The notes: generated by a model from the letters alone, not told the origin. DNA of 64,000 nt from Pseudovirgaria hyperparasitica (GCA_010093815.1 ML996568.1); one strand, 5' to 3'; counted from the first letter of the stretch, positions 1 through 64,000 are shown. A program made the numbers and translations.

Positions 1-3000
1 GATAGAGGATTAGCTTTATTCTCTCTTCTAGCTTTATATAAGATTTTAAAGTTAAATATTAATATCCACTTAGCCTAACGTACTTATCGGCGATTAAGGA
101 CCTTAGTTAATATAAAGTAATATAGATTTACGTAATCTAATAATAATTCGATCTAATATACGGAGCCTTCTAAATAATATTACTATTACTTAAAACTTTT
201 AATAATTATAAGTAGTTTCTAGTCATACGTGTTATAACGCGTCTCTATATCCGCTATTTTATAGAAAAAGAAAGCGACCGGGTACTATTATACCTTATCT
301 TTCGTATCTTTATATAGTTAACTAATAATTCTAGTAATTACGAATTCTAACGCGTTAGTTTCGACCCGAATATACTTCTCGGGATTAAAATACCTAAGAA
401 TCGGCGTAGTTATAAAGTAATTCTTTAATGATCGGAACGTATCTCGCGCTTCCGGCGTTAACTATATCTCGACCGACTTAGCTTTACGCTATACTAGCCT
501 ATCTATAGGGATTTTACCGCTATTCTCTATAAGTTTATTAAGCGGCGCTGTAATTCGTAAGAAGCCTATAATGAATTTACGATAATAGTTTACGAAACCT
601 ATAAATATTCTAATTTAACGTATAGTAGTAGGTTCTAGCTATTCCATAATGGTCTTTACACGCTCCGGCTCTATTTTTAGGCCGCTATATATTATAATAA
701 AGCTAAGAAACCTAACTTCTTATTAGTGAAACTCGTATTTAGATAATTTTATATAGAGTTTATACTATCTTAGACGATTTAGTATCGATTTCACGTGTCC
801 TTTATAATCCTATATACTATTAGAGTAAATTAGTATATTATTAAGATAAACTACGTAAATCACGTTAAGTAATCCTATAAGTGTAGTATTAATATATCCT
901 TAAAACGCTCCTAGCGTATTTATTAGCCTAAATAGCATAATAGTATACTTAAAATGACTATATCTAGTCCGAAATGCGGTTTTCCACTTATCTCCGCGAC
1001 GAATTCGAAGCCGGTAATATATATCTCGTAAATCTAGCTTCGTAAAGTACTTTACCTTCGTTAATTAGTCTAAAGATTTACTAACTAGCGGTAATAGATG
1101 ACGATTCTTCTTAGTTACTATATTTAGTGCCCGATAGTCGACGTATAGACGTAAACTTCCGTCTTTCTTCTTTATAAAGAGAATAGGTACGCCGGCCGAT
1201 GACGTACTACGATATATCCAGCCTCTTTTAAGGTATTCTTTAATATATTTATAAAGAACTTCGAGTTCTAGTCTCGAAAGTAGGTAAAGTAGGCTATAAG
1301 GGACGTCTACTCCCTCTTCGAGCTCGATCTTTAGCTTATACGGCCCGTGATTAGGGAGAAATAATATATCTTCTACCGAAAACACATCCGTATACTACGA
1401 ATATACGTCGGGTAGCGTATCTTCGCCCTGATTATTACTATTATCCTCGTCTTTATTAATAATTAATAAGGACGTAAGATAGATTAGCGATAATCGGGTC
1501 CGTACGGCGAGGTTCTATGTCTCCTTACTAATAGTTATAACTTACTAGTATAATTTACTACGGTGTCGTCGGAACGTTAATATCTCCTTCTAAAAATTAA
1601 GAATAGGGTTTAGACGTCTAAGCTAAGGCATCCCTAGAATTATATTCTATTAGCTAATATTAGCCACGATAAATTTATTAGATATCTACTATTTTATTAT
1701 CTTTAAGTCATGAACTTCGTAATTCGTTATAGCTTTACCTAAAGTTCTAACTTTATATCCATTAACTATAATAGTTTAGCTAACTTTACTAAGATCGTAT
1801 AATAATCTATACTCCTTTATAAGAATCGACGAAATATAGTTATCTTCTATACTAGTATCCACGAGGGCCTATATAGTTTTATTACTATTTACTATAGGTA
1901 ATAATACTTTTAGTAATATTAGGTCTTTACTCACCGGAAGGCGCTACGGCTTCTCCTAAATATATATAATTTAGCTAAGGACGCGGTTAGGTCTCGTGTA
2001 CTAGCCTATTCTTTTTTTAGATTCTTATAGTTAGGTAAAATATATTCTATTTCTCTATACTTATAGTAATAAAGTACGCTATAATTCTACTATTTTATAA
2101 TAGGCGTTATATTTAAGCCTATGCCTTATTCTTTTCTATATTAAGAAGCACCGCCTCGATTATTTCGGTGTCCTCTTAACGCGTTTCTACCCCGATTAAC
2201 GCTCTTCTAGCGCTAATTACGGTAAGGTTACTCTTAATCGAATATATTTAATTAACCTTATTTCTAACCCGTATAGGGTTCGTCGGTTTTACCTAGAGAG
2301 CCGCGTTCCTTAAGGATGCGGTAGTATTTATTAGCTTTCTTCTCTAATTCGTGTAGATAGTTAAAACTTAATAATACTATTTCTAGTCTTTCGCGGATTA
2401 ACGGAAGTAGTACTTCGCGAAACTAGAATATACGAATATTTTCCTATAGTATAGGGATATTATTCTATAGGTTTTAGAGGTATTATGGTAGTTAAGTAGG
2501 TGTCTAGTTCGGTCGTTATGCCACGCTTCTTAACTTAGATAGTGCCTTTCTTTCACGTTCTCTATCCGTTCCGAGGGTGTTTAGTATAAATATAGCTAAA
2601 TATTCCTAGGTTATCGTAGATAGTAGCTGTACTTCCTTCTATCTATCCTATTAATCGCGGGATTATAAGTCTAGGTATCGTTCTCCGAACGAAATACGTT
2701 ATACTTTAGTAGAAAAGAGTAGAGGGTTATCGAGGAAGTACTTTTCGTAGTCTCTCTTCTAGTCTTTCTACTCCTTTTAGTTCTTCCCTATAAATATAGT
2801 CGGGTCTTTAGATTTTAGTATACCTAGGGAAGGAGTAGAGTAAATCGGTAACGAAGCGGCCGGGTATATAGTAGATTATCGCAACTCTAATGGTAGGTAA
2901 ACTAATTCCGCCTAAATTAGTATAGGAAGTCGTCTACCTACTATCGTTCGGCGTAGTTCTTTAAGAGACTCCTTAAGTTCTCGTCTCTTTACGAGGAGTT

Positions 3001-3300
3001 TTACGCGTTCTACCTATTCTTTAAGGGTTTAAATCTCTCGAGCCTAATTCGCGATATATTTCTAAAGTTTAGTAATAGTTTATTATAATACCTTGCGTGG
3101 CTCTACCACGACTTATTATCCGGCTTTATATTATTAGAAGTTACTTAGCGTATCTACTATTTCTTCGTCTAAAAGCTCCGTAATTTAGTCTAATATTTCT
3201 ACTTCTTAGTTAGAAACGGCTAGGATTAATACTAATTATAGAGGATCCCTATTATTTAATATAGTATTACTTATCCCTATAGTAGATCGTGTCGACCTTC
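1..3300 (-). mobile_element. RIP-inactivated Ty3/Gypsy LTR retrotransposon (gag-PR-RT-RNase H; continues past the left window edge)
   Basis: Minus-strand remnants occur in Gypsy order. Gag zinc knuckle at 2027-2068; protease ALVDTS (from DTG) at ~1850-1870; RT with ILFIKKKDGSLRLYVDYRALN (ORF 1065-1385) and YLNN (from YLDD) at 837-848; RNase H PILRYFNPEKYIRVETNA and PVAFF at ~200-410. Many in-frame stops are present. The right boundary is approximate. Confidence 0.93.
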
Positions 3301-5148
3301 TCGGTTCTAGTTAGACTATCTTAACTATAGTACTATATAGGGAGTAATTCGAATATAAGAATAGGGTTATTAGATAGTAGTATAGTTAGATAGAATAATA
3401 GGGTGTATTCTATTATAGAACGAATTACTACCGAACCCTTTCGGTAGAAATCTAAGAGTATATATATAAAGGGACGCCGATCTATCTAGCACGTGACTGT
3501 TTACTACCCTTCACGTTACCTTCTAACTCTATTAGCTAAGGTACGTGTAGATTGGGTTCTATCTAAGGCTAAGTTCTAATAGGATAGGTCTAGTATAGTA
3601 TAAACTAGACCGCGATAGAGTATAATAGACTCCTTCCTTATTATCTAGGTAATCTTCTATAGTTATACGGAATACCGTACTAGTTATTAGTACGATAGTC
3701 TATAGAGTATACTTATTAGTAGAGGTAGTCATAGGGAGACTATTCTCTTCGTTTAGATTTAGAGAGAGTCTCTCGTATAAGGTAGTACTACGGGTATTAT
3801 AGCGCGTAGTAGGAGCTATCTCTATAAGCTACCGTCGTACTATATAGAGAGGAATTAAAATATAAAGAGTAAAGACGTGGGATAGTAGTCTAATAGTTTA
3901 TAGAGAGATATAGGAATGTATTTATAGAGTAATCTTACTCTTATATAAGGTTAATTCCTAACGAGTAGGAATCGGTTTATATGGTCCACTTATATAGTAA
4001 CCTCGCTTAACTTAGCTAACTTAACCTAGCTCTAGCCACTACGTGGCTATATGGATTAGAATGGTCTATATAGGTCCATTATGGTTCCCGTCCTAATAAT
4101 ATCGCCTTACTATACTAGAGCTTACTCTAAATATTATTAATAATAACTCCTTAGTTACGGCCTTACTATCTTTACTCCTCCTATAATTTAAATAGCTATT
4201 TTAAGCGTCCCTTAAGGTTTAGATCTATAGATAATAATACTAGACTAGTAGAAACTATACTAGTAAGTAGTAATAGCGTAGGAGACTTCGGATTAGATAC
4301 TATAGTCTTCTTACGTCCTAGTAGCTAATAAGACTTATAGATAATAGTATTCTTAAAGGTAAGGAATATAGCCTCTAGTAGATCCTTTCTTACTAGGCTA
4401 TAGATCTTATTAAGGAAGGTAAGAAGCTTATTCTAGTTATCTAGACTCTAGTCTAGAAGTATTAACTATTTCCTAGTACGACTAGATATTCCGAGCTTTA
4501 TAGTAAAGTCTTAAGTCTTAAATAGCTAGTTATTAGTACTAAGAGCCTTATTAATTAACTACTAAATCTTCTCCTTATATAACTTCTTCTTAAACTTATA
4601 CTAGGCTTCCGTCTTTAGTAATATAGTCTTAATAATCTTTCTAAAACTATCTACTCTAAGTTACTAATTTATATAGATAGACTATATTATCTTATTAAGA
4701 GCCGCGTTATTATCCTATAGGTCCTTCTCCTTCTTCTCCTTAACTATATCTCTATAAACTAAAGTAGAGTTATTAGTATTATTAGATATATTACTTAGTA
4801 AGGCTAGAGGATCGCTCGATAAGGGTACGTTAGAGGGCGCTAGTAGTATATTTTTATACCTCGCCGCTATCTTCGTAGCCCTTAATACCTTATCTATACT
4901 ATACTAGAGCGCCTTTAACGTAGATATATATAGCTATAGTCTAGGAGGTAGTAGTAGAGGTTCTATTAAGTTATCCTATCCGAATTAAATACCTTTACGC
5001 TACTTAGGAGGTATAATAGATAGCGTAAAATAGTTAAAAAAACACTAATATATGGCTAATATCGTATAATACTAATATATAATAGGTATTTTAATAGGTA
5101 TGTGAGTATTTATCGACGATACTATAAAATATTAATTATATATAAAAA
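3300..5148. mobile_element. RIP-mutated sequence: probable LTR/leader (~3300-4000) plus a second unidentified degenerate element (~4100-5148)
   Basis: It has the same RIP dinucleotide signature. The minus strand at ~4500-4950 keeps codon-like K/E-rich runs (KEKKEKD), but no diagnostic motif was recognised and LTR ends cannot be resolved. Confidence 0.45.
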
Positions 5149-5287
5149 TGCGTGTTGGTGGCACAGACGTGCATCGGGCGCCAAGCTTTCCCATGTAACT
5201 ATGGACAAACGGATCTGGTTTCTTGGCGTTACAGGACTAACATCGCAACACCACTGCATGAGACAAGGAATGACAGTATCAGCGGTG

Positions 5288-6128
5288 ATGGCTCCGCTGA
5301 GCTTACAACACAGCCTGGTAGCTCAAATGAGTAAATTATCGCTTTCACGGCATCGCCACAATTGTAAATAAGCCCGACTCCCTCTGACTGGTAGCTAACT
5401 GTCCTGTAGCTCTCCTTCAGCTTCTCCATCCATCCTGCCAACAATGCAATCGAGCATTTTCTACTACACCTTCACAACTCGACTGGCTCATGCCCAAGCG
5501 CGGAGAAACCAGCAAGTCGCGCAAAGGTCGCCCACATGTCCAGACAGGTGGTAGCATGCGTGGAACAACTGTGGTCTGGGGCGACTATGGGCTGCGATTG
5601 CTAGATCATCATCGCCGAATCCCCGCCAAGCAGCTTCAAATTGCAGAAGCCACCATCAAGCAGCGCTTACGAGGTACAAGGTACAAACTTTACAAGCGTA
5701 TCTCGGCCAACATTGGTGTATATACGAGTGGTAATGAAGTGCGTATGGGTAAAGGCAAAGGAAGCTTCGATTATTGGGCGAGTAGAGTGGCTGTCAGCAA
5801 GATTATCTTCGAGCTCAAAGGAGATGCCCACGAGCAGGTCGTCCGTGACGCCTTCAGATTAGCTGGTGCCAAGCTACCTGGTAAGGTCAACGACGATATG
5901 TGATCTACCTATCTAATTTGATGAACAGGCATGTATGAATTTGTAAAGAAGGGCGACCCGCCAGTTATGGGCATCACAAAGTTAGGCAACGGAGTCACCG
6001 TGGAGGACCTACTGCGGCCTCGCAAGAAGCTACCAGTTGAAGTGACAGCAGCAGGGCTCCCTTCGACGTCTCCGAATGTCCCTGCTGCTGCAACTACATC
6101 GGCTGCAACTACATCGGCTGCATCGTGA
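5288..6128 (+). CDS. MRPL16: Mitochondrial ribosomal protein uL16m
   Basis: Exons 5288-5363, 5410-5880, 5929-6128 splice in frame. N-terminus is presequence-like (RAFSTTPSQLDWLMPK). L16 motifs RMGKGKGSFDYW and FRLAGAKLPG are present. Confidence 0.92.
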
Positions 6129-6528
6129 AGATACACCGTAAGAGCGGACTGCATGACTGGTCAGACTCTCTGCAATGTACATATATCAAATACTACTTCA
6201 TTGAGTACGGTATTTGAGAACTTTGTGGCATTATGTGGCGCGTACCTCTAGCACAAGGCTACTTATGAACCCATCATAACAGTAAAATTTGCTTGCATGC
6301 TGTCTCGAACCGGCCAAGTACACTGACGATGCTCAAAGCGGTTCTGCTGTACCATATATATTTGACGAGTGATTAGTACATATTGAGCTGGAGTAGCTAA
6401 AAAAAAGTATTGGGTATCAATGCTACTCCAGAATACTGAGCGTATACAAGAATCTCGACTCCACCAGCTTTATGCAGTGCAGCATCACTGCCAAGATGCG
6501 GAACGTCTCGTCATTATCATTATGGTCA

Positions 6529-9500
6529 TCATCGTTTGAACCAATTAAATCTTTGTTGATTCGCTGAAGCTGTGGCCTCCAGAGCCACGCTGCGCTCGTA
6601 GAGTTCCTAGATTTGCTCATTAGCAGCGCACTCGATACTGATGGAGTTCTACACTTACGTCATCACTTTTGGTCAGTTTGACCTCTAGAAACAGACTCCG
6701 TACCTCATCGTTTCTAGTTGTGGACGGGTACGGAGTGCCCTGCGCCCGTTGCATGCTTACGATCACTTCTCCCATAATCTCGAACTTCTTCCAATTAATC
6801 CTTTCCTTGCCTTGAACCCCAGTCGGAGGTGCCTCTCGTACATCCCCACGACCAGTAAAGACTGCTGTACCGGGATGTACGACAGAGAGTGTGGCGTCCG
6901 ACTTGCGCTCGCCGATAAAGGTAGAATTACCTTCGGCAGCAGACACGAGATCGCGCCGGTGCAGTGGAAGATACGGAATACGCTCGCCAGATGAATTGTC
7001 CCACGCCAACCGGTAGGCAAAGTGAGACCTTTGTGGATTCATGAGTATGTCCAATTTCATGAAATCTTTTGAGACGAGAGGGGGTATGAGTTCTCGTGTA
7101 GCAGCAAGCCTGTGAACAGGAGCTCCTTTGATACCCGCCAGTATGGCCCCGAGAGCATTGTAATTGTTCATTTCTCGAACTTTCTGTCGAATAATTAGCT
7201 ACACACTCAAGACATCCGGAATTTCGCCTACCCTTGCCAACCTCATGAATTTCTCCAGCATCAGCGCTCGATGCTTTGGCTTGTCCCGCAGTAGTATATA
7301 ATTAGTTACCCAGGCTGCAGTGTGGTTGAAATGCTCCGTCATGCGGTTGACGTTCTCAAGGCTGCGGCATTGCTTCTTTTGCTCGGCATTGAGGGTGACA
7401 TTGCGTACAAGATCTCGAGGTCTAATGGCTTGAAACATCACCCAGTCGATCCTCGTCAACTCGCGAGCTATATGCTCTTCATCGATGCCGATTAAGGTGT
7501 GCCATTGAACCTTGGTTAGACTCATCCGGGGAAGAGGCGTAAGCCCACGCGCTTGTCTTTGAGCCATCTCAACACCATTAAGTAAAGACTGGGGGCAGCT
7601 ATGGGCCGAAGTAGGAATTGAGACAGTGGAGGATCTTGGACCGCTTGCGAGCGAACGTGCATCATTCATGGATGCACTACCTGTGAGATGAGCATAATCC
7701 TCATCCCCCGAGTCTTCGTCTAACACAGAATTTGGATGCGCGAAGGACTTCACAGCCTCTTGTTGATCCCTGGCCTTGTCACAGCAGGCCCAATGGGTGT
7801 CATCATCTTCTGACACCGACTCCATATCAGTGGCCATCTCTTGTGCTGCTATAGAGAATATTCTTACTCCCATTAGTCGCGAGATGAACCGTTTGCACTT
7901 TCTCTGAGATGAAATGTACGCAAAATCGCCAGGATATATCCGAATCCACTGTTCTAGTATCGTGAGATGACGCAATTGGGAGATGGTTTTCAGCACTTGC
8001 GGTTTCTTGTCATTTTCGAGCGCCTGAAACCGCTCGATGATAGCATCTAGCAATTGTCCTGGAGTAGCAAACTTGCGGTAGAGAGCTAAGAAGATGGCCT
8101 GAAATTTGGTATCATTCTTCGACATTGGCAAGGCAAGTAAACGTGTGACTAATTGGTCAAATGTATAGCCAGTCTCGTCCGTGGGCATCTCAGAGACAAC
8201 GCTGCCTTCATGATCTGAGTGTTGCGCGCCCTCTGTGTCTGCAGAATCGTATCCAGGCGAGTCTTCCAGATCTAAGAACGTTTGGTGCGTTGTCTCAGCC
8301 GTCTGTGTCCTTTGATGTCTTCTATATAAGTTGGACGCCAATTTACTTGACCCTGTCTCAATAGGCTCGGGAGTGTGCATCCTCATTCTTATTCCAGAGT
8401 ATTCGGAACTAGCGCGCTCGTGCTTCTTTGCCCAAGGTTGCCCGTGCGCTCCATGTCGAACTGCAGACGAATTTGCTCTGCGACGTGCTGTCAAGAATGT
8501 TGGCTGCTCCCTAGTAGACATTATAGCCCGCAGAATGTATGATAGGCATACTTTATGCACTTCGTTGGTCTTCTCTGAGGCCTCAAATGTATGGATGTCA
8601 CCCATGAAGGTCCTCGCCCTGTCCACCACGTCGACCGGGTCGACTTTTCGCATCGCAGGGTGATTATCGCACTTCCAAGCCACAAGTGCGAAGGGAAGTG
8701 CAGCTTTATTCAGGGCATCTAGACAGTCAAATCAGTAAAGAGCGTGCTAGCTCGAATGACTAGAGAGACTCACTGAGCGTTTCAGGTATAGGCGCCAGGC
8801 TTTCCCGATTCATCACATCGTACAGAACACACGCTGCATCTATCCGTGGGGTAGCCATATCATCAATCGTATCTGGCCAGCATATACCATCATCTCCTGA
8901 AAGATTGGGAATGTCCTCCAAAGGTAATTCCACTAGTTGTATTAAATATACCTGCTCATCTATCGCCATCTTTCGCGCACTGAATGCTGAAGTAGGTGGG
9001 GTACGAAGTCCAAGGAGGCTCATGGTGAACGTTGTCTTGCCTACACTCGGTGCGCCCAGCACACATATATTGAGTTCTGGCATTCTCGAGGTCTCCGTTC
9101 CCTTTACAATATATGTCAGTTCACAGTCTCAAGTCAGAGAATCATCGTGTGGCTTACAGTCGCAGGTGTCCGAGGCGGACTTGATAGACGTGGAGGTTTC
9201 AGATGGGTTGGAGAGAGGGAGCCCTCAGCATCGGAGGAAGAGTTGCGCGAAAGCGCAGGTGAATGTTGGCGATCGGGGGCATCGCCGGAGATATTATATC
9301 TCTGAAAGAATGGATCTTGTGAGATCTCATAGTCCTCTCCTGGCTCACCGCCACGCTCGAGTTCCCTTGTATTGCCGAGACCGTGTCGCTCTAGATGTTG
9401 TGCATCATTGCTCGTATGCTGCTTCTCATGTGGCACTGAGGCTTTTCGTACTCGAACGTGGGGTGATTCGACTTTCTCACGACCGTCTTTGCGTAATTCA

Positions 9501-9556
9501 GGCGAAGATGTTCTGCTCGCGCGACTGCCGGCTCCGCTACTATTCTTCAGAGGCAT
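6529..9556 (-). CDS. Ras guanine-nucleotide exchange factor (REM + CDC25 domains) with N-terminal small-GTPase-like domain
   Basis: Spliced from ORFs 9134-9556, 8760-9083, 7199-8683 and 6620-7171, plus a last exon ELYERSV...WFKR* (stop 6529-6531). Motifs: REM FLALYRKFATP; CDC25 IARELTRIDW, MNNYNALGAI, IPYLPLHRRDL, INWKKF; P-loop GAPSVGKT. Confidence 0.88.
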
Positions 9557-10276
9557 ATCGACAAAGGTTGTAGGTGTCGTTCTGCCGTGTTACACCGGGG
9601 CGTCAATGTCTCGCGTGAGACCCTCTTCCCTCCAGAGATGGCCCACGAGACATTGGTGACAGATCAGATCGATGTTTCAACTTGAGCGTGTTGCGAATGG
9701 TATAGGGACGAGCAAATGAAGCTCCAACGACGAATGAGCACGAGTGATGTATTTGTTTTTAGGTGGAGACCTCGCTAGCTGTGCTGTCTCGGGTGGCTTG
9801 AAGAGGGGTCCTCCGTCCTCCTGAACGTGTCAAAAGGCCTCCATGTTGGGCTCGGCCTATGTTGCTTGTTGTTGTTAGATGATACTACATCGCTCAGATT
9901 TATTCTTCCGGAAGCAATCGAGTCGCTTTTGGTCTTCAAATACAGAAAACACGAGAACATGGCCGCATGCATGAGTTTTATTCAAACATTATAGTTATGT
10001 TATTCAATCGATCGACTGCTTGCGTTGCCTACGGCGTGTTGAACCGCATGTTTGAATCCTCCAAGACCCTCAGTTAACGATGGGAAATACTCTGCTTACT
10101 TTTGATTTCCAGTCGAGAATCCAAAAGAAGTCGGGACGATTGAGTCGACAGCAGCCCTCGGCCTCTTGTGTTCCAGCTAAGGTCTGATTTTGGACTAGCG
10201 AACTATGAGGTCTGTGCGAGCTCACCCATGAAATTCCGCACCTGCAAGCTTTTTCCCAAATTTCTTTCTTGCCGTC

Positions 10277-11204
10277 ATGCGACTCTTCCTCATTCGACAT
10301 GGAGAGACTGTCGATAACATTGCGCAGCTCTAGTAAGTGCCAGTACCAATCTAACGCTGATCTACTAACAAGGACTTACAGTGCTGGCAGTAGAGACTCA
10401 GAGCTCACCAACCACGGAGTCAGTCAAGCAACGCGCCTTGGTCAACATTTCAGGTCGACCGGCGTGAAGTTTACGCACATATTCTCTTCCCAACTTCAAA
10501 GGGCCTACAAGACTGCGGACATCGTTCGACAGGCTCAAAGCGGACCACTTGTATTACAATCGCCATTAATTGCGGAACAAGATTTTGGTTCATCAGAGGG
10601 AAAGTCATGGGCTAGTCGGGCATCTATTGATCCTGACATGAACGATCAGCCTGTAATACCGTCTGAATCCCGTGAATCTATGGAGTCTCGCGTCGACCAG
10701 TTTCTTGACTCTCATCTTGAGCCCATCATAGCACCAACCGACTCTACGGAGCAGATCATCGCCGTAGTCTCGCATGGGATCATTTTGGGGGTTTTATGGC
10801 GAAGAATTCTTCGGCGCCTTCCTCCCCAAAGTGTAACCCTGTCCCCTGAGATCGCCGCAACTAATGCCATGATCGTATTAGAACATCTTGGTCGATGGGG
10901 TAATACATGCTACCTTGAGCTTACTCTAACATCGAAGTCGGCGACTGGAGCGGGAATCGTCGCTATGACCACAAGCGGTACTCTAGCAGCTACCCTTCAG
11001 CCTATACCCAGAGATATGCAACCGGGCAATAACACAGCTTCACTCGTCAGTCATTTTGGTGAATTCACAACAACAATATCCCGAGTGAATGCTCGAGATC
11101 ACTTAAAGAGCCTCAAACGTACCGGTGGCGGCGTCGGAAGCGCCAAATACGACTCGAGCCAGCCCGGAATTGAAACGTTTTTCAAGAAACCTCGCAAAAC
11201 TTGA
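10277..11204 (+). CDS. Histidine phosphatase / phosphoglycerate mutase-family protein
   Basis: Exon 1 is MRLFLIRHGET (RHG motif), intron 10333-10381, then SSQLQRAYKTA, EQDFG and VVSHG. Confidence 0.9.
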
Positions 11205-11245
11205 ATCACTATCAACACACAGGTACGATCTTTCCTTACTATTCT

Positions 11246-11328
11246 CCAAATGATGAAACAACTTAATTCACAGACCTGTACTGAAATACTCATGTGGATC
11301 AAATTTTGTCCAACTGCTATCTGATATC
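11246..11328 (+). ncRNA. Box C/D snoRNA #1, dual guide (18S Gm1428-equivalent, snR56/SNORD25-like; LSU site equivalent to human 28S Cm2422)
   Basis: C box ATGATGA 11250-11256; guide TCACAGACCTGT 11268-11279; D' CTGA 11281-11284; C' ATGTGGA 11292-11298; guide GTCCAACTGCT 11308-11318; D CTGA 11321-11324. It lies inside an intron 11223-11386 (GTACGA...TGCTAAT...CAG). Confidence 0.85.
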
Positions 11329-11476
11329 GGCTACCGCATCATTATCATCGCACTGCGTACGACGTGTGAATGCTAATCATGGTCAGATATCTTGCCAATA
11401 TGTCGAGCTTACGTTCTAACACTAAATCCACAACTCCCTAAAGGTTCGTTTTATATCTCGCAAACCAATCTTTCCA

Positions 11477-11560
11477 CGACATGATGAAAAACTATCCATC
11501 ACAGACCTGTACCGAAAAAGTCATGTGGATACCATTTTTAAGCATAGTTCAGCTGATCTC
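11477..11560 (+). ncRNA. Box C/D snoRNA #2, dual guide (18S Gm1428-equivalent; 25S Am807-equivalent, snR39/snR59-like)
   Basis: C box ATGATGA 11481-11487; guide CATCACAGACCTGT 11497-11510; D' CCGA 11512-11515; C' ATGTGGA 11523-11529; guide GCATAGTTCA 11542-11551; D CTGA 11553-11556. It lies inside an intron 11444-11623 (GTTCGT...GCTAAC...TAG). Confidence 0.85.
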
Positions 11561-11906
11561 GCTTGTCAAACTATCTTTTGTGCTTCCAACTTGTGGATGA
11601 ACAAGGGCTAACACTTATCTTAGATCTACTAGTTGCAACAGCCACTCTTGTCGTAAGATACTGAGCGCGGAGTCTTGGTCTCGACGAGACTTCGAACTTC
11701 GAACTCCAGGCCTACGCCCCCGGATACCGAATTGAAGCTGCTTCAATTGTCACACGTGACATGTCGAAGCATCATCCTCTACTACCCATTTTCGTGAACG
11801 CCTTGATTGCTTGTTCCCGACATCCTTGGCGTGTGCGTCCATATCCTTGATTCCGTTATCGACATTCATGTCTGTCCCGTTCGTGACTCCAATCTTTCTT
11901 TGCACT

Positions 11907-12506
11907 TCAGGTCACACGCCCAACCATTGAAACTGTGGATCTTCCATCAACAGATGCCCATATTTCTGACTCTGGGCAGTGGTCTTTGATATTCCCCATC
12001 CCTCGTGCATTCAACTTTTCGATCTCTATTTCTTGTAGCTGTGCTCGGAGGTTCTTGGTGAGGCGAGCCCGACGCCGCTGGGCTTGTCTCTCTGGGCCAT
12101 CAGCATCCTGCTGGCTCTTTTTCTTGAAGGTGAAAGCCAGTTGATAGGTCAGGCGTATGGTGTTGAATATGGTACCAGCGTAAAGTATAGGTGCCGCTGT
12201 GTAGTAGATGCAAGTCCCGGCGATCAAATGGACACAGTCTCGAGATGGTTTGAGTCCAGACATAGTTGAACAGATCAGCTCCGTGTCTCTAGAAGCTAAA
12301 CTGTCTATATGTATATGTCTAATACCAATCAGTCTCGATGGCGATACCGATATGAGCTCTTCAAACCTACTGTTATAGATCAAACAACTGCAAATCCTCT
12401 CACCATTCCTCACAGAATCATTACGCAGACAAAAGAAAGGAGGGCTGTTGATAGAACGACAATGCCGATGTCCACGGACTACACACAAGCAAATAAACGT
12501 ACACAC
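11907..12506 (-). CDS. Possible hypothetical protein (structure uncertain)
   Basis: 199-codon ORF with a hydrophobic stretch followed by a basic coiled-coil-like segment (ERQAQRRRARLTKNLRAQLQEIEIEK). No family was recognised and the start is unclear. Confidence 0.3.
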   Translation of the reverse strand: MCTFICLCVVRGHRHCRSINSPPFFCLRNDSVRNGERICSCLIYNSRFEELISVSPSRLIGIRHIHIDSLASRDTELICSTMSGLKPSRDCVHLIAGTCIYYTAAPILYAGTIFNTIRLTYQLAFTFKKKSQQDADGPERQAQRRRARLTKNLRAQLQEIEIEKLNARGMGNIKDHCPESEIWASVDGRSTVSMVGRVT

Positions 12507-15500
12507 GCGCCGATCACACCTATAAGTACCTCCTCGATATTATAGTGCGGAGAATAAAACCTCGCATGCTCATGAACCGATGCCGGGACACTGTACACAA
12601 TAATGTGTCCAGCACATATCCCCAAACACGAAACAGAACAAGACACGGCTTCATTTCGGCTGTGACGTGTTCACATTCGGCGCTTCTATTTTGTCAACGA
12701 AACGTCAGCATTAGAATCTGACAAGGCTTATGTGCATTATGCATGATTTCGAAGACTGCAATCTGGTAGAACACAGGGCAACTGGAACACGATGGCTGGG
12801 GTGGCCACCAGGCGATGGCTATGTTTGTTTCGTGGTGCAGGCGCAGTAGGGCTTCCATGGCTTATGCCAAGCATGCAACAGGAGGCTTCTATAGAAGCGA
12901 GGACAAGGGCAAGGTGATGAAAAAAATAGTGCGTATGTAATACGATCATTACGATGGTATTCGGGGTGAAGAATCCGGAACTGCGGGGCGTTATCTTGGC
13001 AGGATCTAGATCCGGGCTTGCTGATCCACCTGTTTTTGGCTAGCAGTTATACATAAGGGTGCACGAGTTGATGTGGCCTGATCAAAAAATAACTTTAGCC
13101 TTCTTACCGGGTGACTTGCCCATGGACGAGGTGGGGAAGGGGAGATAACTTCTATACCTTCAGTCCCACAGCCCCGAGCGCGACGGCTCTTCTCGTCGAG
13201 AGAGGCAAGATCTTGGCTGCTCCAATGGCTTCTTGGAAATAGAGTAATTTCCTGTCGTTCAGACCAGATCTGGGACAAGATTTGGTGCTACAGTATCGCC
13301 TGATCGATGAGGATTAGAGTCTGTGGCTAAGAGGTAGCCTAACGAAGCAGCTGATGGTAGGACCTGGGGATGGTGGACGTTTGTGAATAAGCACTTTAGC
13401 GAGGGTGAGCAGGTAGCGGCTGTCGGCCGTGTCTGTACATATCCAGCAAGTATTCCTGGCTAGTGGATGGAGACAGGAAGGATGATGGGAACTAGGAGCT
13501 GGTGGGGTCGAATTCAAACTTTAGCAGCCCGAGGAATACGAAGCCATGGCATGGCGCGGCGGAGTGTGCTAAATATGCAGATGGCCTCAGGAATACTTGG
13601 TTCTGTAGGGTGTCGCTGGACGATGCAACCAACGATTCTACTGATCGATCAACGATACTCTGTGATTCTCGAGATCACTGGGTCGATTCGGATCATGTGA
13701 ACCTTCTTCTTGGAGCAGAAACGTCAAGAGTCAAGGGAGTGGCCTGACAAGCCTCCAGGTTATGTGCATAGTTTATGTGGTCTGGTTGTGTGGCTCTGTA
13801 GAGCCCGTCGTTGCATTATCTCCTGATGCGAAGAGTCCGCATAGTCGGAGATTGTTGGTAGCTTTGGAGGCAGAGAGTTTTACAGAAAAGGCTCAGGCCC
13901 CCAACAAGTAATTGCCACTAAGAGTTTACTCTTTTGCGAGCTCGAGCCATAGAGATTACTGTGAGCAGTGTATGTTCATGATCACACATCACATACAATT
14001 TCGCTCTTTACGTGTGGCACATACCTGGAGTCGCCCAGCCACATTCTACGGGCCGTTTGGTGAAAGATTGGCCCTGGCCCACGGACCCAGCCGAATGCGT
14101 CCCGGGCGCCAACCCTTCTTGACAGCGGTTCCATGAATAGATTGTCATGGCATCACAATCTACGTGGCGTTACGTGGCGTTGTTGGTGGGAGCTTTCCGC
14201 ATTCCCGTGACTGGTGGTGGGCGATGGAAAACATCTATCCGGCTCCTCGCGCTTGGACATGCAGACAGTCGTTTATCTGCATGAGAGATTTTTTGCGATA
14301 CGACAGACTTCCGGCGCCTGGAACGAGGGTCGGTAACGGATATGCAAGGAATTGAGGCAAGCCATGTACTGGGCAGAGGGCTGCGCGGTAGTCGCATTCC
14401 GAACGGTAAGGACGCAAGGACAAGGACGTACAAGCCAAGTCAGTCTCTAACCTCTGGTATTCTACCAGGATGACGCCAATCATTCCTGCTCTGACGTATC
14501 CCTCGAGCGATATCCGATATGGGTCCTTGGCATCGTCTTCTAACTACGTTGAACATTCAGTACATTTCTGAGCTTTCAGATACGAGATACGAATCCACGC
14601 TTCATGCGCCATCAATCTAAATGTTCACCGTGCCTACTAAGTAAGTAACTCTTCGCGGCTCAAACGCGGAATACCGCAGGTTGTAAGACACAGCAATCAT
14701 CCACTCATATGGTCAAGTGGATAGGCTTGAGATGCAGGGTGCCTCAGCAGAGCATATCCAGGCGACAGCCAGAACCTGACGGACTGCATATGCAGACATG
14801 GCATCAAAAACCGAGTGGTCCATCTCAACAGTACGCCCCGGTGTTTCGTATCCAGTACTTCACGAGGCTGTACAAGGCAACATGGGCAAACTCGTTGTCG
14901 CCGTAGGATAGACGCAGCCTCGCCACTGTCCACGTCTCACTCTGATGTCAGACATAACGCCAAAACCTTCACAGGGCTCATAGGCATGTATGTTGATCAC
15001 CGTTGATCAGTATTCATTTTTCCTTTTGAGATGGATATTGCGCCACGAGTACGAGTAGGTCAGTGTTGTACGGGTCTCGAGGACTTGATAGCCTTGCGTC
15101 GCAATGAGTCGTAACAGAAAAGAATGCCATGTCGACAGCTAAAATATAAGACAACAGTGTCAGATATGCGCATGGAAGTGTACGCGGTACTCCAATGCGA
15201 GGGCGGCGTACAGTAGTGTAAGTGCACCCGTGAAACGTGAGCTATGTTTGGTGCTGCGTTTGTTAGCATCATAGCTGCTGTGGTGTGGTAGCTGCGTGGA
15301 TGGATACTCTGATGGTCATACTTTGTTCAATGATGGTATTGCACGATATGCGCAGTAGTAGTCAACGAGAGTGCGGTTACTGTACAGAGGAGTTAGTGTT
15401 TACTAGTGATTGATATTGTCGACGGCCATGAGGCAAGCAGCAAGGCAGTTTGTAGGTGAGTGGCAGTGCAGCAGAGCCGCTTCGACCAGCCAGCTAAGAC

Positions 15501-16663
15501 CAACGGGACCGTTAGAGCTAAGGATATACACTAACCCACTTCCGTCGAAACATTTACTGGGGAGGGGGTGGGAGTGTCTCGGGTTTGCGCCGCTGCCGAA
15601 GTGTGGACCCACAATCCACTATATGGTACCATTATTATCCATCCATGCATCATCCCGGTTACCTCATCTCACAACACTCACCTCATCCCACCTCATCTCT
15701 CTCTCAACAAGCGTACACTCACCGCATGGATGACTCCGAACGCGGCGCAGCATTCGCAGGCCTCTTCGTATCGTCGTACAGTTATAGCCATTAACCCACC
15801 ATCTGTCAAGCTAGAATAGGGAGTTTGCTGTCAGAGCTGATGTTTAGTGAAGGATGTTTCTATTTTTGTGACCAATTCATCCTTCTATCAACGACAGTAA
15901 CAACGGTATTACAGCCCTACGGTTCACGCCTGGGACTTGTTCCCTGTCCGTCAATCCCTTGGTCCAGCCTGTCTACAATGTAATTGCGCTAGGATAAGAT
16001 TACGGGGAACGTTCACGCTGCATGCGCGAGCCCGGAGCGGACCTTTAGTCATGCAAAACACTATACTTCCATTGGAACGTATGCTCGTTTCGGAACTTTT
16101 CATATAAGGGGGGCCTGAGCATGATGGTACATGTAGCCTTGCTCCAGGTTCATTTGCCTAACTTAGTTCACGTTCTTTTCGCTCTAGGCTTCCAGCAATC
16201 ACTCCACACAATTTCTCTCTTTCCATAGAAGCTACAACGCGTTGACTGTTTCGTCTACCAGGTACACCTGGCAAGGATAGTCTGAACAGTCGTTTTCTTG
16301 TTATTGAGTTCCACTTTCTCGACTACTCTTGTCTTGGCCATATACGTACAAACGAATTATCTATACTCAACCCCACGACCCGTCATTGGTGATCTCGGCG
16401 TAGAAGAACTATTGGTTGCCTCATACCCTTGACTTGGCCTTGACCTCTCGGTATTGCACTCTGCCAAGGGACCAGGTTTCGACAGTCCACCTTGTAGGAC
16501 GATCATTCTAGCCTTGACGTATCCTTCGTCCCTTGCGTCACATATCGTGTTTTAAGCGTACGAAGCCGAAAAGCATTGGCTTCTCAGACCCACTTCGTCT
16601 AGCCGCCAACAAGGGATATCCAAAACACCCACGTAAATCGTTCACTATCACGTACGAAGAAAC

Positions 16664-18869
16664 ATGGCGACCCATGCCAACCACCAGCACCAACAGGCCC
16701 AGTACATCTACCATCCGCAAGCCCCTATATATCAGCACGAGAGGTCAAATAGCAGTGTAGCCGCTCAAATCGACCACAATTCCGATCCGCACACTCCCTA
16801 CTCTCCGCCTCTTCCTCAGGCAAGTTCGGTTCGTGATACAACAATCACATCTGAACAGATCCAATCTGACCTATCACCACTCCGGCCCACTTCCTCTCAT
16901 TCACAGTCATTGGCTCAGTATCATTTATATCCCTCTGTTTGTCTTGATGACTTAAAGCCACAAACAAAATCTGAAGTAGCGAGCCGACCATCAATTGCAT
17001 ACAGTACAAGAAGCATTTGCAATAGTCAAAGTAGCTTCGACATGGCTTCATCAGACTTCGGAAGCACAGCGGAGCTGGCGGAGCTGAAGAACCCTCCACC
17101 TCCTCCCAATCCGTCGAACACGTTGAACACGCTGAACCCGTTGAACCCGTTGAATCCGCCAGAGGCCCCGCACCACCCTTCCTCTGGCTCCAAAGGCTGG
17201 AGGTTCTATGCTGCTTTTGGGAGTCTTTGTTTGGTGAACTTGGTGTGCGCATTAGATGCCACAAGCTTAGCAGTCGCGTTACCTGTAAGCTGGAGAACCA
17301 TTCAGTTTCTATTTAATATGCTCACGACACTCAGATCATAGCCGAGAAGCTAAATGGCTCAGCGATTGAAGCTTTCTGGGCTGGCACGTCATTCCTTCTG
17401 ACCGCCACAGTGTTCCAGCCAACATTCGCATCTCTCTCCCATATATTTGGCCGCACGGATATGCTTCTCTTGGCTCTGACGTTGTTCACCATCGGTGCCA
17501 TCGTAGGCGGTGTGGCTCATAACTTCACAGTCCTGTTGGCTGGTCGATGCATCCAGGGCATGGGAGGCGGCGGCATATCAGCTCTCACATATGTTATCGC
17601 CACAGATCTTGTCAGTCTTCGCGAGAGAGGAAAATATTTCGGGCTGATTACGATGATGTGGGCACTTGGCTCGGTCACGGGACCAGTCATTGGAGGTGCC
17701 TTTGCTCAAGACGTCAGCTGGGTAAGTCAGTTCCTACATATGTAGAGCTACATACTAACAGGCCTACCTAGCGATGGATATTCTGGATCAACCTTCCCTT
17801 CTGCGGGATCTCATATGTCACTATACCTCTCTTCCTCCGCCTCAAACGCAAGGAAGGCTCCATCCTTGGTAAACTCAAGCAGGTAGACTGGATCGGATCA
17901 TTCCTCTTCATCGCCTCGCTTACTTCATTCCTCATTCCAATCACCTGGGGCGGCATCATGTACCCATGGACGCACTGGCGCACCCTAACCCCTCTCCTCG
18001 CCGGCGGCTTCGGCCTCGTCCTCTTCATGCTGTGGTCAAAATTCCTTTCTATCGAGCCCATATTGCGCGGTTCCATGTTCAAGGACCCCGAGGCGCTCAC
18101 CACCTACTTCGCCACCACCGTCCACGGTATCTGCCTGTGGTCCGCCCTCTACTACATGCCTCTGTACTTTGAAACTGCCAAGGGGTACTCCCCAATCAAA
18201 TCCGGCATTGCCCTCTTCCCTTGGACATTCACCACTGCGCCTGCTGCCGGTATCGTTGGTGTCCTCATTGCCCGTACGGGTAGATATCGATGGGGCATCT
18301 GGTCCGGCTGGGCACTCTCAACCGTGGGCATTGCTCTGCTCGTACTTTACAAAGTCGACACACCGACCGCCATGTGGGTCGGTATCGGCATCATCTCAGG
18401 TGCCGGAGTCGGCGTCCTGTATTCTGCCATGAGTTTCGCTATCCAGGCATCCAGCAGCGCTGCCGACTTGCCCTTCGCCGCCGCCCTCTACTCATTCTTC
18501 CGCAACTTCGGCCAGATGCTGGGTGTGGCGGTCGGCGGTACCATCTTCCAAAACGAGATGAAGAGGAACATCGAGGGCATCCCGGCGCTGGCTAGTAGTG
18601 CTGCTGCTCTAAGTAAGGATGCAAGCAGCCTTGTGCAGTTGATCAAGAGCTGGCCGGCGAGTCAAGCCGTCGTCAAGGCAGAGCTTATTGTCGCGTATGT
18701 GGACAGTCTGAGGACGATTTGGATCGTGATGGCGGCCTTGGCCGGACTGGCATTTGTACTCAGTGCGATATTTACGAAGGGCAAGTCACTGGAGAGAGAG
18801 TTGGAGACGGATCAGGGATTTTTGCATGATTCAGGCAGTGTCGGGTCAAAGTCGGATGTTGAGAAGTAG
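16664..18869 (+). CDS. MFS drug:H+ antiporter (DHA2, 14-TMS)
   Basis: Introns 17285-17334 and 17722-17771. Motifs LDATSLAVALP, SLSHIFGR, GRCIQGMGGGG, GPVIGGAF, WRWIFWINLP, DWIG and FFRNFG. The start may instead be the ATG at 17042. Confidence 0.92.
17108..17160 (+). repeat. 9-bp coding tandem repeat (NPS-NTL-NTL-NPL-NPL-NPP)
   Basis: Degenerate aac(a/c)cg(t/c)tg units in the MFS N-terminus. Confidence 0.75.
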
Positions 18870-19181
18870 ACACAACGGACTTCCACTCATTATTGAGATT
18901 TCTTTTGTTTGCACACTATTCCTTCATTCATGCATAAGTTGGTGGGTAGGAGGAGTCTGAACCATTCAGGCGTACTTTGAGGGCCGGGCCAAAAAAACAT
19001 GCATCCTGGCCCATAATACTATTTCTTGTGTAGTTGTAACATTTGAACTTCAACCACATCAGAACTATATGCTTCACTACCTCCTTTAAGACAAAGTCCT
19101 TTTAGCTAGCTCATCTTGCAAAAAGATACCACAAATTCGATACTCATTACCATTCATTACGTCATTGCTACTCTTCGCCGT

Positions 19182-22100
19182 CTATGATCCAGTTTCTAGA
19201 ACATCGTTAGCACATCTGTGTCATAGTCGCAACGGAATAATACTCACCAGTCTCAACACCAGGTTGTCTCCCATCCAGACCACCTGTCAGCTTCTTCTGC
19301 AACTTCCTCAAGCCAATTTTGCCTTGGTCTTTCGCAAACTTGACGTTACGAGCAGGCTTCCATTGCATCAAACCGCGCTGCTTGCGCTCCTCTGTGCGCT
19401 TGTTTTGTTTGTTATTCTTCTCTACGGTGTCACCCGTAGCTTGAGAATCAATCGTGCTCATTGTAGTGTCTGTGCGATCTGTGGCGAACGATTGCTTTAC
19501 GGATCCTTCCTCGCCAGCAGCAGAGTTATTGGCGTCCTGAATACCTAGATCATCACTTGAGGCTTCGTCATCTTCGTCGTCGTCATCATCATCATCTTCA
19601 TTGTCTTCGTCACCTGACGGATGGTACGGGTCGTGTAGTGGCTGCTCGGCTCCAGGTTCTCGGCGTTTCTTGCCCTTGGAGTCAACATATGCAGCTGGGT
19701 CGTGGCCAAAGGCACCACTCCAATCAGTGCCCGACTTGGAGAGCCACTTGATCTTCTCCTCTTCGTCGGCGTCCTTAAGCACGTCGCGGCCCTCCGTCAG
19801 GCTGTCGTCATGCAACCTCTGAATACGATCCGGCATTTCCTTCTCGACCATCCGCGTCCGCACACCCTCGGCGAGACAAGCCTCCCAAGTTTCGAACGTC
19901 TCGCGTGTGTCGTTATCTGATATGAAATGCTCATGGCTTTCGTCCATACCGGCTTTAAAGCGACCGGTGAACTGGAGGCGACCAACAACTTGGAGGTCTT
20001 CAAGGCCAACTTCATTCTTGCAATTTTCTTCGGTGATGTAGTTCTGTGTGAGACGAGCCGGGTGAGAGCACTTCCAGATCGGTATATCAATAGGAGTTTC
20101 CTCGTTGTCGATGAGGTGGTGGAGCCAGATGACAGAATAAGCATCGGCTCTTCTTTTATTGGCAATATGGAACTCAATGACGATTGGGGAGCGGTAACGG
20201 TATTTTACTGGCAGTCGGACCTTCTCATGACCGTCTTTCGGTACAATGTTGTAGTCGTAACCATTACCCTCAAAGCGGGATTTTCCGGAGCTACGTCCGA
20301 TTCTGCCGGTACTCCCACCAGTGCGCATCTTCAGTCTTGCGTGTTGGCTGTAGTCGATCGTCTTGACAACATTGGAGACGAACTCAAAAGTACCAACATC
20401 CCATCCGAGCATGTTAGGTGGCAACCGGGTTTCAATGGCTCGGAACAAAAGAGATATGCGCACACGACCAAACCCGACACCACCATCAAGAGGGTACCAT
20501 CGAGTGACCTGTGAGCTTGTTTCCAAAATGTCGGACAGCTTCAGCGGAACTACGCCCAAGATAGGATCGTGTTCTCGGTTGCGCGAATCACGCACCGTGA
20601 CGGTGATGATACCAGACCTCCAATCGCGCATGAAACGCTCTGTACCTGCGTTGAAGATCGGCTGACTGCTAACAGCCTTGGAGCGAGTTCGATATACCAG
20701 TTCATCGTTGAAGCAAATAGTACAGTACGAAGTCGGTAGGTCCTTCCCCTGTTCTGCAGTGCTCTCTCCATAGGGCTTCGCAGGTTCGAATTCTCTACCC
20801 TTACGATTTCCGTTGCTGCCTTTCACATTCTCGAGCTCGAGGTTGACAATTTGGTGGACGACGACGTTGACAATACCACTCGGCCAGAGAGGGTCTGGAG
20901 GGGTATGTTGAACAGCATCGTCATCGGCCGTGTTCGTCACGCCCTTCTCGTCTTGAAGCTCAGGATTATTCTTCAATTCGTCTGGAAGAGCTTTGTTCTT
21001 TCCATCGGTTCTAAGTGCGGGTCTGAACTGTGGCTTGCCGAAAAAGCCTACCTCCCAATGAAGCTCACCAGGCATAGTACTGTCCGCATCCATACCCGCA
21101 AGCTTAGAGACTTGCGGGAACATCTTACCAGGATGTTGAATCATCTTCTGCATCGATAGCTCAACCTTACCTACAATGTCATCGGCGCTGTGGCGATCAG
21201 AGTCCCAGAGCTCAACACTAAGGTTCTCATCGGCTTTAATAAGCTCAGGAGTGACCAGAAGAGCTGCAGTCTCTTCCCAGATCGGATTCAAGTCATCCGT
21301 GATGACGCGCGTGCAGTACATTGGTTTGCCATACTTGGAAAATGCCAAAGTGATGTATGGATCGCTGCCGCCATGTTCGCTCCCACGCTTGTCCTGTTTG
21401 CTGAGACCAACAGCTCTGTGAATGCGGATCCACATGACACCGAGCGCCAATACATCCTTCGTAATGTCATCTCCTTGAAGTATAGCTCGCATGTCAATAG
21501 ACATTGACTTCGGAGCAACATACATGCTAGCGGCAGCACCGATGGCATAGTTGACAAAGTTGGAGATCAGGGGAAGGTTTAAGATGTTCACGCCCTTCTC
21601 GACCATGGGAATACATCCTGCCTTGACCTGAGGTGTGCCCATCAAGGTAAACGTCAAGTTCTTCAAGAACGGAGGCTCAGGTGTCATAGCAAGTCGAAGC
21701 CGAATTGTTCCTACAAGTCCTTGAAGCTCGACAAAGATTGGCAATGGAACACCAAACAGACCCTTGATACCAAGATAGAAGACGAGTTGCATATGCATGT
21801 TGCGAGCTTTATCAGAAGCGCGTTTACCAGACGGCGCAGCGTGATACGCAAATGACACTTCGAGGTTGTAGTAATCGCCGCCTTCTTCGTCAGCCGCAGC
21901 TTCCTGGGGATCCTTTGTTTTTTTGTTTTCATCGTGGATAGTCTTCTTCATGTCTTTCATATGCGAGTCTGGAAGGGCGCGCAGACTGAGTATCCGGATC
22001 GGATTGCTGCCTTGACTAATTTCAGCAACTCTGACGTTCTCAATGACACCAGGTACCGAAGCTTGCATCACGTCTTCGAGAGTATCTGCAACGCCCTGAA

Positions 22101-22955
22101 ACATGTCAGGGTTGATAAGGCCCCAGACGATTCCGAGTAGAGTGTTCATCCACTCTACGGACTCAGGTAGCAGATTTGCCGTTGCGTATTCTCCACGATT
22201 CTTCTCGCTCTCCCATTCCATCTCTCGCCCGCTGCGAACGACTTCCTTAGTCCACAGCCACACACCCGACGTCAGACACATAGCAAGAGGAATCATGCCT
22301 AGTAGTCTGCCACCGAACATCTTTCCAATTATTACGGTGGCCAGAAATATGCCAATACATAAGGCGTTTGTTCGCGACTCCAATGCGGCGAACATGGGCT
22401 CGTAGCTAACCGAGGGTGTAGGATGGAAGAGGATATTAGTCTTTTCTCCGTGGATTGGGACATCAGATGTTGCGCCCTCTGTCACTGGATCTGGGGGAGC
22501 AGTGACATCCTGTGCCTCTCTGTACTCCTCGCCAGACATGTTTGCCGCGGTTTTGACTGGCTGGAATGGGCGTCAGTCATATCGATCATTTCACCAGCAG
22601 AAGGATTGCGTACAGTGTCTTTACCAAGATTGGCATTAGGAACAGAGAGCATGGGATTCGTCACTCTATCCATTATACTAGGATCGACATCCTCAATCGT
22701 GACTTGCTTGCCAGTTGTTGGATCCGTAACAATCTTCTGGGTGCCTTTGACACCGGCTTTCTGGTTCTTGTGAGGGACCGCGTCAGAGCCCCCATGAGCT
22801 GCAGCTTGTTTCCTAGCTTTCTCTGCGTCGTCAATTTGACGATCGCGTTCTTTTTTGTCTTTATCCATGTTTTCCATGAACTTCTTTACAGTTGGCACAG
22901 GATTTGCACCGGAGTAGTGGCCTCCAGGCGCATGCTGCTGCTGCTGTTCCGCCAT
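19182..22955 (-). CDS. Mug190-like SMP + C2-domain membrane-tether protein (tricalbin-related)
   Basis: ORFs 22482-22955 and 19207-22539 are joined by an intron. Features: TM hairpin, SMP start PESVEWMN, C2 motifs SDPYI, DLNPIWEE, ELWDSDRHSADDIVG, and a second C2. The last intron gives VETETGS* (stop 19182-19184). Confidence 0.88.
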
Positions 22956-23649
22956 TGTGGGTGGTAGACAAGAAGCTTTTGTTCAACGTCCGCGGTCTGC
23001 AGGCTTCGTAACGGGTGAGGTTGGACTTAGTTTTGGAGCCCTCGACAGAAATAAAAGCAACTGAACGAGAAAGATCCAATCAGCCCAGCCTGTAAAAAGG
23101 ATCAAGAGCTGAACCGAGATCAGAAAAAGAACGCATCTACTTCTGAACACCAAAAGGTCAGGTCAAATTGAAAGCAAGGAATCGTGGGAAGCAAGGGAGG
23201 AAGTCTAGCTAAGTGGGTACTGTAGATATGCCGTGGCTGTTATAGATGATGTCATGGCGTTGTAGCTTCTGTCTTGGCATATCAGATCCACGATCTGGAC
23301 AGCCACAACGAAACTCGCTTAAGGAGCCGCCCATTCCTAGCTGGATTGACACCTGCACCTGTACTCGGGAAGGATACTACTCATCACTTCAGCTCACTTC
23401 AGACATCTACTATTATCAATCAATACTACTTGGATAATGTCTTGTAAGATAACCACGACAGATCTGTGTAGCAATTAAACCTCAATCCGTGGTACATGGG
23501 CATTGCGAATGCACAATGGCGCAACCCGATTTGTTAATGCCATTTCATGCATGCACCATGGCTAGGCCATCAGCCATCGCCCAAGACTCTCGTTCCCCAA
23601 CCGTCGTCTCATCAAGCATTCTGTTATCCATCTCGATTCTTTCCTAGCC

Positions 23650-25058
23650 ATGTCTGACGCCAGCTTTACCACCTTCACCAATTGTCGATACTGTCTTAAC
23701 GGGAAGCTGGTCGATGACCGTCTGGTCGTATCTGGCGACTCTGGCACCATACTGAACACAACTGGCTACATTGGCGGGGACATTATAGATCTGGACGACG
23801 CCATCATAGCCCCGGGTTTCTTGGAATTGCATACCAATGGCGTTCATGGCTTTCATTTCACCCATTATGAAGACAGCAACCAGTACCAGAGCAGACTGAA
23901 TGACACAGCTCGCTACTATGCAACCCAAGGCGTCACTGGGTTCTGGGCTACGATACCAACCGTGTCATCAGAGAACTTTAAAAAGGTAACTCCAATCAAG
24001 TCTCCATAAATTTTATTTGGGTATGCAGAGTCATTTCAAGAGTGTATCTGCCGCATGTCTATGTCTTTTGTCAGTTTCAACCTCTTACATCTTTCCATAA
24101 TAGTTTGATGCCTGGATCGTCAGGTTGGCGTTTTAGACTGTTCACTATACAACCCAAGTCTAGAGGTGCTCATCCCCTGTTGCAGATACTGCCCTCATTA
24201 TCACCTCAGGACTTTCCGGGCGGCGCTTCTCTACTTGGTGCCCATGCCGAAGGTCCCTTCCTATGGCCATCTAAGAAGGGTGCTCATAACGCGTCGCTGT
24301 TTGCCAGTCCACCTACAACTCCTGTCGATATATATGGCAATGTGAGTCTCCAGAAGTCATTAAAACTGGTCACTGTAGCCCCAGAGATTCCTGGCTCAGC
24401 CACAACCATTTCAACCCTCACCACACATGGTATTAAAGTCTCCCTCGGCCACAGTGATGCCGCGATCGAACAAGGTGCCGTCGGTCTCTCTGCCGGGGCG
24501 ATCATGCTCACCCACGTCCTCAATGCGACTTCGCCTCTCACATCTCGTGCTCCTGGCCTTGCAGGTCTCATAACCCTGCCTGAGAACAACACACCAAAGC
24601 CTCCGTACTACTCAATCATTGCTGACGGGCATCATTTACATCCGAGTACGCTAGCGTTTCTGCACCGCGCTGCACCACAGAGATCTATATTGATCACAGA
24701 CAGTATCGAATTGTCTGGTCTGGCAGACGGTGTGCACCCAGGGCATGCCCAAATCCCGTTTCCACAACGCAAGCAAGGCACGCGCGCTACTATCGATGGG
24801 ACCGAGACTCTGATAGGAGGATGCATCAGTCTACAAGAATGCGTCAGGAACCTGATCAAATGGACCGGCTGTGGAATTGCAGAGGCTGTGCAGTCTGCGA
24901 CCGAGAACATTGCGTCGATGATGGGAATAGACGGCGAGGGAGGACGAGGATTTCTGGTACCCGGACAGAGAGCAGATCTGTGTGTGCTGAATGATGAAGG
25001 AGAGGTACTGCAGACATGGATTTCAGGGAAGAAAGTCTGGGACAAGGACGGCATATAG
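23650..25058 (+). CDS. nagA: N-acetylglucosamine-6-phosphate deacetylase
   Basis: Motifs PGFLELHTNG, GAHAEGPF, TVAPE, SLGHS, THVLNA, IIADGHH, ITDS and GQRAD. One intron at 23986-24185 (ENFKK|ILPSL). Confidence 0.9.
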
Positions 25059-25681
25059 CCTGAAGAGCCCTCGGTTGATATACCCTCAAGTTCGTTGAGC
25101 TTTGGTGACGGCTGCCATCAGGAGACACTACTGACCTTGTCGGAATATGGCTATCACACTTCCGACACCACCCTCAAAGTTCGTTAGCCGAGATGTCTCA
25201 CACAATCGCCACAAATCTACTTGGCATGTTGCACCATGGTATCAAATGATGCTGACCACGGCTCTGTCAACTCGCCTATTCCCTTTTCGACATTGCAGCC
25301 CTGGTCAAGTCCCTACTGACACGACATCTACTCCACTTTCTTGCGCAAGAGCCCCGCTCGAATGGTGTATGTCCATTGGCTCTCTGCGACTCTTAACTCT
25401 GGCAACGTCACCAATGGGTTGCTGTGGAGCTTTTGGGATGTCCTGGGTTGATGACTGTACAGGTCGTTGTTCCTCAAGACAAATATAGTCGTGTCGATTG
25501 GCTTCTGTCTTACCATAACTCACGTGGCCCCTGGGAGTGACGTGCATAACGGCTATATAGCCGCTTCCATAACACTGAGATACGAGAGGTAGCAGTTCCT
25601 CGTATAAACTGCCACATAGATAAGCCCAGTCCTTTACGCCATAGTCTTCGCCCTCCGATGCTTTCCCTTTAATCAACCACA

Positions 25682-27380
25682 ATGTCTGCACAGGTCCTCG
25701 CCACTGTTAGTGATCTTATCGTCTCCCATCCCTACCTCACTGCCCTCCTTGCCCTCCTCACCTACATCATAGTCCAGCACACGCGCTCTTACCTCTCTTT
25801 GTCGCATATTCCTGGCCCACCACTTGCGCACCACACTACCCTCCCTCTCATCCGTGCCTGCCTCTCCGGCCACACTGCGTCCTACCTCTCCACCATCACC
25901 GCCCAATATGGCCCTCTTGCACGTATCGGCCCCGATCACCTCCTCACCTCCGACCCCGCAACCATCCAGCGCATGAGTGGGGCAAGAAGTCCCTATCGCA
26001 AGAGCTACTGGTACGGCGCAATGAAGTTCAAGCCACGTAGTGAGAATTTGCTGTCAGAGAGGGACGAGGCGAGGCATGAGGCGCTGCGGCGAAAGATGGC
26101 GGGGGCGTATAGTGGCCGAGAGGTGGGCGTGGAGGGAGTTGTGGACGAGCGCGTGGAAGAGATGGTAAGCCTGATCGAGAAGAAGTATGCGATCAGCAAA
26201 GAGACGAGTGGTCCCAGCGCAGAGCGAAACTATCTCAACGTTGCCTTGATCACGCAATACTTCACTGTCGATGTAATCTCGCATCTCGCATATGGCGTTC
26301 CCTGGGGCGACGTCGCTAGCGAAACTGACAAGTACGGATATATCGAGGCGAGCGAGACGAATATGCCGACTATTACCGCGATGGCACTCCTTCCTCGCTT
26401 ACTGGCGTTCTTTGAGAAAAGTTATATTTTGGACTGGCTAAGTCCGGCGACACAGGAGAGTGTTGGGTTGGGGATGATAGTTAATGCGACAGGCCCGATC
26501 ATCCGTGCGCGATTAGCTATGGGGAAGGAACACCAGGAGAAAGATATGTTGGGAGCATTTATTCGGAGTGGGTTGGGAAGAGAAGAGCTGGAAAGTGAAT
26601 CTACGCTACAGGTGTAAGTGGTCGTTGTTTACTGTTCATTATGGGTAAAGGCTTACCTAGGTTAGACTTGCGGGCTCGGACACGACTGCGACAACGATAC
26701 GGGTTGGACTGTTGTATATCTGCTCTAATGCATCCGTGTTACGAAAACTACGTGCGGAATTCGACAGTGCTGAGATTTCGAGCCCGATTACTGATGCCGA
26801 GGCCCGCAAACTTCCATATCTGCAAGCAGTCATCAAGGAGTCGATACGAATTGTGCCACCTGTGACGGGCATGTTCTCGAAGGAAGTACCCCCAGAAGGG
26901 GACATCATATGCGGGAAGAAAGTTCCAGGAGGGACGCTAATATCGTGAGTAGAAAAATGCCTAGTCACGTTGGGCCAGACCTCTCAGATGAGCTGACAGT
27001 CATTGCAGTCAATGCTCACTTGCAATTCAACGCCACGAAGTTTTCGGAACCGACCCTGAGAGCTTCATTCCGGAGCGCTGGATAGGTATATCGCCGGAAC
27101 AACACCATGAGATGTCTCAGACTGTAGATCTCGTTTTCGGCTATGGCAAGTATCAATGCCTTGGAAGACCAGTAGCGCTACTCGAGCTGAACAAAGTGTT
27201 TGTTGAGGTATGTGCGACTGATTTGAACTTGATGTGCGAGTACTGATGGCGTTGCAGTTGTTGAGGAGGTTCGACTTTACAGTGCGCGATCCGCAAAATC
27301 CGTGGGATGCTAATAACGCTGGGCTGTGGTCTCATCGTAATTTCCTTGTGAGCGTGTCGCAGAGACAGGACGTCCAATGA
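25682..27380 (+). CDS. Cytochrome P450 (pisatin demethylase-like group)
   Basis: Introns 26614-26665, 26945-27008 and 27208-27257. N-terminal TM anchor followed by IPGP, AGSDTT, KESIR (ExxR), PERW and heme motif FGYGKYQCLG. Confidence 0.93.
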
Positions 27381-29977
27381 AGGCTTTCGACAGAGAGGCC
27401 CTTCGTGGAAATGGAACGGAACTTGGTTCTACAGAAGTTGCTATACCGACGGTTTTGCTGCAGCTGGTCCGAATTTCTTTTACAAATAGTGTCAACATAT
27501 GACAGGCCAGGCACGTATGTACCCAGACACTGGAGCGCTGTCCAGAAGGCTGTATGCGACAAAGATGCTGTATGCTGCAATCTGGTATACTGCGGGCTGC
27601 GATGAATATTCTTGTCGCTACGATGTAATCACAATAGACAGACAGATTCAGCTGCAAATGGTCAGTAAGCACGGTGCGGGCCTTAAGGAGATGCTTTGTG
27701 GGATGTGGTAGCAGCAAACTGCCACCTTTCAGTCAAGAGACGACACTGTCTTCTCTATGTTGCTACGTCGGTTTCACTATTCGCCGGATCTTGTCCGGTT
27801 GTTAAACTCGGATCTTTCATCTAAGAATTACGCTTAAGCGCCACCCCTCAATTCGAGAAAGCAGATATTCCAATAAGACCCTGTATTACAAGGATATGGC
27901 TTGTGACTGACATCACAGCTGCAGTCTTCGGTTTTGCCGTTGAAAGAGCGGTATCAGTAAATCCATTATCGAGAACAGGCCATCTGTTACATTTCCTTGA
28001 ACATAGCATTTCAAACACGTGGAGATGGCTACGCTATATGATCAAGTAGACTTGTAGTCTGATGAGCCATAAGCCAACAAAATCTTATCGTGGATTGGCA
28101 TTCAAAGATCCCGGCGCCCCTGTGCGCTTAAATTCGGGCCTTTCTGTAAGGCTCCTAGTAGGCATATTGCCCTGGACAGGGATGTATTTGTTGCTTCGCC
28201 CAGAGGCTCAGAGCCTAGAGGACGGGACGGAAGCTCTAAGCGCTGTAGAGCCATGACTCCGACGGAAGCACAAGTCGATATAATACTTTCGAAACGAGCT
28301 GAATTGGGAGTTGTCACGTAAGATTGAGGAACATTCAGACTTGAAATATCGATTCATTCTGAACGACACCGTGACGGTAGAACTCAGCTGATGGCACAAT
28401 ATTGATTGTAATTAACAGCATTCGGCCCTAACCTAGCTCATATGCGACTTAATCTCGCCGCTAGACCGGCATCTCACCACTTCTCTCCCAAGCATGATTT
28501 AATGCACAAGTCATAAAGAATAACGAACCCTGCATCTGGCCCCAAAGACATAGCTCATATCGAGGAAGGTCCTCAGAGTTTCCTCACAAACAGAGTCTTT
28601 CCAGAGACGACATGTGTTCGATTTTTTTTCTCCAAGCGTAAGCTTGTTTACTTAGCCGCGGTAGTTATGGCGCTAGCGAGTTCGAGCGATTTGCACGACG
28701 TGAACAAGCGCGTGACGCCGTGTCGTGTATTGTAATTGGCGGACACGAAACAGCGTCTCAACAGTTCTTGCTTACGCCGCTGATACACCAGTTGAACCTC
28801 ACTGGGCTGTACGGCATCTGCTCGGCCGACATATCTTCAATCGGCCTTGGTAGGGCTGACAACGATTCTTATCCTTGCGTGAGAACGGCCGGCGGACAAG
28901 AGGCGAGGTTGCTTGGTCTTCCTGCTGGGGGCAACATCTGGTCCACAAAAAATAACGATACTAGATTGTTACCATTGGTCTAGTATGCGTTTCGCGTCGG
29001 CGCGATACAAAGATATTGCTCCTCTCTAGGCACCAGCAGACCACTGGCAACAATGCACGTTCTGTCCGTCGAGCGGGAGGCACAGTAGTCAACGACAGTG
29101 TACCGGCATGGGAAAGCATTGCAAATGACCAATGACGAGACCTGACCGGTCAGTCCTCGAAGCTTGGCGGCCCGAAAATCAGAGAGCAGTCTGCTGCAGT
29201 TCAGACTCTTGACACGACGAGGGGAGACGACTGGACAGTGGCCCACCACGCGTCAATATACTGTCTACACAGTACATAGTCACAGATAGTAAACAGCAGT
29301 CAGTAATCACTACGGACGCATGTATCCCACGGATCTGGTTCCGCCTCCAATAGCGGCCTTCATATCATGTTAAGTATACCATTCGCGTTCACTTGATGAG
29401 AAATAATGTTCGCTAATTGACAAAATTCTCTCGAAGCTAGCGCTGAAGACTATTCCACTCTTGAAATCGCGGCTCTTGTATTTCTGCACAACTCACAATC
29501 TGAAGGCAGCCTTGCGCTTGTGGGGCACCAGCTCCGTGCCTCATTGGCTTGTTGGTGTGTTTTGAAACGGGGGCGGCCAACACGGCGTTAAATTGCGGCA
29601 CAGCAAACATCCTCGACTCGCACAGGTTTGGGGCCATTTCTTCGGTCAAGTATTGGTAGCTAATTAACCTCCCTAGCACGCTGGCAGTTGTAGACCACTT
29701 TACCGGGTCACCTTCACACCACCTCTCTTGCAGTGCAAGGCGTCCTTGATGCCTCTCCTCGCCATATCAGGTCACTAATTATGATTTAGCGTTTCTGTAC
29801 TATGCACATCATTCCCCTTTCGTCTCTTTTCGGGAGCTCGTTTGTCGTACGGCGCAGCTTGTCTTCCTTCTCTCATATATTTCTCACGTTCCTTACACAC
29901 TCTCTTCAATTGATAGCCAGGACCGGACGCCTTCATACGCAAGATCATATTCTTCGTGAAACAGAGACAGAGAGTGT

Positions 29978-30637
29978 GTGTCAGAGCCTTTCAAACCCTC
30001 GGAAGTTGCCAATCGTCAGAAATCATCTCAGACGAAGATCATGCCTGTACCACAAAGCAGAGTCCGAAGGACTCACTCGGAGAGCAGCTTCTCACACCCA
30101 AGCTCACGGTCCGAACGAAGCTCACACTCACCCGTCCCGGCATCCCCAGATTCCCTCCCAATGTCTCCATCCTCAGTCCTCAGCGGCAGCACCGCATACA
30201 CCACCAGCAGTCGCTACCAGCCCCTCACACCCCACGGCATGCCCAAGTCCCCGAAACTCAACACAAAGGGCCTGAGTCCTACCAGCCACCGCTTCGACCC
30301 CGAGCCGCGATCCCCAGCTACGACGGCGTACACACAGCCGTCCTTTGTGTCGGAATTGCACATCTCCCCCGTCTCCCCTGAGCGCACCATCCTGCCTCGT
30401 CTCACGTATATGCCCAAACGCTCCGGTGCCCCCCGGAGTCGGAGCGAGTCCCGCTCCCCGCATCGAGCGAGGCACGAGACCGCGTCCTGTGCGACGTGTA
30501 ATAGCTCGCTCTTCAAGCGTATCAGCGACAAGGTGCGTCGGATCAAGCTGCAGCGCGTGCCGAAGAAGAAGTCACCGAAGCCAGAGAGGCATTTCGAGGT
30601 TGAGCGCGTGCAGGATTTGCATTGGTCTGAACTATGA
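29978..30637 (+). CDS. Hypothetical Ser/Pro-rich, probably disordered protein
   Basis: 219-codon ORF with C-ending codon bias and C-terminus FEVERVQDLHWSEL. The start codon is uncertain. Confidence 0.6.
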   Translation: MSEPFKPSEVANRQKSSQTKIMPVPQSRVRRTHSESSFSHPSSRSERSSHSPVPASPDSLPMSPSSVLSGSTAYTTSSRYQPLTPHGMPKSPKLNTKGLSPTSHRFDPEPRSPATTAYTQPSFVSELHISPVSPERTILPRLTYMPKRSGAPRSRSESRSPHRARHETASCATCNSSLFKRISDKVRRIKLQRVPKKKSPKPERHFEVERVQDLHWSEL

Positions 30638-31464
30638 GTCTGTCTGGAGCTTCAACGCACGACGTATGCTACGAACTTTCTTTTGTTACTGAAGATTGAA
30701 ACGAACTTATGAAGGATTTGCTCAACGGTATACGAGCTTGGGCGGCGGGTTCACTTGATTATCACAAACTTGCGGATACCCCATATCTCCTTTGTCGATG
30801 ATACTGAATTGGTATTCGCGTCTCAGGTGTTGGGTGGTACAGTCTTTGCGTTTGAAGCGTGGCGTTATCATGATATTGGGAGGCCTTCTGTTATACTCTG
30901 ATCACTTGCGTTACCCCAAAAACATCTCTTCAAGACCTACACATTTATCGATATCACAACTTGTCGAATCTACAAAATCGTACCTTTTCAGGTCGTCATT
31001 GTGTCATCAGTAGATTTCTCACCGCTTAATCTGCTCCCCAGCTTCCTACGTGGCGATGGCAAGGGCGTGTTCTGTTACTGCACCATACGAACTTGCGTCC
31101 TTTAGCCCACACTTCTTAAAGCCCAGACTCTGCGAAACTATCATCCTATTGATTCATCCTCTGCCAATTGATATTTCCGGCGCGCGTCGAAGCTGAAACC
31201 ATTCTAGGCTGGAGTTCTAATAATTCGCATCGAATCCGCCTCGCCTGACCCCAGATCGGGGCTTGGATTTGAACCACGTTCTGTATACCGGCCAGCCGAG
31301 TCAGTCTAAGTAGCAGTGCCTCTGCGCCTCAAGTGAGTGCGCCACAGCGCCACACCAACGCGCACGATGATATCTGATCGAATGGCTGACAGGACCGTGA
31401 ACTGTTTCCACACAATAGAAGTATTCGAAATCCCATCTCAACCACAGGCGGCACTATCTTCTCG

Positions 31465-31725
31465 AAAAAAAAAGCCAAACCCACTATCGCGGAGGAGATT
31501 CTATTTCGGTCTCACCGACAACAACAAGAGAAATCCTCGTTCGAGGCAGGTTGGGGGAGTGGGATGCATGTTTCCTGGTGTTGTCGTGTCGCGCGCGCTT
31601 AGACTGCCGAATGGCGGTGGGCTAGGCAGTAACCTCGGCTCTAAGGAGCGGCCCGGGATATCTCCCCGGCTAGGATGCTTGGCGCAACTGTGAAAATAAC
31701 CGGGTAGCGAAACATTGGGTGCAAA
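31465..31725 (-). ncRNA. Candidate structured ncRNA of unknown family
   Basis: The ends can pair (31707-31720 with 31479-31490), there are at least five internal hairpins, and a T9 run (31465-31473) follows on the minus strand. Confidence 0.35.
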
Positions 31726-32006
31726 TAGACGCGTAGGGCTGAAAGACAGAGATTGACATGCGCGATTTATGTAATCTCTGCACCAATGTGCAGAACGTTG
31801 ATTGGGATTTTGCATGGCACATACCGACCTATTCCCTATCACGAAAACCTGCCATCAACGCCCGCTTTCATTCTTTGACATGAGTACTCCTGCAGTTGAT
31901 CAAATAGCCTCTTATGGTGCGCCACCGATAGATGTCTCCACCAACGCCAACTCCTTATATTGCAATATACTCACACAGATAGATCTTGCTTCCAACGGTA
32001 TAAGCT

Positions 32007-33874
32007 TCAATCATAGTGCATAAACAGCTGACTGATGCTTTCACCATGGTGGTTCCTTCGAATGGCTTCGGCGAGCAGGTTGTCAACAGGTAGTATGATC
32101 AACTTGTTCGACTGTGTCATCATCTCGTTGATCGGAAATGAGTTCGTGATGATGACTCGCTCAATGCATGCGCACTGTTGAAATTGCTCCAGACACTCGG
32201 CTCCAAACACCCCGTGTGTTGCCATGCAGTATACTTTCGTTGCGCCTCCTCGTTTTACGACTGTCTCTGCTGCTGCAATCCATGACGCTGCTTTGTCGAT
32301 GATATCGTCTACGATGAACACTGGTCTGTCTTTAACATTACCGACCAGGGTTACGTGGGTCTCTAGTTCCGGATTGTTGAGATTATCATCTTCGTCTTCA
32401 GACGAGTCTTGTGCGTCGTATGATCCGCCAAGAGGGTCACCCCTATTTGCATGCGCTGAAGATGCTGTAGATATGAATGACTGCGCCATGTGTTCTCCCC
32501 CGGCAGCACTCTCATCATCTGAAGGCGGCCCGCCGGTGGTCGTACCTGTGCCAGCGCGGTACCGTGAAGAGATGACGCTGCCGGACACAGCGGACATGGA
32601 CGGCGACGGAATAATATCATCTACGACGTGTCCGTGAACTAGTCGCCCGTGAACGACGTGGCGTGCGCGCTGGCTTGTTAGCGAAGTTACACAACCAAAT
32701 GGATGGACATAGTCACCTCATCTGTGTACTCTGGCTCCTTATCTGCGTCCTCGGCCTCATCATCTCCGTCCACTGAGGTACTTGCCGGTGAATCGTTCTC
32801 TTGCCCGTCCTGCCGGTGTGGTGACGGAGGGGCGTGATCTGTAGATTCCTGCTTGATAGTAGTATTTGTGAGGCTCTTCTCTAAAGATGAACCGTTGACC
32901 CGTCTCTGTGCGTGAGTAATTGTGTGAGGCCTCAACGCGCGCTTGTTCGCCAGTGCAGATGTTTCCACAACACTTTCCGGTATGGGCTCCAGAGGTGGTG
33001 TGGTGTGTGGGCTTGCTTGCGAACGCTGGTCACTGAGGTTGAGGCCTGGAGGCTCGCTCATCTTATCGACGCGCAAGCCGTCTAGTACCATGCTGTCGCC
33101 AATACCGAATGTTCCTTGCCTGTGGGGCTTCGCTTGCTCCGCGGTGATGATACCAAAGCTAAGCTTCAAAGCATCTGCTAACGAAGTCACACGTTTTGTC
33201 CCCCCAGGGTTCTTGCTGACAACTACTGCTTTTCTCCAGTCTGGTATATTGACCTTTATCCAACGCGCTAGTAACGGCTCTGCAATGAGGTTGTCGACCG
33301 GACATTTGAAGAAACCCTGCATCTGGCTGGCATGAAGGTCGATTGTGATAACATGATTTACACCGGCAACACCAAGGAGGTCTGCGACGAGCTTTGCTGT
33401 GATTGCGCCGCGATGAGACTTCTTCTTCGATTGCCGCGCGTATGGAAAGTAGGGCATAACAGCTGTAACCATTAGCGTCGCCCTATGTTATGCTTAGAGA
33501 AGTAGAAATCATACCTGTTATGCTCCTCGCCGAGCCGCCTTTGCAAGCTGAGATCATAATAAGGAGTTCGATAACCGCATCATTGATACTGTGACCAAGT
33601 CAGCCAGACCCTCGCTATTGTGAGCACACGTCATACTTGCTGCACCCGCTCTGTACAATGAAAACATCTTGGTCCCTAATCGAGGTCTCTAGATAATGAT
33701 AAGACTACGTCGAGTACAATTGAACATGCGGCGTGACTCACGAATTTGCACACTGGTCTCGCCGTTGCTGAACTTTCCCAGCTGAGCGGATCCAGGCTTC
33801 TGCCCCAGACGATCGCAGATACCCTCCACGAGCCTCGGATGAGAAGTGCCGGAGAAGATTTGCACCTGACGCAT
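32007..33874 (-). CDS. PRS1: Ribose-phosphate pyrophosphokinase, Prs1 type with long non-homologous insertion
   Basis: Motifs KFSNGETSVQI, PYFPYARQ, HRGAITA, DLHASQMQGFF, KNPGGTKRVTSLAD, VDDIIDK, ATHGVF and AEAIRRNHHGESIS. Several short introns. Confidence 0.93.
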
Positions 33875-36800
33875 CTTTGGACGGGTTGAACCGATAGACT
33901 CGGGGGAGCGTGGTTTGGAGGAGGGAGGAGTGAGATCTCACTCGGAACAATTTACAAAAGGTTGAGTTGCGCTCTAGACAGCTCCCGACTTTTTGCTGCA
34001 ACCGGTCTTGTCGTTAGTGGGGGCTTGCAGCGCTGGAGTTAGCACGCCTAATCCTTGCGCAAGGACCAACAAGCAGGTGCGCCACATGTTACCTTTCACC
34101 CAGATAATTAACTGAGGGAACTTGTCAAGCCTTTAACGTGTCGAACATCTCCGTCACTTGAAGTAATACCGCTCGTCCTATGCGACTACAGCCCATAACA
34201 CCCAGGAGACACGCCTATATACCCCCGCGTGATCGCAAACCCTACTTAGTAAAGTGGTAGCACTAAATCGAGTGGCTCGGCCGGTCATGGATTCTAAGTT
34301 CTCCCAAGTTTTCACATTTAATAAGCAAGACTTCCATCAGGTATCATGGCTGTAGAAGTAGTGCTGCAGTCTCCGCGCAATTCGAGTCAAGACTGTCATT
34401 ATCACATAATCAGCTTCATCGGCATCATCGCTCTGCCAACTAGGATCCTGGCGCGCGATCGACAACTAGAGATGACATAGAAGCCCACAGAACAACAGGA
34501 ACATCATCATTGGACCTAATATCTCCTAGAGCGTTTCGCCAAACGCTCTGAGACTTGATGCAATCCCATGAGCGTTATCCAATAAGTTTTAGTATATGCT
34601 ACTGAATTTCGTGATCTAGTACTGGCACACCTTGACACTAAAGGAGCCACATCAAATGAACAACCTTCCCTATCGATGAACCTATAATGAATGCAATTCT
34701 GGTATTATAATGTCTAGTTGGGACCAGCAAGAGTAAATCTGCGATATATTTTGCGAATACAGCTTCAAGACTTGATTCGTTCTTGGCTGTACCAACATAT
34801 CGTTTGTAAGGTCAAGAAGCATTCGAGACTTCAAATATGATAGATATACTTGCTCCCAGGCTTGCCACGGGGCCTGGAGGAAGTGGAGTGCATATAAGCC
34901 CATCTCTCCCTGTTAGAACAAATTTCTTTCATTGAGTGCATATCGCCCTATTGAGAAACGTAGACACAACTCCTGGTGGGACGAGCAACTGGAACAGCGA
35001 ATAGCATTATAACGTGATGGTAAGGTTTGAGAGTGGTTCGGATCGATGACCTTAGATCAAAAAGTAACCACCCTGTACCGTTTTTGCATTGCAAACCGCT
35101 GGCGGGCTTAGACTATGAGTCTCACGGTAGGCCCATCACAGTCCCGGATCGATACTGGGTTGAAGTGCAACCACTCTTATCAAAAATAGAGCCAAAGCTC
35201 GACTCATAATGTCCTTATATATGAACATTATTTATTACCCCAGCATATAGCTCAACAACCGTCTGTTTACTCTCTTGTGACCGTGGAACGTTATCTCGAT
35301 GCAGACAAGATCTAATGACGATTATAACGCGAGATGGTATCACAAATGGTAGTATTTTGGCCCTGATATGAATAAATCGAGAGTTCTATAAGCCTAGTCA
35401 TTGTGAGACTTTGGGCACAAGTGACGGGCGGTATAACTAGTAGTGACAGAGCATACGAGAGGGGTTGGAAGAGCATTTCAGGGAGCACGGGGTCGAAAGG
35501 CCATGTCAGTCCAGCGATAAAAATTCGGAAAAGCTGATCCGACATGTTGGCACGCGATCTATTCTTACATGACCAAGCTTCGGCATTGAAAAGCCATGCA
35601 ACTAAGGTACCAGCCACATCTAGTACCTCCGAAAGGATGCCTCATTGAGCCTAGCACCAAGGGACCAACCCCCGGACTTCCAAGGTTAATTTCAACCACC
35701 TCTCTCGATCATGCTTGCCACAACAATGATTATTCCAACCTTCTAGTCGCAAATACGAGATAGCTCTTATCAGGCAGATTTTCAATCATCGGCAAGCTCG
35801 TTTTGCGACTCAAAGGCTCTATCATGCAACCTGGAAGGTCGGGGTGTGCCCAATCAGGAAGGTTGTATTCAGATGTTGTGTTTCACACCGAGATTCTGTT
35901 CTGCACGTGGCACTTACCAAACGGCAACAGAAGCTACTTTTAGGCTTATAGCGATTGTATCTGCTATCACTACTATCTCTATATCTAGCAGTCAATCACG
36001 GCCGGCATGGAAAAGCGACACAGCGTACGTGGAAATGCGATGGAACCTAGCATCCATTCAAGGATATCCTACTTTGTCGTACCTCAAAACTCATGGACTC
36101 TCAACTTACTCCAATATATCTGACCTTATCATAACAGCCTTGATGTTCATGTTGCAGTCGTAGACTACATGCTAGAGACGGGCGCAACGTCACCGGCGCA
36201 TCAAATGTGGAAGGGGCTTGCGGTCAGAGATAGCATATGGACACGCGACTCAATTATCACTGTAGGTTCAGCAGAGAGTTTCAAGGATAATTAAGCTCCT
36301 ATGGAGTACAGACGTGTACCTGACAACGAAGCGAAGCCACATCCGCCCATGCGGAAAAAATCTCCAGCCACTTTGGTTTACCTGTGTTTTCCCTCCCCAA
36401 ATCCAAGCCACATTCGAGGAAATCATTTTCCAGCCAGCTTTAGCATCAGGGATATCTTGAGATGAGATCTGACTGCGTACTCCTCGATCTAGTCTGGTCA
36501 TCACCTGGCATGGCGAGCCCGGAGTAATATGTCCTGAAGGCTGGACCACCCCACGTTCAGTGTGGCTGCCATCAGTTGAACGTAAGATCGGCGTGGTCTC
36601 AGCTGTCTCAGTGCATGCTCCGATTAGAGCACCAAGAATATGCTACACTATGGTCGTACGTCAGCGTGGAGTTAACGGCGCATTGTTGTGTCTCGCCCGA
36701 ACGTATGGAGAGAACACCACTCGGATCGTGACATTTGGGTGGGTAGTGGATGCCACCTCATAGGGTTATATCCAACTCCGAACAAAATGAGAAATAGCTA

Positions 36801-36911
36801 TAAAGGAATTGCAGCCGGTAGGAAAATAGCTCACTTCGTCTTGCTTGCCAGGCACACTTCTTGAAAAGCTATTCATAGTAAGAGCCAGATAGTGTCTCAG
36901 TCCCTCACACC

Positions 36912-38132
36912 ATGCATACCTTGTCAATCGCCACCTATATAGCTTTTCTAGCAAGTACTACTTACGCAGGATTCAGTTCTGACTCCAAGAGCAATGTAGC
37001 TGTATACTGGGGTGCGTATGTTGTCATATGTGTTTCCGAACTGTCGCTAAATCTAGTTCTTGAAGGACAAAACTCTTATGGACAAAGTAGTGGCGATCTG
37101 GCGCAACAAAGATTGTCATACTACTGTGAAAGTACGTTCGGACCATTGGAATTTCCTGAGATGAGTAGTTGATAGTTTGCAGACACAGATTTTGATGTAA
37201 TCGTTATGTCCTTCCTGACTCGCATCAATGGTCAAGGTGGTCAACCGGAGCTCAACTTCGCCAACCAAGGTGATCTCTGCGAAGTCTTTTCTGGTACCAA
37301 TCTCCTGGACTGTGCCGAGCTCGCGTAGGTGTCATATCTGTAGGACGCTTCTGAATGCTAATCTATGTATGTAGTGCCGACATACCGACATGCCAATCTC
37401 AGGGCAAGACAATCTTACTATCTATAGGTGGCGCCACTTATACCGAAGGTGGCTTCCAGTCTGAATCTGCTGCTATAGAGGGAGCTCAGATGGTCTGGGA
37501 CATTTTCGGGCCCATGACCTCTACATCTGGGAACCGCCCGTTCGGGAATGCTTCAATTGATGGCTTCGACTTTGACTTTGAAGCTGGCGTTCAGAACATG
37601 GTTCCCTTCGCAAACAAGCTTCGTTCACTCATGGACACCGAAAGATCCAGGGAGTTCATTTTGACGGCGGCCCCGCAGTGTCCTTATCCCGACTCTGCGA
37701 TGAACGCCATGCTTGATGGTGCAGTTAGCTTCGATGCATTATTGATCCAATTCTACAACAACTATTGTGGTTTGCAATCGTACCAGGATGGCGCTGCCGA
37801 TCAATGTAAGTAGTGCGCGACTTCCAGCCCCTTGTCCAGGATACTTACACACTCTAGCCAGCTTCAACATGAAGCAATGGAACGATTGGGCGACGCAGAC
37901 ATCCAAAAACAAGGACGTGAAGATCCTGCTCGGTATGCCCGCCAATACAGGTGCGGCTGGCTCCGGTTATGTTACGATCGATAAGCTACGTCTGATTATT
38001 GGGTACTGCAAGCAGTTCTCCAACTTTGGCGGCGCCATGATGTGGGATATGACCCAAGCTTACGCCAACAAGGATTGGCTCCAGGATGTGAAGAGTGCCT
38101 TGACAAGCAACTATAGGAGGTTCTTTGCTTAG
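36912..38132 (+). CDS. Secreted GH18 class III (subgroup B) chitinase, catalytic domain only
   Basis: Signal peptide, VYWG|QNS, LSYYC, LLSIGGA, intact IDGFDFDFE (DxDxE), AAPQCPYPD, QFYNN and GGAMMWD. Four introns. Confidence 0.93.
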
Positions 38133-39233
38133 ATCATGTGGTATCATCCATGTTTATATATTCTGTTCATCTCTGTTCATTTCTGTTCATACTGGCTCTT
38201 TTGTATATTTGAGCTTTTTGTTTAGTTTCGGGGAGGGTTCGGCCAGCCCTTCCGGTACATAGGCCACTCTGACGAAGAACATATGATTGATGTATTACTG
38301 GCAAGACATGTGTGTTACATGTCCATACTCATGCTTATTTACAATGTGATCTCTCGTATCCTTCCATCTACCCTGTTGTATGACGGACTATGATATCGCA
38401 TATAAGTAGTTACGTAACTACGCAATTCGACTCATAACTTTCCGTCTTTTTGAATCTACAGGATTCCGAAGTAGATCGATATGGATTTACGAGGGAAACA
38501 TCTGCATTCATCGTACCATCATGCAAGAACACGCAATCATCGCTTTTTCCAAGCTTACGACCCGGTTTATGGCTACGTTACCCAAGTAAGTGAGATCTCT
38601 AGCGTCAACTCCACTTTGACCTTGAGAGGACTTTTTCCACTTGATGAATCTTGAGATTTGTAAGACCTTCGGGCGAAACACTCTGACTACTTCAACACTT
38701 CTTGTGCAACAATAGCAGAATCCTCGAGGTCGTCCGTCGAGCAAGCATCGAACACGCCTTACTTTCAGATAGAGTTGGTTGGGCATCAGATGATGTAGCA
38801 TCACAAAGTCTTTCGGACGTGCTCTCATGCGCGACGCAAGGCTGTGTTAACAGGGATACTGATCCTGCCAGGAAAAACGCACGAGGATATATGCACCGCC
38901 ACGGTTGGAATTTCTCTCTATAACTAATTGTGAGGCCGGATTCAACACCTGTTTGTGCGGCATTAATATCTCAAAGATGTCGCATCTTCTCTCGCAGGCA
39001 TGAACACCCCTGGCCGCCACCAATTTTCTCAGCTCGCATTCTCCCCGTTCATCGGCTGTGTAGCAACCCATGTTGACGTATAACCTGGTTTGTCTTCCTT
39101 CGTATCTTCAAGCCTCACTTTGCTGACCTGCTGCCTGGCTATCTAACGGAGGCCACGCGATGTCTCTTTATCTAGCTCAAAGCTTCGATGGCTGGCTTAG
39201 CAATCTCTACTTTTTGTCTAAAACTTCGTCGCG

Positions 39234-41420
39234 ATGGAGACCACGCCAAATCCAGTCAGTGATTTTCTGAATAATTACCGATCGGGGTTCGTTGGAGGCC
39301 ATGCCTGGGTCGACAGCTGCGTGAATGCGCTCCGAGTAGTGGCCCCTTCTGAACCAGACGCGGTCGCAGCAGTGCTGGTCAACTTCTATGGTGTTGCGAG
39401 TGGTGCAACAAATGGTTCGTTCTCGGACACATGGGGCATTTCCGCGGCTGGATGTCAGCGATACTGTAGCCGGGCAAGACTGGAGATGAAGTTCGACTAC
39501 AGTGTGTTTTCGGCTGGTCTAACGAACTACTTTTTACCTTGGTTGTTTCTCTCGGCGCAGTTGCCATTCGATACTGGATCCCCCTTCAAGAACTTCATGA
39601 GTCTTTGCCTCGCGATAGGTAGTCCGATGCTGATCACTTTCTCTCTGTTCTCGACTGCTCTGAATGGAAACTGGATATACAATCGATTCCAGAGGGTGAC
39701 ACACAGCCCAGATGGCTTCTTCCATCTCCAGGAAGCTGCGAAAGGTGCGCGAGACTTTCTTCGTACATCCCAACAATCTCCCATCAGGATCAATACAGAA
39801 GCATTCATGCGTTTGTTTGCCAATGACGAGACTGTTTTGAGACTATGGTGGAGATCTCTGTATACTCGGCTGACGAGAACCCGACGCCCATTCACGTTCT
39901 CTCTTATGGCACAAGGACTTTTCGCCGTCATAGTTTGGGCGTTGACGATTGCCGGCAACTTTGTCACTGGACTTGGTGTTCCTTCGCAAGCGCTACTGCT
40001 GTCGTCCGGCACACTCTGGGTCTGGCTTATTCCAGTCATAGTCGGATGGGTGTTTGTGGGGTCTCAGTCTATGGAGGACGGCATCAGTAATGCGTTGCTC
40101 GAGTACGCCGATGGTGGTAGTCGACCCGAAAAACAAGTGGCACTTCAAGCTCGCTCAGGCTTCGCGCACTCGCTCGAGTCGGAGAAATTGCCTGACGTAC
40201 TTTGGAGCAAGGTTCAGGGTGACGAGCAGCTCCCAGGCCCAACCTTTAACTACGCGCGAATCTTCACGACACCACGTCTCGCAGCATCAGTCGCCTCGGC
40301 ATTCGAAAAGAAACTAGAAGAGCTCCGAGAAGACGGCGATCCCAACCGGACTGAGGACTTGCGGATGTCTCGACAACTAGCTGGACAAAGACGACCATCG
40401 CCACAAGAACTTCTAGGTTGTAGCCACGGGTCTCCCCCAAATATATTTTTAGACAATTATGAGATAACACGCTCCTCAAATGCAAATCGACGACAGACAA
40501 GTGCCGTTAGTGAAGGCGATATCGAGCACGGAGGAGCGAACGGTCTTAAGCTGGCATCTCTACCTACATCGCTTGAACTATCAAGAAGCCGTTCACGAGG
40601 CACCAGTCCCGGCAAAACGTCTCACGATTCGCAACACAAAAGACCACTGTCACCAAAATCAAGGCCGTCTGTACCTGTAGATATACCACAGGGTGAGGAG
40701 TATAGATCCGGTGCCGCGGCCCCAAAAGCAACGGTCGAATCGGGGACTCTGAATGTTCCTCTCGGCAATGTACACGTCCAGACACGCGCATCCTATGGAT
40801 CGACCGTTAACGGGGAGTCAGAGCCTCGGGCTTACGCCGAGTGGCGAGACCTGGATTCATCGTGGAAACGGAACATCGTCGTGTCAAACGTCATTGCCTT
40901 CTTCCTGCAATGGGGCGTTACAGGAGCAGCTGTGGTCATCGCCTACAACACTCCAGCGTACGGAATCGGTTGCAGGCCGTCCAGCTATCTTCTCTACGCG
41001 ATTCTTGCAACTGCTGCGCATATCCTTCTCTTCATTTCTGTATTCCTCTCTCACGAAGTGATGTTGAACTATCAAAACGGAAGTGCAACTATCACCTGTA
41101 AAAGCCCGCGCAACTATCGTGTATACATTGTCTCTGCCCTTGCGGTGATGACACGAATTACCGGAAAGGCGATTGCCATAGCGAACACCTTTTGGATCAT
41201 TCTGAGTTCGTTGTTTGAATTGGTAGGTCTGTATAACAGTTGTTTCTGTGAAGCATCGATGCTTATACCAAAAGCAACATCGTGGGTCCTATTGTTCTCA
41301 TCGCAGTCGGGGGAGCTTCGTCATAATGCCGGGCGGTACTGGGCCGGGGGCATTGTCATGAGTGCCCTGGTATGCATGATTACGTGCTGGATTGTGTACC
41401 TGTATCGCACAAGAGCTTAA
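39234..41420 (+). CDS. Uncharacterised multi-pass membrane protein
   Basis: 728-codon intronless ORF with two clusters of hydrophobic helices separated by a Ser/Pro-rich loop, and a Cys-containing N-terminus. Confidence 0.85.
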   Translation: METTPNPVSDFLNNYRSGFVGGHAWVDSCVNALRVVAPSEPDAVAAVLVNFYGVASGATNGSFSDTWGISAAGCQRYCSRARLEMKFDYSVFSAGLTNYFLPWLFLSAQLPFDTGSPFKNFMSLCLAIGSPMLITFSLFSTALNGNWIYNRFQRVTHSPDGFFHLQEAAKGARDFLRTSQQSPIRINTEAFMRLFANDETVLRLWWRSLYTRLTRTRRPFTFSLMAQGLFAVIVWALTIAGNFVTGLGVPSQALLLSSGTLWVWLIPVIVGWVFVGSQSMEDGISNALLEYADGGSRPEKQVALQARSGFAHSLESEKLPDVLWSKVQGDEQLPGPTFNYARIFTTPRLAASVASAFEKKLEELREDGDPNRTEDLRMSRQLAGQRRPSPQELLGCSHGSPPNIFLDNYEITRSSNANRRQTSAVSEGDIEHGGANGLKLASLPTSLELSRSRSRGTSPGKTSHDSQHKRPLSPKSRPSVPVDIPQGEEYRSGAAAPKATVESGTLNVPLGNVHVQTRASYGSTVNGESEPRAYAEWRDLDSSWKRNIVVSNVIAFFLQWGVTGAAVVIAYNTPAYGIGCRPSSYLLYAILATAAHILLFISVFLSHEVMLNYQNGSATITCKSPRNYRVYIVSALAVMTRITGKAIAIANTFWIILSSLFELVGLYNSCFCEASMLIPKATSWVLLFSSQSGELRHNAGRYWAGGIVMSALVCMITCWIVYLYRTRA

Positions 41421-42259
41421 CGAGCAAAACACAACAACGCTCAAACATATTCATCCACGTTCCCAGCCACAGTGCTTCTTCATGTCAATGGACCATGTAT
41501 AGTTACGGCCGAGCTCTTGTAAGCGAATGAGGCTAGTCGTTGTGGCATCGGAAAGACAAAAGACCGGAACTCTGGGTCTAATTATCGGATTCAATGATTA
41601 GTCAAGGATTATTCTGATCTGAAAAGGCTGGTGCCTCGAGCCGAACCTGGTCTGGGCTTCTCCAAGTTGGAACAAGCTTTAACAAGCTGTGTCTTTCTAA
41701 CCAAACCCGGCCAAGAGCCCTTGCAATTACAAGAGACTCTTGCTCCCGTATGCAAGCACATCCATATTCAAGTCTCGCAACGATAACTGAATCTGATGCA
41801 TGTTACTGGATACCCAGATCTCTCTGTTCATAGAAGTGGCTGCTTGAGCAGTGGGCCCTTAGAAAAGTTTGAGGTGGGCCTGGAAATGCCGAAGCGGAGC
41901 ATGTCTTGGCATCAGATGCCACGCGTCCCTGCTGCTTCGGATGCTAGTTTCCCCTGCGAGGTTGCTGAACCCACCGTTAGATCAAGTCTCGCGTTGGATT
42001 GAGCGAGAGAAAAGATTGGCTGCTATCTACCAGTCCAATTGCCCATGGACATAAGGGCTGGCAAGTGTAAGCCACGCGTGGTAGCGTAGTAGGGTTACCG
42101 GATGTTTTACACTTCGGTGAGGCCCTCGAGCTTCTTCTTCACTCTCGTTTTCCTAGTTTGCTCATACAATATATTTCTTTACTTTGAAGCATCCTTCTTT
42201 CGGTCGCGATTTCGTCTATTTCTTTGTCTCGACAGTCGTCAAACTTTCCAATCCTCACA

Positions 42260-43528
42260 ATGGCTCCAAGAAAGGTCCTTGCAGACACACAGCTGCGGGA
42301 CGAGACTGTGGACCACTTTTCCATAAAATACAAGGCTATAGTCTTGACCCTTCGATCTCTTGCAGTTGCTCTTTCATTTGGCACGCTATCGCTATACATT
42401 GTAGCACTGTGCTTGTATCTGGTGCGAACGCATGGCGATATTGACGTCGAGGCAACCTTCAAGTACTTGTCCATTACTGGTGTAGGTTTCACCCCGAGTA
42501 GCAAACGCTCAGATGGTTGACTTGATGCAATCATAGTCGTCATTTTCGGCAGCATGGCATCTCTTCGCCATGTGCCTTCTTGGCTCTGGAGCGCTCAACC
42601 GGATCCCCCGATGGTTCTACCTTGGTCTCGAGATTGGGTCAGGTGTTTTGATGGGAATCCTGGGCTATCTGAGCTATGCACAAGATAGAATCGGGAGACC
42701 TCCTCAATTCACACCTGAGTATCAAGAAGAGGCCATAAAGAGTGGTGCCGTAGGTGTTCTGACAGCCGCATGGTAGGCTCGAAATCTATTCGTCGTTCAA
42801 ACATGTGTCTGATGTATCATAGCGCCGCGCACCTCGGGTTCTTCATCTTTGGGCTGTGTAGTAAAGCGAGACCGGTCGATAGCGACACCGAAAGGAATCG
42901 GTCCTGCGACGCATGCACGTCGCTACATAAGATACCCTCGACCACCACGACAACGGAACCTAGACCAGTCAGTCCAGCGCATGTCTCAGCCGAACCACGC
43001 ACGGAGAATGAGCCCACGACGACCACAGTTCCAACAAGCACTCGACCAATTACCATCCCCGATGAAGATGCACCTGCATACACGCCCGGCGACTATCAGC
43101 ACGGCTTCGAGCTGCGGACTCTCAATCGCCAACACACCCCTCGCACGACTGCAGCATCATCTTCCACAGCCACAGACGCGCCCATCTTACTTCCTGCTCA
43201 CCACACCTCACCCTTCGACCACTCACTCGCCACTCAATCAGGCATGTTGCGTCCAACACCAAGCATGGCCCCTGTCGCACCACAGCTCGCCTCTGCGTCC
43301 ACAACAGAAAAAGCGCAACGGCCACAGTCGCGACTATTTGGTTCCGAGAGAAGTGATCTGGATTTCGCGAATGTGAGCCCAAGCTTGCCATCGAGCCCTA
43401 CAGTGGAGCACTATTCGGATATGCAGAGATCGTCTGATGTGCCGTCAAGCAGCGGGAGTGTGAGTGCTGAGCCAGGGCAGGAGACGAGACAGAGGTCAAT
43501 CGAGAAAAATCCAGACGGGCCTTCTTGA
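42260..43528 (+). CDS. Hypothetical ~4-TM protein with Ser/Thr/Pro-rich tail
   Basis: Introns 42482-42536 and 42773-42822 join three ORFs in frame (ITG|SSFSAAWH; TAAC|AAHLGFF). Confidence 0.75.
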
Positions 43529-46440
43529 AAGTGATTCTTGTAATGAACACGAGAGTCGAACAAGCTATCAGATGCCTCGATGAGGCTGTAACCCCAATAT
43601 CAAAGGGACGGTAGGCCGCGAAGAGAGCCAGAGAATCATCGACGCCAATCTTGGACAGGATCCTTCGCGGGGAGGTAAGGCGCGCAAGCACATACACTTT
43701 GCTTGCCGCCAAATTTGGACATCCATTTGAGACTTACATTCCATGTTCTACGCAAGACGCGAGATATGAGACTCTCAGCATGATTTTGATGCTATATGTA
43801 CTCACATTGCTGTACGAAGCCTTGCCCTAAAGGTTTCGGATTAAGATCGGAGTTAAGGCATAACAATATACCCATTCATAGGACCTGCAATTTCATCACC
43901 ATAGTAATTTTCCCATCGCTGTTGGGGTTTAGTATTCTAACAAAATTAACAAGTCCACCAGAATTGTCAATGCAGAATTTGGTTCTGACGTATAATTATC
44001 AAGGGCGAATGTTGCACGAAGCTTGCGAAGCTTTTTTCGGCGGTGATCCGGCCTTGTTTGAAAGACCCTGAATATGAGGCTGAAGATTGGGTGCTCACGT
44101 GTTGCGATAGCTGCCGATGAAAAGAACATGGATTATCCACGCTCGTCTTATGCAGGTGGCGTATCCCTGCTGAAGACGTCATTTGGAAAACTCGATTGCG
44201 CGAGACGAGATTCGATATAATCACACAAGTGCGTTTTTGCTATTGCCCGGTTGGAGTAAATGAGGTATCAGAGCACGTCGCAATAGCTGGTTTGTGGGAT
44301 GTGGAAGTGAGAATCAGTTGATCGCGAAATATTTGTGGGCGCCAAGCTGGCTATAGGGAAATTTACTTGGTCAGACCGTCAGAGGCGCATATAGCACTTA
44401 AGCTATGTTGCTTAACCTATGACGCATGGTCGACGAACATCTGCTAACTGCTACAATATGAGGAAATACAGTATTCGCCGCAAAGAGAGAGGTGGAACTA
44501 GGGCGTTTGTGGCGCGAGAGAACTGGAAAAGGTCGAGTTGGCTAGAGGAAAACAGCGTGGCACGAGTGAATGTCGCGGAGGAGCAGTGCAATTCGATGTA
44601 AACGTTGCTCAGGGAACAATAATAGTCTGTGTGCTCGTCGCGAAAGCGGTGCAGACTGTGTTTCCGGGGTGCAGTGATATTCGCAATTTGCAGTGCATTC
44701 ATGCATATATAGGGAGACCGTACACGGAAATTTCTCCGGATGCGCGAAACACTGGTGTATCTTCTTCGTAGCAATGGTGTCCTTTCTCACGAACGATTAG
44801 CCACACAAGTCGTGTCATCTCACCTATTGTTCACTCTCTGTCTGATCTTGGTGACGATGTGATAAGAATAGCCTATAGCGCTAGCTAGATATGGCTCGAG
44901 GCCTAGATCGCGCCTGGTGTTTCGCGACGGGTGCTGGATTTGCAGGTATGGTAAGGACTGACGACGCGCGTGTATAAGGAACCGATCGATGCGGCGCTTT
45001 CGTGAGAATGAATACAGGAGTAGCGGAGTTTGTATGGAAGATTTGAAGCGTCTTGCTAGGCGGAGAATAGCAGAGAGAGTGTGATGTGTAACGTGCTGGG
45101 TGTACTGGACTAATAAGGCCGCGTGGCATGTATGGTATCGAAGATGGACGAGGCTCAGGGGCAGAGTGGAGCCAGGGTATGCTGGGATGGCGGTGGGAAC
45201 GCGCAACGCTATGACCTCAGTCGTGCGGCCACCTCTCAAGCTCGATTCGCGATGACGATTGATGGATGTACTGGATATAAACGAGTCGAGCAAGTCGAGA
45301 TGAAGCTGAGCAGGATGGACGATAGGTAGGTAGGTATATCGAGGCAGCGAGTGATCAGCCGCTTCCGCTCCTCAGCCGGCTGCTCCAACTGTCCAACGCT
45401 GTCATTGTTTCAGTGGCAACGCGCCAAGTAACGCAGTTGTGGCTTCAGCATGAAATTGTTCGATTATAATTGGAGCAGATCGTGCATCGATGGTGGATCC
45501 TGAGCGGGTTCCTTGCAGGCCGGGGGGTTGAAGGATAAGGGTCGGTAAGGGTAAGGATGGTCGGCTTGGCTCCCAGGGCTGCTGGCGCCGCGGGCACTGG
45601 GAACTTCAAGGAAGTAAGCGACGAACATGGAACGGCGCAAGGCAGGGCACTGGAAGGAATCCACCAGTACAGTAATTATTTGCCCTGTAAGACAGCTCAA
45701 GCACCCAGGCTCCAGCTGCAAGGAAGAGGGGAGAGGGGGGGGGAGGGTCTGGTTCTCGCGTGTTATTTGGCGGGCAAGCAGCGCAATTGGAAGCCTTGAT
45801 GAGCCTCTCCCGTCTGCGCGAAATCGCCATCGCAGATTCGGCCTTTGTGGGAGATCATCCCTTTGCGACTCTCCTCGCGCTCTCTCTCTCTCTTCTTGAC
45901 TGTCCCTAGTTAGTTTCCTTCTACGTATCCTCTTGTTCTTTCCCACTCCACTCTCCCAAACAGCTCTGTGCATAGTCCTTTTGTCTGCACTCCCACGGCC
46001 GATCGCATTCTTCTTTGTACTACTCTTCATTTACTGCCTCTCTGGCCATCTTTCCGGAACGTGCATCGCGTAGCCCTCTCCTGATTCAACTCGACAGAGC
46101 TTTTTTCTTTCCCAGTGCGTGCTTTCATAGTGCAAACGATCGACGTTCACTTCCACAACAACGACCCGTCAAGCCTCCATACAGCTTCATCTCTTTTTTG
46201 CTGCTCCTTCGATACCTTTGTCGCCTCATCGCTTCCGACTACTCTTGTCTGCTTGTCAACAGGTCCTCGTATACTCTATGCTGTCTTCTTGCCGTCATTG
46301 AGGACCACACACCATCGCTCTGGTCTCTTAGGACCTCCATCCTTCCCTTCCTCGCCAACCTCTGGCAATTGTCTTGGACGCCATTACCGCTTTCACTCCA
46401 CCTACCTAGTCTATAATCGACTTCTGTCTAGACTTCCAAT

Positions 46441-48667
46441 ATGTCCTACAATGACGAACTTGGCCCTCGTGGCAACGCACCACCACATATCCGACTGAAC
46501 TCTGGTTCAAACGACGCCTTTGCCGACAGTGACGGCATAAGACCCTCAATGGCTCGAGCTCCATCATCGCGGTCTTTGATACCACAATCGCCTGGGATAC
46601 GGCCGGGGACCGCTGGTTCTCTGTACCATCACGGTGCTGCCACGGAATCTTCAGAAATATCATCATCAGAACTGCTCCTACCTCCTAAGAAATTCGGAAA
46701 GTCAAGACGGTATCGGGATGAAGAGTCGCCTGTTTCTCCACATTCGGGAATGTCGTCGAGACGTTCAAGCTGGGACTCACAATCAGACTCTGTTCGGAGT
46801 CGGAACAGTCTGTATGGTGGGCCATTCGCGAGTCCCTTCGACGATTCCCGCACACCGTCGAGAGCTGGAAGCGAGGATGATTTGAACACTCAGACGGTCT
46901 CCGAAAAATACAACATTCTACCTTCAGCTGGTCTGTTACTCTTTCCAGAGGACGTTGAAAAGGATGACTACCTCCACAATCCTGATCCGAACGACAAGGA
47001 CCGAGACACTTGCGGTGACATATTATCAAGGCGTGGCTTGATAAACTTAGGAGGCCTTGGCTTTATCATTATCGGAATCTTCTTCTTATTCATTGGCTAT
47101 CCAGTGCTGTAAGTAACGACAATGGTAGTATGGACTTGGCGCTGACAAGACTGACCAGGACTTACGTTCACGACGTAATACAACCCGAAGACGACGGATG
47201 CACGAACAATCCATTGTGTATAGACGTGGGCCACTCTATCGACCACATGCAAAACATTCGATTCAAACTCATAGACGAGGATACACCCGACCATGCCAAG
47301 ACCAGAAAAGACCGCAATGGCAAAAAGCAAGTTCTCGTGGTGCGTATCGTCACATGCAATTGCTGCTCTGTATTTGCTGATCAGATTAGTTTTCGGATGA
47401 ATTCAATGTTGATGGTCGCACGTTCTACGAAGGTGATGACTCGTATTTCCAGGCTATGGATATCTGGTACGGTGTAACTCAGGATCTTGAGGCGAGTATC
47501 AACTTTGGCATTTGTAAAAACATCCTCTAATATACGTCTCAATAGTGGTACGACCCTGATGCGGCTACAACTAGAGACGGCACACTCGAGCTTCGCTTCG
47601 ATGCATTTCAGAATCATGGTCTCAACTATCGCTCTGGCATGCTACAATCGTGGAATCAAATGTGTTTTACCGGCGGTTACATCGAAGCCAGTATCTCACT
47701 TCCTGGGCGCGGAGATACAATGGGTTTCTGGCCTGGTTTCTGGACAATGGGAAATCTTGGTAGACCTGGTTACGCTGCAAGCACAGACGGCATGTGGCCT
47801 TACTCGTATGATGATATCTGCGATGCTGGCATCACCGCAAATCAAAGCCAAACGGACGGTACCAGCTACTTGCCTGGCATGAGATTGCCGGCATGTACCT
47901 GCGACGGAGAAGATCACCCAAACCCAGGTGTGTCCCGAAGCGCGCCAGAGATCGATGCCCTCGAAGCAAGTGTTGGCTATCTCGACCCTCCGTCCAATGC
48001 GGCCATTGGTGAAGTATCTCAGTCCTGTCAGATTGCGCCTTTTGATCTATTCTGGCAACCAGACCTAGGTAAGCTTTCTACATTAGGTTCGTATCCTTGA
48101 CTAACATAGACAGAATATGTCGAAGTCTATGACCACAGCATTACCAAGATCAATTCTTACCAAGGTGGTGTGTTCCAGCAGGCCATATCCGGATTGACCC
48201 ATCTGAACAACAACTGGTATGATGGCAAACAGTATCAGACTTACGCATTCGAGTACGAACCTGGTCGAGATGGTTATGTTACTTGGTTCGTCGGCAAGGA
48301 CGAGACCTGGACGCTGTACGCGGATGCCCTGAGGCCGAACGGCAACATTGGGCAGCGTGTCATTCCTCAGGAGCCAATGGCCATGATCATGAACTTTGGC
48401 ATGTCAAACGGTTTTGCTGCGCTCAACATGACCGGGTTAGGATCATTGATGCCAGCTACTATGCGCTTTGACTACGTACGAATTTACCAAGACGAAGACG
48501 CCGTATCAGTCACGTGCGATCCTCCCGGATTTCCCACTACAGCGTACATCAACAAGCACAAAGAAGCCTACTATAACCCCAATATTACCCTCTGGAAGCA
48601 GACGGATTTCGATTGGCCAAAAAACGAGTTCGTCGACGGATGCAAGGCCGCCAAAACCAAGGAGTGA
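46441..48667 (+). CDS. KRE6: Beta-1,6-glucan synthesis-associated GH16-like type II membrane protein
   Basis: Motifs [13 protein letters not shown] ending [51 protein letters not shown] and [10 protein letters not shown]. Several introns. KRE6/SKN1 family. Confidence 0.93.
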
Positions 48668-49708
48668 AACGGACAAGAGTCTAGTTTAGGCCTTGTATAA
48701 CATGTCTACCTCAACCAGCGAATGTGTAAAAGTTGTTTCATCTATTTGATCCTTCCTACGACGTCAGGAGGTCACGAGCGAGTGCATCATACCCCTTTCC
48801 AGCCCTTGGCATGCTGGGCATCCCAACCCACGATTAATCACTTACGCATCATACGGAGTTGGCGCGCACCTATCGATTTTCTTAACGCTACTAGATATTC
48901 AGTCGGTGTACATGAATTGGCTAGTTCTACGTGTACTTGATATACATGCATTGCATTCTCTACGAAATTAAATGCTTCACTCAAGACCGGCACACATACC
49001 AGAGAAGGAGCATTGCAGATTCGAGCCCATGCGAGCAAACAGTTGTTCAGCAAGGATCGACGAAAAGATGCATTCGTCAGACTTAATATTAAATTCTGCA
49101 AAGATTGAATCAGCATGTCATTTGTGCAGTGTACAACCTCCACGCTTCGCCACGAGCCATTTGCCGCAGCTGCTTGGTAGAATGCAGTGGGCACGATGTC
49201 TTCGCTGTAGAAGCTACGTCTTGAGTCCACATGAACTCGATTTCGGGATGTGATCTTTGTTGTGCCGTTGCTGCGACGGAGAGCTTCTGTGATTTAGATG
49301 TGAAGAACGAAGAAGCCCAGTCGGCATGCTAGAAGGTAACATCACGAAGTAGTGTAGGCGGTAAATGTAAATTCAAAAGAGATCCAAAAGACATAGCGTT
49401 TCATAGCAGTTCTCCCCTCCCTTTCCTCTCCCCCTCTTTTCCTCGGGGCATCTGGCTCAGCGTAACATCGCGGTAGTAATGCAAGACAACTCAACTGCTA
49501 AGAATTCAAGGCTTAATCAAGTGAATTAAAGCCTCCCTGACTCTTTGCCTTCTTTATTCCCCTACGCAATTCACCTTACATTGAAATGAGTTTCTTTATT
49601 TGATACGTCATCTAGGTGAAGCACATTTCACATTCGGCTCACTTCACAAAGTCTATTTCTCGAAACTAAGGTTTTTATCCATCCTGTTCGAGGATCTACT
49701 AGCGTACA

Positions 49709-50921
49709 ATGTCAACAGACCCTGCTGACCGCTCGTCCAGCCGATATTATCCCCCCAAGTCCTCTTCCTCTACACCTGAGTTTTACAAATATAGCCAGAA
49801 AGTGACTGCCACCACAGTCAAAATGAGCTTAACGACCGAAACTAAATCCGAGAAGCCAAAGTCCGATGCGAAAGAGCTACTGGAAGTCATCGAACTTGAC
49901 GAGGACTGGAATTTGACCGTTGTGATTGGAGCTGTCCAGCAACGTTTTCGAGTTTGCCGCCAGGCGCTGATGGTAAGCCCAGTCTGGCGACGCATGTTTG
50001 GTCCACCATTCGGAGAACCGGACATGTCTGAGATCAGCATGCCAGAGGATGACGCGAATGCGATGGGCATCGTGCTCAATATGGCCCATCACAAGTACGA
50101 AGCTGTGCCTAAACGCCTAGACACTACTACATTCTATAACGTCGCTCTGCTCGTCAGCAAGTACAGCTTGGAGACTCTCGTGCTTCCATTCTGGAAGCCA
50201 TGGTACGATGAACTTATTGGAATGCACGACCCGTTCTCGCCGACTCCACATCCATATCTGGTCTTCATCGCGTGGGCTTTCGGAGACGTGGAACTGTTCA
50301 CAGCGACTACTCTATCCTTGATAATCCACGCATCTCCAGAGAACCCAGATAATCCCACGGACTGTAGCCTTGAAGCTATGGCCTTGTGCAGAATGCCTCC
50401 AGGTGTCCTAGGTGAGTGTCTCCGGACCAAAACATTTCCCAGCAAACTCACACCTCATGTGTCCCATAGATCGTATCATCGACACCAGAACGTCCAAACT
50501 TGCAGACATGCTCCAGTTGATCCAGGACCATATGGAACTGGCCTTGCAAGACCATTGCCTGTTAGACGACCGTGCATGCGACTCATGCATGCTAGGATCC
50601 TTCATCAAATCGCTCGACGAGGCAGGACTCTGGCCAATCCCCGACAATCCTTCCGACTGCAGACTGAGCCTGAACGAGATGAACAGGCGGCTGGAAAAAA
50701 TCATGATCGAGCCTATGCCGTCCATCGAGACTACAAAATACCAGCAAGGCTCGGTTCACGCGGCTTGCGCAGCGACGTGCCAGTTTGATCGCGAGGGGCT
50801 TAGGGATGTGTATCGGTCGATTGCCGCGCCTATAGATAAGGCTCTTCGCCGCCACATGGATGTGCAGCGCACGAAGTTGAATGGGCTGACGAAGCGCAAA
50901 AGAGAGGATTGGGGTGTCTAG
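49709..50921 (+). CDS. Fungal BTB/POZ-domain protein
   Basis: FRVCRQALMVSPVWRRMF...ISMPEDDANAMGIVLNMAH...VSKY; intron 50412-50469; C-terminal CDSCMLGS...GLWP. The start may be 49823. Confidence 0.8.
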
Positions 50922-51526
50922 GTCGTGGCTGCATTGTTTGTATCACCCAATTTACTTTATCCTATCCCGGGGCGCACCAACTGACATTTTTGCATCCTTA
51001 CAGCATATTCAGGTTCATTCCATCGGCACAACTCTGAGGTTAGCTATTGACAGAATGGCGCCTTCTTGCCGCTCTTCAAAATGCTTGATAATGTCACGAT
51101 CGTTCATCCAATGTTGTATTGCCACCCTCTTCGTCGTTCAAATTCCTCGGCTATAGGAAGGCGTTCTAATCACTGCTACCGCTGAAGTACCAGACCGAAA
51201 TTGGAGAATGGCTGTAATACGGAGATGTTCTGACATTGTGGTTACTCTACATAGAGGAGGGACCAATGCGGTGCTGTTATGTTCATAATTTGACATGAAG
51301 CATGAAAATGAAGAAGCGTAACAACACTGTGCCATGCATGCAAACGTGACGAGGAACTCATCTCTGTCCTCCTTGAGATCGTCACTCGACTAAGTTTATC
51401 TCCCAAGAGAAAGAGCTCTTTTCTATGTTGTTTCCAGTTCACACAAGTAAAGAAACGCTAATGGTTAATTAACATAGACTGATCGTTCACCAACATGGGT
51501 AATTAGCCTCTTCAAGAGTCCAAGTC

Positions 51527-54008
51527 CTATGCCGCCTTCTGCGTTGCCTGCCACTCTTCATGCAGCTTCTTCTGCTTCTCCCATTCTTTGACCAGCTTCT
51601 TGCGCTTATTCTTAGGGATCGCATTCCGCTCTGCATCCAGTGTCGGAATACCACGTTCATCCCATTCCAGATACTCTTCCGAGTTTTGGAACATTTGCAA
51701 GGGGTCAAGTTTAGCCCGTTCACGCAGCTCCTTTTCCTTCTCTGCTTCCCTGGCCTGTCGGTCTAGCTTCGCCTTGGCTTTGGCGGCGAGAGCTGTGTCG
51801 CTTTCCGCGCGTGCCTCCTCAAGCATTTTGTCCAGGGGCCGTACCAAAGCTGATTGAAGATTAGTGCGGTCCTCGAGATAGATGCCGAGATTCCAAAGAT
51901 GAACATCGCGAAGTTGGTCGCAGAGGGCGAGGAATTCCTTTGCTGATGCTTGCTGAGTCGCAAGTTTCATTACGTCGGTGTGGAAATGCTGTAGCACCTC
52001 CTTATATGGTTCAGAGGACTCCACCGCTGGCTCTGGCGTCTCGATCGAGATATCTTCAACGAGCTTCGCTATGGCAGAATGATCCACCGAGCCGGAAGTA
52101 ATCAAAAGCCGGACCTCGTCACGCAGCCGAGATGCAGGGTAAATGTAGGGTTTTGCTGGTGCCGGAATATCTAATCCTGACCACCCTATGCGTTCCGAAT
52201 TGCTCAGATCCCCCTCAGGATCGAGACCAAATATGGTAACAATCCGCGTTATCCATCGCGCTAGCAGAATGACTGTTTTGTTTGAGAGTTGCTCCGCTGA
52301 GTTTGTCTGGGTGATGAGATCAGAGAGTATTTTCATAACTGCCGGGGTGTTGAAAGAGTCGCAAAGAGCTGCGTCAACGTTGGATTTCGCCTTGTCCAGG
52401 GCGTCTATCAACTCCTGGTCTGTAGTTTCAAGGCCTTGTTCTCTTATGGCATCCGCCATGGAATGCCTCAACACGTGCAAGCTGTTCAAGAAAAAGTTGT
52501 TGAGCTTGCCCTCCCAGCCAATTACTGCCTTCGTGAGCTCGTCTGTCACCTCAATCCCATCCTGCCAAGGCATCAAAAGAAAGCATATTCGAAGAGAGCG
52601 GGCACTCCACTGTTTCTCCGAGAGAACAGATCTGATCGTCGTAAAGTTCTTAAGGCTCTTGCTCATCTTCAAGCCTCGAATCCTGTATCTGTCAGGGTCA
52701 TCCGCACGACTAGGCAGCATTTGGAACGTACCTCAATTGTCCCATATGTATGAAATAATTCACCCACTGCGCCGGACTGCCTGGGGTCGACCAGTAAGCT
52801 TCCGATTGAGCCAGTTCGTTGTCATGATGGGGAAAGCAGAGATCTACGCCTCCAGAATGAATATCAATAGTCTTCCCAATGACTTCGGAGGCCATCGCAG
52901 AGCACTCAATATGCCATCCTGGCCGCCCATTTCCCCATGGACTTGGCCATGCCGGTTCACCTGGCTTGCTAGCTTTCCACAATGCGAAATGATTCTCGTT
53001 CCGTTTCATCGACTTTCCTTTGAACAGCGAGCCCTCACCGTCCGCTTGGAGAGAGCAATCGTTCTTACTCCAAGGCTCTAGCTTAGAATAGTGATGTCCA
53101 GCCTTCTCAAATGAGTCGATATCGAAATAGACGGAACCGTCGAGGGTGGCGTAGCCGAAACCATTAGCGATGATTTGTTGAACGAAGTCAATAATCTCAG
53201 GGACATATTCCGTTACACGGGTGATGACATCCGGATATTGGACATTAAGCGCAGTCATGTCTTCGAAAAAGCGGCGTTCGAATTTCCGCGACAGGTTCAT
53301 GTAGATCTGGTAATTATCTGATGGCAGCGATGGCCCATGTAGCGCATCAAGATACGGTAGCAAGACATCTTTCGTCTTCATGAAGAATTCAGATACGTTT
53401 TCCGGAGCCCCCAGAGCCTCGACGGCAGACCGTGCTGTGTCGATGTATGCTCTCAATAGTAAGTCGTCGACAGTGAGCGCTTGACCCCGAGCAGAGTCTA
53501 GCTTGTCCTCATATGCCTTCGACACTGCCTCGGAGAATCTCTCCGGGCTCGTATCAGGGGGCAGATATGGGAGATTTTTTCCAATATATGTCCGGTACGC
53601 GGCCTCAGTAGCCTCCAGAACTGCAGGGCTTATAGCAGCGTTGTCTCGAGATGCATGCTCTTCCTTGAACCGCGCAAAGAGGTACTGCTGACGGGCGGAC
53701 ACAATGATCTTATCGTCGATATCAGTCGTATTCATGACGAACTTGACTTGGAAGCCGAAATAGTCCTTCATTATGCGGCGGATAATGTCGGTTGAGACGT
53801 AGTTTTTTGCATGTCCTAGATGGGCATCTTCATACACTGTGGGTCCACACGCATACCACGTCACGCTCTTCCCTGTTGGATCGACTGGAATGAAAACATC
53901 CTTCTTTCGAGTCAAGGTGTTGTATATTTTCAAGTTGGGCAGTTTCGTCTGAGATTCTGCTTGGGTAGGGGGAGCCCATGGAGGTTGTCTGCGATCGGTG
54001 GAAGCCAT
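51527..54008 (-). CDS. Cysteinyl-tRNA synthetase
   Basis: Motifs [13 protein letters not shown] (HIGH), [31 protein letters not shown] and KMSKS. One intron at ~52683-52731. Confidence 0.95.
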
Positions 54009-55171
54009 GCTGCGTATGCCGAGATTTTAATTCTGGGTAAAGACTTTGCAATCTAGACAGAAGTTTGGAGGGGGCCAGAATAATATTGTGAGTGTTATGA
54101 GTCCGATCCAGCTCCAGGGTATGACTTTTAAAACTCCCAGACAAACATGACTCACTCGAGCGGACTCATTCTGCCTATGACCAGCGCTCTGTGTAACACT
54201 GCTCGCAGAAGGGGTCGAGGATCCAAAAACCTCCCATGCGTAAACTTCCACTCCCTTGGGAATGATCGCAAGTGGTATAGTAGACCCTTTCATAAAGGAA
54301 CCAGCAGTGTGCGGCCTATCGGTGGAGAGTTAGAGGGTTGTTAGTGTTGTTATGTTCTCGGTGGTCCAAATGATGAAGACTCTCGAAGCAGCAGCCTGTC
54401 TGGAAATGGCGACACTGAGTTCAATGTTGCAAAATGGATCGCGAAAGTCCGAGAGTCTTTAAATACATGAATGAACAGGCTAAACTTATGACATACCACT
54501 TTTTAGTCTAGATATATTCATGTAATGTGTTGAGCGCAGGAATAACATCTCTCTCCTGAAAAATGAGATGAAGCAGGACTTGAATGTCTACTGCACATTC
54601 ACTAGTGATTATCGTCAGTAACATATGCTTGACCACAGCACAATTCACCCATAACATTCAACTCATGCCTCAGGCATGATACTCCACTCATGCACGTTCA
54701 GCCGCACGTTCAGCCGAAGCCGGACCAGCAATCACCCCGCCGGCTCAAGATGATACTGCGTATATATAGTCACGACTATCCATTATTGTACGGACCGGTG
54801 ATTCTGCTGTGGGCAATTCGGCCCCGGAGGATCAACATCCTTTCCTTTAGCCGCCTTCTCGACCACACGCGTTGCATGCAACTGTTGGTATCTCGGACCC
54901 TTTTATCATAGCCTGGCTAGGTACCCGGACGATCACGAGAGAAGGAAATGCATATAAGTAAAGGCGATGGAAGGTCGAGGAGGAGCTGCAGAACATCATC
55001 GATACCATACACGTTCAGCTTCAATCTGTCATAGCTCCTCCATACATAGCAATACGTGAGTCTAGGTCTTGAATCGATTTCAAACCCATATACTGACTGT
55101 GACAGTACATCATATTCACGCAGCATCGCACCCTAAACACCTCAAACATACCAGTTCCTACAGTCTTCAAA

Positions 55172-56049
55172 ATGACCACCCAATCCTCCCAAGCTATCGC
55201 CTTCTTCGGCGCAACAGGCGGTACAACCGCTGCCGCCCTCGCCCTCACCCTGAAAGCAGGCTACCATTGCACAGCTCGTCAGTCCCCTGTCCGCTCTTGT
55301 CCTATCCTTTCCATACTGACAAACACACAGTCGCCCGCACCCCGGCAAAGCTCACCAGCCTCCTCACAACAACCTACGCCCTGCCCGACTCCCTCCTCAC
55401 CAGCAACCTCACAATCACTCCAGGCTCCATCGCCGACGCTGACGCGATCCGCACCGTCCTTGCGCCTGCCACGCACGGCCCGGTATCTCAGATCATCTTC
55501 GGCATCGGCGGGAGCCCGAAGCTCCAGTACTCGCTGACCGCGCCGGTGACGTTGGACAACGTGCATATCTGCGAGACGGGCACGCAAGCAATCCTCGACG
55601 TACTCAAAAGTATGCTAGCCGAAGGCGTGGTGAAGAGAGAGCAGAGACCACGCATGATGGTGATTAGTACCACGGGGGTCAGCCCACGCGAGGACGTGCC
55701 CTGGAGTATGCGCTGGATGTACCACTATACTCTCTCTGTACCGCATGCGGATAAGAAGAAGATGGAAGAGGCCGTGATAAAGGGGTGTGAGGGTGCGGAA
55801 GCATCGTTGGGTGGATTTACGGTTGTGCGGCCAACTCTCTTGACGGATGGTGTGGAGAAGGGGGTCGGGAGTGTACGGGTTGGGTGGGAATATGCTGGGG
55901 GACAGTTGACCGCTGACGGAAAGGAGGAGGCGCCGGGGCCAGCTGTTGGATACTCTGTGAGCCGAAGGGATGTCGGCGCGTGGATTGCGGAAGAGGTCGT
56001 CAAGGGGAAAGGAAAGTGGGATGGGAGGTGTGTGAGTTTGACATACTAG
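55172..56049 (+). CDS. NAD(P)-binding Rossmann protein (atypical SDR / flavin reductase-like)
   Basis: AFFGATGGT; intron 55278-55330 (TAL|ARTP); then ISTTG, HADKKKME, VVRPTLLTDG and SRRDVG. Confidence 0.9.
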
Positions 56050-56714
56050 AGCATAACGGATGAGATGTGTTAGGACATGCTCTGTGGGGTTTTTATGATA
56101 CCAGCTTCTTTTAGATTTATGTACGAGCAATCAATCTCTTGTCGATTTGTATGTGTTTCTTGGTCGATGTCATAACAACTTTGGAAATGAAGGGTCACAG
56201 GATAATCAATTTCTACGTAGTTAAAATTGCTGTTGTCACTTTCGAACTGTAATCTTCAAATACTCGATCATCTTAGTAATGGTATGTTCTTACTCGTGCA
56301 TACACAGTGTCTGATGCCCTGGATACTTCTGTGCGTTAAGATGTTCATGCTTGATCACGTTGTACTTCACAGCGAGTACTTTTTGGTAAAATATGACTCT
56401 TCTGCGTTACGAGCCAGTTGATATTATTGCACCGGGAGCGGTAATTCACGTGTCACGATGATAATGTCTTATTCCCCATTATATTAATGAAATGAAACGT
56501 CAAAGACACACTTCTTTTGCTTCCTTTGAGGATTTGCTGAGAATACGGATGCATGATTTCGTGTAGCCAAGGTACTAAGACGCCCAAGAAAAGCCTATCC
56601 ATAGTATGATAGATACATAACTGCCCGTCGGATCATGGTCCGTCCCGAAACACACATTCCAAGCCCGATTGTGACTCATAGAGAGGGTATCCACCGCGCC
56701 TGAGCCGGCGCCCG

Positions 56715-57252
56715 TTAAAGTCCACCCATGACTCCCAGAAGACCCATCATCATGAGAACTTGCCGATTCTGGTCTCCAGCTTGCCCGGCCGCGCCTCCTG
56801 TCTCAGTCGGCGCTACCGCTGTCGTGCTCGGACTGGAGGTGCCGGACGTCGTTGTAGTCGGACTACTCACTGATCCTCCAGGTGATGTCACCGGGGCACT
56901 ACTTGAAGGGCTTGACACTGGCTCGTCCGAGAGAGAAATAGGTAAAATTGATAGGATATCGGATCTAGTCGAGGCCTCAGACAAGAAGCTCTCGAATTCG
57001 GACCGAAGAGAGGAGAGCTCGGGTGGCAGAGTGGAAAAGAAGACCGGCCCTGGTCCAACGGGTAACCCAGAGGGAGTGGGAATGGATTGCTGGATAGTTG
57101 TATCAGATCTCAGGGTTCATCCTTTCCAAGTGTGGACCGAATGGTATATATTGATCAACACTAGTGAGGCTGTGCGGACTTACTGTTCGGGCCAATACTA
57201 CGAAAGCAAGAGTGGCAAGAATCCTCAGACTGAAGACAGTTCGGGGATACAT
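56715..57252 (-). CDS. Small secreted Ser/Thr/Pro-rich protein, probable GPI anchor
   Basis: Signal peptide MYPRTVFSLRILATLAFVVLART, a GTAAGT intron of ~90 nt, an S/T/P-rich body, then TGGAAG followed by a hydrophobic C-terminus. Confidence 0.8.
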
Positions 57253-59013
57253 CTTGTTCGGTTGGTTCATTGTGGTGATATGTACGATTTATTGGTACGA
57301 ATATAGAAATGCTTCCAGGTTCCACGTAGTGAAGACTAAAGCTTAGTACAGAACGGGCTGTGAACGCGTGTTTACGCTTCCCTCTATCAGGCAACAGTGA
57401 TTCAACGGATGAGAGTCGTCAGGTGCACAGTTGCCAAGCTCAAATGTTCCCACAATGCAATACGATTTCGTACAGAAAGTCGTACTTACCTATAGAAAAA
57501 CAAAGTGTTAGTAAGTCCAACAGTTTCAAGGGAGTGGTGGGGCACAATGGTGTAGTAGTAGTGTTGTCGATATATTGAATCCGACATTCTATTGGCTCAA
57601 ATTCACCTTGGCAATTGTAAATATGTAGCGTCCGTCAAAAAGCTTCGGGCGCTCGGCAAAATTGCCAGAGTTTAGACCGATTTCTGCCAACACGTGCCAC
57701 CTTTTGACTAAAATTGGAAGATGTACAACATCAAAGAGACCGTCAGATGCGCGTCTGCCTTGTTGGATCTTCGGAGGCTGTGGCTTTACGATCCGCAAGG
57801 CACTCCTCACTCTAATATAGAAAGAGAGTATTATTATAGGCCAAGTGGGTGACCTTCCGCTGTTATGGATTCCTACCGTCTTGCTTAGCCTGCACCAAGT
57901 GTATATGATATGTTTACACCAGTCTTCCCCCAAAATCTTTATTGTTGTAACAGCGAGCCCCTTTCCGCTCGAAGAGACACCTTCAGAGCCTCTTGTCGTC
58001 CTCTTGTCTCTGCAGAATGAGTACTGTGTGAAATGCTTGATTATTCCCTTGCCCCGTTCGAGCCATAATTCTAAGTCTATACTCGGCATCGTATAAAACA
58101 CCTTTGCCCCGAATAGTGTCAACTACCTTGTATGCCTCATTGAGTTCTGGTGGCGCGTATTGGCCCTCTGTTATATTAAACCAGGATCAATATACTCACC
58201 AAAGGGTATAGTTTATCCACTAATGTGTTCAAAGACAATCGTGTTGATCTGAGAACAACGATGCCCTGCGCCAGTGTTCGTTCTCCTGATGCATTCGCAT
58301 GTGGCGTAATTGGGAATGGATTTGGAGCCGATACACGCGCGATGATCTTTTGGATCAAATATAAGCTGATATATAAGCTATGGCACCTTTTCTGCAAGGG
58401 GAAAGGGCAGAGAGTCCCGCATTCCAAGTTATCACGTGCTCTCTTCCGCTGGCGTGCCGTATACCACCATCCGTCTTGGATAATTGTACTGCATCAGATT
58501 TACCGGATGTGTCGCTTTTTGGGTGGTGATCGAATGGAGCGAAGACTCCAGGGTCTAACGAATTGCGTTCTGGATGTTAGGGGTGCAGCTAAACGCGTGG
58601 GGGAATTGGTGGGACTGATCGCACAGTGGCCACGATTAGCTCAAGACTAGCAAATTATGTCGTCTGGGTAATCATCACGATCCATGAATGCATGGCAAGG
58701 GGGATTGAACATGCTTACATACCCTCTCGAATATCTCACAGGGAGCAGCTCTATTCATGCAAGCTACAAATGTCACCACAATAAGAGTTCGTACTCTTTG
58801 GCATGTTGCCAGAAAAGTCCATGTATTGTCGAAGTGAGTCACCCTCAGAGCATCGTGTAATGGATCTTAGCTGTATTGGATTAGGCCTCCCCAAATATCT
58901 TTCCGCCCGACGTACCACAGCAGGGTTATCTACGTCATCCTGAGAAACGTGACAAGACGTGGTGCAGTTCCAAATGACGCCAACCTACGAGGGTTGAGTG
59001 ATACGTTTCCCTA

Positions 59014-59562
59014 TCACTTGCTTGCTGTCTCTTGTGTGCTGTCGTAGCCATGACCAGGGATCTTCGCCAGAAGCGCCTTCTGTCTCTCCCTCTTCATATC
59101 TTGCTGATCTCCGTAGCGAGTATTGGTGTCTTCCTTCAGCACGCCAGAGATTTTCGTCTTATCCACGCTCTGTGACTCGTTCGGTGTCACCGGGCTGTAA
59201 GACTGGGCATTGGAAGCATCGAAACCTTCAGGCACGGTACGACTGGCAGCGAGAGCGGCAATGTAGTTGGAACTACCGCTTCGAGGAGGAGCAAGCGGCC
59301 GGCGGGTACTTCTAGGAGCGGCCAACATAGGACTATCGGTATCTTCTGGAGGAGCCGTAGATGGGGCAGCGGAGTCCGTCTGCTTCAATGCGTTAGAGGT
59401 GAACGCGAATTCAGCTTCCGCTCTAGTGTTGGGTGTAAGCATCGAAGGCGTTGGTATGCCTGAATCTGAGCTAAGATACGGATCTGGCGAGAGATGGACC
59501 GAATCGGTTTGACCAGAACGGACGGGAAGAGACTCTTTGGCTGAATCTGAATTGTCTCCCAT
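59014..59562 (-). CDS. Hypothetical Ser/Pro-rich protein
   Basis: ORF from MGDNSDSAKES (ATG 59562, ACCATGG context) to 59014. No family was recognised. Confidence 0.65.
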   Translation of the reverse strand: MGDNSDSAKESLPVRSGQTDSVHLSPDPYLSSDSGIPTPSMLTPNTRAEAEFAFTSNALKQTDSAAPSTAPPEDTDSPMLAAPRSTRRPLAPPRSGSSNYIAALAASRTVPEGFDASNAQSYSPVTPNESQSVDKTKISGVLKEDTNTRYGDQQDMKRERQKALLAKIPGHGYDSTQETASK

Positions 59563-60449
59563 GGTGTTCAAATTGGTTCGTTCGAGCGACAACCTGGTAT
59601 GTGTGTGAGAGATCAATTGGCTTTGTATTTTTAAGAGTTTTGTGAAGCCTAGGAAATGAAAATTGGGAGAAAGGAAATGTGAAGGTGTGAGGAATTCGTA
59701 ATAGAGCATGAAGCTCAGGGAAGGGAAGTGGAATGCGAACTAAGTATCCAGGAGGTATGACGTTGTTTCATGGCGCTGCCCAGGTGAGCCGTGGGGCTAC
59801 GGCTAAGGCAACCAGGGCAGATAATGCGTCATGCTTGTTGATCTCCCTTGACTCAATCTCACACAATTTATCAGGAACCACATACCAATGTTAATATATA
59901 ATCTTCGCAAACCTTCTCTTGGAGAATATCACTGTAGAGTCAATAATACCACGAAATCTGGCCTGAATTTTTCTGCACTCAATACTATCGGGCTTGCAAG
60001 GTTGATCTGCCCGGGGAGATGTAAAGAGTTATACAGATTATAGTGAATGACTTGAGGTCAGTTTACCGCAGATTGCAGCGGAAAATGGTAAGATGAAAAC
60101 AAATTGTGCGCATAGTCCCCTCAACTGCCCGTACCATACTCAACATGTTCGCCTATCTCGTCAAACCATGTTGTAATGATTACGGTGCGTAAATCCTCTC
60201 GGCGACATGTGTAGCCTCGGAACAAGTTTGATGGAGCCTGACGGAGGGCCGCTAAGGTATCGTCCTTCGGCTTCCAGCCTGTTGAAACCCATCAATATAC
60301 CGATGATGCTGAGCTTCCATGGAATCAAGGGCTGGTAGCTTCTTGCTGTTCCGAGTGTCTGTGGAGATTGCCTCGTTAGACATGATTGGCGTTTCGTGTG
60401 GAAGTCGTCAGACGGGATTGATGGGTGAATAGTGAAGCGCTTAGCATAA

Positions 60450-63400
60450 TCAAGTCCTGTAGAGAATACCCCCGCCAGGCGGGCATTTTAAGTCAGCTGG
60501 CTATACTTTCTGCCTCGACTATTACGTGATGGGCCTTGTTGATTTGAAACGTTTAAAGGAAATGTGGTAAGAGAGATAGACGAGGACTGAGTAGGAAATT
60601 TGGGTCGGGTAGCGAGTGATTCATTGGAAGACGATGAATCAGCACATTTGCTGGTCTTTTGCGATTGTTGAATAACAGGGAAAGCAGACAAATCTGAAAG
60701 CACTGATACGTCGCTTATCGACTTCGAGGCAGGAGATGATCGAGATTTGTCATACCAGTCAACATCACTGAGCTGTAATTTGCGGGCTCGCTGTGTGCTA
60801 CGTCCAGTTCCCGCCTTGTCGATTCGCGGCTGTGCGTACGGGTTGTGTTGCTTTTCGATAACTGGTAACTTCTCAGCTTTTGTTCTTTCCGTGTGGTTCG
60901 GATTAGGTCGAAGGTGATAATGAAAATGTGATTCACCGTCATTTTCGTTCTCATCACGTAGATCGTAATTCAGAACGAGGTTTTTAATACGCTGTTGTTC
61001 CTCCTTTTCGACTTGCTGGTGCGTTCGCATGGCAACAGCAAAACCAGAGTCCGATGGGAGGTCGATCGATCGTGTCTGGAGTGTGTCAGTAATGATTTCT
61101 AATTGACGCGTGTTAGATACCTGTTGCCGATTTCCTCGACGACTGAGAAGGGAGAACTTCATAGTTCCAGGCCCTGATGGAACTTCAGGAGCCTGAATAG
61201 GTTCTTCCTCTGATGTGGCAGCTGCAGCCTCGCGCCCGCGACGCATGGGGAGCGGAACATCGAAAACAGGCTTGCGGTCGAACTTGCGTGAGTCCATGCT
61301 CTCGGACATGAGCTTCGCTAGTTCACGATCGAAATCAGCGTCGGCTTCAGGATCACGCTCATTTTCCTGGCGGGTGACCACAATTTGCTCGTCCTCTTCC
61401 TCTTCTTCTGATGAATCCTCATTGTGCTGAGTCTCCTCGTCGAGTGAGATCTATAGTCACTTAGCTTCAACAAGACCAATGGATTGTTTTGAGCTACCTC
61501 TCCATCTTCTCCCGAAGACTTCTCCTCGTCACCGTCCGGGAGGGTAAGGTCCTCGTCTTCTTCGTCCGATGATGATGAATCTGGCTCGACCTCATCGACA
61601 TCAGCGTGTCGATCCAAGCCAGCACTCTGGAAATTTTGCTTGACCGCTTCAGAGAATGTATTATAAGCTTCTTCCAACGTGGCTGTAATTTTCCACTGGG
61701 GTCTCAATAGAGCAAATGCGTCTTGCACCAAGAACTCAATGTCCATCGGCAGTATCTCCTTTGTTTGGATGTAATACTACGTGTCATTAGTCCCCAAGCG
61801 AACGCGTAAAATAAATTTCACGTACCTGAAAGTAGGTGAGGTAGAAATCCAACTTCTTCCTAGCCTGGCCCTTGTCGTAATACACACCACAAGTCTCGAG
61901 CAGGCTGCAGACAAGCCGCACACGAAAGAAGTTGTCAGGCAAATCGAGGGCATTGACTTGACCTGGTTTCGGTGTGCCATTTTCTATTATTGGGTCAGCC
62001 AAAGTACAGCAGATAATGTTGTCCAGATTTGAACAGGACGAGTTTCCTACCGTATCCATAGGCTACGATCTTGTACAAAGTGTCAAAAATAGTTGGAGAG
62101 TCGACCATTCTGTAGATATAAAGTTCGCCCAGATACTTGACTTCAGCCAACCGACGCTGGTTGAACCTAAAATCGTTGACTTCAAGCCCCAGGACGATCT
62201 GCTCAAGTAAATCATCAATAACAGTGATAACGAAGTTCGCATGGTATCGATTCAATGACCCGAGAATAACGGCCAATAGGTGTATGTTGCCGTATTTGAT
62301 TCGATGCGGTTTGGTGAATATTTTTTCGAGGCTGCGGACGACATCCGGTTCCTCCCAATGAAGTTTCCGGATCTGTCTTACTATCTTATCAAGACTTCTC
62401 CTTGAAAGATCCGTGTACATGAGTTTACGGAGAAACAAGTCCAGCGGTGTTCTCTCCTTTTGCTCAATTGCAGCTCGTTCGGGTGGATTGACGTGATATA
62501 TCGCATTGTCAAGGTTCATACGTTCCTGATGCCCAATATGTTGCGCAGCTTTTTTCCTTTGTAAAGTATCCAGGAATGATACCATGCGCGGGGAGGTTTC
62601 TGGGTTTCGGAAAAGATATCGGCCACAGTTCTCGAGTAGATGGCTAATGATGTCAATGTTCATGCGAGAGAATTCATCTAGACTGACTTTGAGACAATGA
62701 AATATGACATGTTCCGGAACTACGCCAAATTTTGTGAGCTCTGCGAGGTAACGGACGTTTTGAATGCGGACTTGGCCAAGCGAGTCTTTCGATTTCCTCC
62801 GCTGTAGGCTGCGAAACTCATCATCTAGGTACGTTATCAAACTTGACGGGATGTCCGGAAGGTATTTTCCCAGCGTCGCAACAAGTCGGGCGTAGAGTGG
62901 CATTAGGTCAGTGCGACCTCTTGGAAGATCTTGAACAGCTTTTATGAGCCTGTTGCGTGAGGCTTTCGAATTCAGGAAACAGAAGTCTGTAGCTGTCTGA
63001 TCGACCATGTCCTTCGTGGTAAATTCAGGTAAGCGCGCAAGAATTGAGTCGACTTGGGCGCCCATTGATTTATTAACGATTGTCGTGGACTGATCGTCGA
63101 TATCTGCGGCTTTCTCAGAACTTGGCTCTGCGTCTGGCTTAGATTCACCGGGAACTGAGATCCCATCAGCCTTTCTTCCAACTTGCTCCTCATCAGACTT
63201 CTTCTTCTTGCCATCTTCAAGGAGAATTCCGGGTACGCGATCCTTCAGGTCGATCAAATTCTCGTAAAATCGACGCTCTTCTTCATCCTCCCAAATTCCA
63301 GGGCCATCACTCTGGCCTCGTAGGTACTCTCCGGTCTTGACGAGTCCGATTGCATTATCGCCAATCGCAGTCGCACTGTCTTTCTCTTGCAGATCGGGCA

Positions 63401-64000
63401 TCTCTACACCTAGGGCATCGGCCATGACCTGTGCATTCGCAACCAATTTCTCCTGTGTTTTGATCTGCTTCTCATGAGTTGCTTGTCTATCTTCAAACAC
63501 TTCGCCGGACTTGACGTAAGCCTCCGCGTTGCGACGACCTTGGGCCATTAAAGTCTTCTGATTTCTAAGTATATGCGACTTTACATCGTCCAGATATCGA
63601 GACAAGATGTTTTTGAAACGTTGGCGTAGTTCTGGTGAGGTCATAGGAGAGTCATCTGCTACTGGATCCATGTTCTCATTGAACATGGGCTCTTCCCCTT
63701 TAGCGGAGGACGATGTGGTACCATCCTCAGCGACTGATTTTCGACCTTCAGACGACGCAAGTTGCACCCCAAGAACATCCCAAGCGAAAGCCTTAACGAA
63801 GATTACCACTAATGGAAGATTGACATGCTCACGATCATGACCTAGCATCTCCTTGAGTGCCTCGAGAGGGAAAGGCTCTGCATCGGCGTCACCACGCGCA
63901 TTCGAGCCTGCCACTTTGGTCTTCGAGGTAATGTCCACTGGTTTGGCGCCGTCTTTGCTTTTAGTACCAACTTCATCGGGGCGAGCGGTATCTTCAAGAC
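60450..64000 (-). CDS. UPF2: Nonsense-mediated decay factor Upf2/Nmd2 (5' end outside window)
   Basis: MIF4G repeats (YLAELTKF, LLENCGRYL, KYLGELYIY, DNFFRVRLVC..LLETCG), acidic region, Upf1-binding segment (DFDRELAKLM, FSLLSRRGN, RIKNLVLNYD) and predicted end LSDVDW|T* after intron 60457-60755. Confidence 0.93.

Follow-up and report, generated by a model that had tools for sequence, protein, structure and literature searches.

Two probable intron-encoded snR56-lineage snoRNAs with a common 18S guide and different predicted LSU guides in the 3′UTR of a PGAM-like gene of Pseudovirgaria hyperparasitica

How does a locus come to hold two related small nucleolar RNAs (snoRNAs) that keep one guide in common and differ in the other? 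A 64,000-nt stretch of Pseudovirgaria hyperparasitica DNA (GCA_010093815.1 ML996568.1), here called the window, raises this question with two box C/D-like units that follow one another on the plus strand, each inside an intron of its own. Answering it depends on whether the units are genuine snoRNAs, which gene houses them, what they may guide and where the second one came from.

Unit 1 (11246–11326, +) and unit 2 (11477–11558, +) are each about 81 nt long, and direct reading places a C, D′, C′ and D box in both. In unit 1 these are ATGATGA (11250–11256), CTGA (11281–11284), TGTGGAT (11293–11299) and CTGA (11321–11324); in unit 2 they are ATGATGA (11481–11487), CCGA (11512–11515), TGTGGAT (11524–11530) and CTGA (11553–11556). 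Each unit has an RUGAUGA C box near its 5′ end and a CUGA D box near its 3′ end. A 69-nt direct repeat (74% identity) links the two, identity between them is 86% from the C box to the C′ box, and a composite snR56-type pattern (C box, common guide, D′ and C′) matches twice in the window against 0.00 matches expected from 100 shuffles. The initial annotation had described two paralogous units of about 80 nt with C, D′, C′ and D boxes, and the direct reading, the repeat and Rfam all bear this out. Among the metagenome matches listed, TGTGGAT serves as the C′ box in 78 of 113 homologous units and CCGA as the D′ box in 20 of 113, so the D′ box of unit 2 is a normal variant. Candidate terminal stems between the 20-nt flanks are weak, with only 2 bp (−1.2 kcal/mol) in unit 1 and 3 bp (−2.0 kcal/mol) in unit 2, and no clear external stem was seen in the MFE folds of the two introns. 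Tandem Repeats Finder returned no long-period repeat around the units or in L111, a metagenome locus with two copies that is described below.

Searching Rfam, a check suggested with the initial annotation, returned snR56 as the best family for both units at scores below the gathering cut-off. In a 651-base stretch, snR56 (RF01188) came top of 4,227 families for each, with 47.3 bits and E = 2.5e-5 for unit 1 (11246–11326) and 37.4 bits and E = 1.6e-3 for unit 2 (11477–11558). At gathering thresholds no Rfam family matched in the window, the snR56 cut-off of 54 bits lying above both units; when the whole window was searched, unit 1 alone fell below E 0.1 and unit 2 lay above it. A gathering score is a curated cut-off and no biological feature. 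Moreover, 14 metagenome loci with a PGAM-like host gene, searched at E <= 0.05, gave 11 snR56-type matches in 10 loci that also reached only 40.4–49.6 bits, which argues that the snR56 model under-scores this branch. No second snoRNA family was found in those 14 loci, where the other matches were overlapping snR61 matches on the same elements.

The members of RF01188, namely yeast snR56, SNORD25 (U25) and Neurospora crassa CD19, carry a D′ guide to the Gm1428-equivalent 18S G, as do units 1 and 2. In the accessible parts of the published tables, yeast snR56 and CD19 are listed with one target each, whereas each unit here has a second guide. Yeast snR39 and snR59 have a predicted target A in common with the D guide of unit 2 but no sequence homology to it, and unit 2 lies outside their family: of the 15 Rfam matches obtained with E values of 10 or less, none is to snR39, snR59, SNORD32 or SNORD51. 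We conclude that units 1 and 2 are genuine box C/D snoRNAs and that they fall in the snR56 lineage, within the ‘clan CD_19’ that unites snR52 and snR56.

The gene that houses them begins upstream on the same strand. A spliced open reading frame (10277..11204, +; exons 10277–10332 and 10382–11204) encodes a PGAM-like histidine phosphatase of 292 amino acids and ends in a TGA at 11202–11204. The protein is a branch-1 histidine phosphatase with an RHGE-type start (Pfam His_Phos_1, E = 5.7e-21), and its nearest Atlas clusters are of the PGAM family, most often from Ascomycota. Splicing was read from de Bruijn contigs of two runs, X1 and X2, from one sample of one study; the kind of run is not on record, and we take both to be RNA because the contigs are spliced. 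A joint 10332>10382 in the contigs removes a 49-nt coding intron (10333–10381, +). Beyond the stop codon, both runs contain two further joints: 11219>11384 skips 164 nt (GT..AG, cut +3), giving intron 1 (11223–11386, +; 5′ splice site GTACGA, AG at 11385–11386), and 11441>11622 skips 180 nt (GT..AG, cut +2), giving intron 2 (11444–11623, +; 5′ splice site GTTCGT, AG at 11622–11623). X2 record 5 and X1 record 4 each cover the 57-nt non-coding internal exon between them (11387–11443, +) and show it spliced at either end. The two introns and the exon proposed in the initial annotation are matched to the base by these joints, so its intronic placement of the units holds; that their host is the 3′UTR of a protein-coding gene had been overlooked.

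The 5′ splice site of intron 1 lies 18 nt past the host stop codon. X2 record 5 (2,650 nt) spans, without a gap, the coding exons upstream and the two snoRNA junctions; a contig spanning two genes does not in itself prove one transcript. Contig coverage is absent from 11479–11565 and only partial across intron 1, which has no bearing on snoRNA expression. Direct reading gives a branch motif in each intron, CTAAT at 11373–11377 (+) and CTAAC at 11608–11612 (+). From the end of the D box, the distance to this motif is 52 nt in unit 1 and 55 nt in unit 2, and the distance to the 3′ splice site is 62 nt and 67 nt, respectively. A D box about 50 nt from the branch point is optimal, and the spacing in both introns is what one would expect of an intronic snoRNA whose release depends on splicing. 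Both snoRNA introns therefore sit in the 3′UTR of the PGAM-like histidine-phosphatase gene, with one snoRNA in each.

The contigs also contain two features outside this arrangement. A 169-nt X1 contig (depth 108) joins the end of exon 1 to ~11274 (11217–11274, +) and then continues unspliced through the remainder of intron 1 into exon 2; with the cut at +5, the joint becomes GT..AG, its AG falling inside the D′ guide of unit 1. This would amount to a 51-nt mini-intron that removes the unit 1 C box, although the contig has 24 letters on its short side, is missing from X2 and may be an assembly artefact. Downstream, a convergent minus-strand gene (11907–12371) comprises a 118-aa open reading frame (11907–12263) and a 52-nt CT..AC intron (12319–12370; GT..AG on the minus strand). 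Contigs are continuous from the plus-strand host 3′UTR into this gene, and the transcripts appear to overlap tail to tail.

Predicted targets were sought in reference rDNA from 70 loci fetched with a standard LSU primer; these are eukaryotic contaminant contigs in prokaryotic assemblies and come from other organisms than this fungus. Rfam confirmed three of them (L048, L053 and L057) as eukaryotic SSU/5.8S/LSU. For every D′ and D box, we searched the preceding 20 nt for pairing in the D/D′+5 register and compared each guide with 2,000 shuffled versions, scoring the Watson–Crick run on one reference rDNA. Yeast numbering follows from position arithmetic and published site lists rather than from alignment to yeast rRNA. 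All four guides pair with eukaryotic rDNA in the +5 register, in runs that start at position 2 or 3.

On the D′ side, the guide of unit 1 (11268–11279, +) forms 12 Watson–Crick pairs with ACAGGTCTGTGA in the SSU rDNA, position 5 falling on the first G, a result reached by 4 of 2,000 shuffles. The corresponding guide of unit 2 (11497–11510, +) forms 14 pairs with ACAGGTCTGTGATG, which is ACAGGTCTGTGA plus TG, and addresses an identical site and the same 18S G (0 of 2,000 shuffles). In L048, 372 nt separate this G from the 3′ end of the SSU; if yeast 18S rRNA is 1,800 nt long, as we assume, that distance fits Gm1428. Pairings of 12 and 14 bp in the D′+5 register thus agree with the common 18S guide put forward in the initial annotation, and they support the G equivalent to yeast Gm1428 as the predicted target of both units. 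Since both carry a guide to it, the two would be redundant there, a situation paralleled by CD19 and CD41 of N. crassa.

On the D side, the guides differ. That of unit 1 (11307–11318, +) forms 12 Watson–Crick pairs with AGCAGTTGGACA in the LSU rDNA, with a C at position 5 (1 of 2,000 shuffles reaches this run); the C is LSU position 1496 in L048, 1490 in L053 and 1510 in L057. That of unit 2 (11542–11551, +) forms 10 pairs with TGAACTATGC and places the second A opposite position 5 (16 of 2,000 shuffles, or 0.8%); the A is LSU position 806 in L048, 800 in L053 and 819 in L057, and a G stands two bases upstream of it. The exact target sequences for the 18S G, the LSU C and the LSU A occur in 9 of 11, 6 of 11 and 14 of 18 of the rDNA loci that cover each site. 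The pairing supports, as the predicted target of the unit 1 D guide, the LSU C at the N. crassa 26S-Cm1489/human mgh28S-2409 site, the human guide being presumably SNORD5. For unit 2, it supports as predicted target the LSU A equivalent to yeast Am807, in keeping with the initial annotation: the match is 10 bp long, with the second A at position 5 and the G in place. A function for this guide is nonetheless the weakest link in the chain, given a 10-bp duplex and a shuffle frequency of 0.8%. The accessible part of the yeast site list gives 18S-Gm1428 with snR56, 25S-Gm805 with snR39b and 25S-Am807 with snR39 and snR59 (PMC5699541), and the G-x-A pattern at ~806 in the LSU fits the Gm805/Am807 pair of that list.

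Two further observations concern the rDNA loci and guides themselves. In six PGAM-hosted loci (L073, L087, L120, L136, L144 and L173), the LSU-C guides have CAACCGCT where most have CAACTGCT, and the rDNA locus L045 contains a AGCGGTTGG-type sequence that pairs in the LSU-C guide register. The two may represent guide–target covariation between guides and rRNA that are not matched by species. L057, for its part, contains a group I intron (L057:4418–4760; Rfam Intron_gpI, 109.5 bits) within its eukaryotic LSU rDNA; the contig is filed under a bacterial MAG and represents eukaryotic rDNA contamination of a prokaryotic bin.

Much of the guide content described above has published counterparts. In the accessible text of the N. 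crassa inventory (Liu et al. 2009, PMC2780460), CD19 guides 18S-Gm1423 through D′, with snR56 and U25 as homologues, and CD41 guides 18S-Gm1423 through D′ (12/0) together with 26S-Cm1489 through D (12/0; Table 1). For 26S-Cm1489, the table names U49 of Arabidopsis and mgh28S-2409 of human as homologues and leaves both yeasts without one. This agrees with the initial annotation, which had pointed the D guide of unit 1 to an LSU C for which it knew no S. cerevisiae guide. As far as that text describes it, CD41 matches unit 1 in both predicted targets and in the side that addresses each, with 12 bp apiece, and both snoRNAs are intron-encoded; the likeness is one of guide content. The CD41-type double guide is found in unit 1 only and not in unit 2. 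The accessible text leaves the host gene of CD41 unnamed, whereas that of unit 1 is the PGAM-like gene. It also places CD19 on chromosome III and CD41 on chromosome II, accepts several 10/0 guides, and lists 26S-Gm785 (snR39b) and 26S-Am797 (snR60) with no guide for the A between them.

The same inventory, as far as accessible, contains a possible trace of the host. Two orphan ‘H/ACA’ RNAs, ACA10 and ACA16, are placed in 3′UTRs on chromosome II, like CD41, and one of the two lies in the 3′UTR of a gene ‘similar to phosphoglycerate mutase’ (PMC2780460). ACA10 and ACA16 may both be pieces of this same conserved 3′UTR that hosts snoRNAs. In the window, a search of the downstream exon for an H/ACA-like RNA (11600–12350) gave no Rfam match up to E 1.

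Guide switching is likewise on record for this lineage. Canzler, Stadler & Schor (2018; PMC5824354) merged snR52 and snR56 into ‘clan CD_19’, and the accessible part of their paper describes several members per species and target switches, exactly the state seen in units 1 and 2. Replacement of a guide between paralogues, as the initial annotation proposed it, thus falls within behaviour already published for the clan, a precedent that the annotation had missed. Afu-200 of Aspergillus fumigatus, with guides to 18S Am415 and Gm1422 (PMC2377427, in part), and TRnc_2545 of Trichophyton rubrum, with guides to 18S Gm1389 and Am385 (PMC3890542, in part), resemble units 1 and 2 in combining the snR56-type 18S-Gm guide with a different second one, here to the snR52 site; their second guide addresses the 18S rRNA, whereas those in the window address the LSU. 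No Am807-type guide appears in the accessible portions of the tables for N. crassa (PMC2780460), A. fumigatus (PMC2377427) and T. rubrum (PMC3890542). Judged by these partly accessible sources, unit 1 has the published CD41 guide combination, and guide switching in the snR56 clan is already known. In the searchable literature we found a description neither of the guide pair of unit 2 nor of a PGAM-like 3′UTR as snoRNA host, although Section S9 of the PMC5824354 supplement may cover the guide pair, and that supplement may also treat the host.

We used the snR56-type pattern to scan metagenomes, which returned at least 112 loci with at least 113 units, at least 90 of them distinct. The D-side guides of 113 units among the matches listed were classed on the rDNA of L057: 35 address the LSU C site (unit 1 type), 19 an LSU U near position 1852 and 12 an 18S A near position 421 (Afu-200 type), while 8 gave single, scattered best matches and 39 had no match of at least 9 bp. 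The unit 2 D guide occurs in 0 of these 113 homologous units among the matches listed, and even an 8-nt core of it occurs nowhere in the 331,740 bases retrieved.

A PGAM-like homologue lies just upstream of the snoRNA, on the same strand, in at least 35 metagenome loci, where host protein identity is 29–45% over full-length matches. Among the matches listed, 26 of the 35 units that have a unit-1-type D guide lie in such PGAM-hosted loci, and 0 of the 12 units of the Afu-200-type class have a PGAM-like host. Of the 32 host loci examined, 31 have a candidate 5′ splice site after the stop codon and before the C box. Where the downstream sequence extends for 300 nt or more, as in 24 host loci among the matches listed, a second C/D unit was found only in L111. 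There, a repeat search identified a recent tandem duplication of a module of ~275 nt (L111:2337–2832), in which the snoRNA is 97% identical between copies and the adjoining intron and exon 89%; the copies are spaced 273–279 nt apart, and their D-side sequences are nearly alike and have no match of at least 9 bp on the reference rDNA. Two other loci (L076:1490–1800 and L178:70–390) contain tandem snR56-like units in adjacent short introns with a common 18S guide; their D-side sequences are related but different, and no PGAM-like gene was seen nearby.

Our preferred explanation, which we consider probably correct, is that the window contains two genuine intron-encoded snoRNAs of the snR56 lineage in the 3′UTR of a PGAM-like gene, with the targets predicted above and unit 2 as an extra copy. 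The ancestral state would have been one snR56-type snoRNA in an intron of a PGAM-like 3′UTR, most often with the LSU-C guide, a widely conserved arrangement that unit 1 would represent. Unit 2 would be a lineage-specific addition in which the 18S guide was retained while another D guide was gained. Because a module has been duplicated at this same host in L111, duplication together with the intron, followed by replacement of one guide, is the simplest account of how that came about. The initial annotation had proposed such a duplication, and L111 makes it plausible, although similarity between the two introns drops to background beyond the snoRNA core, only the core and the splice signals aligning.

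That lack of similarity in the flanks gives some standing to a different origin, which we think unlikely: with no local duplication of unit 1 and its intron, an older snR56 paralogue of the CD19 type or a retroposed copy may have entered an intron of the host 3′UTR, either one already there or a new one, and become unit 2. N. crassa has its two snR56-type genes on separate chromosomes, CD19 on III and CD41 on II (PMC2780460, in part). Unit 1 is the nearest neighbour of unit 2 only narrowly, at a core identity of 0.86, which is barely above the 0.84 to unrelated metagenome units. Several shared details nevertheless tie unit 2 to unit 1. The two are adjacent in the same host, they have the TCATGTGGAT C′ context in common, and in both GTAC precedes the D′ box, its A being found in only 8 of 113 homologues among the matches listed. 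The L111 locus, moreover, demonstrates that a module of intron and exon can be duplicated at this host.

Whatever the origin of unit 2, its D side raises the question of function. Unit 2 could be a redundant or decaying duplicate that serves at most the 18S guide, its 10-bp LSU match being coincidental, a reading that we judge rather unlikely. In its favour, the D pairing is limited to 10 bp and is equalled by 16 of 2,000 shuffles, the Rfam score of the unit is the lower of the two at 37.4 bits, its terminal stem is weak, and its D guide recurs in 0 of 113 homologues among the matches listed. Since 39 of those 113 have no D-side rDNA match of at least 9 bp, D-side ‘non-guides’ are also common in the lineage. 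The match, however, is in the correct register, at positions 2–11 from the D box, and the A on which it falls, at LSU 800–819, has a G two bases upstream, in the pattern of Gm805/Am807 (PMC5699541, in part). The accessible N. crassa table accepts guides of 10/0 (PMC2780460). Unit 2 also has intact C, C′ and D boxes, and its 18S guide pairs over 14 bp against 12 bp in unit 1. We find it very unlikely that the snoRNA introns belong instead to a separate non-coding transcript starting near the end of the phosphatase gene, as might be supposed from the non-coding UHG-like hosts of many N. crassa snoRNA clusters (PMC2780460, in part) and from contigs that show neither transcript starts nor a single transcript across genes: X2 record 5 links the coding exons to both snoRNA junctions without a break, no more than 18 nt separate the stop codon from the first 5′ splice site, and the order of gene then snoRNA on one strand persists in at least 35 loci whose proteins are 29–45% identical.

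The two RNAs would be made and act as follows. After splicing and debranching, exonucleases would trim each lariat back to the snoRNP, which would assemble on the C/D and C′/D′ motifs; fibrillarin would then methylate whichever rRNA nucleotide pairs with the guide base five positions upstream of D′ or D. Known working principles of snoRNAs are unaltered by units 1 and 2. We also entertain, as a speculative extension that we think improbable as it stands, that the 3′UTR intron is an ancient and widely conserved snoRNA cradle of ascomycetes in which the D guide is swapped in place again and again, the module having been duplicated here and an Am807-type guide gained. Were this true, the snR39/snR59 function of yeast would have been recreated in an unrelated snoRNA backbone. 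The second 3′UTR exon junction, which lies 75 nt past the host stop codon, could then make the host mRNA an NMD target and tie snoRNA output to its turnover.

What may be new here is the location of the introns in a PGAM-like 3′UTR, with the same host association in at least 35 metagenome loci, and the guide pair of unit 2, which 0 of 113 homologous units among the matches listed possess. For this fungus, the two units add two unannotated predicted guides of rRNA methylation. For the family, they would provide a natural example of target gain, in which a module was copied, one guide kept and the other replaced. Across hosts whose proteins are only 29–45% identical, an snR56-type snoRNA has been kept in a 3′UTR intron while its second guide varies, and the PGAM-like locus would offer a fixed genomic reference point from which to follow guide turnover among fungi.
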